From assembly GCA_029855935.1 (NCBI GenBank), contig JAGSHN010000022.1, positions 9,760-73,759 of the forward strand: a stretch of DNA of 64,000 bases, given 5' to 3'. Made by a program: the position numbers and the translations under genes. Below the pieces are notes generated by a model, which searched no databases, had not been told where the DNA came from, and saw only the letters and a program-made list of their open reading frames with translations. Below, one piece after another: positions 1-64,000 of this stretch (the stretch's first letter is position 1; every line of letters starts with the position of its first letter). Source of the stretch: Candidatus Thorarchaeota archaeon. GTDB lineage: Archaea > Asgardarchaeota > Thorarchaeia > Thorarchaeales > Thorarchaeaceae.

Positions 1-201
1 AACGCCAATCACTCTCCGCGCTCCAGATCTCGCCGCAAATAGGGCCAGCACACCTGACCCCGTCCCCAGATCAACAACAATGGCATCGTTGTTCACGGTC
101 TCCTCGATGGCTATGCGGAATTTTTCCAGCCGAGAGGAGTGTGAGAGCAGGCTGACAGCGTGGAGGAGGGAGAATGGTGTAGCCAGACCAGAGGACGTCA
201 T
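1..201 (-). CDS. Class I SAM-dependent methyltransferase, PRMT/PrmA-like (N-terminal part only; runs off the window start)
   Basis: Not in the ORF track. Manual translation from ATG at 201: MTSSGLATPFSLLHAVSLLSHSSRLEKFRIAIEETVNNDAIVVDLGTGSGVLALFAARSGARRVIGV; motif I (VDLGTGSG) is clear. Confidence 0.8.
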   Translation of the reverse strand, partial: MTSSGLATPFSLLHAVSLLSHSSRLEKFRIAIEETVNNDAIVVDLGTGSGVLALFAARSGARRVIGV

Positions 202-220
202 CGTTTTGCCGTAAAGCCAC

Positions 221-231
221 GTTATTATAAC
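221..231. promoter_or_regulatory. TATA-like element in the divergent methyltransferase/TPR intergenic gap
   Basis: GTTATTATAAC is an AT-rich island between two divergent starts in GC-rich DNA. Confidence 0.45.
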
Positions 232-283
232 TGAGAGTATTGCACCCACGTCAGACCTCTGTCCTGCTCTGGTACCACATCCG

Positions 284-1468
284 GTGGTGCCCTGTGAGGT
301 GACCAAGACGAGATCACCAGACCTTGAAGATGCCGTTGAGGCAATGCGACAGCAACAGTTCGAAGAGGCGGTCACCATTCTTGAGAGACTGGCCGAGACC
401 CGAGGCAATGACCCGGAGGTCCTCGTCTATCTTGGCGTGGCCTATGTACAGGCGGAGCGCCCAAGAAAGGCGATAGATGTTCTTCGCAGGGCGGAGGAGA
501 TCGTAGAAGATCACCCGGTCATAGCGCAGTTCCTCGGCCGTTCCTATAAGGCAATCAAGGAGTACGCACTGGCTGAGAGATACCTTGAGATGGCAGTCTC
601 GCTGGACCCTGAGGCCTACGACTCGTGGCTGGACCTCGGAGAGGTGCTGTATCTGAGTCAGCAGTACGGTCGTGCCGCGGACGTTCTATCAACCGCGTGT
701 GAGCGATTTCCCGGGGATGCGGCCCTCCACTCAATCCTTGCAATGGCGTTCTATCGCCTAGGTGATTACACACAGGCAGCTGACGAGTGGTCCGTGGTCT
801 ATAGACAACGGCCTGACTCAATCGTTGCCCTCGCAAACTATGCCTACACGCTGCTCTACTTGGGACGCATCGAAGACACTCTTCCTCTGATGGAGCGGGC
901 GAAGGAGATTGCACCGACACACTACAGAACGCTGATGATCTGCGGCGAGGTGGAATTCCAGAGAGGCAACCTCGACGTCGCACAGGAGTACTTCGAGCGG
1001 GCACTCGACAAGTGCAGTGTGAGCGCCGAGGCCCTGGGACGCCTTGCACTGATAGAGGAGTTTCGCGGCAATATCAAGAGAGCCGAGTTCTATCTCACAC
1101 TGGTCAGAGAGCTGATGGAGCGCGATCCGTCAGCGTGGCAGAGGACTTGTGATATCCACGTGCGGCGCGGCGACTACGACGGCCACCTCCAATGTCTCCA
1201 CGGTGCGGTTGAGAGAGATCCGAACTCCCCAGCAGCGTGGGTGGGCCTTGCCTCCGAACTCCAGAGAAGAGGACTCAGAGAGGAGGCGAGTGAGGCGTGG
1301 ATGAAGGCCATAGAACTGCGCGGCTACGTGAAGGTCTACTGTCCGCGCTGTCACATCTACCAGCGATACGACATCTCTGACACAACGGAGAAGGTGTTGT
1401 CGGTGGCGGTCACGTGCCCGGGCTGTAGTGAGGAGCTGCCGCTGCCAGAGAGTCTTGCAGTTGTGTGA
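284..1468 (+). CDS. Tetratricopeptide repeat protein with C-terminal zinc ribbon
   Basis: About 9-10 TPR-like helical repeats (e.g. WLDLGEVLYLSQQYGRAA), then CPRC...CPGC. Confidence 0.85.
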   Translation: MVPCEVTKTRSPDLEDAVEAMRQQQFEEAVTILERLAETRGNDPEVLVYLGVAYVQAERPRKAIDVLRRAEEIVEDHPVIAQFLGRSYKAIKEYALAERYLEMAVSLDPEAYDSWLDLGEVLYLSQQYGRAADVLSTACERFPGDAALHSILAMAFYRLGDYTQAADEWSVVYRQRPDSIVALANYAYTLLYLGRIEDTLPLMERAKEIAPTHYRTLMICGEVEFQRGNLDVAQEYFERALDKCSVSAEALGRLALIEEFRGNIKRAEFYLTLVRELMERDPSAWQRTCDIHVRRGDYDGHLQCLHGAVERDPNSPAAWVGLASELQRRGLREEASEAWMKAIELRGYVKVYCPRCHIYQRYDISDTTEKVLSVAVTCPGCSEELPLPESLAVV

Positions 1469-1474
1469 GCACAG

Positions 1475-1975
1475 ATGACGCTCGGAACACGGAAGGAGCC
1501 GGAGATGAAGGCCACTAGTGAGATGAAGGAAAGGCTGTACCCCTCTCGGCCTATGGCAGCAGTTGGCGCCGTGGTAATCGGCCGCAGAGGAGTCCTGCTG
1601 GTCAGGAGGGACAAGGACCCGGGCCGGGGCAGGTGGAGTATCCCTGGTGGTGTCGTTGAGATCGGAGAGACACAGGAACAGGCAGTCGTCCGCGAGGTAC
1701 GCGAGGAGACCGGCATTGACGTGAGAGTCATACGGATCATAGACTCCTTCGACCTGATCACAAGGGACAACGAGGGCCGGATAAGATTTCACTACGTGAT
1801 AAACCACTACCTTGCGAGAACAGACTCTGAAGACGCGGAACCCGTCCCTGAGAGTGCGGAGGCAGTTGCTGCTTGGTTCGCCCCCGAGGAACTTGACAAC
1901 GTCGACGCCCCTCGGGAGGTGATTGATCTCATTCGCAAAGCCCTCGCCCAGACTCGTGGCCCACGGGGGCCTTGA
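1475..1975 (+). CDS. Nudix hydrolase (ADP-ribose pyrophosphatase-like)
   Basis: Nudix box GGVVEIGETQEQAVVREVREETG; true start may be 1505 or 1523. Confidence 0.9.
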   Translation: MTLGTRKEPEMKATSEMKERLYPSRPMAAVGAVVIGRRGVLLVRRDKDPGRGRWSIPGGVVEIGETQEQAVVREVREETGIDVRVIRIIDSFDLITRDNEGRIRFHYVINHYLARTDSEDAEPVPESAEAVAAWFAPEELDNVDAPREVIDLIRKALAQTRGPRGP

Positions 1976-2057
1976 GAGCACTGTCGGACGGCCGAAGAGA
2001 TATAAGCGCTTCTCGTCCCCTGCATAAAGACAGACACAGCAAAGGAGCTGGGACAGA

Positions 2058-2516
2058 ATGTTTAGAACAATCATCGCACTCCTGATAGCCGTCATAGTAG
2101 CCGTCCTGATCGGGGCCTTCCAGATTCTTGGACTGACCCTTGAACAGATTCAGACAATCCTTCAGAGCAGCAATGTGACAAGCGCGCTGCAGTACCAAGG
2201 CAGCCTCCTATTTGCCTCCCTGATGACGCCATACTCGATGGCGATGAGCGGAGTCTACAGCCCCCTTGTGGCCCTCGGAGTCGCCGGCTTCGTGGCCGGT
2301 CTCGTTTCCAAGAGCCCGGTGAGGATGTTCTTTGTGTCCATCATTGCCCTCGTCATCTTCTTCGTGGCATACGTGGCACTCTCCATCGGCGCTGCTCTCC
2401 AGATTGATGTGCTGATGACAGTGGCCAAGAACATAGCCATTGATCTCGGAGCGGCCTTCGGACTGCTCTTCATCCCTGGAATCATCGGTGCGCAGCTGAC
2501 GGCTGAAGAGTACTGA
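2058..2516 (+). CDS. Hypothetical integral membrane protein (about 4 TM)
   Basis: Hydrophobic segments; GATATAAG and GGAG upstream. Confidence 0.75.
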   Translation: MFRTIIALLIAVIVAVLIGAFQILGLTLEQIQTILQSSNVTSALQYQGSLLFASLMTPYSMAMSGVYSPLVALGVAGFVAGLVSKSPVRMFFVSIIALVIFFVAYVALSIGAALQIDVLMTVAKNIAIDLGAAFGLLFIPGIIGAQLTAEEY

Positions 2517-2518
2517 AC

Positions 2519-2546
2519 GGGGAAAGGGGTCGGCGCCCCCTTCCTC
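2519..2546. terminator. GC-rich hairpin between convergent genes
   Basis: GGGGAAAGGGGT-cggc-GCCCCCTTCCTC between the stops at 2516 (+) and 2561 (-). Confidence 0.5.
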
Positions 2547-2560
2547 TTCAGAACATGTGC

Positions 2561-4102
2561 CTATCTCTTGTTCTTTGGCTTGGCCAGGGTCTTCTCCAGC
2601 AGAGAGGACACCCTCTCCAAGAACTCATCTAGGTATTCGTCTCGGACAAATGCACCTGCCGCCATCGGATGGCCCCCCGCCTCGACCACGAGCTGTCCGT
2701 GGCGGTCATTCATTGCCCTCGCAACCGAGACGAACACCTCCTTCAGATTGACGCCTTTTCTGACGAGGTCCTTATGGGCACGACCAGAGATCTTCACGAA
2801 GGGACCCTCATCGGACGTGCGTGTCGCAATGCCTATCACTGGCCGGTCGGACGGCACAATCTTCGACCCCTGTGCCATTCCTATCACTATTCCCACTATG
2901 GTGTCGGGAGTCTCTGGGTCACGGACTATGTACATCCCGTCGGTCTCCTCGTATCCGTTCTCCTCCAGCCTTCTCAGAGCAGAGGAGAGGTTCTGACGGT
3001 GTACCTGCAATAGTGATCTGCCCGCGGAGTAGGCCTCCTCATCACCCAGGCATATCCTCACGCCAATCTCGGGACGCGAGTTTCGCCCGCAGGCGTTGAG
3101 CAATGTGGCAAACTCTTTGGCAATTCTCATCTCGCTGCGCTGCGGCCGTCTCAGGAGCTCGACTACCTCGCCTATGATATTTTGTGCAACCGAGGGCGGA
3201 TAGCCAGCCTCAAGGATGACTCCGACTAGACCCTGAACGGCCCTCTTCTTCTCGTCAGGACTGAGGTCAGTCCACATCCTCCACTTGTCCTCATCATCCT
3301 TGAGGGGGATGTCGCGTTCCTCGAAGAAGGACATGCACGCGTCCCTATTGCCAGTCAACCCTGGGAGGTAGGGCTCGGTACAATACTCAAGCAGGAAGGG
3401 CAGAGGGCGCGTGTTTATCCCGAAGAACGTCAGGTCCCGTTTCCTCAGCAGGACGCCAGCCCGTTCGCCAATCTCAGCAATGCGCTTGTTTGTGCCAACA
3501 AGGCCCCGACCGTAGTACCGTTGAAGGTCGCCAGTAGCGCCTACGACAGCGAGTTCGCTCAGGTCCACATTGCGCCGGTCCATCGTCAGAGCGAGCAGGA
3601 ATGCCACACCGGCGGCTGAAACGTCAAAGGAGCCGTCCATGCCGTGAAGGTGGGGGTTGATCTCAACAATGTCTGACCGCCGCTCGGCCTCGCCACGCAT
3701 GCGGTCGCCAGCATCCTCCTCTCCACTCTGACCGTTGCCGCCACTCTGCGGTAGGTGATGGTCAAGAATGATGATACCACGGACAGACTCGAACTGGCGT
3801 CTCATCTTCTCGATCAGGGCCCGTTGGCCTGTCCCAAGGTCGCTAAAGATGACCACATCAGAGTGGTTCTCGCGGAGCAGTTCAGCGACCTCTGTGATTG
3901 TCTCAGAATTGAGCTGGTGAATGTTGCGCCAGATGTGTGGTATCTTCGAGCGCCTGAGAAGGGAGACCACTATTGCGAGAGACGTTATTCCGTCTGCGTC
4001 GATGTGGGATATAGCAAGAACGTGCCGGGCGTCGCACAGCAGGTCTGCAGCGCGGTTCAGTCCCCTCTGCAGGTCTTCGGGCAGCTCGCTGAGAATCTCC
4101 AT
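2561..4102 (-). CDS. DHH-family phosphoesterase, archaeal RecJ/Cdc45-like (GAN/HAN type)
   Basis: HIDADG, SDLG, DHH, GATGD, LLNACGR and C-terminal DHHA1 AGGH motifs. Confidence 0.85.
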   Translation of the reverse strand: MEILSELPEDLQRGLNRAADLLCDARHVLAISHIDADGITSLAIVVSLLRRSKIPHIWRNIHQLNSETITEVAELLRENHSDVVIFSDLGTGQRALIEKMRRQFESVRGIIILDHHLPQSGGNGQSGEEDAGDRMRGEAERRSDIVEINPHLHGMDGSFDVSAAGVAFLLALTMDRRNVDLSELAVVGATGDLQRYYGRGLVGTNKRIAEIGERAGVLLRKRDLTFFGINTRPLPFLLEYCTEPYLPGLTGNRDACMSFFEERDIPLKDDEDKWRMWTDLSPDEKKRAVQGLVGVILEAGYPPSVAQNIIGEVVELLRRPQRSEMRIAKEFATLLNACGRNSRPEIGVRICLGDEEAYSAGRSLLQVHRQNLSSALRRLEENGYEETDGMYIVRDPETPDTIVGIVIGMAQGSKIVPSDRPVIGIATRTSDEGPFVKISGRAHKDLVRKGVNLKEVFVSVARAMNDRHGQLVVEAGGHPMAAGAFVRDEYLDEFLERVSSLLEKTLAKPKNKR

Positions 4103-4169
4103 TGTAGATGGTGAGAGTCAAATCGAGTAATAAGTGGGCCGCTCTGTCAATGCGAGCTATTTGCCACCC

Positions 4170-4511
4170 TCACTCAGCACCTCGAGCCAGTCGCGAGAGA
4201 GCAAGAAAGACTATCAGGAAGAAGCTGGCCACCGCAGCGAGTGCCCTGGCTACCTTCTGCCACCTCGTTTTCGGGACCTCAAGATCACGGAGTTCATTTG
4301 TGACACGACGCAGATAGACGCGCCTCTCCGAGTACAGGACGTTGGGATCGTCAAGCTGAGATGCAAATTCCGACCATGCAACATGATAGGGCGGCTCCGC
4401 ATCTGTCGTCATCGCCCACTCCGTCCATCTCTTGAGAATCTCGCTCCTGTGAGGTTCTGGGAAGGACGCAATGACACGGCGTATCTTCTCATCATAGTCC
4501 GGTGGTATCAT
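4170..4511 (-). CDS. Hypothetical tail-anchored membrane protein
   Basis: Helical soluble domain followed by one C-terminal hydrophobic helix (ALAAVASFFLIVFLAL). Start 4511 chosen; the frame is open to 4559. Confidence 0.65.
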   Translation of the reverse strand: MIPPDYDEKIRRVIASFPEPHRSEILKRWTEWAMTTDAEPPYHVAWSEFASQLDDPNVLYSERRVYLRRVTNELRDLEVPKTRWQKVARALAAVASFFLIVFLALSRLARGAE

Positions 4512-4635
4512 GATGTGCACCTTGCCCCGGCATACCTCATCGCAATGTTCGGTGTGCAATCTATTAAGTCTATGCCATAGGTACCGTTCTTCCGAAAATT
4601 GGAGGGAATGCGCATCAATCGAGAGGCCGGCGCGT

Positions 4636-5163
4636 CTATCGCATCTTCGTCAGCTCTTTCTGCCAATCCCTGATGTCAGAACGCAGTTTGTTCAGGTCGG
4701 CCGGGTTGACGGGGTCCACACGGCCGTAGGTCTTCAGTATCCTGACCCACCGCTGCATCTTGACAACAAGGTTCGGGCTCCCTCCGCGCTGCTCGAACAG
4801 GTCGGCCGTTTCACGTATCTTGTCGGCAAGATCGCTAGCAATGACGCCATCTCGTATCTGGGCCTCGAGCGTGTCAAGCAGCGAGCTGAGAGAAGACACT
4901 CTGGCCTTCTCCTCGACACTTGACGTGGGACGAGAGACTGCAACAGCAGCCGCCTGACTCGGCATGCTCCGAATCGCCTCGGCTAGGTCATCAAGTTTCT
5001 CGCTATTGGCAGCAACCGCAAGAGCAAGGTCGCCCAACTTGTCGTCCATCCCTGCAAGCCTGGTCATGACCTCGATCATCTTGTTCAGCATCTCGGTCAT
5101 CCGGGTCAGGGCACTATTGATCTCGGTCAGCTTGGCGCGAATGTAGGTGTCTTCCTCTGTCAC
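4636..5163 (-). CDS. Coiled-coil protein with C-terminal helical bundle resembling the Vps28 C-terminal domain
   Basis: Heptad-rich N-terminus, Ala/Ser/Pro linker, then W-x3-L-x6-D-x-V-x7-L-x2-D-I. GTG start at 5163 with GAGGAG upstream. Confidence 0.6.
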   Translation of the reverse strand: MTEEDTYIRAKLTEINSALTRMTEMLNKMIEVMTRLAGMDDKLGDLALAVAANSEKLDDLAEAIRSMPSQAAAVAVSRPTSSVEEKARVSSLSSLLDTLEAQIRDGVIASDLADKIRETADLFEQRGGSPNLVVKMQRWVRILKTYGRVDPVNPADLNKLRSDIRDWQKELTKMR

Positions 5164-5369
5164 GAGACTCAGCTCTCCTCGGGAAATGTGGATGCTTCCT
5201 TCACAATCCAGTCCTGTCTGCTCTCTGTCTGGCATTCTCATAAAGTTTCTGTGGCTTTCCTCAGGATGCCTCAGTGCCATAACTCAACCTTATTTAGGAG
5301 CTAGATGATGACGCGACCCAGAGCCGTGGACCTAAGGCTGGACCAAGGCCTGAAGAGGAGGTCTCAACG

Positions 5370-5720
5370 CTGTACGTAATAAACTACCGTGAGCGAGAAG
5401 AGGTGATAGTCGAACTTCCGGGGGCCGAGGGAGCAACAATGAGATGGCTCATTGGAAAGACGAATGGTGCCAAGACCTATGCTATGAGACTGTTCACGAT
5501 TCAGCCCGGAGGCAAGATTCCGTTGCACAACCATCCGGAGGAGCACGAGATATTCGTTCTTCAGGGGCGCGCAAAGATGCTTGGCAGCCTCGAGGAGACC
5601 TACGCCAAGAAGGACGATGTCGTCTTTGTGCCCTCTAACGAGCCTCACGGGTATGACAACACGGAGGGCACAGAGCCTTTCAGATTCATCTGCGTGATTC
5701 CGCTCCTCGAGAAGGATTGA
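5370..5720 (+). CDS. Cupin domain protein
   Basis: PGGKIPLHNHPEEHEIFVLQG and VPSNEPHGY cupin motifs. Probable CTG start at 5370 (GAGGAGGT 7 nt upstream); ORF track uses 5403. Confidence 0.88.
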   Translation: MYVINYREREEVIVELPGAEGATMRWLIGKTNGAKTYAMRLFTIQPGGKIPLHNHPEEHEIFVLQGRAKMLGSLEETYAKKDDVVFVPSNEPHGYDNTEGTEPFRFICVIPLLEKD

Positions 5721-5744
5721 ACAAACTGTCGTGAGGGATCTCAC

Positions 5745-6554
5745 GTGACGGATATCGGCGATGCCCCACTATGGATCTTCGATGTGGACAACACGCTCGT
5801 CCGGGACATAGAACATCCAACAGCCTTCGAGGATGCCCTGGCACTCGTTGAGACGCTGCGAGTGAGAGGACGAAACGTTGCGGTATTGACGAACGTCGGA
5901 AGACTCTCGGCGCGTCAGGTCAGGAGGGTGCTCCACGATGCGGGGTTTGTATTTTATGAGAGCAGTATATTCACTGCCGGCGCTGCAGCAGCAGCCTACA
6001 TCCACAACAGAATGCCTGGCGCCCGTTGTTTTCTCATCAGTGAGGGCGGTGCACGTGACGACTTCGTTGCACGAGGCCTTCAAGTGACGAACAACCCGCC
6101 CGTTGATTTTGTGGCGGTCGGTGCTGACAGAGGAATGACCTTTCAGGAGCTGAATTTTGCTGCCAAGATGGTCAGTCGGGGTGCGAAGTTGATCTGCATC
6201 AGTGGCAGCCGCGCCTATCCAGGGGTCTATCTCGGTCACGAGGACACCTATATCGGGGAGCTCTCCATTGTGCGGGCAATAGAGGATGCCACAGGTGCGA
6301 CTGCGACAATCGTGGGAAAGCCTCTGCCAGGGATCTTCATAGAGACCGCACGTTCACTCGGTGTCGAGCCAGCGGAGGCCGTGATGGTCGGGGACAATCG
6401 AGACTCCGATATCGCCGGTGCCCGCGCCGCTGGCATGACCACGGTACTGGTTCAGAGAGACCCTCACAACATTGTGGAGTTCGACTCTCGCGGGATGGAC
6501 ACAACGCCGGACATCGTCGTCAACGACCTCCGAGAGCTCATCGACAGGCTATGA
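5745..6554 (+). CDS. HAD-IIA family hydrolase (NagD-like)
   Basis: DVDNTL motif I, LTN, GKP, MVGDNRDSDIAGA. Confidence 0.88.
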   Translation: MTDIGDAPLWIFDVDNTLVRDIEHPTAFEDALALVETLRVRGRNVAVLTNVGRLSARQVRRVLHDAGFVFYESSIFTAGAAAAAYIHNRMPGARCFLISEGGARDDFVARGLQVTNNPPVDFVAVGADRGMTFQELNFAAKMVSRGAKLICISGSRAYPGVYLGHEDTYIGELSIVRAIEDATGATATIVGKPLPGIFIETARSLGVEPAEAVMVGDNRDSDIAGARAAGMTTVLVQRDPHNIVEFDSRGMDTTPDIVVNDLRELIDRL

Positions 6555-6599
6555 CGGCAATGTCACTACCGTGCGGCAGTCCAAGACTATTTGTGCAAC

Positions 6600-7334
6600 A
6601 TGACTACTGATAATGATAGAGTGCGCATAGAGATGTCCGATAGTCTCAGACCGCCTCCGGGACTCGTGAAGTTTGCTGTTGACAGACCGGGCCTGTCTGT
6701 CGCTGCGGCCAGACTGCACAATGTCAGGGTAGTGCCCAGCACCGACGAGTTCGCTGCGTACGAGAGAGAGCTCTTTGCGGAGATTCGCAGAAAGCACACG
6801 CTTGAGGGACTCGCTGAGAACAGGATCATACGGTCGTTTCGTGACCTCTACTGGAGTTTTGGTATGGACCCCACAAAGCTGAGAGTGTCGAGCGAGGCTC
6901 TCGCAAGGCGTGTCCTGCGAGGAGAGAATCTCTGGAGGATAAACAACGTAGTCGATGTGATCAACCTGGCCTCCGCGTACCACCTGCTACCCATCAGTCT
7001 CGTCGATGAGCAGAGGATGCGAGGGGGTCTCGTCGTACGGACTGCGAACAGGGGCGAAATCTTCACAAGGATTGGCGGCAAGACAATGACATGCCGCGGA
7101 AGGGAGATAGTGGTTGCGGATGACGAGAGGATTGTCTGTTTTGGCTATGCCACGCACGACTCCCATCACACTCGTGTCACAGAGGACTCTACCGATATCC
7201 TCGTGCTGGTCTACGGCACGCCCGAGGTCCGTGCTGGAGAGATGAGCGATGCGGTGGGCATCACGCTGGATATGATACGCAGGTGGGTGGACTGCAAGAC
7301 CAGCTCACCGAGAATCTACTCTATCCCCCAGTGA
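6600..7334 (+). CDS. B3/B4 domain protein (stand-alone PheRS-beta editing-like)
   Basis: FGMDPTKLRVSSEALARR and INNVVDVINLAS B3/4 signatures. Confidence 0.85.
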   Translation: MTTDNDRVRIEMSDSLRPPPGLVKFAVDRPGLSVAAARLHNVRVVPSTDEFAAYERELFAEIRRKHTLEGLAENRIIRSFRDLYWSFGMDPTKLRVSSEALARRVLRGENLWRINNVVDVINLASAYHLLPISLVDEQRMRGGLVVRTANRGEIFTRIGGKTMTCRGREIVVADDERIVCFGYATHDSHHTRVTEDSTDILVLVYGTPEVRAGEMSDAVGITLDMIRRWVDCKTSSPRIYSIPQ

Positions 7335-7383
7335 GGCCCGTGTCCCGAAGACCCGGCGTCGTATTCTCCTCTCAGACTCTGGC

Positions 7384-9372
7384 TCAGAACTCGAGAAACG
7401 GCTCACCCAGTACGATACGCTCAAGAAGGCTGTTCTTGGAGGCACGCTTGATGATCTCTATGAACCGCTTCTTGAGCCGAGCGTCATCAACGTATTCTGG
7501 TTCTCTGATGCCCATCGATTTGATGACCTGATCCAAGACGTACTTGAAGTCAAACACCAGGCACGGGATCTTCTTGCCACTCTTTGTTGGACACTTGTCC
7601 TTCTTGGCGAGCCCCAGCTTGATGGCCATCTTGGTCTCCTTCAGATAGAAGGTCATCGCCTTCTCGTAGTTGAGGGTCTCTCGTTTGACCAGCTCTCTTA
7701 GGAACGGCAGTCCGAAACGCGTACGGGCCAGCTTCTCTATCTTGGCCACGAAGGCGTTCACAATGTCGTCATAGGACACCTTCTCGGCCTTCCCACGAGT
7801 CTCGAAGACCTTCTCGTCATCCTTTGCGGACTTGAACTTCTGCTTCTTCAGGGCAAGCTCGCGTTCTCGTCTCTTGCGCTCCTCCTCCTCCTTGCGTCGG
7901 CGCTCTTCCTCCTTGCGGCGTCGCTCCTCCTCAAGCCTCTTCCGCTCAGCCTCCTTTCGACGCTGCTCCTCGAGCCTCTTGCGCTCAAGTTCCTTGCGGC
8001 GCTCCTCCTCCTTACGCCTTCTTTCCATCTCCTCCAGAATCTTCTGCTGGCGCTTCACGAGTGCCTCCATATGCTTCTTGACGTCACGCTCGGTGAGAGT
8101 CACGTGCTTCGTCAGGAGCCAACGCACGGAGATGTTGTTGACGCGAGGCTTCAGGTCCGCTGAGGAGAATATGAAGCAGGCCGTCTGTTGACCGGGCAGG
8201 GCCGTGATGATCTTCTCGGCTGCAGCCTCACCAGCGATGGGTTCTAGAATCCGCTCAAGAACCTTGAGCGACTGCTCACTGCTGATGCGTCCTGCCGCGA
8301 TTGTATTGAACTGTTCAAACGCCTTGTAGTCAATGTCCTTCGGACTCTGAGTGGCTACGAGGCACTCAATACCATACTTGCGTGCCTGTCGGAACAGCAA
8401 CAGGAAGATCTCCTTCGGTCCCGGTGCTCTCATACCCGCGGGGATGAACGGCGCGGCCTCGTCCATGAACAGTATCATCCGTGGCTTCTCAGTGAAGCCC
8501 TGTCGCAGCATCCACGAATAGAGCTGGTTAAGCATAATTGCGATGAAGAAGTGCTTCTCCTCCTCGCTCCTCAACGTCTTGAGGAAGATCACGTTTATTG
8601 GGGTCTTACCATCCACCGAACGAGTCAGGTCATCAAAGTCAATCTGACCCTCCTCCCTGAAGAGCAGCTGTGCCGAGCCGACCGTCAGACTTCTGATGGC
8701 CGCGGCCAATTTCTCACGCTCTGAGAACTTCATATACGGCTCAAGGTCGACACCCACCTCCTCCGCTGGCGCCACAAGCAGATTTGCCAGCTCCATCAGG
8801 TCCTTGATCTCGACACCGTTCTCCCAAGTGACCCTGAGAAGCTCGTACAGGGCCGCAAAGGACTTGCTCTCCCAAGATCGTGACAGACCAGCGACCTTGG
8901 CGAGGACCTTGACCAGAGTCCGCGCTGAGTTGTCGAGAAGACGAATCATGTCATCGTGGTCAGCCTTCTTGTCAGGCAACTTGAGCGGGTTAATCGAGAT
9001 GGCCAGACCCTTGGTACTCGCGGGCGTATAGACGCGGACAATCACCTTTTCCATGAATTCCTTCAGACGCCTGGGATCGACGCCCTTCTTCTCAAGTTCC
9101 TTGGGATCACCCGGCAACATCAATGAGGCGATGTCTCCCTGAGGGTCAAAGGCTATGACCGGAATGCCCTGAAGTGCAGCCTCCTCCAGAATGACCTTGC
9201 TGAGCACCGTCTTGCCCGAGCCGGTGGAACCGAATACGCCACCGTGTCTGCGTAACAGGTCCACGCTGATCTCGAACTTCTTGTTAGTGCGATTTCCCTT
9301 GTCGTCCAGATAATAGCCCAGCCAGAGCTTACCTTCCTCAGTCATTTCAAATACCACCTTGGGCGGCGACAC
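7384..9372 (-). CDS. HerA/FtsK/VirB4-like ATPase (DUF87/DUF853-like) with ER/K-rich helix and C-terminal domain
   Basis: Walker A GSTGSGKT, FDPQGD, Walker B LFMDEA, RQARKYG...ATQSP. Confidence 0.85.
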   Translation of the reverse strand: MSPPKVVFEMTEEGKLWLGYYLDDKGNRTNKKFEISVDLLRRHGGVFGSTGSGKTVLSKVILEEAALQGIPVIAFDPQGDIASLMLPGDPKELEKKGVDPRRLKEFMEKVIVRVYTPASTKGLAISINPLKLPDKKADHDDMIRLLDNSARTLVKVLAKVAGLSRSWESKSFAALYELLRVTWENGVEIKDLMELANLLVAPAEEVGVDLEPYMKFSEREKLAAAIRSLTVGSAQLLFREEGQIDFDDLTRSVDGKTPINVIFLKTLRSEEEKHFFIAIMLNQLYSWMLRQGFTEKPRMILFMDEAAPFIPAGMRAPGPKEIFLLLFRQARKYGIECLVATQSPKDIDYKAFEQFNTIAAGRISSEQSLKVLERILEPIAGEAAAEKIITALPGQQTACFIFSSADLKPRVNNISVRWLLTKHVTLTERDVKKHMEALVKRQQKILEEMERRRKEEERRKELERKRLEEQRRKEAERKRLEEERRRKEEERRRKEEEERKRRERELALKKQKFKSAKDDEKVFETRGKAEKVSYDDIVNAFVAKIEKLARTRFGLPFLRELVKRETLNYEKAMTFYLKETKMAIKLGLAKKDKCPTKSGKKIPCLVFDFKYVLDQVIKSMGIREPEYVDDARLKKRFIEIIKRASKNSLLERIVLGEPFLEF
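7840..8070 (-). repeat. Low-complexity E/R/K coding repeat (single alpha-helix type)
   Basis: EEERRRKEEERRRKEEEERKRRERE pattern; near-tandem CCTCC/TTGCG DNA motifs on the + strand. Confidence 0.8.
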
Positions 9373-9478
9373 GTCAACTGTGGCCCCAATTCAGGAGTTA
9401 GTTGGGCAACCCGCTTATTTCGTTTACTGGGTCAGACCACCTAGCATAGGACCGAGAAACAGAGAAGAAAGATCGGCG

Positions 9479-9519
9479 GGAGGGACGGGAACCACTACAG
9501 GCGGACGCCCGTCCCCTCC
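9479..9519. terminator. GC-rich hairpin just downstream of the membrane protein gene
   Basis: GGAGGGACGGG...CCCGTCCCCTCC about 10 nt past the stop at 9529, followed on the - strand by a pyrimidine run (TCTTTCTTCTCTGTTTCTC). Confidence 0.55.
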
Positions 9520-9528
9520 AGGCAGGGT

Positions 9529-10158
9529 CTACTCGCCTACGGGCTCGTACTTCCGGCTCAGGAACAGCACAATGAGCACTGCAAGAACCACGGCCGAAAG
9601 TCCCAGTGTTGCGGCCGCGTGGACATACGAGTTGAAGAAGTCCCAGACGAAGCGGAATCCTATGAGCAGACCCGCCATTACGCCACCCAGCAGAAGAGAC
9701 ACTATCATAAAGCGGGCGGTCATCTCCTTCACTGCCCCGATCTCGCTGCCCTCGGTGATAGTGCTGGAGAACACCACGAAGATGAACAAGAACACATACG
9801 CAATCACTATCATCGAGGCGACGTTGAACAGCAGTTCCTGAAGGTCGGGGTACTCGTTGATGTATCCGAGAATGAGAACTGCGCCGATGGCGAAGATGTA
9901 GACGAACATATTGCTGAGCAACTTGTCCTCGGGATGGACAAAGCCCGTGAGCTCGGTGAATGTGTTGATTATGCTCATCAGCAACACAAGGCCCAGAATC
10001 ACAACGGATGCAAGCCACAGGTAGTACGGCAGCCTCCAGAGACTGCTGGTGAACTCCACATCTGCAGTGAGAAGCAGAAGTTTCACACCTGCGGATACAG
10101 CGAGTATCGTGAGTCCGACACCGGAAAGAACGTTACTAATGGTCGTCAGCCTAACCAC
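9529..10158 (-). CDS. Hypothetical 6-TM membrane protein
   Basis: Six hydrophobic segments; GTG start with GGGAG upstream. Confidence 0.75.
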   Translation of the reverse strand: MVRLTTISNVLSGVGLTILAVSAGVKLLLLTADVEFTSSLWRLPYYLWLASVVILGLVLLMSIINTFTELTGFVHPEDKLLSNMFVYIFAIGAVLILGYINEYPDLQELLFNVASMIVIAYVFLFIFVVFSSTITEGSEIGAVKEMTARFMIVSLLLGGVMAGLLIGFRFVWDFFNSYVHAAATLGLSAVVLAVLIVLFLSRKYEPVGE

Positions 10159-10321
10159 TGTCTTCAGACTCCCACAATTGCTTTGGTACCCTTGAAGGGG
10201 ATGGTCCCATATTAACTAATTGCATAGGTTCCCACCCGCAGCTGGCCTCCACAACCGTAGGCTCAGCCACAGTGTTCCCGTCAGACGGGGCACGGGTGAG
10301 ATTTATGCGACCGGCTGAGAA

Positions 10322-11524
10322 CTACTCTTCCACCGGCAGGTGCGCCTCGGGCATAAAGTAGGTCCCTACAACTGCAACTAGGATCAGCAGCGCAACGGCA
10401 ACGCCAAGCCCGGGCAGACCGTAGCCCGAGTACGCAAAGGCACCGAGCGCCGGCCCAATGATCATGCCGGAGCCAAAGAAGATGCTGTAGACACCCATCG
10501 TACTGCCTCGAGACTCCGGATCCGACACGTCCGTGAGATAGGCCATGGCTGCTGGGGGGAAGGCACCCGCTACGAAACCGAGCAGGGGCAAGACTGGCCA
10601 GATGCTCCAGAGAGCGGCAAAGTCCCCCGCATAGGCCACAAGTAGGAACGCCAGAACCCCGAACCCTACCAGTCCGAGGACTATGAAGGGCCTCCGCTTC
10701 ATCAGACGGTCAGAGAGATGGCCCATCGTGATTATCCCCGCGAACAGTGCTGCACCCAGCATTCCAAAGAGTACGAGCATATCAGTGGCTGTCAGTGCGA
10801 AATGCTCCTCGATGATTGTCTCGGCCTTGGTGATGACAAGTCCGTAGAGCGAGATTATCGGCACGTAGACCGGTATCATCAGCTGTATCCTGCGGTCGCT
10901 GGCCACCTTGCGCAGAAGCTCTGTGATGCGATAGTCGTGGCGTATTGTGACTGATGTCTCCTTGATGCCGATGACCGAGAGGCCAGCAGCAAAGAAGCAT
11001 GTGAGAGAGGCAGCAAGTAGGATGCTGACAGGGAGGACTCCAAACTCAAGCAGGATCACACCAAGGCCGTAGCCACCGGCAAGGCCCATCAGCGTGGAGA
11101 GGTCATAGTATCCCATCAGTCGGGCACGGTTGAACTCAGACGACGAGTCTGCAATGATGGAGAGGCTGGTAGTCACCTGGGCTGCGGCGCCCAACCCAAA
11201 TATGACAGCGAAGACGTAGATTATGCTGGACGTCGGCGTCAGCGAGAAACACAGTGCAGCAGTGGCAGTCATCACAAGACTGGCGATGAATATTGGACGG
11301 CGGCCAATCTTGTCAGAATAGGAGCCAAAGAAGGAGACGGTTGCCAGTTCGGTCACCGGATAGACAATCATCACACCAGCGACCTCCCAGTCTGTCAGAC
11401 CCCCAAGATATCCCGAGCTCTGAATGACCGCGATGGTCACGTAGAAGGATGCTCGCATCAGTATCGTCACAAAGTAGAGGGCTATCAGTGTCCACTTGTG
11501 CTCCGACTGTCGCAGACCCATCAT
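10322..11524 (-). CDS. Major facilitator superfamily transporter
   Basis: Motif A twice (GSYSDKIGRRP, GHLSDRLMKRRP); about 12 TM. Start trimmed to ATG 11524 (AGGAG upstream). Confidence 0.9.
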   Translation of the reverse strand: MMGLRQSEHKWTLIALYFVTILMRASFYVTIAVIQSSGYLGGLTDWEVAGVMIVYPVTELATVSFFGSYSDKIGRRPIFIASLVMTATAALCFSLTPTSSIIYVFAVIFGLGAAAQVTTSLSIIADSSSEFNRARLMGYYDLSTLMGLAGGYGLGVILLEFGVLPVSILLAASLTCFFAAGLSVIGIKETSVTIRHDYRITELLRKVASDRRIQLMIPVYVPIISLYGLVITKAETIIEEHFALTATDMLVLFGMLGAALFAGIITMGHLSDRLMKRRPFIVLGLVGFGVLAFLLVAYAGDFAALWSIWPVLPLLGFVAGAFPPAAMAYLTDVSDPESRGSTMGVYSIFFGSGMIIGPALGAFAYSGYGLPGLGVAVALLILVAVVGTYFMPEAHLPVEE

Positions 11525-11596
11525 TCCTGACTCCTGAAAGGTTGGCCCAATGCGATACGCCAGCGTTATAAGTCGTTCTGAGCCATATTGAGGGAC

Positions 11597-11959
11597 ATGC
11601 CAGGAGGCCGGATACCCGAGCACGTCGGAGACATAGATCTCGTCTACGTGGTGCTTTATAGACTGAGGGCACTCACGGACGAGGAGAAGCGTGACTGGGC
11701 CGCGCAGTGGAACGACATCAAGCTGCATCTGCCGAGCGGCCTGAAGATTGTCATAGAGGGGTTCGGTGCGTTCGGTACGGAGTACACCGGCTTCACAGTC
11801 TACGAGGGACCGATGGAGAAGTTCAGGGAGCTCGTCGAGTGTCTGGAGGAACGCGCGGCACCGTATGTCGAGAAGACACAGACGATTGTCGGGACGAAGG
11901 GCTTCAATCTCCCGCTGGCCGGAGTCTGGGAGATACTTGACTCACGACCCATAGACTGA
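11597..11959 (+). CDS. Hypothetical protein (small alpha/beta, possibly ferredoxin-like fold)
   Basis: Divergent from the MFS gene, GTTATAAG upstream; fold is a guess from the residue pattern. Confidence 0.6.
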   Translation: MPGGRIPEHVGDIDLVYVVLYRLRALTDEEKRDWAAQWNDIKLHLPSGLKIVIEGFGAFGTEYTGFTVYEGPMEKFRELVECLEERAAPYVEKTQTIVGTKGFNLPLAGVWEILDSRPID

Positions 11960-12038
11960 TCACAACGCTTGCCGCTGCCGCCCACTTTTTAGCCTGCTCA
12001 ATGACCGCTGTGAAACAACTGACTCTGGAGGCCGACGA

Positions 12039-13799
12039 ATGCCCAAGACCTGGACTCGCAGCGCAGTGGTGCTCTTTGTTGCCGTGGCCGTCGGGCTCTT
12101 CCTGTTCAACATCGCGCCCCCTGAGATTCAGCCAGGCACCTACGCGGCCGACCTCGCAGTCGACGCGCCAACCGTCTCCACCTCACTGCAGCTGAATATC
12201 TCATTCGTCAGCGCAGGCGACACCACTGAGAAGACACTCTCCATTGTCGGGTCTGGCACCAATCTCACCATCACCTATACCGACATTGTTGTGATCGGGC
12301 CGCGAAACCGCCTCCTCATTGATGTCGCTGTCTCTGGTGAGCCCATCACAGCAGGCCAGGTCCATGCGGTGCTCCATCTCCCAGAGGACGTGGAGGTGAG
12401 TCTGAGACCTACCAGGCAGGTCGGGGACACGTTCAAGATTGAGTACCAGCCTCTCGTCCACTCCAAAGACGCAGCACTTCTTCTTGGCATTGTTGCCGTC
12501 CTGTGGTTCACAGAGGGGATAAGCCTCGTGGCCACGTCAGTATTGATACCGATACTCATTGTAGTCCTGAACATCCAGGGCGCCCGGACCGTCCTTGCAG
12601 CCTTCTTCGACCCGGCTGTGGCGCTCATCCTCGGCGGTTTCCTCATCGGCCGAGCGCTCAGCAAGTACGAGCTTGACAAGAGGATAGCACTGCTGCTCCT
12701 CTCGAGGGGCGGCGGCTCGGGTGGCAGGCTCGTGCTCACCGTGATGGCAGCCTCCGCATTTCTCTCGATGTGGATCAGCAACACGGCATCAGCGGCGATA
12801 ATGATACCGATCGCGCTGGCCGTCATATCACGAATCCGCACAGAGGAGGTGAGGACAAGGTATGGAAAGGCCATTGTCCTAGGTGTGGCCTATTCGGCGA
12901 CACTCGGTGGTGTGGCGACACTGGTCGGGTCGCCCCCAAACCCGCTGGCGGCGTCGTACATCAGTTCGTTCATCGGGATCGAGTTCTCGTTCATGAGTTG
13001 GCTGCCGTTCGGCCTACCTGTGGTCCTCATTCTACTACCCGTCATGTGGCAATGGCTCCTCTTCAGGTTCAAGGTGCCAACGGACGTGGAGGAGGTCAGA
13101 GTCCTCCATGAGACGTCCCGCAAAGAGTACGAGCGGCTCGGCCCTGTGACTAGGGAACAGAAACTCGTCATCACAATCTTTGTCGCTGTTGTGGTGCTGT
13201 GGTTCACCGAGAAGGTGCCCGATGTGATCGCAGCCCCCACTGGATGGAGCGGTCACGGCATTCCAAGCTCCATAGTGGCACTACTCGGTGGTCTCGCCCT
13301 CCTCGTGACTGGACTACTCGATGAGAGCGACGTCTCGCACGAGATAGGATGGTCATCGCTGCTGATTCTCGGGAGCGGCATTGCCCTCGGCGGAGCGATG
13401 ATTGATACGGGCCTGTCCACCTTCATAGCCCATCATCTGGCGGTCTTGGGCGCTCTGCCTCCACTGCTGATAGTCATAGTCGTCGGCGTTGTGGCCGTCC
13501 TCGTCACGATGGTGGCATCTAACACCGGTGCTGCAGTGATACTCATCCCAATCGCAATTCCGTTGGCCATAGAACTGGGAATCGACCCAATACTGATCAC
13601 GATGGTCATAGCAATCTCGGTCTCGATGGACTATGCCTTACCGACAGGAACTCCGCCGTCGACGATAGCATACAGTACAGGGAAGGTAGGGCTGAGAGAG
13701 ATGGTGACCACTGGTCTTGTTGTCGACCTGATCGCCGTCCTAGTCGTCACCATCGTGGTGGTCTATCTGTGGGTGCTTCTTGGTCTCGTCATCCTCTGA
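12039..13799 (+). CDS. SLC13/DASS family Na+/dicarboxylate or sulfate symporter with N-terminal soluble insertion
   Basis: SMWISNTAS, GSPPN, ASNT and LPTGTPPS motifs. Confidence 0.9.
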   Translation: MPKTWTRSAVVLFVAVAVGLFLFNIAPPEIQPGTYAADLAVDAPTVSTSLQLNISFVSAGDTTEKTLSIVGSGTNLTITYTDIVVIGPRNRLLIDVAVSGEPITAGQVHAVLHLPEDVEVSLRPTRQVGDTFKIEYQPLVHSKDAALLLGIVAVLWFTEGISLVATSVLIPILIVVLNIQGARTVLAAFFDPAVALILGGFLIGRALSKYELDKRIALLLLSRGGGSGGRLVLTVMAASAFLSMWISNTASAAIMIPIALAVISRIRTEEVRTRYGKAIVLGVAYSATLGGVATLVGSPPNPLAASYISSFIGIEFSFMSWLPFGLPVVLILLPVMWQWLLFRFKVPTDVEEVRVLHETSRKEYERLGPVTREQKLVITIFVAVVVLWFTEKVPDVIAAPTGWSGHGIPSSIVALLGGLALLVTGLLDESDVSHEIGWSSLLILGSGIALGGAMIDTGLSTFIAHHLAVLGALPPLLIVIVVGVVAVLVTMVASNTGAAVILIPIAIPLAIELGIDPILITMVIAISVSMDYALPTGTPPSTIAYSTGKVGLREMVTTGLVVDLIAVLVVTIVVVYLWVLLGLVIL

Positions 13800-13815
13800 A
13801 CCCAGGGCAAGGCTC

Positions 13816-13830
13816 ACGAAGGGCTTAAAT
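13816..13830 (+). promoter_or_regulatory. BRE-TATA-like promoter
   Basis: ACGAAGGGCTTAAAT about 38 nt upstream of the start at 13868. Confidence 0.45.
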
Positions 13831-13867
13831 CCCAGAGGCAACGCCCTCTGCGGAGAGGCGACAAGCA

Positions 13868-14635
13868 GTGGACTGGATAGCAAAGATCATCAATGGCACC
13901 CCCGACGAGTTCGTCCACGCCAAGGTGCTGAAGTACGGGGTGGGCGAGCATCCCGGACCACGGGCATACCTCACACTATCTTCCAAGAAGGTCGGATTCA
14001 AGGCCGACCTTGATCTTGAGAAGGTCTTTGTCAGGGCGTACGCCCACGCTGCGCCGGACGGCGAGCATAGGGTCTCGGGAGTCATCACGACGTACACGGA
14101 CCGGCAAGACGCCTTCAGCAGTGTCCCCGTGCCGCTCGACTGGCGCAAGGCAAAGGGAAAGGGAGCCACCACGTACAAGGCCAAGCTGAAGGCGGTACTC
14201 AGCAGAGGCGATCTTGAGGCCCTGCTCTCGGTTGATGATCCCACGACATTCTATCTACTCACGCTCGTTCCTGCAGATGGGGCGAAGCCTTGGAAGGTCG
14301 CAACAAAGACCAAGTTCCCGAAGACACCCGCGGCTGTTGAGGATGAGTCCGCCGAGAAGGACCCTGTGTTCTGCAAGGGTGCTCTTGGTCGGACCGAGGA
14401 GGTGATGAAGTTCCTGTATCGGGAGGTACTGCCTGATGTTGCTGATATCATCTCTGACAAGACGAAGAGGGTCAAGGTCAGACACAAGATTGTCATCGAG
14501 GACATCGAGATACCTGATGATGCGGGACTCTCCTTTGCAGAGAAGCGACGTCTGGCCAAGAAGACAGGACGACTCGTGCGCGTCGTCGACGTCGATGGCG
14601 AGGTGCACACTGGAGAGTACCCGTTCCGCGCATAG
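13868..14635 (+). CDS. Hypothetical basic protein
   Basis: 255-aa Lys-rich ORF with its own promoter-like element; no motif recognised. Confidence 0.7.
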   Translation: MDWIAKIINGTPDEFVHAKVLKYGVGEHPGPRAYLTLSSKKVGFKADLDLEKVFVRAYAHAAPDGEHRVSGVITTYTDRQDAFSSVPVPLDWRKAKGKGATTYKAKLKAVLSRGDLEALLSVDDPTTFYLLTLVPADGAKPWKVATKTKFPKTPAAVEDESAEKDPVFCKGALGRTEEVMKFLYREVLPDVADIISDKTKRVKVRHKIVIEDIEIPDDAGLSFAEKRRLAKKTGRLVRVVDVDGEVHTGEYPFRA

Positions 14636-14647
14636 CGCCGCCATTTG

Positions 14648-14664
14648 ACCGCAAGGTTTAAACC
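14648..14664 (+). promoter_or_regulatory. BRE-TATA-like promoter
   Basis: ACCGCAAGGTTTAAACC about 35 nt upstream of the start at 14699. Confidence 0.5.
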
Positions 14665-14698
14665 TATGCCCCAACGGCTGAGTCCCTGACTCGAAGAG

Positions 14699-14911
14699 GT
14701 GGCACAGATGCTCCAGATCCACTTTGCTACGTTGTTCTTCCCGCTTGCGATTGTGTTTATCGCATTGGGCCTGATAGCCTTTGGTTGGCTCGTAGTCCAC
14801 GTGGAGCACAGCCGCCACTTCTCCACGGCGAAGGTCGTCATTGCTGGCATCATAGGCGCATTCTTCGTCGGTCTCGGCCTCCAGTTTCTCCTGCTGTGGA
14901 TGGGCGCGTGA
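14699..14911 (+). CDS. Small 2-TM membrane protein
   Basis: Two hydrophobic helices around HVEHSRH; promoter-like element upstream. Confidence 0.7.
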   Translation: MAQMLQIHFATLFFPLAIVFIALGLIAFGWLVVHVEHSRHFSTAKVVIAGIIGAFFVGLGLQFLLLWMGA

Positions 14912-15088
14912 TAGCACCGTTCCACGATAGACTGTGCATTGCATCAACAGACCACTCCTTGAGTGATGAGTACTTTCCGATGGCGGCCTGTTTCTGGTAG
15001 GGGATACGTGCAAGCATAATTCATATCTAAAGCAGTGAGCTCTCCTTATAGCTGGAGTTCTTGGACTTGCTAGTGAGGAGAGCAGAGC

Positions 15089-16264
15089 TTGCTTAGCGAA
15101 ACGGACATCAGCAAGATGGCAGGTGACATCCGCCGAAGGATGATTGAGGAGTTCAAAGAGAAGCATGCCTCTCTCCGAACGAGGGCCTTCAGGGTGCCCG
15201 TCGACGAGGCCCGCAGGATTGCAGAGCTCCTGCACTGTCCACTGCAGATTGCCACGTGCGCCTACATTGTGGAGATGGACGGCATCCTGTCGGCCAAGAG
15301 TGCCGCCGACTTGATGATGCTTGAGTTTCGCAGGAGGGCCTCTGTTGGAGAGGAGGTGCCGAATCTTCCTGGCAGTTTGCTTGACTTTGCCATTGAGGAG
15401 AGCAAGTGGATTGAGTACATCTATGGCGGGTTCGCGAGAGCCATAGAACGTCACACCCGCAGCCTGAGCAACCTTGAGGGCGCGCTCAACACTGAGGAGG
15501 CAACGGTGGAGCAGGCTCTGGCCGTCATTCGTGAGAGGAGGCGCATCGCCGAGGGCGCCATTGCACCAATAGTTGAAGAGTGGCAGAAGGATCACATTCG
15601 CTCTCACGGGCTCGACGCGCTCACAGCCTTTGGGCCTGTATTGACGAAGTGGCCTAGGATGACATTCCTCGGCAAACTCAACATCATAAGGAGGCGTACG
15701 CAGGCCCTGTTCAGACTACTTGCCAAGATACTGGCACAGGCCTCCGATTCTGCGACTGTGGACGCGAGCATTCTACGTCTGAACCGACTACTGGACATTC
15801 TGGCCCTCGACTACAAGAAGATGGACTCCACCGCAATAGCGCATCTGCTTCTTCAGATGGCTCCACGGGCCAGCGGTCGTGGCGACAAGGTGGCGTACGT
15901 CATCGTCGGGTCGCCCTCGACAAGAGGCAACAAGGCCGAACCGGATATGACGTCGCCCTTGGACTTCCTTGAGAGGGACATCCACCTTGCCAGGCGCAGA
16001 GGGGATGAGGAACGGGAGAGATACCTAAGCGAGCGCATCGCTCGCGTCATCAGAGTCCTCGAGTACAAGGGGATGGACGTGAAGCAGAGCACCGAGGAGA
16101 TACTGAGGGAGATCGCCCAGCGCTTTGGCCTCAATGTCGAGGTTGCGACACGATACGGAGAGGACCTCATGGATCAGCTCGAAATAGTACCACCGGATGA
16201 GAGAGAGAACAAGGCAGCCCATCTGATATTCGACTTCATAGTGGACCGGATCTATGGCAGGTGA
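15089..16264 (+). CDS. Hypothetical all-alpha/coiled-coil protein
   Basis: 391-aa helical ORF, GAGGAG upstream, GTGA overlap with the next gene. Confidence 0.75.
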   Translation: MLSETDISKMAGDIRRRMIEEFKEKHASLRTRAFRVPVDEARRIAELLHCPLQIATCAYIVEMDGILSAKSAADLMMLEFRRRASVGEEVPNLPGSLLDFAIEESKWIEYIYGGFARAIERHTRSLSNLEGALNTEEATVEQALAVIRERRRIAEGAIAPIVEEWQKDHIRSHGLDALTAFGPVLTKWPRMTFLGKLNIIRRRTQALFRLLAKILAQASDSATVDASILRLNRLLDILALDYKKMDSTAIAHLLLQMAPRASGRGDKVAYVIVGSPSTRGNKAEPDMTSPLDFLERDIHLARRRGDEERERYLSERIARVIRVLEYKGMDVKQSTEEILREIAQRFGLNVEVATRYGEDLMDQLEIVPPDERENKAAHLIFDFIVDRIYGR

Positions 16265-17043
16265 AGACACACTTGATACGAGCCAATCCGATGTACTGGC
16301 TTCTCGACCTTGAGACATACGATTTTGATGTGGGCATATTGCGGGGGGCCGACCTGACAGGCAAGATGATTGTGGTGTCGAGCCAGATATGGTCGCTCAT
16401 CAGAGGGGACACGGTCCTCTCGATGCTGATTGGTCCAGGCGTATTCAAGGGTGTAGCAGAACTCGGAAACAGGCGTATCGATCTGCTCGAATACATCGCC
16501 GGGGTGCTCTTTGACCCCAGCGCCCTTCGCGTGAGCGAACCTCTACCACAACTCGACATCGTCAATCCCGAGGTGATAGACCCCCTTGAAACACGGAAGG
16601 TCGAGGAGATTGTCACCATCATCAGGAAGGTCATTGTAGAGAGAGGCAACGTCCTGCCCGGGAATGTCATACTCCATCACGAGCCGAAGGCCTCAGTACC
16701 ATTGACTATGCACGCCCTCGACCTGACCAAGAAGATCAACGTCTCTCATATCACTGGCGTCCAGAGAGCAAGATTCATCCTCGCTGGCACCAACGGCCCG
16801 CTGTACAGGCCTTTCGTCGAGCACTATCGCAACAGGGGCTTCATCAATCCCGAGAGATTGAAGATCCTCGCCGTGGCATTCCGGAAGATGACCGGTTTCC
16901 ACGACGCCGACATCATGTCCGACTGGATGATAGTGGAGAAGGCAGGCACGGAGACCAACACGGGCGCCAAGGCCATTGCCGCCGAGTATCACGATGTGAT
17001 GGAACAAATGAAGCGGAACGAAGACAGGTACCTCTATGAATGA
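16261..17043 (+). CDS. Hypothetical protein ending in an HbYX-like tripeptide (LYE)
   Basis: Coupled to the upstream gene by a GTGA overlap; C-terminus NEDRYLYE. Confidence 0.7.
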   Translation: MKTHLIRANPMYWLLDLETYDFDVGILRGADLTGKMIVVSSQIWSLIRGDTVLSMLIGPGVFKGVAELGNRRIDLLEYIAGVLFDPSALRVSEPLPQLDIVNPEVIDPLETRKVEEIVTIIRKVIVERGNVLPGNVILHHEPKASVPLTMHALDLTKKINVSHITGVQRARFILAGTNGPLYRPFVEHYRNRGFINPERLKILAVAFRKMTGFHDADIMSDWMIVEKAGTETNTGAKAIAAEYHDVMEQMKRNEDRYLYE

Positions 17044-17062
17044 GGAGAGTATGTATCTCCTC
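17042..17062 (+). terminator. Hairpin plus pyrimidine tract after the stop
   Basis: GAGGAGA-gtatgta-TCTCCTC, followed shortly by TCTCCTCCTTCGTCTCTCTCCT. Confidence 0.45.
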
Positions 17063-17166
17063 CAGCCAGCGGGGGTCTCCTCCTTCGTCTCTCTCCTAGT
17101 CCCTCAGCGGGCCCGACCGCAAAGGTCTTTGCCACCGACTGAACGACGCGGGGCGAGGACAGGAAC

Positions 17167-19833
17167 TTGGAAGTCGCGGATGCGCAGGTCAAGAGGGTGC
17201 TCTCAAGACCGTACGTGATGGTCTTCAGGAAGACGAGACAGGAACTCGCCTGCAGGGTAGAGGTCTATGGTACCGTCCTCAAGAACAGGCAGCGGAGCCT
17301 CCTTGCTGGGATTGTAGAGTTCGGGCGCAGGCAGAACGGTCTCCTTGAGATAAGACGCGCGTGGTTCTTGAAGTTCAACAAGCCAATCTACTACCAGCCC
17401 AAGGAGTTTCACCAGATCATCAGAGGGGCGCAGAGCGTCATCATCCCGCGAGATGCAGCACCCGAGTTCATGGACGATTTGCTACAGTTCCTGTCACGAA
17501 TCCAGTCCCCCGAGCCGCGGCTCGTTCCAGTCTGCATGCACTGCCTGCGAGAGGACCGCCTGACCGTACTCACGCGGCGCAACGCCGTGCGCTTCTCGGC
17601 AACAGATGTCGGCTGCACGACTTGTGCGAAGAACGAGCTGAGGATGGAGCTGAGGAGCCTCGGCGTCAATCTCTCCAAGGGAATGATACGGCAGCTCGAG
17701 TATCAGGTGACACGGCTGCGATCAGTCCCAAGGGTGTTGGAGGTCCTGCTCCCCGGGTTTGACCCCACGAAGGAACCGGAGCTGACGCTGTTCGACACGA
17801 TTGAGGCACGCGGTGTCGAGAGACCCCACGCGGTGAATGACCTTCCCCTGCCACAAGAGTTCAGGGACCTGCTCAGTCATGAGGGCTATGAGTCCCTTCT
17901 CCCGGTGCAGGAACTGGCCGTCAGGGCCGGGCTGCTCGATGGCAAAGACCTGCTGATAGTGTCGGCAACGTCCTCGGGAAAGACGCTGATTGGGGAGCTC
18001 GCAGGGATACCGCGCGCAATGCAGGGACGAAAGATGATCTATCTGTCGCCTCTCGTTGCCCTGACGAACGAGAAGTACGAGCTCTTCAAGCGGAGGTACA
18101 GAAGACTCGGCCTGCGGGCAGGCATCAGGGTGGGAATGTCGCGTCTTGATGTTGGTGACGAGGGTCGTCCCATAGTGGACACCGACATCACAAAGGCGGA
18201 CATCATCTGCGCAACCTACGAGGCGCTCGACTATATGCTCAGGGCACGGGAGACCGACCCTCTCGGAGAGATAGGGACGATCATCATCGACGAGATACAG
18301 AATCTGGGCGACCCGGAGAGGGGCCCAGAACTGGACGGGCTCCTCGTGAGGCTGAGGCACTACGCGCCCAGAGCCCAGGTTCTCGCCCTCTCTGCGACAG
18401 TGGGCACTCCGAAGCAGCTGGCAGAGGAGCTCGGCCTCACACTGGTCAACTATGATGGCCGACCCGTGCCTCTCGAGCGCCATCTGGTGTTTGCGCGCAG
18501 TGAGGACAAGAAACGCGAGATGATTCGTCGGCTCGTCCTCAAGGAGTACAGGACCATAAGCAGTCACGGCAACAGAGGTCAGAGCATCGTCTTCACCTAT
18601 TCCCGTCGTCGTGCCCATGCGCTGAGCGACTGGCTCCGGGACAACGGAGTGTCTGCAACCGTCTATCATGGAGGGCTGTCATATCTGCGTAGACGGCGAG
18701 TGGAACGAGCATATGCGAGACAGAAGTACGCCTGCGTGGTCACGACTGCAGCACTGGGCGCCGGCGTGGACCTCCCCGCATCGCAGGTCATCTTCGAGTC
18801 ACTGGCTATGGGTGCTGACTGGCTGAGTATCGCGGAGTTTGAACAGATGCTGGGCAGAGCGGGACGGCTCGGCAAGCACGACCGTGGGAAGGTGTACATC
18901 CTTGTGGAGCCTGACAGGAAGTATCATAGCGGTCAGGAGAAGACCGAGGACGAGGTGGCGATTGAACTCCTCAATGGCGTTGTCGAGGATGTCGAGCCGT
19001 TCGCTGATCTCGAGACCTCAGCTGAACAGGCCCTTGCCTCCATATCTGCCACTGGCATCACGCGGCTGGAGGATGTGGCACGACTCTATCGTGAACATCT
19101 CTCCTTCTCAGTGCCGCCCTCAGAGGCGATGAAGCACCTCGTCAGGACCCGAATGGTCAGGGTGCGGAAGGGCGGTATCCAGATCACTCCGCTAGGACGG
19201 GCCACGACCCTCTCCTTCCTCAAGCCGTCACAAGGGCTAGAGGTTCTAAAGCGCACGGAGACAATGGATGTCCTTGATATAGCAATCAGCCTGAACCCGT
19301 TTGAGAACGTCTATCTCAGTAGCAAGCTGCAGGCTGAGATCAACAAGGCATTCCGCACGTATATGCCCACCAGGCTCTTCGCTGGTGTCTTCTCGGATGT
19401 GGCCGAGCTCTCCTCCCAGAGGGGCGCCGCCCAGAGGTTGCCGGGATGGGTCTTTGAGGTCTTCTCCCGATGGATGCGCGAGTTCTTCAACTGTGGTTGT
19501 CCGCTCTATCCGGAGTGTGACCACGGGAAGATACGTCTCGGTCGCTGGCTCGTTGAGAGGAGAAAGGAGGGCCTCAATCCAACAGGGCTGGCGAAACGCC
19601 TCCACGACGAGTTCCACCTTTGGGCCTACCCTGGTGACATCTTCTCTTGGCTCGACACTCTTGTCCACAGTCTCAAGGCTGTTCAGCGAGTGGCGGCCGT
19701 CGCAGGTAAGATGGACCTTGAGGAGGAGATTGAGAGTCAGATAGCCAAGATTGAGCAGCCACTCAAGAGAGCGGAGACAGAGCAGGCCCGACAGAAGCAG
19801 CACTCGAAGAAGCAGGACACGCGAAAGGCATAG
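17167..19833 (+). CDS. Archaea-specific superfamily II (DEAD/DEAH) helicase, COG1202/DUF5814 type
   Basis: SATSSGKT, IIDEIQ, LSAT, QMLGRAGR; N-terminal CxxC...CxxC and C-terminal CGCPLYPECDH. Confidence 0.9.
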   Translation: MEVADAQVKRVLSRPYVMVFRKTRQELACRVEVYGTVLKNRQRSLLAGIVEFGRRQNGLLEIRRAWFLKFNKPIYYQPKEFHQIIRGAQSVIIPRDAAPEFMDDLLQFLSRIQSPEPRLVPVCMHCLREDRLTVLTRRNAVRFSATDVGCTTCAKNELRMELRSLGVNLSKGMIRQLEYQVTRLRSVPRVLEVLLPGFDPTKEPELTLFDTIEARGVERPHAVNDLPLPQEFRDLLSHEGYESLLPVQELAVRAGLLDGKDLLIVSATSSGKTLIGELAGIPRAMQGRKMIYLSPLVALTNEKYELFKRRYRRLGLRAGIRVGMSRLDVGDEGRPIVDTDITKADIICATYEALDYMLRARETDPLGEIGTIIIDEIQNLGDPERGPELDGLLVRLRHYAPRAQVLALSATVGTPKQLAEELGLTLVNYDGRPVPLERHLVFARSEDKKREMIRRLVLKEYRTISSHGNRGQSIVFTYSRRRAHALSDWLRDNGVSATVYHGGLSYLRRRRVERAYARQKYACVVTTAALGAGVDLPASQVIFESLAMGADWLSIAEFEQMLGRAGRLGKHDRGKVYILVEPDRKYHSGQEKTEDEVAIELLNGVVEDVEPFADLETSAEQALASISATGITRLEDVARLYREHLSFSVPPSEAMKHLVRTRMVRVRKGGIQITPLGRATTLSFLKPSQGLEVLKRTETMDVLDIAISLNPFENVYLSSKLQAEINKAFRTYMPTRLFAGVFSDVAELSSQRGAAQRLPGWVFEVFSRWMREFFNCGCPLYPECDHGKIRLGRWLVERRKEGLNPTGLAKRLHDEFHLWAYPGDIFSWLDTLVHSLKAVQRVAAVAGKMDLEEEIESQIAKIEQPLKRAETEQARQKQHSKKQDTRKA

Positions 19834-19920
19834 GACTCACATTGAGAGACGGCGGAGTGAGCTACCACGGTGACGCCTCTCGCGGACCCGCCACGGAGTG
19901 TTGCAGACCGTCTGCACAGC

Positions 19921-20193
19921 TCAGGACTGCAACGAGGTTGGTGAGTCGTCGAACTCAAACCTCACCCTGAGATTGTTGATGCGATCGACATCAAGGGAGT
20001 CTATGTTGAGGTCGACCCAGAGATGCAGGTCGTGGCGAAGCCGCTCCTTCGGGGAGAGTCCCGCCACTTGCCCGACGAGGTCCTCTGTGACCAGCTCGAA
20101 CCTAGTTCCGCCGCACTTACACGTGCCCTCCAAGACCATATCGATGTCACTTGATGTGGCACCGCAGTTCCGACACCTGAAGATCATTGCCAA
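19921..20193 (-). CDS. Zn-ribbon protein (OapC/DUF2072-like)
   Basis: N-terminal CRNCG...CKCGGTRF. Confidence 0.65.
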   Translation of the reverse strand: MAMIFRCRNCGATSSDIDMVLEGTCKCGGTRFELVTEDLVGQVAGLSPKERLRHDLHLWVDLNIDSLDVDRINNLRVRFEFDDSPTSLQS

Positions 20194-20376
20194 TCATCGT
20201 GTGGTACCATGCGCCGGACTATAGGGATTGGTACTCTTGAGGTAATACTCACACGGAAAGAGGAGGGATGATACTGGGTCCTTCGGAACACATGCTGCTC
20301 GTCCCATTGATATGAGATAGAGTCATAAAGGGCATCGGCGCAGCAGAGTCACTAGCTTAGCTGGGGCTGTTGTCAC

Positions 20377-20646
20377 ATGGCAAGGTCTTGCGCAATATGC
20401 CACGGTAGACCTAAACTGAAGTGCGACCGCTGCAGGAATGAGTTCTGTCACCAACACGCCATCAGATGCCCCTCTTGCGGCACCATAACGTGCATACGGG
20501 ACCTGGGAAGGAGGACCACCTGTCCTGTCTGCAAGAAGCCCCTCAACATCTGTCCTGAATGCCTGCTCAACGGTGAGATAGTGAGAACGTTGACCAATCC
20601 TGTCACCTGTCCGGTGTGTGGCTGGACGGAGGACTCTGCCGTCTAG
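20377..20646 (+). CDS. Small multi-zinc-finger protein
   Basis: Six CxxC motifs plus one CxxH in 89 aa. Confidence 0.75.
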   Translation: MARSCAICHGRPKLKCDRCRNEFCHQHAIRCPSCGTITCIRDLGRRTTCPVCKKPLNICPECLLNGEIVRTLTNPVTCPVCGWTEDSAV

Positions 20647-20656
20647 GCCGCTCAGG

Positions 20657-20977
20657 TCAGGCAAACAGAAAGAGCAGCGTCAGAACAATCCCGACCAGCA
20701 GTGCGACCAGCCAACCTCGCCAGCCCATACCCCATACGATGGGGATGGGACCGATGAGGATCACACCCTTGCTCTCGTGCCTGACCTCTACGGGCTCCGG
20801 TCCCTCGCGCATCCGCAGGATCAGACCAGCCGCAACAAGCAATAGTCCCAACATCAGGAGGATCACTCCGAGAACAGCCATTGTGTCAGGTGTCTGCATC
20901 AACATCATCGAAGTCACCACCACGGTCGCTCTGAGTGCTTGGAGCACTGGCGTGGCTATAGCATGAACCAACATCAC
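20657..20977 (-). CDS. DUF131/TIGR00304-family membrane protein
   Basis: Signature GVILIGPIPIVWG between TM helices. Confidence 0.8.
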   Translation of the reverse strand: MMLVHAIATPVLQALRATVVVTSMMLMQTPDTMAVLGVILLMLGLLLVAAGLILRMREGPEPVEVRHESKGVILIGPIPIVWGMGWRGWLVALLVGIVLTLLFLFA

Positions 20978-21549
20978 TGACCGTGCCTCTCCTCTGTCTC
21001 CGGCAGCCTAAAGACCATCCGTTCGTAGCCGCCCACGTGCTGACCCTCTTCGGCCCAGAGTACTATGATGTCATCACGAATCTCGTATTCAAGCAGGGAG
21101 TCTATCTCCATCACCTGAGTGCCTCGGGGGAACCTCCATATGATCTCAAAGTCGTACGGAGCGTCCTCCTCCTCGAGCCAAGTCTCAATTCTGTTCTCCG
21201 TCCCCGGGCGAAATGGCCCGCGGAAGTCGATGACGAAGACAACACCGACGACGCTCGTCGGGCCCTTTGGCAATATCTCCACGTGAGAGACCTTTGAATA
21301 GACACGCTCCCCGTTTATCTCCACACGCTCTTGATCGAGAAAGTACTGCATGTTGTCCCAGAGTCTCGTGACCTCCTGCTCAAAGAGCTCGTTGTCCGAG
21401 AGGACGCGAGAATAGTATCCCTCGTGATCCCAGTACTCGTAGATCAGCTGCTCGTGTATCTCACCTGTCATCGACACGGAGAAGAAGGAGTACGCGTGGA
21501 CAGGTTCGACAAACCCTTCGTCGAGGTCATTCATCGGCATCACCACCAT
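20974..21549 (-). CDS. Hypothetical acidic protein
   Basis: Operonic with its neighbours (3-nt gap upstream, 4-nt overlap downstream); beta-rich C-half. Confidence 0.7.
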   Translation of the reverse strand: MVVMPMNDLDEGFVEPVHAYSFFSVSMTGEIHEQLIYEYWDHEGYYSRVLSDNELFEQEVTRLWDNMQYFLDQERVEINGERVYSKVSHVEILPKGPTSVVGVVFVIDFRGPFRPGTENRIETWLEEEDAPYDFEIIWRFPRGTQVMEIDSLLEYEIRDDIIVLWAEEGQHVGGYERMVFRLPETEERHGQ

Positions 21550-21552
21550 CCT

Positions 21553-22560
21553 TCATTCGAGGGGCACTGCAGGAATGCCCGTATCGGATAGGCTCGCGGC
21601 GAGAGTTCGTCCGTTCTCTGTGAAGCAGTACGCAATGACCGGGTCGACGCTCTTGGCGAAGTCCAGTAGTCCAGGGAAGTCCGTGTGAGCCGAGAGGGGA
21701 AATCCACCGTGGCCATAGTGCGGCAACGACCAACCCGAGAGGTCGAACCTTCGTGACCGTCTCTCCAGCCTCCGGGCCAGGTCCGGTCCGTGCAACCTCC
21801 GCACGTTGTACAGCATATGCCGAAATGATGACACCACCATCGCTCCACCATTCCGAAGGATCTCAGCAGCAGCGTCCGTATTGATTGACACGTATTCCAA
21901 GTCTGAGCCGTGATGGGCGTAGACCTGTGACACAGCATCAATTGCGAAGTTCCCCACGACCACATCAATACCACTGCGAGCAAGGAGAGCTATCGCCTCC
22001 TGAGCCTTGCCCAGTGAATAGGCGCTGAAACACGGCACCTCTCCCCCGTTGACGACCTCTCTCGCAGTCCTCACGATGTCAGAGTGAATGTCTTCCCGCG
22101 GTGGGAAGACCCAGTGAGGCGTGCCATAGGTCGCCTCCGTGACAAGAACGTCGGCCTCCACAGGGACTGCCGCGGTATGCACAAGACTGTCAACATTGTT
22201 GAAGTCGCCAGTGTAGAGGACGGTCGTGTCCCCCAGCTCTATGAGAAACATTGACGACCCCAGCACGTGACCTGCGTTGAGAGCAGTCACGGAGACGGTG
22301 CCCAGCGAGACTGGTTCGCCGTACTCGACAGTCATCACGCGGGCGCGCCCCACACGACCGTTTCTCGCAATCAAGGTCTCGAGTGTCGCCTGTGTCGTCA
22401 CGAGCGTCTTTGCGAGATCCACAGAGACAACGTGGTCAGCGTGTGAATGCGAGAGGAGTGTGGGACCGTGACCGACCGCGGCATCGAGACCTATTGTCAC
22501 ATCACCGTAGATGAGAATCAGCCCGCTAGAAGCGGCCCGAAGGATCTTTATCTCTGACAT
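21553..22560 (-). CDS. MBL-fold beta-CASP nuclease
   Basis: SHSHADH, AGHVLGS, YTGD, EATYG, YSLGKAQE, LSAHTD. Confidence 0.88.
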   Translation of the reverse strand: MSEIKILRAASSGLILIYGDVTIGLDAAVGHGPTLLSHSHADHVVSVDLAKTLVTTQATLETLIARNGRVGRARVMTVEYGEPVSLGTVSVTALNAGHVLGSSMFLIELGDTTVLYTGDFNNVDSLVHTAAVPVEADVLVTEATYGTPHWVFPPREDIHSDIVRTAREVVNGGEVPCFSAYSLGKAQEAIALLARSGIDVVVGNFAIDAVSQVYAHHGSDLEYVSINTDAAAEILRNGGAMVVSSFRHMLYNVRRLHGPDLARRLERRSRRFDLSGWSLPHYGHGGFPLSAHTDFPGLLDFAKSVDPVIAYCFTENGRTLAASLSDTGIPAVPLE

Positions 22561-22639
22561 CAGTCAGCCCCCTCTCGCTCCACTCATCTCAAAAGGCTTT
22601 CCTCCGACAACTCGGTCAGAGACAATTGCGTCAATGTGA

Positions 22640-23530
22640 TCACAACAGGCGCCGATACAGCGCCAGTCGTAGTAGATTTGTGCGTTTCCCGTCGTGACTC
22701 ACAATGTCAATCACACCGCGCTCGTATGGGCTGAGCAGGTCAATGCTGAGTGTCTCCACACGGGCTTGACGTACAACGCCGAGCACCGCGTCTGCTGCCA
22801 ACTGTTCGTCCACCCGACTAGGATCTCGCACAAGCAGGCGCAGTACGAGATGGCTCCCGATCGTGTCGGACACCAAGACGAGTGCAAGATCGCCATCAAT
22901 CGACAGAGTGTGGAGTCGGCCCCTGGCAGCACCTAGGTCTGCCGATAGCCACGTGTGCGAACAGTTCACGCTTGAGTCCCTGCGACGCCTCCAGAGGAAC
23001 TTTCTCACCGCATTTATATCGTGAGACTCGTCCCAGTCCACATTGCTCTTGGGCCTCGGAAACGGCCCAGTCAGGTCACCGTAGAGGATGTCTTCATCGA
23101 CCTGCGAGAAGCGGAGATCCGCTAGAGCTGGTGCAGTCCATTCCGGTAGCAGAAAGGAGAATGGGAAGGGGGGCGCACTTGTCGTCTCCTCGGGGACAAG
23201 CGCATCGACCTGACGGATGGCGGCTGTTCTGAAGAAAGGCAGAGACGACCTGATGATGCTCCTCAGAACATCGCCCCTCCGACTCTCCTCGACAAACACA
23301 GCTGCGAGAGCCAATCCCAGCAGGGTTCGATCTCTGTACAATGCGGTACCGCCAATCGGTACACCTCCTAGGGTCGCAACATACAAGAACACGTCGTCCA
23401 TTGTGCCGAATGACTCGGTGCATCTTCTGATGTCATCTGACTTCTCGACTCCAAGCGTGTCGCACATCTCGTGCCACAGACCGAACTCGGGCGGGAATAG
23501 CCTGCTGTTGAACATCATACCATCCTTCAC
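22640..23530 (-). CDS. Hypothetical protein, possible tandem GNAT fold
   Basis: VFVEESRRG resembles a GNAT acetyl-CoA motif; overlaps the mer stop. Confidence 0.55.
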   Translation of the reverse strand: MKDGMMFNSRLFPPEFGLWHEMCDTLGVEKSDDIRRCTESFGTMDDVFLYVATLGGVPIGGTALYRDRTLLGLALAAVFVEESRRGDVLRSIIRSSLPFFRTAAIRQVDALVPEETTSAPPFPFSFLLPEWTAPALADLRFSQVDEDILYGDLTGPFPRPKSNVDWDESHDINAVRKFLWRRRRDSSVNCSHTWLSADLGAARGRLHTLSIDGDLALVLVSDTIGSHLVLRLLVRDPSRVDEQLAADAVLGVVRQARVETLSIDLLSPYERGVIDIVSHDGKRTNLLRLALYRRLL

Positions 23531-24609
23531 GAGGATGCCTCCTTCAGACGCGGGACTATCTCACTCCCAATCCTTCTGATTGCAGATACCCTCTCAGGGC
23601 CCAGCGGGGAACCGGCCACAAAGTGCGTCACTCCGACACGGAGCAGCTCCTCTATCCGGTCAAGACAGTAGTCACGGTCGCCAACTATCGCAAATATATC
23701 AATCATATCCTCTGTGACAAGCGAGGCAGCCTCTGCAAAGCGTCCGCGTTCGAGCTCGCGAGCGATGACCTCTCGCGACTCCACGGCCAGTCCGTGTCGC
23801 TCCAGAACTGTGTTGGGAGAACCGGCGACCACGTAGGCGACAATCAGACGTGTCATACCGGAGAGGGCATCCTCGCGATCCTTGCCGATGCTAAAGGCTG
23901 TGTAGGCCCCGATGTCAAGGGAGTCAACCTGCCGCCGACGTGCCCTCTTCAGTCCTCGCCTTATGGCACCAATCGATACCTCGAAGTCTCTTGGATGACT
24001 TGCATTGATCAGGATGCCATCAACCAGAGGGGCAACGCGTTCGAGCATCATCGGACCCTGTGCGCCAGCATAGATGGGAATGTATGGTGCTTTCTTGACC
24101 ACCTTGCCATCACGGGTGACAGGCTCGCCCCTCTCGTCGAGCTGTATCGTCCTCGGGACCATAGATAGCTTGGCGCCGCGAAAGTGAAAGACCCGACCTT
24201 CAAAGTTGAGTCTCCGTCCAGCAAGGAGCTCCCTCATACACTGAACGCTCTCCACGACGGTTGTGACAGGGAGATGCCATCTGAGCCCCAGCGTCTCAAG
24301 CGTGACCCTGTCACCGGCACCCACTCCGACAACAGCACGACCATTCGAGATCTCGTTGAGGGTAACAGCCGCAGCGGCCGAGAGCGCAGGACTGGTGTGG
24401 TACGGGTTCGTCACGCCAGGTCCAATCATAACACGGCTGGTCGACATTGCTATGGCCGTCAGGGTGCACCACAGGTTCCTGTTGTTGTAATGGTCAGTGA
24501 TCCAGACGTGGTCGAACCCCACCTCCTCGGCGAGCTGCGACCACTTCACTATCTGAGCAACAGGATGATCGGGGACGAACTCGATTCCGACAAGCGTCAT
24601 CAGGAACAC
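23527..24609 (-). CDS. mer: 5,10-methylenetetrahydromethanopterin reductase (F420-dependent)
   Basis: GIEFVP, WITDHYNNR, GPGVTNPY, GAQGPMML, INASHPRDF, VAGSPLGP. Confidence 0.9.
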   Translation of the reverse strand: MFLMTLVGIEFVPDHPVAQIVKWSQLAEEVGFDHVWITDHYNNRNLWCTLTAIAMSTSRVMIGPGVTNPYHTSPALSAAAAVTLNEISNGRAVVGVGAGDRVTLETLGLRWHLPVTTVVESVQCMRELLAGRRLNFEGRVFHFRGAKLSMVPRTIQLDERGEPVTRDGKVVKKAPYIPIYAGAQGPMMLERVAPLVDGILINASHPRDFEVSIGAIRRGLKRARRRQVDSLDIGAYTAFSIGKDREDALSGMTRLIVAYVVAGSPNTVLERHGLAVESREVIARELERGRFAEAASLVTEDMIDIFAIVGDRDYCLDRIEELLRVGVTHFVAGSPLGPERVSAIRRIGSEIVPRLKEASS

Positions 24610-24691
24610 ACCGTCATTCGGACAACGCCTACTGGGACGAATAAATCATGTCCGGTGATGCAGCCAGGGACCAGCGCGCTCACTGCGACCG

Positions 24692-24706
24692 AGCGAAGGC
24701 TTTAAG
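24692..24706 (+). promoter_or_regulatory. BRE-TATA-like promoter
   Basis: AGCGAAGGCTTTAAG upstream of the MDR/EndoQ operon. Confidence 0.45.
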
Positions 24707-24743
24707 GCCCGTGCGAACCGTTGGCTCAAGGGGGTCCTGAAAG

Positions 24744-25733
24744 CTGAAGTCGCTGGTACTGACGGACAATGGTCTTCAACTGGCAGACACGCCAATGCCA
24801 TCGATTCTTCCAGGCGAGGTAAGAATCGAGGTCAGGTCAGTGGGTCTGAGTGCGATTGACATCTCCATATGGAGAGGCGAGTACGACGTACAGCTCCCCC
24901 TGATTCTCGGTCATGAGATCAGTGGGTTCATCCACGAGAGCTCGGTTCCTGGTATCGAGCCGGGCACGTACGTGACCACCGAGGTCGATACATTCTGCGG
25001 CACGTGCTGGTACTGCCGTCACAATCTCCGGCATCATTGTAAGTCAAGGACGACTCTGGGAGTCACACGTGACGGGGGCCTTGCAGAGTACCTCACCGTA
25101 CTTGCGGATATGGTGCATATCCTGCCCGATCAGGTCGACTCCGTGACAGGTGTGTTCGTCCACCCCGTTGCAACCGCTCTGGAGACCGTCAACAGGGTCC
25201 CGCCCGAGCACGACGAGCCAGTGGCCGTCATTGGCACTGGGAAGATTGGGCTCATCATCTCACAGGTCTATGAGGCGTTCGGTGCCGAGCCGTTCGTGGT
25301 GGGTCGCAATCAATGGAAGCTCGGACTGGCAAGGCAGATTGGAATTCGACATGTCATCAACAACAGGGACTCCGGGTGGAAAAACGCCATCCTCGACGCC
25401 ACGGAGGGTGTCGGTGCGAGAGTGGTGGTGGAGGCCACAGGGACGGTGGAGGGCCTGAGGGACGCGCTGGAGGTCGTACGAAACGGTGGGACTGTCGTCC
25501 TGAAGAGCATCCACTCGCAGGCCATTCCTGTGCAGGCACAGGAGCTGGTAAGTAGGGAGATCACTCTCATCGGGACAAGGGCTGGTCCCTTTGACGAGGC
25601 GATTGATCTTCTGGCCAAGGGGAGGGTGGAGGTGAAGCGGCTCGTCAGTGCCCAGTTCCCACTGGATGAGGGAGAGCGTGCCTTTGAGTATGCGACAAAG
25701 CCGGATGTGACAAAGGTCATAATCAACGTCTGA
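24744..25733 (+). CDS. Medium-chain (Zn-type) alcohol dehydrogenase family protein, first catalytic Cys absent
   Basis: LGHE, structural Zn CGTCWYC...C, Rossmann GTGKIG. Probable CTG start at 24744 giving (M)KSLVLTD. Confidence 0.85.
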   Translation: MKSLVLTDNGLQLADTPMPSILPGEVRIEVRSVGLSAIDISIWRGEYDVQLPLILGHEISGFIHESSVPGIEPGTYVTTEVDTFCGTCWYCRHNLRHHCKSRTTLGVTRDGGLAEYLTVLADMVHILPDQVDSVTGVFVHPVATALETVNRVPPEHDEPVAVIGTGKIGLIISQVYEAFGAEPFVVGRNQWKLGLARQIGIRHVINNRDSGWKNAILDATEGVGARVVVEATGTVEGLRDALEVVRNGGTVVLKSIHSQAIPVQAQELVSREITLIGTRAGPFDEAIDLLAKGRVEVKRLVSAQFPLDEGERAFEYATKPDVTKVIINV

Positions 25734-25743
25734 GGACCGCCCG

Positions 25744-27021
25744 ATGCCGGAGTTCGATGCCGACCTGCATATTCACTCGCCACACTCAATCGGTGTGAGC
25801 CCTCAGATGACCATCCCAAACATCACGGCATCCGCTCGGAGAAAGGGACTCAGCGTGATAGGCACGGGTGATGCCACTCAACCGGACTGGCTCAATCACT
25901 TGAGGTCACACCTGAGATCTGAGGGCGAGATCCTGCGCAACGACAGGATATGCTTCATTCTGACTGCGGAGGTCGAAGATGCTGACTCTGTGCATCACCT
26001 GATCATCTTTCCAGACTTCGACTCTGTGGTCAGGTTTCGAACTGCTATCAAGAGTGACTCGCCAAACATAGACCATAAGTGGGGTGGTCGCCCGAGAGTG
26101 AACCTGAAGGGAGAGGAGATTGCAGGAGTCGCCCGTGACGTGGGTGCCCTCGTCGGACCAGCCCACGCATTCACGCCCTTCAGGTCAATATTCCGGGAGG
26201 GCAAGTATGACTCGCTGAGCGCGTGCTACAAGGGTGAAACGGACTATGTCGCATTTGTCGAGCTTGGCCTCTCTGCTGACACAACGATTGCAGACTTCAT
26301 CCCCGAGCTGAGGGAACGAACCTTCATCACCGCCAGCGATGCGCACTCACCGGCGCCCGACAAGCTGGGACGAGAGTTCGTCAGATTGGAGCTTGAGGAG
26401 CCGAGCTTCGAGGAGCTCAAGATGGCTATAATGAGGCGGGCTGGCCGTCGACCAGTCCTCAATGTCGGCCTGGATCCACGACTGGGAAAATACTACCTCT
26501 CGTTCTGTGGGAGCTGCAGGCGCACGCTCGTGCTCAGGCGTGGCAACGAGCCGCCGCACTACGACAGACTGAACGTGTTCTTCTACACAGACTCCCCCAA
26601 GGGGACTAGGCAGCTGCTGAGCGACGTCCACAGGAGGCATGTCGTCTGTCCTGCCTGTGGCGGCCGCCTGCGCCTGGGCGTGAGGGACAGAGCTGCAATG
26701 ATAGGTGAGGGTGAGAGCCGCTCTCCACATCATCGGCCTCCGTATCTTCATATGCCTCCGCTTACAGAGCTCATTCGCTCGGCTCTGGGTGTCAGGTCGA
26801 CCAAGTCGAAGAGCGTGATCAGGCTCTACGACACAATGGTCGGTGGGCTCGGACCTGAGACTGCCATTCTGACCAAGACAGCAATAGAGGACATCTGCAG
26901 TATCGATGCCAGAGTTGCAGAGATGATTGGTGCCTACAGGTCGAGACGCGTCAAGATAGTCCCCGGTGGGGGCGGCAGATACGGAAGGATTGAGGGGATA
27001 GTGGAGGACAACGAGCAATGA
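25744..27021 (+). CDS. Endonuclease Q family protein (PHP domain, TIGR00375)
   Basis: DLHIHS, GTGD, GPAHAFTP, ELGLSAD, SDAHS, GKY, Zn ribbon, HRPPY, GGGGRYG. Confidence 0.88.
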   Translation: MPEFDADLHIHSPHSIGVSPQMTIPNITASARRKGLSVIGTGDATQPDWLNHLRSHLRSEGEILRNDRICFILTAEVEDADSVHHLIIFPDFDSVVRFRTAIKSDSPNIDHKWGGRPRVNLKGEEIAGVARDVGALVGPAHAFTPFRSIFREGKYDSLSACYKGETDYVAFVELGLSADTTIADFIPELRERTFITASDAHSPAPDKLGREFVRLELEEPSFEELKMAIMRRAGRRPVLNVGLDPRLGKYYLSFCGSCRRTLVLRRGNEPPHYDRLNVFFYTDSPKGTRQLLSDVHRRHVVCPACGGRLRLGVRDRAAMIGEGESRSPHHRPPYLHMPPLTELIRSALGVRSTKSKSVIRLYDTMVGGLGPETAILTKTAIEDICSIDARVAEMIGAYRSRRVKIVPGGGGRYGRIEGIVEDNEQ

Positions 27022-27335
27022 CTGTGGTTCGTGGTATCATCAGAGAGGTAGGGAGAAGTACCACCACAAGAATCAGCGCCAGACGCTGGTACGGCGTGAC
27101 CAAGATTGTTGTCCAAGACCCCAAGACAGGACAGACCTATGATGTGCGGCTGTCGGCAGATGTGATGCGACGCTGCAACTTTCTCCCGCGGGTCGGAATG
27201 CCAGTCATCATTCACGGCTTTGTGGAGGAGGCAGAGTACGGACTGTCTGACTTCGTTGTGACACGGGTCACCGACGTCAAGCATGAGGGAGCTGGCATCA
27301 GAAGGGTGGTACGCCTAGACGAAGAGGATGGATGA
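27018..27335 (+). CDS. Small probable OB-fold protein
   Basis: VRGIIREV...VGMPVIIHGFV beta-strand pattern; ATGA overlap with the EndoQ gene. Confidence 0.6.
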   Translation: MTVVRGIIREVGRSTTTRISARRWYGVTKIVVQDPKTGQTYDVRLSADVMRRCNFLPRVGMPVIIHGFVEEAEYGLSDFVVTRVTDVKHEGAGIRRVVRLDEEDG

Positions 27336-27363
27336 CGCCTCACCCAGCAGCAGCGCAACACAC

Positions 27364-27663
27364 TCACTTGCGACGAGAGCGTATCAGAAATGCGGGCGGA
27401 AGAATCCACGTGGACTTACATTTGGGGCACCTCGACGGCGCCTTGGTCGATGTCCGGCCTGTGAACACGTGACCACACTTGCCGCACGATGCGGGACGGA
27501 CCAGAAGCTCTCGCCCCTGAGGTCTCAATGACCGTGCTATGTGCTGCAGGTCCTCGTAGACCTGCGAACTGCGCGCGTCGAGCTCCTCGCAGATCTCCTG
27601 AACAGTGAGCGGTTCCTCACTCGACTCCAGCAGTTCTACTATTCGTTCACGTCGTGTCGTCAC
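27364..27663 (-). CDS. HTH plus Zn-ribbon transcriptional regulator (COG3357/PF0610-like)
   Basis: TRRERIVELL, VYEDLQHIARSL, CGKCG...PSRCPKCKSTWI. Confidence 0.88.
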   Translation of the reverse strand: MTTRRERIVELLESSEEPLTVQEICEELDARSSQVYEDLQHIARSLRPQGRELLVRPASCGKCGHVFTGRTSTKAPSRCPKCKSTWILPPAFLIRSRRK

Positions 27664-27911
27664 GGCGACACTGGCGCAACGCTCCCAGAAATAGATTTGC
27701 AATCTTGCCTCGTGGTAGGCAGTCGAGAGTGCTGACGTACAGACAGACTAAATACGGAGACTGACAATACTACCTATGGCCAGCCAGTCAGGGGGTCAGA
27801 CAGACAGGCATAAGACCGGCAGGCTGGTGAGTCTAGCATCCACCTTGTCGGTCAGAGAGAGAACTTAGGATAATAGGTGGACTCGGCCCCATTGGTGCTG
27901 GGAGTGAAGAG

Positions 27912-29165
27912 ATGAGCCAGACGAGCCTCGTGAACTATGGCAGGCGGCCCACATTCGACGAGCTACTGTGCAGCAGATGTATGGGCCATAGAGCGCTCTG
28001 CGGGGTGAGACCGTGTCCGCTCGTCCTACGTGCTATGACCAAGGCGAGGATTGAGGATGTCCTCCGAGATCTTGAGCTGGAGGGCTCATCACCACCTGCC
28101 GTATTCGTCGGGAGCTACGGCTATCCCAAGGTGCTTGCGGGACCACTCGTCCCACCCTTCAGGGGAGAGGCCACGGCGGTCATGGAGCGGCCAGACCTCT
28201 GGCTGAACAAGAGCATAGACGAGATCATGGCCCTCAGGTTCAGTCTTGTCAGAACGAAGCAGCTCATCCCAGTCAGTGCGGCTGCCGACCCGCCCCGTAC
28301 TCTTGCCGAGACCCAGACGATGGTACTCTCGGACTCACCAATTGATGCCGAGGCGGCCTTGCTGAAGCGCCCCGAGTTCACCACTATCATCTCTCGGAGT
28401 ACACTCCCGGTTGGCCCATCAGCCCCGTTGAAGTCCTTCTCCCTTGAGGACAATCCAAAGGTCCCCCGGCCAGTGGAGCGTGTCACCTCGGACACGGACC
28501 TACCCGCCAATCAGGCTGTTGTCACTCTCTTCAAGGAGGGCGTCTCCGAACAGCACCTGACAAGACTCTTCTCAGTGGGTCTCCTTGGAATGGGTAAGAA
28601 GAGAAGACTTGTCCCCACAGAGTGGAGTATCACTGCCGTTGACGACATAGTCTCAAAGCGACTACATCGAGAGGTGCTGGACTACCCTGAGATCACGACT
28701 CATCTTGTCTTCTCTGATCATGCTCTGGGGAACACAGTGACAGTCCTGATGATGCCAGTGCCCTGGCAGTTCGAGGTCCTTGAGTGCTGGCTCAGCGGCC
28801 CTAACCCACGAGTGATCTCAGACCACGAGTATGCGCAAGGACGCAAGACCTACGCCAGCCACGTAGTGGGCGCCTACTACGCCGTCAGACTCCCCGTCCT
28901 AGAGTATCTGAGCCAGACGAGGAGGCAAGCTGGTGCTCTCGTCTTCCTTGAGATCGACCCGAAGAGATGGGTCCCTCTCGGGGTCTGGAGGTTCAGGGAG
29001 ATTGCGAGAAGGGCATTGAGACGGCGACCTGCACGGGCATCCAATCTTGACGAGGCACTTGAGATAGTGCAGTCAACGTTGGCAAACTCTCTCGACAGAT
29101 ACCTACAGGCCTCGGCAACAATAGAGCATACCCGGACTCAGACCAGACTGACCGAGTTCCTCTAG
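27912..29165 (+). CDS. nreA: Nre family DNA repair protein with C-terminal PIP box
   Basis: N-terminal Cys cluster, GSSPPAVFVGSYGYPKV, LVPTEWSITAVDD, PLGVW, C-terminal QTRLTEFL. Confidence 0.9.
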   Translation: MSQTSLVNYGRRPTFDELLCSRCMGHRALCGVRPCPLVLRAMTKARIEDVLRDLELEGSSPPAVFVGSYGYPKVLAGPLVPPFRGEATAVMERPDLWLNKSIDEIMALRFSLVRTKQLIPVSAAADPPRTLAETQTMVLSDSPIDAEAALLKRPEFTTIISRSTLPVGPSAPLKSFSLEDNPKVPRPVERVTSDTDLPANQAVVTLFKEGVSEQHLTRLFSVGLLGMGKKRRLVPTEWSITAVDDIVSKRLHREVLDYPEITTHLVFSDHALGNTVTVLMMPVPWQFEVLECWLSGPNPRVISDHEYAQGRKTYASHVVGAYYAVRLPVLEYLSQTRRQAGALVFLEIDPKRWVPLGVWRFREIARRALRRRPARASNLDEALEIVQSTLANSLDRYLQASATIEHTRTQTRLTEFL

Positions 29166-29337
29166 GGTGCTGCGTGGGAGCATATATATCTCGGCCCAGA
29201 CTCTCCCCCAGTGGTCACGCAAGGACACCCTGATGGCCGAGCCTGAGCCGTTTTGGTCCATAGCTATGGACAAAGTACGACGTCAGATGAAGGTCACTGC
29301 TGGCCTGAGGGGAGGATGAGGATGCAGGAGGATAGCG

Positions 29338-30858
29338 TTGTCGGCGTACGAGGCGCTGTGTCGCGTCGGAGAGAGAGTCCCACTCGCAGGACGACTGGCC
29401 CGCCGTGAGGACAAGGCCGAACTTGTGCGTGCAACTGAGTTCCTGCGGCCCGAGATGAGCGTCACTCCCGAGGGCGTGATAGGGGCCGCCTATCTGTCTG
29501 CGACGCTCGTCGCTGTCGCGATTGTTGCACTAGGCTTCCTAGCAAGACTAAACCTCCTGTCCGTCGTGCCCCTATCCCTCATCAATGGTATCTTCGTCTA
29601 TTTCGCGCTCTCCACGTATCCGGTCTCCAAGATGAACAGCTACCGCTTGGCCCTATCAGAGGAGGCGGACATGATCTTCGAACAGTTTGTGCTCGTCTTT
29701 CAGGCGAGGGGCACAATCTTTGACGCGATGTGGATGGTCGCTGAGTCCGACCATCCCTTTCTCTCTCAGGCCTTCCGCCAGATGCTCGGAGATGTTGAGC
29801 GTGGAACACCACCTGAGCAGTGCCTCCGGGAGTTCGCGATGAGCCAGCCCTCTGACGATCTGAGAAGATATCTTGTCGCGATACTCTCGGCACACGAACG
29901 TGGAGATGACCTTCTTGAGGCGCTCTCCGGGCAGTCTTTTGAGGCCGATGCTGCGCTGCGGGCAAAGAACCTTGAGCTCGAGAGCAGGTTGTTGATCACG
30001 GCCGCGGTCACTACATACCTCCCCATCATCGTGACCCTCGGACTTGCACTTCAGGGTCTGACCAATGACATCTCCATACTGTTGCTGATACCCCTGTTCG
30101 GGGGACTCAGCGTCGTCCTTCGAACAAGGTTCACCCGAGGCTTCTCTGCGTACTTTGACAGACCACAACACAAAGGTCTGGCAACGCCCTCGCAGGCCGC
30201 CATAATGGCCGAGTACAACTCGTTCCTGAACCTTCTGCTGCTCCTCAGCGAGAGACTACGGGCCGGCGACACCCTCGAGGTCGCCCTCACAGAGGTTCGC
30301 GACTCGGCCGAGCCCGCTGTCAAGCCAATCATCGACACGGCAGTGGAGCGCCTGTATGCCGACCGCCCAATCAAGGAGGCAATGGAGGCCGCAGCAGACG
30401 TGGCGAGAGGACAACGTGTTGCATCTCTGGTCAGGCTGACACAGAGGATGTGTGAGGTGTCCACACTTGAGGCAGGGCACCGTCTTGGTCGAATTGTTGC
30501 GAGGCTCATCAAGCGATACGAGGTGGCAAAAGAGCGAGAGTCAATCATTGCCGCTCAGAGGCTCAAGGTGTATCTGCTCACTCTAACCAGTGCGGTCGTG
30601 CTGGGACTACTGTCGGCCCTCGCGCCGTTTATGGCTGTGGCCTCTATGTTTCGCGGTGGCGGGCCAATTCAGTTCCCAGCCCTCTCGATCTCAGACATTG
30701 TACCGCTTGCCATAACTCTGGGCGTGACCTCTTTGATCACAGGTCATCAGAACAGTGTGATGGTCAATGGCGCACATCCGAGGATGATGGGAATGGTCGC
30801 AGGCCTCGCATACTGGCTCTCCTTAGTGGTCGGGCTGTCACTTGTCCACATAGTATGA
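29338..30858 (+). CDS. Type II secretion system F-domain (TadC/PilC/ArlJ-like) membrane platform protein
   Basis: Two helical domains (LSQAFRQMLGDVERGTPPEQCL; AGDTLEVAL) each followed by TM helices. Confidence 0.72.
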   Translation: MSAYEALCRVGERVPLAGRLARREDKAELVRATEFLRPEMSVTPEGVIGAAYLSATLVAVAIVALGFLARLNLLSVVPLSLINGIFVYFALSTYPVSKMNSYRLALSEEADMIFEQFVLVFQARGTIFDAMWMVAESDHPFLSQAFRQMLGDVERGTPPEQCLREFAMSQPSDDLRRYLVAILSAHERGDDLLEALSGQSFEADAALRAKNLELESRLLITAAVTTYLPIIVTLGLALQGLTNDISILLLIPLFGGLSVVLRTRFTRGFSAYFDRPQHKGLATPSQAAIMAEYNSFLNLLLLLSERLRAGDTLEVALTEVRDSAEPAVKPIIDTAVERLYADRPIKEAMEAAADVARGQRVASLVRLTQRMCEVSTLEAGHRLGRIVARLIKRYEVAKERESIIAAQRLKVYLLTLTSAVVLGLLSALAPFMAVASMFRGGGPIQFPALSISDIVPLAITLGVTSLITGHQNSVMVNGAHPRMMGMVAGLAYWLSLVVGLSLVHIV

Positions 30859-30978
30859 CCTAGGCCGCCTCACGGCACCGGCACGGCAGAGCATGGGATT
30901 CCGTCAATGGCCGCGGCGACTCCCACCACGTAGCTTTTTTAGGAACTGGTTGCACTGTCCAGTCTTGCTACTCGCGAG

Positions 30979-31623
30979 GTGGTAACTGTGCAACTGATAA
31001 TAGACTACTCGCTCGGAGAGATAATGGCCTATTTCAGGGACCCTACGGTCATAGGCTGGGTTCTGGTGGGTTCAGGCATTCTTGCGGCGATATGGTTGTT
31101 CGAGAATCTCACGGACCCGATCCCAGTACTTGGTTGGCTCTTTGATGGCTTGAATGCTGTGGCAGCCTACCTTGGATTCATCGTTGGCGCGCTGGACATC
31201 CTTGTGGGCTATGTGGTGTATGAGTACTATCCAGCGGCCACATTGGTGGCAGCGGTGCTTGTCGTGGCGGGATTCTGTCTCGTGATGCGCCTGCTAAAGA
31301 AGATCCCGCTGGCGCTGGTCTTCGCACTGGCGGTGGCCATCTTCGGGACCTTTACGGTCTACGGCATACTCGCGCCATACAAGGATGCCATGTTTATTGG
31401 CGACATAGTGACGCAGATCATCTCTCTCAAGGGGATGATCATAATTGGCCTCATCATATTCACCGTGGCCTACGTTGTCGGAGGTCTCGTGATCAAGCTG
31501 ATCCAGCTCATCGGCGCGGTCTTCTCCTCAGCCCCAGTGAGCGTCTTGGTTGGCCTCGGTGCTATCGCCGTGGGAATAATTGTCCTCGTGAACCCGGTCA
31601 TGGTAAGCCTCATCGTCACGTGA
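30979..31623 (+). CDS. Hypothetical polytopic membrane protein
   Basis: About 6 TM helices. Confidence 0.75.
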   Translation: MVTVQLIIDYSLGEIMAYFRDPTVIGWVLVGSGILAAIWLFENLTDPIPVLGWLFDGLNAVAAYLGFIVGALDILVGYVVYEYYPAATLVAAVLVVAGFCLVMRLLKKIPLALVFALAVAIFGTFTVYGILAPYKDAMFIGDIVTQIISLKGMIIIGLIIFTVAYVVGGLVIKLIQLIGAVFSSAPVSVLVGLGAIAVGIIVLVNPVMVSLIVT

Positions 31624-31648
31624 CCCCAACAGGAGATACGACGAAATC

Positions 31649-31679
31649 GGGAGGAGAGCCGTCAAGAAGTCCTCCTCCC
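31649..31679 (+). terminator. Hairpin after the membrane protein gene
   Basis: GGGAGGAG...CTCCTCCC then CTTCACACTTTT. Confidence 0.5.
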
Positions 31680-31846
31680 CTTCACACTTTTGCGGATCAC
31701 GCATTGCCTGCACCAGCGGCGCTAGGTCGCGATAGGATGATGTTCCATCGAGGCCCCAGGTCCGGTTGTTTCGGGTGACAGGCTGGTGGGGATAAGTTAT
31801 AATGGAACCGGGAGAAGATGTATCTACACGCTCCCGAGGGAATGCC

Positions 31847-32122
31847 GTGCCATATTGTGAACTCTGGATGGAGATGCGGTCAGGAAATGTCGCCTTCAGG
31901 GTGGCCCTCCTCGTACCCGTCGGATTCGACGTGCCCATCGACCTGAAAAAGCTGAAGATGCGTGATGCCATCGCCGACAGGGAGTTCTACGTCTCCCGGT
32001 GGTTCCCGGAGGTGCTGGCGGCAAAACACGCAATGGATGATGTCGCAAGATACTATGCCGAACGAAGGGTGAAGTTCCTCTTCTTCAGAGAGATCCGACC
32101 CATCACAGCAACACTTGCCTGA
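31847..32122 (+). CDS. Hypothetical protein
   Basis: GTG start with GAGGG upstream and TTATAAT near 31797; the frame is open from 31802. Confidence 0.55.
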   Translation: MPYCELWMEMRSGNVAFRVALLVPVGFDVPIDLKKLKMRDAIADREFYVSRWFPEVLAAKHAMDDVARYYAERRVKFLFFREIRPITATLA

Positions 32123-32316
32123 ACACAGTGTGACAGAGACTACCTGATGGCCTCAGATGCGCCATCGGAGGGACATCTGCACAGGACGACGACCGTTCAT
32201 AAATCGCAAGCCAAACTTAAAATACGACCATTGACCCAAGTGATTACTCAGACTACCGGAGCCCACCTACGCGAGCCGTGGGAGGACTGCTCCCTGACGC
32301 AGGAGGAGAATGTCGG

Positions 32317-32880
32317 ATGGCCTCACCTCAGGTGACGGACGAGAAACACGATGACCGCAAGAGAATCATCAGCGTCACGATGAGCCAAGCCCTAGTCGCG
32401 AGGATTGATGAACTCGTTCAGCAGCGGATTGGCAGGTCAAGGGCGCAGTTGATTGAGGACGCAGTGAGATGGTTCATCGACCTGACCGTATACAAGTGGA
32501 GCGAGAGGGGGATATACATCGACTCCAGCCGGGTCATATTAGAGAGCGAGACTCTCTCCTCTCTGTACTTCTCCAGGCTGACACCGGCTGACCAGTACGA
32601 ACTGGGCGTCACTGCGGGGAAACAGGCACCCGTGGCAGATGTGGTACGCTTGTTCCATAGCAAGGACCCGAGGGACCCCGAGAACTTCCCTCTGGTGTTG
32701 CGTCTGCTCCAGGACCAAGGGTGGGGAGCAATCACTCTACGGGATGACCTCATTGTGATCAGCAGCCCGTTCTATCCGCCTAGCTTCGTGAGGGGATTCC
32801 TAGAATCACTCCTCGGTATCCGCCTCCGCAGTGTCGAGACATCGACCAAGGACACTGTTGCACTGAGAATCGTAAAGTAG
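32317..32880 (+). CDS. Ribbon-helix-helix (CopG/NikR-type) regulator with V4R-like C-terminal domain
   Basis: IISVTMSQALVARIDELV...SRAQLIEDAV; LQDQGWG and FVRGFLESLLG; AGGAGG upstream. Confidence 0.8.
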   Translation: MASPQVTDEKHDDRKRIISVTMSQALVARIDELVQQRIGRSRAQLIEDAVRWFIDLTVYKWSERGIYIDSSRVILESETLSSLYFSRLTPADQYELGVTAGKQAPVADVVRLFHSKDPRDPENFPLVLRLLQDQGWGAITLRDDLIVISSPFYPPSFVRGFLESLLGIRLRSVETSTKDTVALRIVK

Positions 32881-33044
32881 GTCACCAGTGGGGGATCTTC
32901 GCCCCGGTTGGGGATAGGTGGCGAGGGGCTGGACTGGACTTTCGGCCCACAGTCTAGGTGTGAAGACCTGCTGCAGACCTCCTAGGACATGGGTCAGACT
33001 GTCAGCCAAGCGAAGGGGAATCACGTCTTCGAGGCGGGTCTCTC

Positions 33045-33470
33045 CTACCCGCTGCTATCGAGCTCGAGGATCTCGAACTCGCTCTCATACAGACCGGGAA
33101 TACTCTCGATGATCTCACGAATCCTCTGGGCCTTCTCCCGAATGCCATCGGTGGCAAAGTAGACCTCGTAGATACAGCGGTTCTGTTCAAAGCAGAAACC
33201 AGTGGTATACAGCACCTTCAGGTCCTGTTCCTTGAACAGATGTGTCATGGTCTGCATAAGCGCTGGATTGACCTTCTCGACCTCAAGCCGAACTCGTGCT
33301 CCGCTGTCCTTCGTCATAGGAATCAGGCGGAGCTCGCCCGTGCGCTCAAAGTAGATGCAGATTGCGGCCTTGACATCCTTATAGATCGGGCTGTTGTAGA
33401 ACTCGTCGGGAATGCGCACCTCGCGGCTCTTCCGAACATCAACAATGGTACCCTTTGTGAGCCCGGCCAC
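33045..33470 (-). CDS. Hypothetical regulator, AbrB-like N-terminus plus ACT-like domain
   Basis: IVDVRKSREVRIP (AbrB-like) followed by an ACT-like beta/alpha pattern. Confidence 0.55.
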   Translation of the reverse strand: MAGLTKGTIVDVRKSREVRIPDEFYNSPIYKDVKAAICIYFERTGELRLIPMTKDSGARVRLEVEKVNPALMQTMTHLFKEQDLKVLYTTGFCFEQNRCIYEVYFATDGIREKAQRIREIIESIPGLYESEFEILELDSSG

Positions 33471-33602
33471 CCTAATCGCCTCAGCACAAACTATGCGCTA
33501 TCGTTGTATTCCTCTTATTTGTACTTTCGTACGGCCATAACAGCCGACATACCTCCAAATCCTTATCAGTCTATGGTCCCTTCCACTGTCGAGGTCTCGA
33601 AG

Positions 33603-33722
33603 ATGGCAAAGGAAGGAGAGACATACATCTGTGATGTATGCGGCCAGATCGTTGTAGTGAAGAAGGGTGGTGCCGGCACGCTGGTCTGCTGCAACCAGCC
33701 GATGCGACTGCTTGAGGAATGA
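33603..33722 (+). CDS. Stand-alone desulforedoxin (FeS4 iron-binding domain)
   Basis: MAKEGETYICDVCGQIVVVKKGGAGTLVCCNQPMRLLEE (CxxC...CC); GAGGT upstream. Confidence 0.9.
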   Translation: MAKEGETYICDVCGQIVVVKKGGAGTLVCCNQPMRLLEE

Positions 33723-33852
33723 GCGACCCCCGGAACTGGGTAGGCTATCTGTTCCAGCAATCCAGGTCCCGTCGTCAAGACGGGTGGCTGCACCAGCGTG
33801 GAACTCGCTCAGAGTATAGACCGCCTCACAACGTGGGGCCGCGTTGACAACG

Positions 33853-33860
33853 TTTATATT
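33853..33860 (+). promoter_or_regulatory. TATA-like element upstream of the rpo5-like gene
   Basis: TTTATATT about 45 nt upstream of ATG 33905. Confidence 0.45.
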
Positions 33861-33904
33861 TGCACTACGAGGCGAATCTATCACTCTTTGTTGGGTGCTG
33901 CGAG

Positions 33905-34489
33905 ATGGCCGAGATGATAGATGGGGCTGAGCGTGGGATTCCGACCATTGTGAAGAAGACACGCCAATTACTGACCCTCCGCGGCTATACAGTCAACGAG
34001 CTGTACGAGTACGACACCCGATACGTGATGATCCCCGAGAAGCGAACCGACGATCACGTGACTAGGTCAGTCGTGTGGGTGCTCAAGGAACCAAGGGTCG
34101 TTGGTGTCGCAATCATCAAGGACCTGATTCGCAGCATGGAGGAGAACGAGGCTGAGGAGGGCATCCTCGTCGGCGGCGCGCGCTTCACGCCAGCTGCAAA
34201 GAAGCAGGCACGCGAGAGCAATGTGGAACTTGTTGAGGGCACCTATTCCTCCTTCGATCTCTTCAAGCACGAACTGGTGCCCAAGCACTACATAGCCTCC
34301 GAGGAGGAGGTCCGCAGAGTTCTTGAGTACTATGGCATATCAAAGACCGACCTGCCACGCATCTACCGCGACGACCCTGCGGTGCGTGTCCTTGGCGCCA
34401 AGGCAGGACAGGTCATCAGAGTGGAGAGATTCAGTCCGACTGCCGGAAAGACTCACTACTGGCGCCTCGTCGTTGAGGGCGCATCGTGA
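33905..34489 (+). CDS. rpoH: RNA polymerase subunit Rpo5/RpoH with eukaryote-like Rpb5 N-terminal domain
   Basis: C-terminal HELVPKH...LPRI...DP...G...GQVIRVER.SPTAG...WRLV; about 120-aa N-terminal extension with LRGY and FTPAAK. Confidence 0.9.
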   Translation: MAEMIDGAERGIPTIVKKTRQLLTLRGYTVNELYEYDTRYVMIPEKRTDDHVTRSVVWVLKEPRVVGVAIIKDLIRSMEENEAEEGILVGGARFTPAAKKQARESNVELVEGTYSSFDLFKHELVPKHYIASEEEVRRVLEYYGISKTDLPRIYRDDPAVRVLGAKAGQVIRVERFSPTAGKTHYWRLVVEGAS

Positions 34490-34599
34490 GACAACGTGGT
34501 TGAGAGCAGGCCCAGTGGTCACTCATTCATCCCCCTACGCCTTTCACCGGGAGAGAGGGTCCCACCCGACAGATCAATTGCGGGTGTCGGCCATGCAGC

Positions 34600-35403
34600 C
34601 TACAACACGACGAGACCAAGCCACGCACCTACAATGAGCATGACGACTGTTGTGAGAAACGGCACGGTCACATTGTCAGACCCCTTCGGACTGACGAGTT
34701 CTATCAGAGTCGCCGAGGCTGCACCAGTCAGTGCGAGCGTGATCATCTGGGACCAGAGTATGCCCGACGAACCGACCAGCGTCCCGTAGTTGAATATGCC
34801 AAAGAACCAGAATGCGATGAGAGTGCCAAGAAGACCGAACACAAAGAGCGCAAGAGAACCGTGCAGACTGCGTTCCGAGCCGAATATGACTCTCCTGTAT
34901 CGTTGCCCGTACTTCATTCCGATTGGCGCCGAGAGACCGTCACCGAACATCATTATGTGAATTGCAGCAGCAGGGACAAAGTAGATCTGCTCTAGGCCTG
35001 TGAAGGTGAAGAGCCCAGTGAGCACAGTGATGGACACAGCGTACCAGAGTGGACCACGTATGCTGCCGTGTTCAAGATCCTCCGGACGCGCCATCGCCTC
35101 GAAGTACCGGCTGAACCGTTCCGCACCCGCAATGACGAGAAAGACCACGAACGTGAATGCCACCAGCGTCGCCATCCACGGATGCGGATAGTATGGTACC
35201 GTCCATATTGCAGCGCCTGCGAACAGGTGAATCACCTTGCGCGTGAAGTCTGGCTTGAGATTGAGTCTGCGACGGAGCAGATCGCCCGCAGTCAGAACAA
35301 TCAGCACATAGAACAGGGCAATGAAGTAGACGACGATGTCACCGGTCTGGATGACGAGTTCCACCTGCTGCACGGCTCGCACACTCGCAGGCGTCGATGA
35401 CAT
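34600..35403 (-). CDS. CTP-dependent polyprenol kinase (dolichol/phytol/farnesol kinase, SEC59/DGK1/VTE5 family)
   Basis: RKVIH, GPLWY, FGDGLSAPIG, RSLHGS, DNVTVP. Confidence 0.85.
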   Translation of the reverse strand: MSSTPASVRAVQQVELVIQTGDIVVYFIALFYVLIVLTAGDLLRRRLNLKPDFTRKVIHLFAGAAIWTVPYYPHPWMATLVAFTFVVFLVIAGAERFSRYFEAMARPEDLEHGSIRGPLWYAVSITVLTGLFTFTGLEQIYFVPAAAIHIMMFGDGLSAPIGMKYGQRYRRVIFGSERSLHGSLALFVFGLLGTLIAFWFFGIFNYGTLVGSSGILWSQMITLALTGAASATLIELVSPKGSDNVTVPFLTTVVMLIVGAWLGLVVL

Positions 35404-35430
35404 TCCTGACCTTATATCTGTCGCCCGAAG

Positions 35431-36270
35431 TCACTCGATCTCCCGTGTGTCAGCAACAGGCCGTGGCTCTACTCCTGAGAGCTCAGCCAGTGTGCTGATC
35501 GCCGAACGTACTCTGTCCCTGATCTCGTCCAGCGACTCTCCGCGGGCCGACACCCACACTCTGAGCACATCGCTGGTGCCGTATCTTCTCGGCATCGACT
35601 TGATGTACACACCGGGGTTCTTTCGCATCGCCTTCGTGATGAACGGAGCGAAGACGGTCTCATCGCGGACGGGAAACTCCACTACCTCCTCGTAGTATCG
35701 TCCCGTGACACGTTCCTCAAGCCACGGGACTACCGAGTCCTCAAAGATGAACTTGAGCTCGCTCGGAACACCGGGCAGACAGAATATCACCGCTGCGTCG
35801 GTCTCGAGGCGGATACCCGGCGCGCCACCGACCCTGTTGTCGAGAGGGACCGCACCCTCGGGTATCATCGCCATCTTTCGTCTGCTATCAATGTAGTCGG
35901 GTGTGTCGACGATACCCCTCTTGTAGAGCTCCTGGTACTGCCTCTTGACAATCGCGGCCGCGTGGGGGTCCTCCACCAGAGGGAGACCAAACGTTCTCGC
36001 CACAGCCTCAAGTGTCATATCATCGTGGGTGGGTCCCAGACCCCCTGAGGTGAAGATGACATCACTCGTCTCTGCCAGAAAATGTATTCCTGCGGCAATC
36101 TCATCCAGATTGTCGCGGACTGCGGCAAGACGCGAGACCCTCAGCCCGATTGAGGCGAGCCTCAGCTCCAACCAGTTAGAGTTAGTGTCTAGGATCATCC
36201 CGTCGAGAATCTCGTTTCCTATGATCAAGATGCCTGCTGACCCGACAACACTGTCACCGCGATTCATCAT
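35431..36270 (-). CDS. CinA-like molybdopterin-binding domain protein (COG1058)
   Basis: IGNEILDG...DTNS, SGGLGPTHDDMT, LPGVPSE. Confidence 0.88.
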   Translation of the reverse strand: MMNRGDSVVGSAGILIIGNEILDGMILDTNSNWLELRLASIGLRVSRLAAVRDNLDEIAAGIHFLAETSDVIFTSGGLGPTHDDMTLEAVARTFGLPLVEDPHAAAIVKRQYQELYKRGIVDTPDYIDSRRKMAMIPEGAVPLDNRVGGAPGIRLETDAAVIFCLPGVPSELKFIFEDSVVPWLEERVTGRYYEEVVEFPVRDETVFAPFITKAMRKNPGVYIKSMPRRYGTSDVLRVWVSARGESLDEIRDRVRSAISTLAELSGVEPRPVADTREIE

Positions 36271-36273
36271 AGT

Positions 36274-36927
36274 CTACTCCCCGCATTCCAATTCAAGCTC
36301 CCTGTCCAGGGCCCTGCTTATTGCGTGCAGAGTGTCCAGTCTCTCTCGTGCAAGGCGCTTGGCCGTATCGGTGACCATGGTCTCCGAGATCTGCTGAGCC
36401 AGCGGAAGAAACTTGCGCAGACGTTCGGCCATGTCGCTGAGGCGCAGCCCGGGCCGGAGGATGACACCATTGAGGACATAGTGAAGTAGTCCGACGACTC
36501 CAAGCTTCACAAGTTTGTCTGCCTCCCAGAGGACCTGTGACTCCAGTGAAGGTAGGGGCGCTCTGAGAGTCAGACCCACGTGGTCACGGATGGCCTGCGC
36601 CACCCGCTCAATCGTCTCCTCATCAATGCCAGCCTCGCGAAGAGTCCTCGCTGCTCGGCGAGCGCCCTCCTCTCCGTGGTCGTCAGCCCCACCGAGACCG
36701 GGCTTCGCACAATCGTGTAACCAGGCCGCCAGCTTCACAATGCGCTCGTCTGCACCCTCAGCCCTCGCGAGATGAAGTGCGGTCTCCACCACCAGCTCGA
36801 CGTGGTCGCCACGGTAGTTGTAAGGTGGCACTTCAGAGGTATCAAGCGCGTTCCTCCACTCTTTGCGGGCTGCGCGCTGCGACTCGCACATGACCATCTC
36901 TCTGAGCCGCCGCTCAATGTCATTCAT
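36274..36927 (-). CDS. HD-domain phosphohydrolase
   Basis: H...AAWLHDCAK...H...H...EADKL. Confidence 0.88.
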   Translation of the reverse strand: MNDIERRLREMVMCESQRAARKEWRNALDTSEVPPYNYRGDHVELVVETALHLARAEGADERIVKLAAWLHDCAKPGLGGADDHGEEGARRAARTLREAGIDEETIERVAQAIRDHVGLTLRAPLPSLESQVLWEADKLVKLGVVGLLHYVLNGVILRPGLRLSDMAERLRKFLPLAQQISETMVTDTAKRLARERLDTLHAISRALDRELELECGE

Positions 36928-36998
36928 CACGGCCACCGTCGGCGAATGGGGCCACATCCCTTTCAAGCCTTGTCATTAGGACCAATTGGGAATCAGGG

Positions 36999-37010
36999 CC
37001 AAGGCTTAAG
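36999..37010 (+). promoter_or_regulatory. BRE-TATA-like promoter at the start of the glycan locus
   Basis: CCAAGGCTTAAG about 27 nt before ATG 37037, consistent with a near-leaderless transcript. Confidence 0.45.
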
Positions 37011-37036
37011 AGGAACTGGCCAAGAGCTCCCAAACT

Positions 37037-38368
37037 ATGCCATCCGCGTCGACTTACGATGAGCTGGCGGACAGACTGGAAACCAGAAGCGCGACCGTCG
37101 GAGTGATCGGCGTCGGCTACATTGGTCTTCCGACAGCTGCGATACTTGCCAGTGAGGGATACAGGGTCATCGGATTCGACATCGATGAGAAGAAGGTGCG
37201 AGTACTGAACTCGGGTGGTTGCTACATTGATGAGCCCGATCTGCCTTGGATTGTCTCCGGAGTGGTCGACGCCGGTCGACTCGTCGGCACAACCGATTTT
37301 CGTAAGATGGCAGAGTGCGATGTGCTTATGTTCTGCACCCAGACGCCGCTCAAGAGTGATGGTACCCCGAATCTGGACATCTTGTTCTCGGCCGTTGACT
37401 GCGCGCTGGAACACGCTAGACCCGGTATACTGATCATATGCGAGAGCACTGTCCCCCCGGGGACGACGCAGCGCATCGTAGAGAGATTCGTCTCCACCGG
37501 CTCGTTCCAACTCGACAAGAGTCTCTGGGCCGCCCACTGTCCCGAGAGAGTCCTTCCGGGGAAGGTCGTGCAGGAGCTCAGGACCAATGACAGGGTGATA
37601 GGCGGCATCACTCCAGCATCGGCAACTCTTGCCCGGAAGCTGTACGAGTCGTTTCTAGACCCAGACAGAATAATGGAGACCCGCGCCACGGTTTCCGAGT
37701 TTGCAAAGCTGGCGGAGAACACCTATCGTGATGTCAACATAGCACTGGCCAATGAGATGGCGATCGCCGCGGACCTCCTCGGGATTGACATCACCGAGGT
37801 GATAGCTCTGGCCAACCGCCACCCAAGAGTCAACATCCACAGACCTGGAGTGGGCGTTGGCGGCCACTGTCTGCCAAAGGACCCGATTCTACTCTCCACA
37901 GCGGTCACGGAGAGAGGAGGCAGGCTGGATCTGACCCTGAAGGCCCGCGAGATCAACTCCGCGATGCCAAGGTTTGCCGTGTCTCTCCTCGAGCGTGTCG
38001 TTGGCAGTGACGGGTTAAAGGACAGGAGAGTCTTGGTGCTGGGAATCACATTCAAGGAGGATGTCGACGACACGAGAAACTCTCCTTCCAAGGTGCTCAT
38101 CGAGGAGCTGAGAAAGAGAGGAGCCTTCGTCCGCGCTCACGACCCGAAGACAGATGAACGGTTCGGAGCCGACAATGTGACGGACCTGAAGAGCGGCATT
38201 GATTGGGCCGAGGCCATTGTTCTTGCTGTAGCTCATAGTGAGTATCGTATTGCTCTGCCACGGATGGACCTCCAGGGCAAGGTCTTTCTAGATGGTCGCA
38301 ATATCTTCTCACCCAGTGAGATTAGTGCTGGTGTGTACCTAGGAATTGGCCGTCCGGTGAGGCAGTAG
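37037..38368 (+). CDS. wecC: Nucleotide-sugar dehydrogenase (UDP-ManNAc dehydrogenase WecC-like)
   Basis: GVGYIGLP, ESTVPPG, PERVLPG, KLAENTYRDVNIA, GVGGHCLPKDP. Confidence 0.88.
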   Translation: MPSASTYDELADRLETRSATVGVIGVGYIGLPTAAILASEGYRVIGFDIDEKKVRVLNSGGCYIDEPDLPWIVSGVVDAGRLVGTTDFRKMAECDVLMFCTQTPLKSDGTPNLDILFSAVDCALEHARPGILIICESTVPPGTTQRIVERFVSTGSFQLDKSLWAAHCPERVLPGKVVQELRTNDRVIGGITPASATLARKLYESFLDPDRIMETRATVSEFAKLAENTYRDVNIALANEMAIAADLLGIDITEVIALANRHPRVNIHRPGVGVGGHCLPKDPILLSTAVTERGGRLDLTLKAREINSAMPRFAVSLLERVVGSDGLKDRRVLVLGITFKEDVDDTRNSPSKVLIEELRKRGAFVRAHDPKTDERFGADNVTDLKSGIDWAEAIVLAVAHSEYRIALPRMDLQGKVFLDGRNIFSPSEISAGVYLGIGRPVRQ

Positions 38369-38643
38369 CCAGCCAATTGCCACATGGTTTCCATAGGATC
38401 GTTCCCCAAGTATCAGACAGACCATCTCGTAGCCCGAAGACAGATTGGTGAGACGGCCGCTGAGGCCCAGCGGTTGGCCCGAGATTGCTCAGTCTCAGGC
38501 AAGTATCGCAGAGGGGAGGGCACGGTTCAGCTGCTACTCCCAGCGCAGCTCCTCTCAGCAATGATTCTGCCCGCGCAGTGGTTCCTTTGGGTTTCCAGTT
38601 TCCCAATAATCATAAAAGACCAACAGCCAGTTCAACTGGGCGT

Positions 38644-39813
38644 ATGTCAAGACGTGCAGAGCGCCTCATAATTCGACTTTTTCAGTTCATCATTCTCTGC
38701 GCCGACTGGCTATTCCCGAAGGACAGGCGCATCCTGATCTTTGGATCGCACGCGGGAAAATACGTTGGAGGAAACTCAAGGGTTCTCTTCGACTTCATAA
38801 GGTCTCGACGTGACTCGCCTTTCATTTGCTACTTCTTCACACGCACTCGTTCCGTTGACCCACACGTTCTCACCCTTCAACCTCCAAGGCTCAAGACAAT
38901 TATCCTATTCCTTATGGCAAAGACAATACTGGTGACGCACGGCCTATCCGATATGCATTGGCTACGTTTCTCTCGCCGCAAGTACTACATCAAGCTGTGG
39001 CACGGTCGCCCGGGGCTAAAGGGCGATGGCTATTCCATCAGGCGTGTGTCCCCACAAGTTCTTCGTCGTGTTGAGAGAGAGGCGCGCCAGACGACGGCAT
39101 TCCTGGTGTGCTCGAGAATCGAGGCATATATGAGAGCGTTTTCGAATGCCCTGCGCCCACATCAGATACTCCCTCTTGGCTATCCCCGCAATGACATACT
39201 ACTGAGGGGGAAAAGAACTGGACCAAGTAGGCTAAGAAAAATCTTCAGTGGAGTTGATTTTTCCCGCGTGATACTATACGCCCCCACGTGGAGAACATAC
39301 GCCTCAACAAGATTCTTTCCGTGGGATGACTTTGAGAAGGCGAAGCTTCTAGAATGGCTCGCTCAACACAATGCCATCCTGCTCCTACGAGCACACAGGA
39401 ATGACCAGATTCCTGTTGTCGAATCGGAGAGAATAAGAAATCTAAGTTTCGACAGATGCGCGGAGGTCACGGAGATACTGCCAGAGGTAGACGTGTTGGT
39501 CACCGACTACTCTTCAATTGCCGCTGACTTCTTGCTTCTAGATCGTCCTATCATATACGTGCCATACGATATGGAGGAATTCGAAGAGAATGTCGGTGTT
39601 TGTTACGACGACGCCTATTCTTGGATGCCGGGTCAGGTGGCTAGGACGTTCAATGAGTTCCTACTGGCCCTAGAAAAGGCTCTCTCGGATGATGACGGAT
39701 TCGCAGGCGAGCGTCGAAGAGTCAACCGAATTATCAATAGCTACCAATCGCGGAACTCCTCGTACAGAATCTTTCTCTACCTCAAGAAACTGCTGGGACT
39801 GAGTACACAATGA
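38644..39813 (+). CDS. CDP-glycerol/alditol glycerophosphotransferase (TagF/TagB family)
   Basis: LWHG, GYPRND, ILYAPTWR, RAH, LVTDYSS. Start trimmed to ATG 38644. Confidence 0.88.
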   Translation: MSRRAERLIIRLFQFIILCADWLFPKDRRILIFGSHAGKYVGGNSRVLFDFIRSRRDSPFICYFFTRTRSVDPHVLTLQPPRLKTIILFLMAKTILVTHGLSDMHWLRFSRRKYYIKLWHGRPGLKGDGYSIRRVSPQVLRRVEREARQTTAFLVCSRIEAYMRAFSNALRPHQILPLGYPRNDILLRGKRTGPSRLRKIFSGVDFSRVILYAPTWRTYASTRFFPWDDFEKAKLLEWLAQHNAILLLRAHRNDQIPVVESERIRNLSFDRCAEVTEILPEVDVLVTDYSSIAADFLLLDRPIIYVPYDMEEFEENVGVCYDDAYSWMPGQVARTFNEFLLALEKALSDDDGFAGERRRVNRIINSYQSRNSSYRIFLYLKKLLGLSTQ

Positions 39814-40556
39814 TGGACATTGTTATTGTAGCAGGTGGACTGGGAACGAGACTTGCCGGGAAAGAAGGCCGCATCCCTAAGACCCTCCTGCCAGTTGGAG
39901 ACCGTACGATTCTCGACATCATCATAGGCACAATGAATGAGGTATTCGACGGAGGTTTTCATCTGATCATAGCTGCAGGTGTCTTCTTCGAAGACCTGAG
40001 GAGTTACATTCAATCAAGGTGGAAGGATAGGAATGTCGAGGTCGTGAGAGCAAGCAAATGGAAGGAGGGCAACGCCGCCACCGTCTTGGCTGCAGAAGAG
40101 TTGATAGGTGGACCCCAGTTCATAGTGCAGATGTCCGATCACCTATTCGCTCCTGAGACCTACCAGCGCTGTACCGGCAAGATCAACGTGGATATTCCGG
40201 CAGTCTGTGCGCAGCCTGCATCTGATGGTATACCGGCCTATCTTGATTTGGACGATGCTACGAAGATACTTGCTGACAAGGACAACAGGATACGAGCAAT
40301 TGGGAAGGATTTGACAGACTGGAATGCCATTGACATGGGAATCTTTCGTTTCCCGACTGACATCTTCGAAACAATCCGGTCCCTTCCCTACGGTAAGAAG
40401 AGTCTCAGCGAGTGTGTCAGAGCAAGGATTGCGTCTACTGGCTTCTTCGTTAGCCTACAGCCGGGTGCAATTTGGAAAGACATCGACTCGGAGGCCGACC
40501 TACAGTGGGCTACTAGAATGGCAGAAGACGGGCTGTGGGGCACCGAGAACAGCTAG
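39810..40556 (+). CDS. Nucleotidyltransferase, IPCT/LicC-like cytidylyltransferase
   Basis: AGGLGTR...PK, GN, MSDHLF, DDATK, IGK...DMGIF, WKDID; ATGA overlap with the TagF-like gene. Confidence 0.8.
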   Translation: MMDIVIVAGGLGTRLAGKEGRIPKTLLPVGDRTILDIIIGTMNEVFDGGFHLIIAAGVFFEDLRSYIQSRWKDRNVEVVRASKWKEGNAATVLAAEELIGGPQFIVQMSDHLFAPETYQRCTGKINVDIPAVCAQPASDGIPAYLDLDDATKILADKDNRIRAIGKDLTDWNAIDMGIFRFPTDIFETIRSLPYGKKSLSECVRARIASTGFFVSLQPGAIWKDIDSEADLQWATRMAEDGLWGTENS

Positions 40557-40678
40557 GGAATACATCATATCTCCGAGATTTTCCGAGACACAAGGGAGGT
40601 TCTTGGTCTAGACAGACAGAGCCGCGAGGGGCCTAGTTTGATGTTCGCGTTCCAGAGCACTTTGATTCGACTTTCGGT

Positions 40679-41815
40679 TCAAACCATAGAGAAACGCGGG
40701 ATTGAAATATCGTCACTGGCCAAGATCTTGGCGATACGTCTTGAGGCCTGCCCATCACCATAGACCGAAGGGTCATTTGACAACTCCTTTCCCCACATCA
40801 TACTACACTTTGCAACAATATCTGAGGCATCAGCTCGGGAAAGAACGTTCGCACCGGCTCGGAGGGTCTCCACCCACTCCGTGTTGTCGCGAACAGTAAC
40901 GCACGGCGTATTCAGTAGGTAGGCTTCTTTCTGAAGGCCCCCTGAATCAGTCACCAGCAACTGCGCACGGCTCACGAGAGCCATCATATGGGTATACGGA
41001 AAGGGTCGTACTACCAGCACATTATCGCCTAGCCGGAGACCCGTTTCGGTTAGCTTCTTTCTCGTTCTGGGATGCACAGGAAACACGATCTTGAACTCCA
41101 GCCTACTGAGTCCGGAGAGAATCGAGCGAAATCGCCAAGGATCATCCACATTCTCGCGTCTATGAAGGGTGAGGACCGCAAACTCATCCACATCTAGCCT
41201 CGCAGCCCGCCGCATCGACTCGTAGAACTCGTCACTCGAAAAAACTTCTAGTTTGTCTTTCAAGACGTCGTACATAGTGTCACCCACGTGGTAGACATCG
41301 CCCCTAACATTTTCACGCCGGAGATTGTTGACAGCAGTAGTTGTCGGTGCAAACAATGCACTAGAGCCGTGGTCTATCAGTCGCCTATTGATTTCTTCTT
41401 GCATATACATGTCATAGCTTCGTAGTCCTGACTCGAGATGAGCAGTCGGAATGTCCATCTTGAAACCAGTCAGTGCCGCCGCCAGTGCCGAGTTAGTGTC
41501 CCCGGGCACCAACATACAGTCGGGACGGGTCTCTTCGAGCACCGGCACCAGCCGTTCAATAATTCTCGATGTTTGAACAGGGCTACTGAAGCTCCCCACG
41601 CCAAGATTGAAGTCCGGAGAGGGAATACTCAACTCTTCTATGAACTGGGTGGCCATCTCATAGTCGTAGTGCTGCCCAGTATGAATGAAAACAACATCGA
41701 TGTCATTCTCAGTGGTCGCTTGGAGGACTGGTGCGGTCTTGACTATCTGGGGACGGGTACCGGTGACAACAGCTACTCTCATTTCTTGGTCGGCCCCACA
41801 CGTAGGCTCAGCCAT
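40679..41815 (-). CDS. wecB: UDP-N-acetylglucosamine 2-epimerase (non-hydrolysing)
   Basis: GTRPQ, HTGQHYD, GDTNS, HLESGLRS, EEINR, TDSGGLQKEA. Alternative start 41782. Confidence 0.92.
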   Translation of the reverse strand: MAEPTCGADQEMRVAVVTGTRPQIVKTAPVLQATTENDIDVVFIHTGQHYDYEMATQFIEELSIPSPDFNLGVGSFSSPVQTSRIIERLVPVLEETRPDCMLVPGDTNSALAAALTGFKMDIPTAHLESGLRSYDMYMQEEINRRLIDHGSSALFAPTTTAVNNLRRENVRGDVYHVGDTMYDVLKDKLEVFSSDEFYESMRRAARLDVDEFAVLTLHRRENVDDPWRFRSILSGLSRLEFKIVFPVHPRTRKKLTETGLRLGDNVLVVRPFPYTHMMALVSRAQLLVTDSGGLQKEAYLLNTPCVTVRDNTEWVETLRAGANVLSRADASDIVAKCSMMWGKELSNDPSVYGDGQASRRIAKILASDDISIPRFSMV

Positions 41816-41906
41816 AAGTAAGTGTCGCTACACTTGAAACCAGAAAGCGGCGTGGTGCCCAGCGACAACAACGATTATAGGGTCACACCCTACTGGGTCG
41901 AATGCG

Positions 41907-42980
41907 ATGCCTCCGCTCTCCAAATGGTTCATGAAGCAGTATTGGCGGCTCACCACAATACGAGCATTGTTTGGCGTATTATTGGGAATGCTAGTCTTGG
42001 GGCGATACTACTATGGTTTCGTTCCCTTCCTGAGAGACCTCGATCCGTCCATTGCGGGGGCGGTCATTCTCGCGGGGATTCTCCTTGTTGGCTTTCTCTT
42101 CTTTGGGTGGCTCTACGACGATGTGCTCCGGCTCTGGAACGAAAAGTCGCAAGTGGCAATAGAGAAGGATCCCTACTCATATGTTCCCCTTCTACGAGTA
42201 AAGATGCTGGACTACCCCTACTTCTATTCTTGGCTGTACCTGCTAAAGAATCTGGCAGAGGAGGTTGAGGTCTCTACGCAATGGCTCTCAGACCTAGCCG
42301 CATACCTACACGAATACTACAGCCGAAGGCCCGACAAAAGAACGGACCTGTTTGGTTCGCTGCCAAAGGGTGAGGCATTCCTATTGCGACACCCTTTTGC
42401 CGGAGAAGGGTCTGACAAGTCACCACGGCGGAATCTCGCCTCACGCGCAAAGAAAATGTTTATGCTACAAGTGTGGCGACTCAGTTGGGTTCAGAACTTT
42501 ACGGGCGTGGTTCAAGATAGCCTAGTGTTTGCTGCTCTCTACGTAGGAATCCTATTTGGATTGAACACTGGAGAGGGTACAGTTCCTGTAGGCTTGATGC
42601 TAGTAGGTATCATTCTCATCGCGGTTCCCTTCGTGGCGATACAAATCGCCGCAGGATGGTACTATGACAAGAAGCTGCAGCTATGGAGCCCCGACCAAGT
42701 CGTGAAGGTCGAACGGAATCCGTTCACATACATTCCAGAGCCGAGGCTCGTAGGCTTCGCAGCACCGTTTCTGTTTGTAACGCTGTCGACGCTTCGCGAG
42801 CTGTGTGTTGCGTACGGGATTCCCGAGAGCGATATCGAGAGGCTTGCAAACCACATTGATGCCTTCTTTGGACTAGCCGCTGGAGGCGAAAGAGGGATTG
42901 AGAGGGCGTTGCAGCTGCAGAGGGAGTTCGGAGAGGTCTTCACGATTCCCACTACGGTCGATCCCTCAGAGGAGGAATAG
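41907..42980 (+). CDS. Unknown membrane protein with two copies of an about 180-aa domain
   Basis: Internal duplication: KQYWRL...GWLYD...LW...EKDPYSYVP and LQVWRL...GWYYD...LW...ERNPFTYIP. Confidence 0.8.
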   Translation: MPPLSKWFMKQYWRLTTIRALFGVLLGMLVLGRYYYGFVPFLRDLDPSIAGAVILAGILLVGFLFFGWLYDDVLRLWNEKSQVAIEKDPYSYVPLLRVKMLDYPYFYSWLYLLKNLAEEVEVSTQWLSDLAAYLHEYYSRRPDKRTDLFGSLPKGEAFLLRHPFAGEGSDKSPRRNLASRAKKMFMLQVWRLSWVQNFTGVVQDSLVFAALYVGILFGLNTGEGTVPVGLMLVGIILIAVPFVAIQIAAGWYYDKKLQLWSPDQVVKVERNPFTYIPEPRLVGFAAPFLFVTLSTLRELCVAYGIPESDIERLANHIDAFFGLAAGGERGIERALQLQREFGEVFTIPTTVDPSEEE

Positions 42981-42982
42981 AA

Positions 42983-43534
42983 ATGGCAATCAGGAAATGG
43001 ATAATGAAACAATACTGGAGGCTTGTTCAGGTCAGAGGAATTTGGAACCTGTTCTATGGAGTGCTATTGCTGGCCGTCGCCTACTACGCATACGTTCCCG
43101 TGTTCCTGCAGATGGGCGCAGCAGGGCCACTGGTTTTTGCTGCCCTATTGTTGGGAACTTTCCTATTCTTGGGATACCTGTACGACCGCGTCTTCGTGTT
43201 ATGGGGTCCCCAACAAGAGGTAGTCATAGAACGCAATCCCTACCAGTACGTGCCTCATCCCCGGGACAAGATTCTTTGGTTCCCAGTGTACACAGTGTTT
43301 CTCAACACAGCCGAGCTCGTACTCAGCAGATTGGGGAGAGATGCCACACCGATTCGCGAAACACGCGAGTATTTTGCAATTCTACAGACTCTCACCCCGT
43401 ACCGAAAAGAAGACCTTCAAGCAGCGCTCAAGCTCAGAAACGAGTTCATCGCTCGTCATCCCTTCAGTCAGTTAGTTGACGAGGAAGACGTCGACACGGT
43501 GGCCACCGCGGACGGGGAAACTACACATGAATGA
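42983..43534 (+). CDS. Unknown membrane protein, single copy of the same domain
   Basis: KQYWRL...GYLYD...LW...ERNPYQYVP; starts 2 nt after the preceding gene. Confidence 0.8.
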   Translation: MAIRKWIMKQYWRLVQVRGIWNLFYGVLLLAVAYYAYVPVFLQMGAAGPLVFAALLLGTFLFLGYLYDRVFVLWGPQQEVVIERNPYQYVPHPRDKILWFPVYTVFLNTAELVLSRLGRDATPIRETREYFAILQTLTPYRKEDLQAALKLRNEFIARHPFSQLVDEEDVDTVATADGETTHE

Positions 43535-43928
43535 ACCTCTGTGTTCCGCAGCGCGGCCCGAGGCAAAGAACAGGACGGACTCTCATCATATCATATCATC
43601 ATGCTTCTTGGCCTCACTCCTTTGATCCGACATCCTGGAGAAGTGCTGATCAGTCTCCCGAATCTATAGTGTCATCATTCCAATACACTCGCACATCTCT
43701 TCGTCTTCGGAATCCTGATCGCGGCACTGGGTGGGCGTGATGATGGCAGGGTGAGTGTTCTGTGGAGATCGATATCATTCGTCCCTGAGGCGACATGTTG
43801 GAGAGATGTCACTCACGATGATGCCACACAGTCGAGATGCGCACCGAGGAGGAGTGAAAGGACCCGGCCGAGAGTCGAAACTTTGAAATACAAACCGGGC
43901 CGGCAGCTCGGGTAAGCGTGAATAGATA

Positions 43929-44963
43929 ATGAGGGTATTGCACCTCGTACCAACCAGTGTAGTCGATTTCGTGAGGCAAGACATTGAGCACCTGAATAAG
44001 GTAGCAGGCATCAAGGCCACACCTATGCGAATTGGTTGGTCTGGTAGAAGAACAATATTCAACACTCTTCTCTCGCTTGTGAGACTCCTTGTGACTGGAA
44101 TCATCGTACGATTGAAACGGCCAGATGTGGTGCATGCGCACTTTCTCCAATCCACCATTCCCGCACTTGTCTCTGGAGTTCCTACAGTGGTAACAGTCCA
44201 CGAGTCACGTGATATCCCGGCCCTCTTTTGGCGAAGTCTCTTTGTTGCAACTGCGCGTCGCTGCAAGCGTATCTATATCTCCCACCACAACAAGGAGTAC
44301 TGGGAGGGGATATTGGGAGATGGCGAGGTGATCTATCACGCGGTCGACACAGAGATGTACAGTCCTTCCAAACGCAATGATGAACTCAAGAACTCTCTGA
44401 AGATTGAACTGAACTGCAAGTACGTTGCCCTTGCAATGGGTGGTTTTGTTCCCGATAGAGGATTTCACATCATTGTGAAGGGAATCGCCCATCTCAGACG
44501 AACAGGCGTTGATGTGGGCCTTGTCATCAAGGGCTATGGTGCAAACCAAGAATATGCGGCGCATATCAGAGAACTGGCGAGTAGGCTCGACCTGCCTCTG
44601 AAGATAATCGAGAGACATCTCACAGATGAGGAGATAGCAGAACTGTTCGCATCGGTTGATGTGTATGTGCGTGCAACATTCAGCGATGGCTTTGGTATTG
44701 CACCATTGGAGGCCCAATCGTGTGGGACACCTGTTGTAGTCACTGATTGCTGCAGTCTGAAGGAGATATTCGCAGACTCATCATTGCGATTCAAGAAAGG
44801 TGACTATGTGGGTCTTGCCGAACAGGTCAGCAAGATCTTGACAGACACATCAGTTCGCGACGAGCTAGTCAAAGCAGGAATGAAGAATGCACATAGATTC
44901 CTATGGTCTGTGAAGATGAGACGATATGTTGCATACTACAACAGTGTCCTACGCCGCCGATGA
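43929..44963 (+). CDS. GT4 family glycosyltransferase
   Basis: PDVVHAH, TVHE, DGFGIAPLEAQSCGTPVV. Confidence 0.88.
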   Translation: MRVLHLVPTSVVDFVRQDIEHLNKVAGIKATPMRIGWSGRRTIFNTLLSLVRLLVTGIIVRLKRPDVVHAHFLQSTIPALVSGVPTVVTVHESRDIPALFWRSLFVATARRCKRIYISHHNKEYWEGILGDGEVIYHAVDTEMYSPSKRNDELKNSLKIELNCKYVALAMGGFVPDRGFHIIVKGIAHLRRTGVDVGLVIKGYGANQEYAAHIRELASRLDLPLKIIERHLTDEEIAELFASVDVYVRATFSDGFGIAPLEAQSCGTPVVVTDCCSLKEIFADSSLRFKKGDYVGLAEQVSKILTDTSVRDELVKAGMKNAHRFLWSVKMRRYVAYYNSVLRRR

Positions 44964-44991
44964 TGAAGAGGCAGGAAATCTCATCATCTAC

Positions 44992-45009
44992 CAATTGTCA
45001 CAATTGTCA
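44992..45009. repeat. 9-bp tandem direct repeat with palindromic core
   Basis: CAATTGTCA CAATTGTCA. Confidence 0.6.
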
Positions 45010-45236
45010 GTAGGCCAAAGAGGACTCTGGTATCCTCAAGCCCGCTCATATATGACTTGGGATGACACCAAAAGCGTGATTCATTTGAAGTACAGGTCCT
45101 ATTGTGGGGAGAAGATATGCTATCACGGGCTGTTCGACGCCGGATAGTCATATGGTTCTGCCGCCATCAGATACGTGTACGAGAGTCTGGACCAAATTGA
45201 TAAGGGCTAGCCATTCCGCAAGTAGATGAGCCTACT

Positions 45237-47129
45237 ATGTGTGGCATCATTGCGATACTCTTCAAGAACGGGACGCCACCTCAACGATTTGTGGAGAGAC
45301 GGGAGCATATTGTCGATGTGATGTCTCACAGGGGGCCTGATGGACGAGGAGTCTACGAGGCACCAGTGGTGTTTCTTGGCCACAGACGGCTCGCCATAAT
45401 TGATCTGTCCGAACGTGCGAATCAGCCTATGAAGAGCTCCGATGGACAACACCATATTGTCTTCAACGGCGAGATATACAATCATAGAGAGCTTCGTGAA
45501 GAGCTAGAACAGAGAGGTGTCAGATTCAAGACAACATCGGACACCGAAGTCCTGCTGGAGGCACTTGTTTTAGATGGAGAGAGGATTCTTCCCCAACTCA
45601 ACGGGATGTTCGCCTTTGTCATGTGGGATGAGAGTACTGGCAGAATGCTCATTGCTCGCGACAGGTTCGGCATAAAGCCACTGTACTACTATGAAGACGA
45701 GGAGCTGTTGGTCTTTGCATCTGAGATGAAGGCGATATTTCCGCTAGTGAAGGAGTTGCGGCCCAATGATGGCATACTCTATGACTTTCTTCACTACGGC
45801 CGTGTTGACCACGTGGACGAGACTTTCTTCCACTCCATACGCAGATTTCCAGCAGGGTACTATGCGATTGCGTCCGTCTCGGGAATACGCTTTGAGAGAT
45901 GGTATGATCTCCGCGCACAGGTGAGAAGTCTTCGAGGTTCGCCAGAATTTCGCGAGAGAGGAGAGGCGGAGCACGTGGAAGAGGTTCGGAGACGCGTGCT
46001 GAGGGCCATAAGGCTACGCCTCCGTAGCGATGTGCCAGTTGGTTCCTGCCTCAGTGGAGGAATCGACTCCTCGACAATAGTGACGGCCTGCAGTACTCTC
46101 CTTGAAGACGAGAAGTCCGTGTTTCAGACGTACTCGGCCGTATATGGTGATTGGTTTAGACTAGATGAGACAAGGTACATCAAGGCAGTGCTCGGCAAGA
46201 CAGGATTTCACGGAAACTACGTAAGACCCACAGTCGCAGACCTTGAACAGAGGTTCTCTGACTTTATGTATCATCAGGAGGAACCTGTGAGCTCTACGAC
46301 CCCTTTTGCACAGTATATGGTGATGTATCTTGCGCACTCGCATGGTGCAAAGGTCCTGCTAGATGGTCAGGGCGCAGATGAGATTCTTGCGGGATATGAC
46401 TATATGGTGGGATTCTATCTCGCTGAGCTATTGCGTAGGGGCCGCATCCTGAGGTTCATACAAGAAGCCTATGTGCAGTACAGACGAAAGAATCGCGTGG
46501 GCCTTAAGGCTGCTCTCGCATCTTTTCTCCCACGGCGCTTTCGAAAGAGGGCGATGGGGCGTAGACAGCCTCACGTGAGCAGGCAGTTCGCCACAAGATT
46601 CCGCAGCCGGAGAATTGTAGAGCATCTTCTGATGGATCCGCCCGACCTGAATACAGGCCTCCTGAATCACGTATTGTGGAAGCTGCAGCATCTCCTGAGG
46701 TTCGAAGATAGAAATGCCATGGCATTCTCTATCGAGACGAGAGTGCCGTTTCTCGATCACAACGTCGTAGAGTACGTTCTCGCGCTCCCGCCAGAGTACA
46801 AGATAAGGAGAGGCGTCACCAAGTGGGTCTTGCGAGAGGCGTTTGGAGACCTTCTCCCGAGTGCTGTGCTGCAGCGTACAGACAAGATTGGTTTTGCGAC
46901 GCCGGAGGAGCTATGGATGCGCAATTCCGAGGCGAGCGCTCTAAGAGAGCTGAAAGTTGCCCCGCATCCGATGCTGGCAGACTATGTGGATATGAAGTGG
47001 GTCCATCGCATCCTGAATACGGATCTTCGACAGATACCCTCGAAGGCCCTCCAGATGCTGTTTCGTGTGGTGTGTCTGCAATTGTGGCTCGACCTGTTCT
47101 TTCCCGTGGAGAGTGACAGGCCGGAATAG
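45237..47129 (+). CDS. asnB: Asparagine synthase-type glutamine amidotransferase (glycan amidation likely)
   Basis: MCGI, HRGPD, NGEIYN, SDTEV, RDRFGIKPL, LSGGIDSS, GQGADE, RVPFLD. Confidence 0.92.
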   Translation: MCGIIAILFKNGTPPQRFVERREHIVDVMSHRGPDGRGVYEAPVVFLGHRRLAIIDLSERANQPMKSSDGQHHIVFNGEIYNHRELREELEQRGVRFKTTSDTEVLLEALVLDGERILPQLNGMFAFVMWDESTGRMLIARDRFGIKPLYYYEDEELLVFASEMKAIFPLVKELRPNDGILYDFLHYGRVDHVDETFFHSIRRFPAGYYAIASVSGIRFERWYDLRAQVRSLRGSPEFRERGEAEHVEEVRRRVLRAIRLRLRSDVPVGSCLSGGIDSSTIVTACSTLLEDEKSVFQTYSAVYGDWFRLDETRYIKAVLGKTGFHGNYVRPTVADLEQRFSDFMYHQEEPVSSTTPFAQYMVMYLAHSHGAKVLLDGQGADEILAGYDYMVGFYLAELLRRGRILRFIQEAYVQYRRKNRVGLKAALASFLPRRFRKRAMGRRQPHVSRQFATRFRSRRIVEHLLMDPPDLNTGLLNHVLWKLQHLLRFEDRNAMAFSIETRVPFLDHNVVEYVLALPPEYKIRRGVTKWVLREAFGDLLPSAVLQRTDKIGFATPEELWMRNSEASALRELKVAPHPMLADYVDMKWVHRILNTDLRQIPSKALQMLFRVVCLQLWLDLFFPVESDRPE

Positions 47130-47381
47130 AATGACTCAGAGACCAGTACCGGGCATATGATAGGCCAGGCCTGACTGAGAATCCGCTTTCGAAATGTCGA
47201 ACCAGCAATAGCCAAGATGAGAGGCCTATGCAGTCATCATCTCACCGATTCCGAACAGAGTATTGCGTCGTGCCCCTCTCATTCTCAGGGGATTGTTCCA
47301 CGGCCTTGCGCCATGGTCCCTCAGTAAAGCCATTTGGACATATTATGGCAAAGAGAACGACCAGCCCAGTGAGACGAGATC

Positions 47382-48389
47382 TCATCCTTCAAAGAGCCGC
47401 AGGGCAAGGCCGTACGCCTCAAGAAGCTTGTCCTGCTGTCGCTCCCATACCAGATTCTTGTGAGCGAACTCCATGATCTTGCTGGGGTCGGCAGGTTCAT
47501 GTTCCGATAGAATCACAGGAATGTCCCGATATTCTCTGAAGGGAATCGTATAGGGCAGCCTACCGTGGGCCTCATAGAGGGCCTCTGTCATCAGGACTTC
47601 CAATCCGCAATTCAGATAGTCGAAGGTCTTTGCGGAATTGGAGTACTTGGTATACGGGGTTGTCTTGAATGGCAACAGCCCGTAGCGATACTCTGTGAGT
47701 CTCAGATACAGCTCCCGTCTGTCCAGCCCGTGTAGGACATGAAACTTGACGAAGTCTGTCAGCCCGGTCATGTCCCGGTGAGCTGCGAAACGTCTTCTGA
47801 TGAAATCGGAACCGATGTACGCGATTCCGTGCCGATTTCTATTGACAGGTAGTTCGCGGACCTCACGTAGGAGAGGGTAGTTGTGTAGTACGTAGACGTG
47901 ACGACAATAGCGCCGGTGCTCCTGGGCAATTCTCTCACTCACAGTGACTGTGACATGCTTAGAGAGAATGTCCCGCTCCCAGAAGGGAATCAAATGAACA
48001 AAGGGTCTGACTGTGATTGACTGTCGACCAGCTAGAGCGAGTAGGGAGTACCTCTGCTTGCTCCAATACTCGTGATCGTCGTAGACCATAGGAACAGACA
48101 GACCAGACGTGAAATGACCCGCTATGATGTCGTTGGCGTGTACAAGGTCAGGATCGATTCGCGAGATTGCCTTGCGCCAGGCTCTTCTGAAGGGCCAGTC
48201 GAAGACGACCTGCAGGTAGTTTATGCGAGGCAGCATAATCACGCCACGGAAGACATCTAGGGACGGCCTGCCAGTTCGGCCAATACCGAGAAAGTACACA
48301 TCGTGACCGTTCTGGCGTGCAACAAAGGCAGCGCGCTCAATCCTCTGGTCGGGCAGACCGCTGTGGCTTGCATACAGAACTCTCATCAA
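47382..48389 (-). CDS. GT4-like glycosyltransferase (paralog A)
   Basis: DQRIERAA, PDLVHAND, YDDHEYW, NSAKTFDYLNCGL. Confidence 0.78.
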   Translation of the reverse strand: MMRVLYASHSGLPDQRIERAAFVARQNGHDVYFLGIGRTGRPSLDVFRGVIMLPRINYLQVVFDWPFRRAWRKAISRIDPDLVHANDIIAGHFTSGLSVPMVYDDHEYWSKQRYSLLALAGRQSITVRPFVHLIPFWERDILSKHVTVTVSERIAQEHRRYCRHVYVLHNYPLLREVRELPVNRNRHGIAYIGSDFIRRRFAAHRDMTGLTDFVKFHVLHGLDRRELYLRLTEYRYGLLPFKTTPYTKYSNSAKTFDYLNCGLEVLMTEALYEAHGRLPYTIPFREYRDIPVILSEHEPADPSKIMEFAHKNLVWERQQDKLLEAYGLALRLFEG

Positions 48390-48701
48390 TCAATCCCACT
48401 TGGCAGACATTTCTCGCCAATCAGGTGCGAGCCTGAACCAATTTGCCAGACATATAGTAGTTGCGGTCCCAAACTCGCCTGCGAAGCACCAGTAGCGCCG
48501 ACGAGAGAAATGCGCTATTTGGCCGAGGAAGATGGTGTGTCCCCAATCGCCCGCCCATTCTCCGAGGTAGCATCTCAGATGTCATAAGGGACACCACTCG
48601 GATAGAGAGGACGGCACGACCATTTTCTCGCCGGACAAGTTGTGACGCTTGGTAACAGTTATAACCTTCGAGAGGTCCACCGCGGGACTTGGTGCCTAGG
48701 G

Positions 48702-50009
48702 TTGGACACATCAGGAAAGCGACTTGTTGTTGTCGGGCTTGGATACGTCGGGGTTCCTGTTGCAGCCAAGTTTGCTGAGGCAGGGCTTCAGGTGACAGGA
48801 ATTGATATTGTCGAGAGAAAGGTTGAGCTGATCAACAAGGGGACTTGCCCATTCACTGGGGATGAACCGGGACTGGCAGACCTTCTGGAAAAGATGGTCA
48901 GGAATGGCAGGCTGAATGCCACGACAGACTACTCGGTCATACAACACGCGGACTACGTCCTGATTGTTGTGGAAACACCCTTTGACCTCAGAAGCCGTGA
49001 ACCATACTACAAGGCGCTACGGTCGGCCTGCAAGAGCATTGGGAAGAATCTAAGATCAGGGACCCTTGTGGTCGTGGAGTCGACAGTCGCACCCGGCACC
49101 ACCAACAACATCGTCCGACCAATCTTGGAGGCGGAGTCAGGTCTGAAGGCGGGCGAAGACTTCTTTCTGGCGACCGCGCCTGAGCGCGTGATGCCAGGCA
49201 AGCTTCTTCACAACATCACGTATCTCGACAGAAACATTGGGGGAATCAACCCGGAGAGTACGGGGAGAGCTCTGGAACTCTATTCTCTGATAGCCAAGGG
49301 GAACTTGCACCCTACAGACGCCATCACTGCGGAGGTTGTGAAGACCACTGAGAACGCATATCGAGATGTCCAGATAGCATTCGCAAACGAGATTGCACTG
49401 CTGTGTGAGAACATAGGCGTGGACGTATACGAGGTTCGCGAACTGGTCAACAAGCTTGAGGACAGACATATGCTGATGCCTGGAGCGGGTGTAGGGGGCC
49501 ATTGTCTCCCAAAGGACTCGTGGCTTCTGGCCTTTGGAACAAGAGGAAAGCACGAGCCGAAACTGATTGCCGTCGCCAGGGAGATAAATGACGGAATGCC
49601 CCGTCATATGTCCGAGCTCTGCGAATCGGCCCTGAGAGAGGCTGGCAGGGGGGTCTACGGCTCAAGGATAACAATTCTCGGACTCGCATATCTGAGGAAC
49701 ACAGATGACACGCGAAACTCGCCAGCATTCCCGTTGATCAAGGCACTAGAGGTACTCGGTGCCATCCCGACCGTACACGACCCATACGTGAGAGAGGCAA
49801 ACGGCATCAAGCCGCTGGCTGACCTTGATGAGGCAATAGAGGGCTCGGACTGCATTGCCATCGTCACCGAGCACAGCCAGTACTACGACCTAGACCTCGA
49901 CCACGTGAAATCGCTGATGCGAACGCCCATCATAGTCGACGGTCGAAAGGTGGTTGACAAGGAGGAATGCATCAAGAAGGGGTTCATATTCAGAGGGATT
50001 GGGCGGTAG
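48702..50009 (+). CDS. Nucleotide-sugar dehydrogenase (second WecC/WbpA-like copy)
   Basis: GLGYVGVP, ESTVAPG, PERVMPG, ENAYRDV, GGHCLPKD. TTG start at 48702 with TTATAA upstream. Confidence 0.88.
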   Translation: MDTSGKRLVVVGLGYVGVPVAAKFAEAGLQVTGIDIVERKVELINKGTCPFTGDEPGLADLLEKMVRNGRLNATTDYSVIQHADYVLIVVETPFDLRSREPYYKALRSACKSIGKNLRSGTLVVVESTVAPGTTNNIVRPILEAESGLKAGEDFFLATAPERVMPGKLLHNITYLDRNIGGINPESTGRALELYSLIAKGNLHPTDAITAEVVKTTENAYRDVQIAFANEIALLCENIGVDVYEVRELVNKLEDRHMLMPGAGVGGHCLPKDSWLLAFGTRGKHEPKLIAVAREINDGMPRHMSELCESALREAGRGVYGSRITILGLAYLRNTDDTRNSPAFPLIKALEVLGAIPTVHDPYVREANGIKPLADLDEAIEGSDCIAIVTEHSQYYDLDLDHVKSLMRTPIIVDGRKVVDKEECIKKGFIFRGIGR

Positions 50010-50045
50010 ATGCCCACCGCTGGTGCCTGAGAAAAAGACCACCGA

Positions 50046-50711
50046 CTACTGTGGAGGCCTCTGGAACCTAATGATTGTCTTTTCCTGCACAAATGCCTCT
50101 GCATACGGCACCCCTATCTGCGCTCCATAGTAGCCCATATGGGAACGAATTGCGTTGATCTCAAAGTAGCCCCTCTTCTCCACTTGGGACCTGTATGAGT
50201 GGAGCATTTCCACTTTTTCCCGCACCTCATCCTCGCTCAACGGAACATAGACGTGAGGAACGAAACCGGGACAGTTGCCCGGAATCTCATAGGCCAATAT
50301 GGTTGCATCACGCTTCAGAAAGGCTCGGAGGGTCTCCTCGGCAACGGTTCTATGATCTTGGTGAAGATCGCCCTTCCAGGTGGCCAGTATCAGGTCATAG
50401 GGCGTCTCGCGCCCAAGCCGGTATATCGTGTCCAGAATGGCCTGTCTATGCTCCGGAAATTCCCGCACCGGAAAGTCAAGAATCGTCAGGTCGTCAATTC
50501 CGAGATGCCTTGCTGCAGCCTGACATTCTTTGCGCAGGACATCAGGGGGATACTTGGATGTATCAACACTCTTCTTGCAGTCGCTGAAGACTACAGACTT
50601 TACGTGTGCTCCGGCTCGGACCAGCATCCTGACAGCCCCCCCAGCGCCGAGCTCCATGTCATCGGTGTGCGGCGACAGGACCAGTACTTCATTCACATTC
50701 CAGAACATCAT
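50046..50711 (-). CDS. PIG-L/LmbE family N-deacetylase
   Basis: SPHTDDMELGAGG, HQDH, YRSQ, YAEAF. Start trimmed to ATG 50711. Confidence 0.88.
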   Translation of the reverse strand: MMFWNVNEVLVLSPHTDDMELGAGGAVRMLVRAGAHVKSVVFSDCKKSVDTSKYPPDVLRKECQAAARHLGIDDLTILDFPVREFPEHRQAILDTIYRLGRETPYDLILATWKGDLHQDHRTVAEETLRAFLKRDATILAYEIPGNCPGFVPHVYVPLSEDEVREKVEMLHSYRSQVEKRGYFEINAIRSHMGYYGAQIGVPYAEAFVQEKTIIRFQRPPQ

Positions 50712-50908
50712 CTGTATCCAGATGCGCGGCCTTGAAGAACCAGATATCTGTTTTGCTGAGTCTCGCGTTTCGCAGTCCCAGGGCCTCACACCTCTCGAAC
50801 AAGCACTCGTGCGCCACACTGAACGCTCACGTCGGGTGGTTCTCACAAAAGGTTCATCAGAGGCTTGCTCGCCCGATAGAGCCTGTCCACGCATCGGAGA
50901 CCTATGGC

Positions 50909-51997
50909 ATGAGAGACCTGACCGTTCTTGTCACGGGAGCGACAGCGCCCGGTTTCGTGAGTATCGTGAAGGCTCTGAGGAAGAGCCGCAAGTACAGAAT
51001 GAGAATCATAGGGACAGATTTTCGCCTTCGGCCCAGTTCCTTTCACTTTGCGGACGAGGCCATCCTCTTGCCCGACAACAGGTCATCTGAGTTTGCGAAC
51101 GCACTCATAGAGGTGTGCGAGAAGAAGCACGTCGATGTTATACTGCCCATTCGGACTGACGATCAGCTTCCAATCTGCGAGAATCTGAGACAGTTCAGAG
51201 AGGTTGATACGGAACCAGCAATCGTGGTCACGAATCCCAGGCTGATGCGAACGCTACTTGACAAGAAGAAGTTGTTGGAGTACAGTTCACGTGTACTGGA
51301 CTTGGAGATCCCGCGGTTCGCGTCAGCGAGCACCCGGACAGACCTTGAGAAGGCAGTTGAGAGGTTGGGATATCCTGACAGACCAGTCGTCGTAAAACCC
51401 TCCCTGTCACAAGGAAGCCGCGGGTTCAGGATCCTCGACGCCACAAAGGACCGTCGAACACTGTTCTTTGAGGAGAAGCCAACGGGCATCTACACAACGC
51501 TGGATGACTTGGTGAGCATTGTCGGCGAGAGGTTCCCAGAGCTCCTTGTGATGGAATACCTCCCGGGAAAGGAATACACATTGGATGTCCTGTGCAGAAA
51601 GGGACGCACCTTTGCAGTAGTTCCACGTCTGAGAGTAAGAATGACGGGCGGAATAACAACTGGCGGCATAGTGGCAAAGGACGAGAACTATGAGACTCTC
51701 CACTCCACTGCCTCCGCGCTAGTCGAGGGCTTTGGAGCCTCATACAATCTTGGCATGCAGCTGAGGGAGTCCGACTCGGGGACACCGCTCTTGCTTGAGA
51801 TAAATCCTCGGCTGCAGGGCACAACAATCATCAGTGTAGCCGCGGGGGTCAACATCCCGGAACTGATGGTACAGATGGCCCTCCGCGAATACGACTACGA
51901 CACCCGCTTTGATGTGCGCTGGGGACTTGAGATGGATCGCGTCTGGTTTGAAGTCTTCCAGTTTGAGGAAAGGACGTGGGCGACTGATGACCTCTGA
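50909..51997 (+). CDS. ATP-grasp ligase
   Basis: DKKKL, PVVVKP, GSRGF, EYLPGKEYTLD, EINPRLQG. Start trimmed to ATG 50909. Confidence 0.88.
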   Translation: MRDLTVLVTGATAPGFVSIVKALRKSRKYRMRIIGTDFRLRPSSFHFADEAILLPDNRSSEFANALIEVCEKKHVDVILPIRTDDQLPICENLRQFREVDTEPAIVVTNPRLMRTLLDKKKLLEYSSRVLDLEIPRFASASTRTDLEKAVERLGYPDRPVVVKPSLSQGSRGFRILDATKDRRTLFFEEKPTGIYTTLDDLVSIVGERFPELLVMEYLPGKEYTLDVLCRKGRTFAVVPRLRVRMTGGITTGGIVAKDENYETLHSTASALVEGFGASYNLGMQLRESDSGTPLLLEINPRLQGTTIISVAAGVNIPELMVQMALREYDYDTRFDVRWGLEMDRVWFEVFQFEERTWATDDL

Positions 51998-52391
51998 TAT
52001 TGTCATACTTGATCTGGACGAGACTCTTGTCCGCAGAGATGGCTCACACGATGATCTGGCGGCCCTGCGAACTCTCAGGGAGATGGGGGTGGAGCTCTGT
52101 CTCGCGTCACGCAATGATCTGTACCACGCGGAGGACGTTCTCCAATCGTTGCAAGTCAGAGAACTCTTCAGCCTTGTGATGGCGGATTTCCGTCCCAAGT
52201 GGATTCAGGTGCGCCACATTCTCACACACTACGAAACGCGGGGACTGAGCATTGGTCGCGTGGTCTTTGTTGATGACTACGGCCCCAACGTGATGGAGGT
52301 TCGTAGGCATCTGCCAGACGTGATAGCACTGCAGTACGGAGTGGACATCAGAGAGCTGTCAGAGATTCTGGAGCAGATACGGAGTGATTGA
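51987..52391 (+). CDS. HAD-IIIC phosphatase (MDP-1/FkbH-like)
   Basis: LDLDETL, ASRN, PK, FVDD...N. Confidence 0.82.
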   Translation: MTSDIVILDLDETLVRRDGSHDDLAALRTLREMGVELCLASRNDLYHAEDVLQSLQVRELFSLVMADFRPKWIQVRHILTHYETRGLSIGRVVFVDDYGPNVMEVRRHLPDVIALQYGVDIRELSEILEQIRSD

Positions 52392-52439
52392 AGACAACGC
52401 TCATAGGAGTACTTGACGGATGAGGTACTTTGAAGGACG

Positions 52440-53462
52440 GTGGGCAACATCTTGAAGATTCTTCACGCAAGTCACAAGGGCCTCCCTGATCAGCGCATAG
52501 AACGCGCAGCCTACGTGGCTCGAAAACACGGACACCAGATCATCTTTCTTGGCATGGGCAACAAGGACCAGCCCGATCTCGATGTCTTTGATCGGATAGT
52601 GATGCTGCCCAGTATCAACAACCGTCAGGCCGTCACTGACAAGGGTGCTCGGCGGCGATGGGCTCGGGCTGTGGAGGAGATATCCCCTGACATTGTACAC
52701 GCCAATGACATCATAGCTGCAGAGTTCACACGTGCCCTAGATGTGACGATGGTCTATGACGATCACGAGTATTGGAGCGCTCAGCGCATTGTATACCAGA
52801 ACTGGCCGGCATGGAAGAGACTGGCAATTCGACCATTTCTCAAGGCAATTCCCCGCTGGGAACGGGAGATCGTCTCGCACCACGTCACCATCACAGTGAG
52901 CCAGGCAATTGCACAGGAACACAGGCGCTACGGAAAGTATGTCTTTGTACTGCAGAACTTCTGCCTCTTGGATGAGGTCAAGGACCTTCCCGTGAATCCG
53001 CAGAGGAGCGGTATCGCCTATGTCGGTGATGATTTCAGGAGAAAGAAGTTCAGCCCTCACCGGGATATGACCGGCCTGCGTGAACACGTAGAGTTCGATG
53101 ATTTCTCGGGCCTTCCACGGCGAGAACTGTACTTGAGGCTCACGGAGTACAAATACGGCCTACTACCATTCAGGACCAATCCCTACACCAGGTACTCCAA
53201 CTCGGCAAAGACGTTCGACTATCTGAACTGCGGGCTTGTTGTCTTGATGAGCCGCGGCCTCTATGACGCACACGGTGGGCTACCGTATACGGTTCCCTTC
53301 GACTCGTATGATCAAATAGGTGAGATTGTTGAGGGGTACGACGCGCCCCCGCCCGAGGAGATAATGCGCTACGCCCACGAAAACTTCGTCTGGGAGGCAC
53401 AGGAGAGGACCCTCTTTGAGGCGTACAGCACGGCTCTAGAGCTAGACGCACACCACTCTTAA
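52440..53462 (+). CDS. GT4-like glycosyltransferase (paralog B)
   Basis: Same motifs as 47382-48389 (DQRIERAA, YDDHEYWS, HRDMTGL, YSNSAKTFDYLNCGL). Confidence 0.78.
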   Translation: MGNILKILHASHKGLPDQRIERAAYVARKHGHQIIFLGMGNKDQPDLDVFDRIVMLPSINNRQAVTDKGARRRWARAVEEISPDIVHANDIIAAEFTRALDVTMVYDDHEYWSAQRIVYQNWPAWKRLAIRPFLKAIPRWEREIVSHHVTITVSQAIAQEHRRYGKYVFVLQNFCLLDEVKDLPVNPQRSGIAYVGDDFRRKKFSPHRDMTGLREHVEFDDFSGLPRRELYLRLTEYKYGLLPFRTNPYTRYSNSAKTFDYLNCGLVVLMSRGLYDAHGGLPYTVPFDSYDQIGEIVEGYDAPPPEEIMRYAHENFVWEAQERTLFEAYSTALELDAHHS

Positions 53463-53546
53463 AGACGGGCGTCGATGAACAACGGAACCGCATCCACAGT
53501 CAGTGCAGTGCCATCCTGCAGACCCAGACTATTGATGAGGCGATAT

Positions 53547-54653
53547 CTAGCTGCTCGTGGAGGAACGGTGCGAGGCAAACAGTCTTGCCATACACCACCG
53601 CACAATATCAAGAAGGACTAGAATGCCGAGTACAATGCTCGCGACTACTATACCATAGTAGGCGACCTCCCAGTTCAGAAGCTCGTCCAGAACGAAGAGG
53701 GGACGCGTCTTGTACCCGCTCCACTTGTTGTGGTAGTACTGGAATATTGTGACACCCGTGTACTCGTACAGCTTGCCCGTCAGGTCAACATGGATCTTCT
53801 GATAGTTTAGTGGGGCCAGCTTCACTGGATAGGCGAGATGATAACGCGTCCAGTTGTAGGGCAGGTCATACTTGTATAGATTCGAGGCCGCTGCAACGAC
53901 ACCAAGATTGAACACCTTTGTCAATCGCGACATATTCAACACGAGGTTCGCCTGATAGAGATGGTGAAGTGCAAATAAGAACCCATTCAGGACAAGAGGG
54001 CTACTGTAGGAGGGGTCAATGCTGGGAGGGACAATGTACTCCGGATACCAGGAGGTTCCATCGTCGAGAACCAGCAAGTCACCGCCCTGCTCAACTGGAA
54101 CCTCAAAGGAGGTCACAATCCTCTCACAGACCTCAAGCACAGACTCATCGTGGTAGATTCCGTAGTATAGGGCCAGAGCGTTGATTGCCTTTGCATCGAC
54201 CATCGAGGAGTACCATCCAACCGGCAAGTCCCAGATGGCAAAGTCGTGGAACCAATGAGTTGCGTTCTTCGGCCCGTCTTCAGTCGCAAGAACCACGTCA
54301 TCGCGATTCTCAAGAAGCCACCGTATTGTAGCGTTGAAACAGGCTGCAGCAGTAGCATTGCCGCTCATAGCCTGTTCATAGTATGATATTGCAGCATTGG
54401 CCACAACACGAGGCGCGATCTGAGGACCGACGTAGACCCCTGCCTGATAGCCGTAGTCGATGATGGGTACTCCGTCCTCTCTCCAGGAGTAGGTCCATTT
54501 ATCAAACCTCGACAGGAACCTAGTGTAGATCTGAGTTCTGAAGACCAGGAATACTGGGCTGATTGCAATCAGGAGGATGAGATAGATTGCAAGGCGTTTC
54601 AAGATTCTTGACCTGTGCTGGCGCAGGGCATTCCAAGCGCGTCTCAAGAGCAT
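53547..54653 (-). CDS. D-glucuronyl C5-epimerase family protein, membrane-anchored at both ends
   Basis: GWYSSM, WYPEY...VLNGFLFAL, WTRY, YQKIH; N- and C-terminal TM helices. Start trimmed to ATG 54653. Confidence 0.8.
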   Translation of the reverse strand: MLLRRAWNALRQHRSRILKRLAIYLILLIAISPVFLVFRTQIYTRFLSRFDKWTYSWREDGVPIIDYGYQAGVYVGPQIAPRVVANAAISYYEQAMSGNATAAACFNATIRWLLENRDDVVLATEDGPKNATHWFHDFAIWDLPVGWYSSMVDAKAINALALYYGIYHDESVLEVCERIVTSFEVPVEQGGDLLVLDDGTSWYPEYIVPPSIDPSYSSPLVLNGFLFALHHLYQANLVLNMSRLTKVFNLGVVAAASNLYKYDLPYNWTRYHLAYPVKLAPLNYQKIHVDLTGKLYEYTGVTIFQYYHNKWSGYKTRPLFVLDELLNWEVAYYGIVVASIVLGILVLLDIVRWCMARLFASHRSSTSS

Positions 54654-55033
54654 ACCGCTGGTCAAGGTGCGTGCACCGCCTCTGCCCGCCCCAATGGCAA
54701 TATAACAATTACTCGACGTGAGCAAGAGATGTCTTCCCAAGCGGAGGGGAAATGAAGGACTGTGGAGACTCCACTTCGGCGGGCTACAGCTTGCCAGTGA
54801 CACGGGCGGGGCTCGACCTCAGAATGAATTGAGGAAGCTTGGTTGCAACTTGTCCGGGGAAGCGGTCTTCTTCTCAGTGAACAGTCTGGAAACGGATACC
54901 TGGGGCTCCCTCGTCCCTGAAACAACCCAATGGAGAAACAGAGTGTGTCTCAAGAGAGGCGCACCGGTTCACCGACAGGTTTTCATTCTCCACTACCTCC
55001 CATTGCAAGTGTACGACAAGGAGGTATACATTC

Positions 55034-56101
55034 TTGGCCCGCCCGACTCCGCCCTCTGTGATTCTGATTGGCACGGAACCCGCGAGGATGACCCGTCTCC
55101 GCAGGACCTTCCATACTCTGAAGCAGGCGGGAGCAGAGGTAAGGGTCTTTGTTCCCTACTCAGGTCCACGCGGTCGGCCGCGGGTGCTGACCGGAGCGAT
55201 GAGATATCTCCTCATCACTGTTCAGATCGCACTTCTCAGAGAGGACATCTATCACTTCTACAATGTCCCCGATGTTGTCGGCCTCCCGCTGGCTCTCAAA
55301 AGAGGGGTATTTGTCTATGACGTGCGCTCGCCGTGGTTCTCCTCGATAAGGGAGACATTGGGCGGAGGCCTCCTCTCACGAGTCGCCCTGATCATCGAGT
55401 GGTTCCTCACTCGTGTAGCAGACATCGTGTTGGCAGCGTGTACGCCTCTTGCAAGACGGGCAAGACGGTGGGGTGCACGACGAGTGATCGTAGTCCCGAA
55501 CTATCCTCCTACAGACTTTGGGGCTGGAGCAGACAGAGAGGGCACACGGGCCAGACTCGGCCTAGGTGACAGTCCCACTGTGCTCTATCTGGGGAAACTG
55601 AGCAGACTCGAGGGGAGCGAACTGCTGAAAGAGATCATCCAGAGGGTGTGCAATGCTGTACCCCAGACGAAGTTTCTCATCGTGGGCGACGGACCCGCAC
55701 GCGGCTCACTGGAGAGGTTCGTTACTGAGGCTGGTCTTGAGGACAGGGTAGTGATGACGGGGTGGGTCCCTCACGAGCGCGTTGCAGACTACATAGCGGC
55801 TGCGGACATATGCCTACTGCCAAGAAGACACACAAGCTTCTCACCTTACACGTCGCCTGAGAACATTCTGAAGGCCGGGGAGTACCTTGCAATGGGCAAG
55901 CCCATAGTCGCCCCCAAGATGGGCGCATTTGCGGACTCCGACTTCCCAGTCATCCCCGCAGAACCCCAAGAGATGGCCGATGCCGTGATCCGATATCTGC
56001 GTGAACCGAGACCCGTGGAGGTCGGGGACAGGCCCACCTGGGAGGTCTCCCGGCGGCGTCTGCTGAGACTCTATGCGGAGCTCGGTGCAATACCGAAGTG
56101 A
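55034..56101 (+). CDS. GT4 family glycosyltransferase
   Basis: YDVRSPW, LYLGKL, IVGDG, GWVPHE, KAGEYLAMGKP. Confidence 0.85.
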   Translation: MARPTPPSVILIGTEPARMTRLRRTFHTLKQAGAEVRVFVPYSGPRGRPRVLTGAMRYLLITVQIALLREDIYHFYNVPDVVGLPLALKRGVFVYDVRSPWFSSIRETLGGGLLSRVALIIEWFLTRVADIVLAACTPLARRARRWGARRVIVVPNYPPTDFGAGADREGTRARLGLGDSPTVLYLGKLSRLEGSELLKEIIQRVCNAVPQTKFLIVGDGPARGSLERFVTEAGLEDRVVMTGWVPHERVADYIAAADICLLPRRHTSFSPYTSPENILKAGEYLAMGKPIVAPKMGAFADSDFPVIPAEPQEMADAVIRYLREPRPVEVGDRPTWEVSRRRLLRLYAELGAIPK

Positions 56102-56189
56102 CGACTGGTTAGGTACCGCTCGCGCCATCCGTACTCTGGCCCTCTCCGTTACTGACGGCTCAGGAGCATCGTCTGTGCCTCGACAGCGT

Positions 56190-57764
56190 CTATATCAGGC
56201 CGGCCTTCTGTGCAAACTTCCTATAGCCCTTCATCAACAGCTTGACGATGTTCAGTCGGAGATTGAACTTGATCCACTCCTCGTCCGTGGGCTCCTTGAA
56301 CAGCCGACCGAACTCGGCGGCGTAGTCGTCCTCGCTCTCGTTCTGAATGAGCCTCTCAACAGCCCCGCGCGAGAACAACAGCTCGACGTCTGGGTTCTCC
56401 GCCCTGACCGGTTGGACCTCAATGGCCGACTTGCCCGTGACCAGCACATGGAACCTGTCGCCGTCTATGTCATAGTCGATGACCGCCCCTCTCTTCAGAC
56501 CGTCAAAGATCTTGGGATGAGCACGGAGATACTCCATGAATCGTTCCTTCAGCGGGTTCTCGCCCTCCACACCGACCGCCTTCTCTCTCTCCACAAGGTA
56601 GGGCAGTACAAACGTCGGCAGGTCCACAATGTCAATCTCCTTGCCTGCGTACTTCGCTCCGTCCGTGAGCCCCCGGTGACAGAATGGGCAGGCCGTGACC
56701 AGCGTAGTCGCGCCAGTCTCCTCAGCCTCCTCAAGGCGGTTCGCAGCAACCTGGTTCGCAAGCTGTCCGTAGGTACTCTTCACGCCACCACCTGAGCCAC
56801 AGCAGTGAGCATATCTCCGATTCGTCCTCATCTCCACGAGCTCAAGGCTCCTGACTGCCTGCAGCACCCGGCGGGGAGCCTCGTAGACCTCCGCGTGACG
56901 TCCGAGATGACATGGGTCGTGATAAGTCACAACGATTGGCTCAGGTGACTCGAAGGCCACCCGGCCCTCTTGAACCAGCCTGTCGAGGTACTCAGTGATG
57001 TGCAACACCTCAAACTTGTACTTGTGGCCCTCACGCGGCATATCGATCTTCCACGTCCTGTAGCAGCCCGCACACGCGGTCACCACCGTCTTTGCGCCCG
57101 TCCTCTCAATTGCCTCGATATTGTGCCTTGTCAGCTCATCGAAATGTTCCGTATGCCCAAGACGGAGGAGAACGGACCCACAGCACCGCTCATCCTGTAG
57201 GACGGTATAGTCAACGCCTATCTTGTCCAAGAGCTCGACCGTCGTCTGCGCAATCTCCTTCTCACGATAGGCGCTCGTGCAGCCAACAAAGTAGACCACC
57301 TCTGCTTGCTCAGGCCAGTCGCGGTCACCAAAGAGCTCAAGCCTCTTCGAGGCCAGCTCTCTGTAGGGATTGCCCTCGGCCACAATGGACTCCTCTATCT
57401 CCCTGTGACGCGGCACATCGAAGCCTGCAGCCACAACATCACGACGTAGTGCCTCGACCATCTCTGGGAGACGGATGCCCTCTGCTGTGGCCATACACGC
57501 CTCCTGACAGCTCTTGCACGTGGTACACGTGTAGAGCCAGTCGACGACATCCTGATTGACCTCCAGAGCGCCATCAAGAAGGTCATTCATTATCATTATG
57601 CGGCCTCGGGATGCGTAGGCCTCAAAGCCGAGCACGTTCTTCACAGCACACGGATGGTAGACATCCCGGTGAGAGGCGACTATCTTGTCAGCGAGAGAAC
57701 AGTCACCGCATCTCGCGCACAGCCAAAGCTCGTCTTGGTACTGCTGAAGGTTTCGAAGCTCCAT
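56190..57764 (-). CDS. HdrD/GlpC-like Fe-S oxidoreductase (two 4Fe-4S motifs, two CCG domains) with extra C-terminal domain
   Basis: CARCGDC...C, CTTCKSCQEAC, FVGC, CCG, TACAGC, YHDPCHLGR, CCGSGGG, TACPFC; about 120-aa extension. Confidence 0.88.
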   Translation of the reverse strand: MELRNLQQYQDELWLCARCGDCSLADKIVASHRDVYHPCAVKNVLGFEAYASRGRIMIMNDLLDGALEVNQDVVDWLYTCTTCKSCQEACMATAEGIRLPEMVEALRRDVVAAGFDVPRHREIEESIVAEGNPYRELASKRLELFGDRDWPEQAEVVYFVGCTSAYREKEIAQTTVELLDKIGVDYTVLQDERCCGSVLLRLGHTEHFDELTRHNIEAIERTGAKTVVTACAGCYRTWKIDMPREGHKYKFEVLHITEYLDRLVQEGRVAFESPEPIVVTYHDPCHLGRHAEVYEAPRRVLQAVRSLELVEMRTNRRYAHCCGSGGGVKSTYGQLANQVAANRLEEAEETGATTLVTACPFCHRGLTDGAKYAGKEIDIVDLPTFVLPYLVEREKAVGVEGENPLKERFMEYLRAHPKIFDGLKRGAVIDYDIDGDRFHVLVTGKSAIEVQPVRAENPDVELLFSRGAVERLIQNESEDDYAAEFGRLFKEPTDEEWIKFNLRLNIVKLLMKGYRKFAQKAGLI

Positions 57765-57770
57765 TGCCAC

Positions 57771-59192
57771 TCACACTCCCTCAAAGACGTGAGGATTGAG
57801 TATATTGTCCGGATCCAGAGCACGCTTCAACGTACGGTACGTCGCAAGAAAGACAGGATCAGTCCGTGCCAGCACCCTGTTCTCCCACAGGCGCCCACTC
57901 CAGTAGGGACATCCGCCGGTCTCCATAATAGCATCGAGCATCTCGTTCCATATCTTCAGCGCCTCGTCCATCTTCTCACGCGTTGGCGAGAATATTGTGA
58001 ACCAGCCAGTCGTGTAGGCCCGTTCGGAGCCAAGACAGCTCGCAATCCACTTGATGCCATTCTTGGGCATCTTGTACTTCTTGAAAATCACCCACAACCG
58101 CTTCATCACGGTCGGGATAGAGGGAATTGGTCGAAGATGACAGGTATTGAGCCAGAAGCCGTTGTTGAACAATGGCTGCACAAGATTGAACATCTCGCCC
58201 CAGTGCATCTGTGAGGCAAAGTTGCCAAGATCCTTTCCTCCGTGGCGCAGTGCAATCTCACGAACTATCTCCATCTTCCTCCTGGCCAGCTCCTCATCGT
58301 CCTCCTGCACAATCGCCGCGAACATCGCCTTGATCTCAGGATGGCTGTCGAGGAATCCGGGGAAGAACGTGTCTGTCGACTGGCGGTCGGCCAGAAGATT
58401 CAGCTCCTCCGTCAGACCGCGCTTCTGTATCTCAAGGAATGCCGCTGTCGCATCCTCAAGGGTCTTGAATCCGAAGTCCCCGTAGGCGAGATGCTCGGCA
58501 CGTGGATAGATCTTCAATGTCACCTTTGTCTTGACTCCAAGAGTACCGTAGTCTCCGAGGAAGAGGCCGGTGAGATCGTTGTATGCGGAGTATCGACCGA
58601 ACAGGCTGGCATTGGGATTCCACCCGGTGCCTGTACGCAGGACCTCGCCATTCGCCAAGACAACCTGGAGAGACACCACTCCCTCGTTGGCTGGGCCGAA
58701 CTTGGATGCAGCATAGCCGATGCTGTTGCTGCTCACCGATCCACCGACGGTACCCGCACTGCCACCGTACGGCCCTCGAAAGCCCAGCTTGTACCCGCGC
58801 TCGTCAAGCATATGAATGAGCTCCGCCCACCGCAGGCCGGCCTCGACAGTGACCGTCATCACATCCTCATCGAGTCGCACAAGGCCGTCCATCTTCACCA
58901 TGTCCAGCATCACAGCATCTCGCACTCGGGGAAGACACGCCCCGCAGATCCCGTTGCGCCCCCCGGCTGTGACCAAGGCAGTCTTCGTAGAGGCGCATAG
59001 CCGCACGATGGCCTGAACTTCCTCGACACTCTGGGGCAGGACCACGATCCCCGGCCGTTCAGCCGTGAGATGCGATGCGTCCTTGCTGTAGGCCGAGAGT
59101 ATCACAGGACTGTCGGTGACCCTGTCTGCTCCGACTATCGACACAAGCTCCTCATAGAGCGGATGACCCTTGGAAGAGGTGACGATTCTCAT
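57771..59192 (-). CDS. FAD-binding oxidoreductase (VAO/GlcD superfamily)
   Basis: P.SVEEVQ, GGRNG, VEAG, TVGG, VVLANGE, GDYGTLGV, LKRALDPDNILNP. Confidence 0.88.
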   Translation of the reverse strand: MRIVTSSKGHPLYEELVSIVGADRVTDSPVILSAYSKDASHLTAERPGIVVLPQSVEEVQAIVRLCASTKTALVTAGGRNGICGACLPRVRDAVMLDMVKMDGLVRLDEDVMTVTVEAGLRWAELIHMLDERGYKLGFRGPYGGSAGTVGGSVSSNSIGYAASKFGPANEGVVSLQVVLANGEVLRTGTGWNPNASLFGRYSAYNDLTGLFLGDYGTLGVKTKVTLKIYPRAEHLAYGDFGFKTLEDATAAFLEIQKRGLTEELNLLADRQSTDTFFPGFLDSHPEIKAMFAAIVQEDDEELARRKMEIVREIALRHGGKDLGNFASQMHWGEMFNLVQPLFNNGFWLNTCHLRPIPSIPTVMKRLWVIFKKYKMPKNGIKWIASCLGSERAYTTGWFTIFSPTREKMDEALKIWNEMLDAIMETGGCPYWSGRLWENRVLARTDPVFLATYRTLKRALDPDNILNPHVFEGV

Positions 59193-59405
59193 CTCCAGAC
59201 CTCTTGCCCGACGGCGCATTCGTGGGTTAAGTAGTCAACGGATTGAGCTCTGAATCTGTCGAATCGGCCACCTACACACAGGGGCCTGATTCCCGCCTCT
59301 AGCGGTCCACCAGCGAGCCTGACTCAAGGAGGAGGTTCCGTGTTAGATGGCAGGAATCGCTGAGAAGTGGGAGCATAGACGGGTCTGACAACGTAGACAG
59401 TGGAC

Positions 59406-59468
59406 AAGAAAGAGAGGATTGGCGGGGAGAGGCAACGGAGCTGCATGCCTTCCCTGCCTTTTCTTTTC
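59406..59468. terminator. Hairpin flanked by pyrimidine tracts on both strands
   Basis: AAGAAAGAGAGG..GGCGGGGAGAGGCA-loop-TGCCTTCCCTGCC-TTTTCTTTTC, downstream of the surface-protein stop at 59488. Confidence 0.6.
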
Positions 59469-59487
59469 TATGCGAACCCGTGCGTGT

Positions 59488-62187
59488 CTATCCCTTTCCG
59501 CCTCTTCGCCTCGCCGCGACTCCAATCAGCACTATGAGCAGAACTCCCACGCCAATCAGAATCAGCGTCTGCTGTGAGAGAAAGCCAACTGGCGGCACTC
59601 CTCCGGCTGTCGTGCTCGTCGTCGTTGTGCTTGTGCTGGTAGTTGTGGATGTGGTCGTAGAGGTAGTCGTCGTGGCTGCAGCAATCACGGTCACGAGGAC
59701 TGAGTCGTGTGCCGAGTTTGACACCGCATCGTAGACAACAAGCGTGTAGTTGTAGACACCGATGCTCAGTCCATCCACGTCAATCACGATGGGACCTCCG
59801 TCCCAGCTACCCGACTCGACAAGCGAGCCGTTCCTGTAGACCTCGTAACTCTCAGGGTTGGTATCGGATGGACTCCACGTGATGTTGTTCCACGTTGTCC
59901 CCGCTTCATACCCGAAATCGGGTGGACTATCGATTGTTGGAGGTGTCACATCCAATACAGTGACGAACACCGTGTCAGGCACAGAATGCGATCCAGCATC
60001 ATAGACAACTAGCGTGTAGTTGTAGATACCCATGCCAAGACCATCAATGCTGAATGTGAGTGACCTGCCACACCAGTCGCCGTAGTGTCTGAGGGTGCTG
60101 TTTACGTAGAGCTCAAATGAAACCGGATAGTCATCGGTTGGGCTCCAAGTGATGTTGTGGCCAGTGGTTCCCTCCGCATACGTCTGGTCCTGCGGCGAGT
60201 CCACCGTCGGCCACGTCGTGTCGGTGAACGTAGTTGGATAGTAGTCCTTGCTGTCTGCCGAGCCGGAGATGTTGTACGTCCCACTCCCGCCGTAGTCATC
60301 CCACGCATTGCCAAGGCCTGTCGTGTTCCACTGATTGTTGGTCCCGTCATCAACGGCATTTGAACCAGTGTTGCGTGCAAGGACATTGGAGTGGACCACG
60401 GCGCCGTCGGTGCCGGACGCCATACGAATTCCGTAGGAATTGGCAATCACCTTGTTGCCCGAGATGGTGGAGTTGTCAGATGAAGAAACATAGATTCCCG
60501 TAGTACCGCCCACAATGTAGTTGCCAGTGATTGTCGCGTTGGCCGAGTATGAGATTACAATGCTCCCCTTAGCGTTGCAGAGGGTGTTGTCGGAGATGAC
60601 TAGGTAGTCGGATTCGTAGGCGTAGACGCCGTTCTCGGTTGCGTTGGTGATTGAAGACTCACACAGGGTGTTGTTTGGGGAGCGCTCTAGGTAGAAGCCG
60701 CGTCTGTTGTTCAGGAGTTGCAGTCCTCTGAGTGTGTTGTTTTCCGATCTCTGAACGAAGACCCCGTAGAAGTTGTCACTGCTGAGGCTGCCGGTGACGG
60801 TGATGTTTGTGGAGTGGCCTATCTGAAGACCGTAGCCGATGTCTGTGAATCTACCGCCTTGAAGCACAACCCCGCTGCAATTGCCCAAGAGCACCTGAGC
60901 GTATACCTCGCCGTCAACGGTGCCGCCCCTCAGCCCCCAGAAGTATCCGATCGGAAGGCCGTTGACAGTATTGTCCGCGGTGACGTTTGCATACCAGCCC
61001 ATAATGGAGTCAGAATAGACTAGGAAGCCACCACTGACCATGGTGTTGTTGACCAGTGTTGTGTTGTAGGAGCTATAGCTGGCCACAGCTGCCTCACGCC
61101 CCGCCACAATGTAGTTGTCCGAGACATACGTGTTTGAACAACCTACGTAGACTCCACGCGCAGTCACATCTGTTATCCAATTGCCGACCATCGCATTCTG
61201 TTGTCCAGAGTACGAATCGAATATCCCGTCATATGCGCCTCTGATTGTGTTGCCGATGATTGTGTTCCGCGTTGAGTGTGCGAGATAGATGCCGTCGTAG
61301 GTGGAAAGCACAGTATTGTTCTCGACACGGCAACCCGTCGACCCTCCGAGCTGAATCGGGCGATAGAGGTTCTCGAAGTATCCGTCTCTGACCGTCACAT
61401 CGGTACAGTTTCCCAGCAGAATCTGAGAGTAGGCGGTGGCGTCTATGGTGCCCCCAGTCTTGTTCCAGAAGTATCCAATAGGGCGTCCGGCAACGATATT
61501 GTCAGGCGCGATGTTGTGCTCCCAGTACTCCACAGAACCTGTTATCGCAATGCCTCTGTCAAGAGTGTTGTTCGTCAGCGTGGCATTCCGCGCATCTGAG
61601 AGAATGAGTGCTTGCTCGTGGATTATGTTCGTGATTGTGTTGTTGACGACTACGGCGTTGTCAGAACCAAAGTTGAATACTATGCCGTTTCTCACTCCAT
61701 CTATGGTGTTGTTGGTGATAGCAATGCCGGGGGACACCGAGAGTCGTATACCCATACTGCCTCCCGCAATCTCGACCTGGTCAATGATACCATTCACGAC
61801 GCTCCCGAGATAGATGCCGGTTGAAGATGAGCCTCCGCTGAGCCTGCATCTTCGAACTATGAAGTACGCATCCGTGTTGCGGATGTCTATGCAGGTCCCG
61901 GTGGTGCCTATGCTGAATCCCTCCAAGACGTAGGGGTCCGCCTGAGTCCCGCTGCCAGTGAAGCCCTGCGTCGAAAAGTCACTATTTGATGTGATGACAA
62001 TAGGAGCGTGCCCGACATATCCCGAGGGAGTCCTCGGATGTGGTCCGAGCTCTGCTCCAATCTCGTCACGATCCGAATCACTGCCGAGAACCACAGGTGA
62101 CCGAAATAACCACACAGTACTCGAAAAGAGAACAATGACCAAACAAGTGACGAGAAGCCTAGTATCCTCTCGTAGCGAGAATCCCAT
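59488..62187 (-). CDS. Cell-surface glycoprotein: right-handed beta-helix (NosD/CASH) repeats, two Ig-like repeats, Thr-rich stalk, C-terminal TM
   Basis: Signal-like N-terminus; GIY..S..N.I..N.I repeats; two P..DSP.D..Y..GTT..NITWSP...GL..G.YNYTLVVYD units; poly-T/S; TM followed by RRRGGKG. Confidence 0.9.
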   Translation of the reverse strand: MGFSLREDTRLLVTCLVIVLFSSTVWLFRSPVVLGSDSDRDEIGAELGPHPRTPSGYVGHAPIVITSNSDFSTQGFTGSGTQADPYVLEGFSIGTTGTCIDIRNTDAYFIVRRCRLSGGSSSTGIYLGSVVNGIIDQVEIAGGSMGIRLSVSPGIAITNNTIDGVRNGIVFNFGSDNAVVVNNTITNIIHEQALILSDARNATLTNNTLDRGIAITGSVEYWEHNIAPDNIVAGRPIGYFWNKTGGTIDATAYSQILLGNCTDVTVRDGYFENLYRPIQLGGSTGCRVENNTVLSTYDGIYLAHSTRNTIIGNTIRGAYDGIFDSYSGQQNAMVGNWITDVTARGVYVGCSNTYVSDNYIVAGREAAVASYSSYNTTLVNNTMVSGGFLVYSDSIMGWYANVTADNTVNGLPIGYFWGLRGGTVDGEVYAQVLLGNCSGVVLQGGRFTDIGYGLQIGHSTNITVTGSLSSDNFYGVFVQRSENNTLRGLQLLNNRRGFYLERSPNNTLCESSITNATENGVYAYESDYLVISDNTLCNAKGSIVISYSANATITGNYIVGGTTGIYVSSSDNSTISGNKVIANSYGIRMASGTDGAVVHSNVLARNTGSNAVDDGTNNQWNTTGLGNAWDDYGGSGTYNISGSADSKDYYPTTFTDTTWPTVDSPQDQTYAEGTTGHNITWSPTDDYPVSFELYVNSTLRHYGDWCGRSLTFSIDGLGMGIYNYTLVVYDAGSHSVPDTVFVTVLDVTPPTIDSPPDFGYEAGTTWNNITWSPSDTNPESYEVYRNGSLVESGSWDGGPIVIDVDGLSIGVYNYTLVVYDAVSNSAHDSVLVTVIAAATTTTSTTTSTTTSTSTTTTSTTAGGVPPVGFLSQQTLILIGVGVLLIVLIGVAARRRGGKG

Positions 62188-62237
62188 GAGAAGACCTCAA
62201 TGGTACTCGCGTATCCCCCATATATGACTTCGGATTC

Positions 62238-62549
62238 CTAGACCTGCAATCGGCCACCCTGCGGCGGGACGGGGCGGAGGTGCACTCCAGAGTGATTGTT
62301 AACGGATATGCTGCTGTCAAGAACGCCATTGTGGTCTCAACACCGCAGGAAGACACCCCTAGGACTGGAAACGATTGCGTTGTTGATGAGGGCGTTCTCA
62401 AAGGAGTGGAGAACGTAGACTTCATCAATCCTGCTAGATGGCAACACGCCACTAATCGTACCTTGAACTGGCGGGTCAGCAAGTTGTAGGTCCGTTGTGA
62501 GCCCTCCACGGTCGCGCCAGCAATACTCACTGTGCGGAACCAGAGTCAA
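62238..62549 (-). pseudogene. Decayed beta-helix (NosD-like) gene fragment
   Basis: Reads EVYVLHSFENALINNAIVSSPRGVFLRC*DHNGVLDSSISVNNHSGVHL through an in-frame TGA; periodicity matches the repeats of the neighbouring surface protein. Confidence 0.55.
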
Positions 62550-62623
62550 TCAGGAGGATGATGCTGCAACTCTCGTGACCGTCAGGACCTGGCGAGGCGA
62601 AGAGCGCCCGCGTTGGAGAATGT

Positions 62624-62917
62624 CTACGCACAACAATGGCTAGACCTTTCAGAGCCACTACCAGACCCCGAGTTGGAGCCGTCTCTCACTGGTCTGCACC
62701 AGATACATCCGCAACCCAGATTCTCGACAACAATGGCCTCGCCGAGGCAGTTTGCTGCACAGGCAGTGCAATTCGTGCAGTTCTCACCCCGTGCAACAAC
62801 AGCGGGACCCGCCTCGGGAAGTTCCCAGACGTCGAAGGGACATACTTCAAGGCACATCCCACATCGGACACACCGAGATGGGTGGTATCGAAATCCTGCC
62901 CGACTTGTTACCTGCAT
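62624..62917 (-). CDS. hgcB: HgcB-like 2[4Fe-4S] ferredoxin
   Basis: CVRCGMCLEVC and CTNCTACAANC, LGCGC, Ser/Gly tail ending HCCA; directly downstream of the hgcA-like gene. Confidence 0.72.
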   Translation of the reverse strand: MQVTSRAGFRYHPSRCVRCGMCLEVCPFDVWELPEAGPAVVARGENCTNCTACAANCLGEAIVVENLGCGCIWCRPVRDGSNSGSGSGSERSSHCCA

Positions 62918-62923
62918 TTCTCA

Positions 62924-64000
62924 TCACCAACCCAAGTACAGTGCTACGATATTGAACGCGATCAGAAGTGGAATACCCACTATCAACAGTAACCTGAGCA
63001 ACGGATACTCCGCCCGTATTGCCTTCGGATCGCTCACAGTAGTCAGACCAGAGTAGTCCAATGTCAGCGCAATTGACAGGATGAACTGGATAGTCAGCCA
63101 GCTGACGAAGATCCGTGGCCCGACTCTCAGCAAGAGCATCACAAGGGCTCCCACCGGCAGCGTGAGCATCGCGAGACCAAGGCCCCTCCGTACGAACGAG
63201 TTTCCGTGTGAGGGAAGAATGGGAAACACGACGCCCAGGACCAAGGAGTACGCAAAGAGCGCAAAGAGAAGCTCTCCCAAGAACAGCAGCAGCGAATTTG
63301 CGAGGGCCGAGATCAAATCGGCAACATGTGGAGCAAAGACAGCGGTACCCAGACTCACGAAGACGAGCGCAAAGGATGCGAGAGCAAATGGATAAAGTAG
63401 CCCCATCTTCATCAAGAAGGGAACGTGGACCAGCGATTGGGTCATTCGTTCCTTGATGTCGAAGGTGACAGTGGCCATCTGTCGAGGCTTAGGCGAGGGT
63501 CTTCCGACATTCAACCACTGGGCCAAGTCGTGAATTCTGACTGGGCCGTACCGCGCTCTGAACTCGCTCCGTTCTGAGATCTGCCGGGCCACCACGCCAG
63601 CGGCGGACAGCTGGGGCAGAATGACCTCGCGATGGCTGACCTTGTCCTCAAGGCGCGTGAGGTAGATCATATTGATGACATCGTCCGTGTTGAAGTGTGT
63701 CCCGCGCGCCGCGCACCACACATTGATCCCGTCTGTGTCACAGACAAGGACCCACGCATCAAGATTGTCAGCTCGCAGCGCCCGCATCACGGTATAGTAT
63801 GTATATTCGTAGTTGGCCGTCACAATGACTGGACTGTTCGAGGACGGAGAACCAGCGCGATACAGACCGGGCTGAATCGGAATTCCCCGCCAAGAACCGG
63901 GGACACGGTCATAGGCCATACGTAGTCTGACAACAAGGCCGGAGTACGGTTTCTGGCGGTTCTCATGTTCAGAGGAGGGAGCGTCATTCGAACGACACGC
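62924..64000 (-). CDS. hgcA: HgcA-like corrinoid protein with C-terminal TM domain (5' end may lie beyond the window)
   Basis: PGLY, SPVIVTANY, DTDGINVWCAA, ILPQLSAAGV, YGPVRI; about 5 TM helices. The frame has no stop between ATG 63919 and position 64000. Confidence 0.8.
   Translation of the reverse strand, partial: ACRSNDAPSSEHENRQKPYSGLVVRLRMAYDRVPGSWRGIPIQPGLYRAGSPSSNSPVIVTANYEYTYYTVMRALRADNLDAWVLVCDTDGINVWCAARGTHFNTDDVINMIYLTRLEDKVSHREVILPQLSAAGVVARQISERSEFRARYGPVRIHDLAQWLNVGRPSPKPRQMATVTFDIKERMTQSLVHVPFLMKMGLLYPFALASFALVFVSLGTAVFAPHVADLISALANSLLLFLGELLFALFAYSLVLGVVFPILPSHGNSFVRRGLGLAMLTLPVGALVMLLLRVGPRIFVSWLTIQFILSIALTLDYSGLTTVSDPKAIRAEYPLLRLLLIVGIPLLIAFNIVALYLGW

What the first reader, a model, noticed from the sequence alone, without database searches (positions are those of the whole stretch)
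62624..64000. Non-canonical hgcA/hgcB-like corrinoid-ferredoxin module, possibly with an extra N-terminal domain
Seen: a corrinoid-binding domain with GINVWCAARGTHF plus about 5 TM helices, followed 6 nt later by a 2[4Fe-4S] ferredoxin with GCGC and a terminal CC. Established: mercury-methylating HgcA has N(V/I)WCA(A/G)GK, and HgcB typically has C(M/I)ECGAC plus terminal cysteines. Both proteins deviate here (CAARG, CTNCTAC, extra CGCIWC), yet the cobalt-ligating Cys and the HgcB Cys tail are kept and the genes are unfused. Seen: the hgcA frame stays open for 27 more codons to the window edge. Inference: a divergent metal(loid) methylation or methyl-transfer system in an Asgard-type archaeon, perhaps fused to a methyl-donor domain, with a substrate that may not be Hg.
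Basis: partly seen in the sequence, partly recalled or inferred. Interest (0 to 1): 0.85.

Follow-up and report, generated by a model that had tools for sequence, protein, structure and literature searches.

The report
SAM-methyltransferase fused to HgcA-like protein
An Asgard (Thorarchaeota) archaeon encodes a relative of the mercury-methylating enzyme HgcA fused to its own SAM-dependent methyltransferase, with an HgcB-like ferredoxin and an ArsR regulator beside it. The module is common in Asgard archaea, has never been tested, and its methyl acceptor is unknown and may not be mercury.

Summary
The window ends at a contig end. The next contig overlaps it by 151 identical bases, and an independent public contig is colinear across the junction. 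The full gene encodes 573-575 aa. It joins a class I SAM methyltransferase (best match NCBIfam CpaM, below cut-off) to an HgcA-like corrinoid domain (cap helix NVWCAARGTHF) and five membrane helices. An ArsR gene with a CVC site lies 2 nt upstream. A 97-aa HgcB-like ferredoxin lies 6 nt downstream.

In a tree the protein falls outside the canonical HgcA clade (NVWCAAGKGTF). It sits in a clade of 28 Asgard fusions that all carry NVWC(A/G)ARG. A profile of the fusion matches 139 of 301 sampled Asgard genomes. Relatives have the three parts separate, pairwise fused or triple-fused.

I read it as a SAM to cobalt to acceptor methyl-transfer module. The acceptor is perhaps a thiol-loving metal(loid), given the conserved HgcB cysteines and the ArsR. 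This is inferred, not shown.

The kind is partly catalogued (CpaM / HgcAB-like) and untested, and this scan has met it before in other genomes. It is a new variant of a known kind, of moderate interest.

The parts
62924..64000 (-). 3' part (residues 216-573 plus stop) of the gene for the SAM-methyltransferase-HgcA-like fusion. The first 215 codons (the methyltransferase domain) lie beyond the window edge on contig C15 (L002 152-796).
   Evidence: ORF open to the edge. Contig overlap and joined ORF. Identical 573-aa protein P0001 on an independent 571-kb contig.
63461..63883 (-). Corrinoid-binding domain (about residues 255-395), homologous to the C-terminal domain of the CFeSP large subunit.
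   Evidence: Pfam PF03599 72.6 bits. PDB sequence hits 2h9a/4c1n/4djd, corrinoid domain. The top Foldseek hit is the HgcAB integrative model 9a0b_A.
63692..63724 (-). Cap-helix motif NVWCAARGTHF (residues 308-318). Cys311 (63713-63715) is the presumed lower axial Co ligand.
   Evidence: N308 V309 W310 C311 and F318 are invariant in 78 fusions. NVWC(A/G)ARG is found in all Asgard fusions, against NVWCAAGKGTF in canonical HgcA.
62933..63457 (-). Membrane domain of five long helices (residues 397-571).
   Evidence: AlphaFold2 model, pLDDT 90.5, helices 397-437, 439-476, 484-505, 510-534 and 540-571.
62624..62917 (-). HgcB-like 2x[4Fe-4S] ferredoxin, 97 aa, 6 nt downstream. It has two CX2CX2CX3C motifs, GCGC after the second, and a C-terminal CC.
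   Evidence: A separate HgcB-like ORF follows the fusion in 21 of 22 Asgard loci. The Cys positions align with the canonical HgcB GVGC and terminal CC.

Best explanation
The finding is the 3' two thirds of a three-gene operon, arsR, then cpaM-hgcA-like fusion, then hgcB-like. It encodes a self-contained SAM / corrinoid / iron-sulfur methyl-transfer machine of the non-canonical 'CpaM plus HgcAB-like' kind. Proposed cycle: (1) the HgcB-like ferredoxin reduces the Cys311-ligated corrinoid of the HgcA-like domain to Co(I); (2) the fused class I methyltransferase domain binds SAM and presents its methyl group to Co(I), giving methyl-Co(III) and SAH; (3) the methyl group passes to an acceptor at the membrane face. 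The acceptor is probably a thiophilic metal(loid) held by the GCGC and C-terminal CC cysteines of the HgcB-like protein. A CVC-type ArsR controls transcription. Shown: gene structure, domain identities, fusion states, conservation, and placement outside canonical HgcA. Inferred: every chemical step and the acceptor.
For: The architecture is real: the joined ORF is confirmed by an independent contig.

The N-terminal domain is a class I SAM methyltransferase. Its best NCBIfam hit is CpaM, 'corrinoid protein-associated methyltransferase', at 146.9 bits, with the next family at 48 bits. GxGxG (G49/G51/G53) is invariant, as are E10, P13, Y16, E122 and E150; D70 and D112 are kept in at least 90% of the 78 fusions.

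Fusion pattern: the same three parts occur as MT-A plus B, as MT plus A plus B, as MT plus A-B, and as MT-A-B in Asgard, Chloroflexota, Desulfobacteraceae and others. A CpaM-like domain is fused or adjacent in 46 of 47 non-canonical loci, against 1 weak case in 40 canonical hgcA loci.

The AlphaFold2 model of the whole fusion is compact and confident: pLDDT 90.5, pTM 0.86. Docking the methyltransferase domain on the HgcA-like part gave weak support: score 0.33, best control 0.00. That mark was reached by 58 of 80 solved complexes and 2 of 110 mismatches, but scores of 0.60 or under, as here, were reached by only 7 of those 80 solved complexes and by both mismatches that passed. Runs agreed in at least 84% of contacts, and partner pLDDT was at least 70.

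Purified canonical HgcAB takes its methyl group from SAM via Co(I), with Co-S(Cys) ligation (PMC11588087).

Hints at a metal(loid) acceptor: the HgcB-like Cys equivalents of ND132 C73 and C94/C95 are conserved in the Asgard clade, but lost in the Chloroflexota partners and in a Thorarchaeota unfused paralogue. The adjacent ArsR carries CVC plus an N-terminal CC.

The genome uses cobamides: it has five B12-binding-domain proteins.
Against: No experiment exists for any member. No class I (Rossmann) methyltransferase is known, to my knowledge, to methylate a protein-bound corrinoid. Canonical HgcAB reacts with SAM without any such domain, so the extra domain may do something else. No arsenic, mercury or other metal-handling genes are conserved around 22 Asgard loci apart from the ArsR-family regulator. 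HgcAB-linked ArsR in ND132 also responds to SAH, so the regulator need not report a metal. The complex prediction is only weak support. The loci compared were ranked by similarity to the fused query, which favours fused forms.
Confidence: 0.6

Rival explanations
1. It is a true mercury methylase: a divergent HgcAB whose SAM-binding function sits in a separate fused domain.
For: It keeps the residues that mutagenesis in ND132 found critical, as cited in PMC11588087: HgcA Cys (C311 here) and the HgcB C73-like and C-terminal CC cysteines. It also keeps the rest of the cap motif, N-V-W. It has a transmembrane domain, an adjacent HgcB and an ArsR with CVC, as at many canonical hgcAB loci. It comes from a hydrothermal vent metagenome.
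Against: It lies outside the canonical HgcA clade, which has 100% SH-aLRT support. It scores below the NCBIfam HgcA and HgcB cut-offs. The GK of the diagnostic motif is replaced by RG in the whole clade. The only two tested organisms with non-canonical (fused) HgcAB made no methylmercury (PMC4646819, PMC5893877).
Confidence: 0.12
2. The methyltransferase domain is only a repair module. Like the AdoMet domain of methionine synthase, it re-methylates oxidised Co(II) with SAM and an electron from the ferredoxin. The catalytic methyl donor would be another compound, such as a methylated pterin, amine or thiol.
For: MetH likewise carries its SAM-dependent reactivation domain fused 1:1 (established knowledge). 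A ferredoxin partner fits reductive activation. Corrinoid proteins of the CFeSP family normally use methyl-pterin donors.
Against: No pterin-, methylamine- or methanol-type methyltransferase is conserved in 22 Asgard loci. Canonical HgcAB uses SAM catalytically and does not use methyl-THF. This genome has no other PF03599 protein and no Cdh genes.
Confidence: 0.15
3. The corrinoid and ferredoxin act as a reductase, for example in dehalogenation of halomethanes, and the methyltransferase domain acts independently on another substrate.
For: A 2026 preprint reports CCl4 dechlorination by heterologously expressed canonical HgcAB.
Against: The strict coupling of the CpaM-like domain with non-canonical HgcA-like proteins, through every fusion state, argues for one shared reaction. 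A single unreviewed report on the canonical enzyme says nothing about this clade.
Confidence: 0.05

Closest known systems
[quoted passage not shown]
   Same: The same three functional parts are present: a class I SAM methyltransferase, an HgcA-like corrinoid plus membrane protein with N(V/I)WC but no GK, and a 2x[4Fe-4S] ferredoxin. These are the best-scoring families for both halves. In the tree both lie outside canonical HgcA.
   Different: Here the methyltransferase is fused to the N-terminus of the HgcA-like protein and the ferredoxin is a separate gene, the opposite fusion pattern. All three NCBIfam scores are below their cut-offs. The Asgard clade has its own cap motif, NVWC(A/G)ARG, an HgcB with GCGC plus a terminal CC, and in Thorarchaeota a coupled ArsR.
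Canonical HgcA/HgcB mercury methylase (NF040863 / NF040864), e.g. Pseudodesulfovibrio mercurii ND132
   Same: It shares the corrinoid domain with a Cys-bearing cap helix, the C-terminal membrane domain, the adjacent 2x[4Fe-4S] ferredoxin with C73-like and C-terminal Cys, and frequent ArsR-family neighbours. SAM is the experimentally shown methyl donor (PMC11588087).
   Different: It is a separate clade with 100% SH-aLRT support. Its motif is NVWCAAGKGTF. It has no fused or adjacent CpaM-like methyltransferase: 1 weak case in 40 loci. Mercury methylation is shown only for this canonical clade.
CFeSP / CdhD-CdhE corrinoid iron-sulfur protein of acetyl-CoA synthase
   Same: Homologous corrinoid-binding domain (PF03599; PDB 2h9a, 4djd).
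   Different: It has no Cys cap helix and no membrane domain, it carries a TIM-barrel and an N-terminal 4Fe-4S domain, and it is encoded in cdh/acs operons. This genome has no such genes.
Methionine synthase MetH reactivation (AdoMet) domain
   Same: It is a SAM-binding domain covalently tethered to a cobalamin domain, and it methylates cobalt with an electron from a flavodoxin or ferredoxin.
   Different: It has an unrelated fold (not class I Rossmann) and serves repair, not catalysis. No homology was detected here.

Membership tests
Canonical HgcA (NCBIfam NF040863) | Score at or above the curated cut-off of 275 bits | tested here: not met
   181.2 bits
Canonical HgcA (NCBIfam NF040863) | Cap-helix motif N(V/I)WCA(A/G)GK | tested here: not met
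   The motif is NVWCAARG: N-V-W-C-A-A is kept and GK is replaced by RG. The same holds in all Asgard fusions.
Canonical HgcA (NCBIfam NF040863) | Placement inside the canonical HgcA clade | tested here: not met
   The canonical clade of 40 rows has 100% SH-aLRT support. The window protein lies outside it, in a clade of 28 Asgard fusions with 96% support (quick IQ-TREE, CdhE outgroup).
Canonical HgcA (NCBIfam NF040863) | C-terminal membrane domain and adjacent hgcB | tested here: met
   Five helices, residues 397-571. The ferredoxin gene lies 6 nt downstream.
Canonical HgcA (NCBIfam NF040863) | Mercury methylation activity | not testable with these tools
   Needs an assay.
HgcAB-like fusion protein (NF043039) | Score at or above the cut-off of 285 bits | tested here: not met
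   203.9 bits for the HgcA-like part and 43.4 bits for the ferredoxin. It is the best-scoring family.
HgcAB-like fusion protein (NF043039) | HgcA-like and HgcB-like parts in one polypeptide | tested here: not met
   A stop codon and a 6-nt spacer separate them. The ferredoxin ORF is separate in 21 of 22 Asgard loci.
HgcAB-like fusion protein (NF043039) | Partnership with a CpaM methyltransferase | tested here: met
   A CpaM-like domain is fused in frame at the N-terminus.
CpaM, corrinoid protein-associated methyltransferase (NF043040) | Score at or above the cut-off of 180 bits | tested here: not met
   146.9 bits over profile positions 3-200 of 216; the next family scores 48 bits.
CpaM, corrinoid protein-associated methyltransferase (NF043040) | Class I SAM-binding motifs | tested here: met
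   VLDLGCGPG is present. G49, G51 and G53 are invariant, and D70 and D112 are kept in at least 90% of sequences. Pfam Methyltransf_25 scores 68.8 bits.
HgcB ferredoxin (NF040864) | Score at or above the cut-off of 99 bits | tested here: not met
   50.1 bits.
HgcB ferredoxin (NF040864) | Two CX2CX2CX3C motifs, a Cys after cluster 2 (C73 of ND132) and a C-terminal Cys pair | tested here: met
   CVRCGMCLEVC, CTNCTACAANC, GCGC and HCCA align with the canonical GVGC and terminal CC.
CdhD/CdhE (CFeSP of acetyl-CoA synthase) | PF03599 domain | tested here: met
   72.6 bits against a cut-off of 24.8, but only profile positions 269-360 of 387 match.
CdhD/CdhE (CFeSP of acetyl-CoA synthase) | Full-length Cdh architecture within a cdh operon | tested here: not met
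   It is the only PF03599 match in the 97%-complete genome and there are no Cdh genes. Thorarchaeota CdhE sequences form the outgroup on a branch of length 1.75.

The most novel reading that the evidence does not exclude
The Asgard NVWC(A/G)ARG clade is a cobalamin-dependent metal(loid) methylase acting on As(III), Sb(III), Hg(II) or a similar soft element. A hard-wired class I methyltransferase domain loads SAM-derived methyl groups onto a Cys-ligated corrinoid. The Cys tail of the HgcB-like ferredoxin delivers the metal. A CVC-type ArsR switches the operon on. That would be a second enzymatic route to methylated metalloids, independent of ArsM, present in about half of sampled Asgard genomes. 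It could also be the ancestral chemistry from which mercury methylation arose.
Probability: 0.25. Interest if true: 0.8.

Novelty: new variant of a known kind. Interest (0 to 1): 0.5.

Why it matters
Why HgcAB exists, and what its relatives do, is an open question in mercury biogeochemistry. In 2024 SAM was shown, unexpectedly, to be the methyl donor of canonical HgcAB, which has no recognisable SAM-binding domain.

The sister family described here ties a classical SAM methyltransferase to the HgcA-like protein in every possible fusion state. That supports a SAM to cobalt route independently, and it offers a tractable single-polypeptide system for studying that step.

There is also a practical point. 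Surveys that call hgcA by the motif N(V/I)WCA(A/G) alone, as in PMC12484752, would accept these Asgard genes (NVWCAARG) as mercury methylators. On present evidence that is unwarranted.

The data also correct the description of the Asgard sequences as 'fused hgcAB'. In this clade hgcB is separate, and the fusion is with a methyltransferase.

Tried and rejected
- **CdhD/E reading: rejected.** Only the corrinoid sub-domain matches, the genome has no other PF03599 or Cdh genes, and the tree separates the two.
- **ArsM-like direct arsenite methyltransferase: rejected as a family assignment.** The ArsM models score 33-39 bits against cut-offs of 263-575. No cysteine other than the motif-I Cys is conserved in the methyltransferase domain.
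Clustering ORFs from 22 Asgard loci showed only the fusion, the HgcB-like gene and the ArsR as widely conserved. A Lokiarchaeota subgroup adds MarR, an FMN reductase, an MFS transporter and a cupin, but no ArsB/Acr3/ArsC.
- **The neighbouring genes of this genome are not conserved elsewhere, so they are not part of the module.** These are two radical SAM genes, a PEMT-like methyltransferase and the 899-aa beta-helix surface protein.
- **Expression: no RNA holder listed.** The only run holding the sequence is a hydrothermal-vent DNA metagenome that may be the source.
- **Literature: five full-text searches found no paper describing a methyltransferase-HgcA fusion or CpaM.** About 1.7 million PMC articles and subscription journals are not covered.
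- **Model geometry: the coordinates of the predicted model are not available to scripts.** The distance from the SAM pocket to the cap helix could therefore not be measured.
- **Tree limits.** The root and the relations among the non-canonical groups are unresolved. The CdhE outgroup fills only 44% of the columns, and the tree was a 'quick' search.
Full report
**1. The observation**

On the - strand, the ORF listing gives an ORF from 62924 that is still open at 64000. It has 358 codons, and the first ATG, at 63919, leaves 27 further open codons. A 97-aa ORF follows at 62624-62917.

The first protein contains GINVWCAARGTHF. The second contains CVRCGMCLEVCP, CTNCTACAANC, GCGCIWC and a terminal HCCA. 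The junction reads TGG TGA TGAGAA ATG, a 6-nt spacer.

| Library | Protein | Family | Bits | Cut-off |
|---|---|---|---|---|
| Pfam | first | CdhD, PF03599 (profile positions 269-360) | 72.6 | 24.8 |
| Pfam | second | 4Fe-4S dicluster families | - | - |
| NCBIfam | first | HgcAB_like | 203.9 | 285 |
| NCBIfam | first | HgcA_corrinoid | 181.2 | 275 |
| NCBIfam | second | HgcB_ferredoxin | 50.1 | 99 |

Pfam results are and NCBIfam results.

**2. Beyond the window edge**

The window is G000:C13:9760-73759 and ends at the contig end. Contig C15 begins with the same 151 bases. Exact 151-nt end overlaps link many contig pairs of this assembly.

Joining C13 and C15 extends the frame to a 575-codon ORF. 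Homologues begin MAVA(Y/F)M, which points to the second GTG and gives 573 aa. That start lies 2 nt after the stop of an upstream ArsR gene.

The join is not an assembly guess. The identical 573-aa protein (P0001) is on record from a 571,596-bp NCBI contig, JALVPO010000004.1. The 17.7 kb around it is colinear with my join in all but one of the 200-base blocks tested.

The extra 215 residues are a class I SAM methyltransferase. Pfam Methyltransf_25 scores 68.8 bits. The best NCBIfam family is NF043040, 'corrinoid protein-associated methyltransferase CpaM', at 146.9 bits against a cut-off of 180; the next family scores 48 bits.

The upstream gene is an ArsR/SmtB metalloregulator (NF033788, 69.5 bits).

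**3. Fold**

AlphaFold2 was run with a 78-row alignment of fusions. The model has mean pLDDT 90.5 and pTM 0.86. It shows:
- a Rossmann-type N-terminal domain;
- a corrinoid domain with a short cap helix at residues 309-314;
- five long helices at residues 397-571.

Foldseek against the PDB ranks the HgcAB integrative model 9a0b_A first (E 6e-13). Small-molecule class I SAM methyltransferases and CFeSP follow. By sequence, the only solved relatives are CFeSP corrinoid domains and generic methyltransferases.

**4. Relatives and fusion states**

The word-indexed search returned 1199 hits. The best 120 are almost all proteins of 550-590 aa with methyltransferase plus CdhD Pfam domains. Where a source names them, they are called only 'methyltransferase domain-containing protein'. 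They come from Thor-, Sif-, Loki/Prometh-, Hermod- and Odinarchaeota.

The cap motif separates the groups cleanly:

| Group | Cap motif |
|---|---|
| Asgard fusions (all of them) | NVWC(A/G)ARGxxF |
| Canonical HgcA | NVWCAAGKGTF |
| Other non-canonical forms | GGG, CGG, SGG and similar in place of GK |

The species-representative genomes hold full-length fusions outside the Asgard group as well: in Chloroflexota/Anaerolineales, in Poribacteria, and as triple fusions in Desulfobacteraceae.

Within Thorarchaeota alone I found three paralogous versions:
- ArsR, then MT-HgcA-like, then HgcB-like;
- an unfused MT / HgcA-like / HgcB-like operon;
- a 640-643-aa MT-HgcA-HgcB triple fusion.

A profile of the methyltransferase domain finds it fused or adjacent in 46 of 47 non-canonical loci, against one weak 38-bit neighbour in 40 canonical loci. 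One caveat applies: the loci were ranked by similarity to the fused query.

A profile of the whole fusion matches 139 of 301 sampled genomes of the phylum at E <= 1e-40, and 45 of 90 high-quality genomes. About 90 genomes have a single open frame covering the whole profile. Within the window's own genus the distribution is patchy: 1 of 4 other genomes has a match.

**5. Phylogeny**

The tree covers the HgcA-like core: 114 rows, 302 columns, IQ-TREE LG+C20 by PMSF, quick search, with Thorarchaeota CdhE as outgroup.
- All 40 canonical sequences form one clade (SH-aLRT 100).
- The window protein lies in a clade of 28 Asgard fusions (96), inside a Thorarchaeota subclade of 8 (99).
- Relations among the non-canonical groups, and the root, are unresolved.

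The genome's only PF03599 protein is this one. It has no CdhD/E, whereas about half of the related genomes do.

**6. Partners**

*HgcB-like gene.* It follows the fusion in 21 of 22 Asgard loci. In the alignment, the Asgard ferredoxins keep the two cluster motifs. They also keep a GCGC that aligns with the canonical GVGC (C73 of ND132) and a C-terminal CC. The partners of the Chloroflexota fusions and of the unfused Thorarchaeota paralogue have lost both features.

*ArsR.* It lies directly upstream in 6 of 7 distinct Thorarchaeota loci and nearby in several Lokiarchaeota loci. These regulators carry a CVC site, and in Thorarchaeota an N-terminal (P)CC as well. ArsR proteins next to canonical hgcAB also carry CVC.

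*Other neighbours.* No other neighbour is conserved, and no ars or mer genes are.

**7. What is known**

- Fused HgcAB was found by Podar et al. 2015. P. furiosus made no methylmercury, and neither did M. methylutens.
- Lin et al. 2023 placed Thor- and Lokiarchaeota sequences in the 'HgcAB subtree' and read this as an ancient hgcA-hgcB fusion. They had removed the first 327 alignment columns as poorly aligned. That step would discard a 215-residue N-terminal domain such as the one described here.
- In the clade described here, hgcB is in fact separate and the fusion is with a methyltransferase.
- Zheng et al. 2024 showed that purified canonical HgcAB is methylated at Co(I) by SAM, not by methyl-THF, with Co-S(Cys) ligation.
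- Gionfriddo et al. showed that the hgcAB-linked ArsR of ND132 responds to arsenic and to SAH.
- Five full-text searches found no paper on CpaM or on a methyltransferase-HgcA fusion.
- Earlier notes of this scan describe the same kind in at least 27 other genomes.

**8. Mechanism**

The repeated fusion and fission of the three parts argue that they act in one reaction. The most economical reading has three steps:
- the ferredoxin reduces the corrinoid to Co(I);
- the methyltransferase domain supplies the SAM methyl group;
- methyl-Co(III) passes the methyl group to an acceptor.

A docking test of the methyltransferase domain against the HgcA-like part gave weak support: 0.33 against a best control of 0.00. 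That mark was reached by 58 of 80 solved complexes and 2 of 110 mismatches. Passes at 0.60 or under are more often wrong than right unless the guess was likely beforehand.

The conserved HgcB cysteines and the CVC ArsR point to a soft metal(loid) acceptor. This is inference only.

The rivals are:
- a true mercury methylase;
- a MetH-like repair role for the SAM domain;
- a reductase role for the corrinoid and ferredoxin.

**9. Verdict**

The functional inference is plausible but untested.

The gene is an ordinary member of a very common, partly catalogued and experimentally untouched family. I rate it a new variant of a known kind, interest 0.5.

Noticed in passing
window 63850-64000 and the contig ends of G000: Many contig pairs of this assembly overlap by exactly 151 identical bases at their ends (C13-C15, C5-C28, C12-C18, C14-C21, C25-C26, C29-C30, C10-C16). 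Genes cut at such ends can probably be completed by simple joining, as was done here.
   Followed up: partly
L106-L112 (Thorarchaeota genomes G056, G058, G021, G026, G011, G001): Single Thorarchaeota genomes carry up to three paralogous MT / HgcA-like / HgcB-like modules in different fusion states: unfused three-gene operon, MT-A plus B, and a 640-643-aa triple fusion. Each has its own cap motif (NVWCGSRGGHV, NVWCAARG, NVWCASCGKNF).
   Followed up: partly
L002 1179-1201 (contig C15, just upstream of the arsR start at 1173): An A/T-rich palindrome, TTGTATAAAC GGG GTTTATATAA, overlaps a TATA-like box directly upstream of arsR. It may be the ArsR operator and promoter of the operon.
   Followed up: partly
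L004 9729-10022 (equals window 62624-62917): The 97-aa HgcB-like ORF is missing from the genes called on the public 571-kb contig in the collection, although it is conserved in 21 of 22 Asgard loci.
   Followed up: partly
whole genome G000: This 97%-complete Thorarchaeota genome has no CdhD/CdhE, the corrinoid protein of acetyl-CoA synthase, although about half of the sampled genomes of its order do. Elsewhere in the order the HgcA-like fusion was found only in genera that also hold Cdh genes, and here it occurs without them.
   Followed up: partly
window 59488-62187 (-): An 899-aa protein with a signal/anchor sequence, many right-handed beta-helix-like repeats (NNT..., GIY...), two repeated about 100-aa C-terminal modules, a Thr/Ser-rich stalk and a C-terminal membrane anchor. 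It is probably a surface protein and is not conserved next to the module elsewhere.
   Followed up: no
L027 5746-6357, L021 6143-6607 and neighbours: In a Lokiarchaeota subgroup the fusion is flanked by a MarR regulator, an NADPH-dependent FMN reductase (PF03358, the family that includes ArsH), an MFS transporter and a cupin. This may be a distinct regulatory and redox context for the same module.
   Followed up: partly
G199, G215, G133, G219 and others (table): Several Asgard genomes show matches to the fusion profile that are interrupted by 1-9 in-frame stop codons. Some are probably adjacent unfused genes read through; others (9 TAA in G215) look like decayed copies.
   Followed up: no
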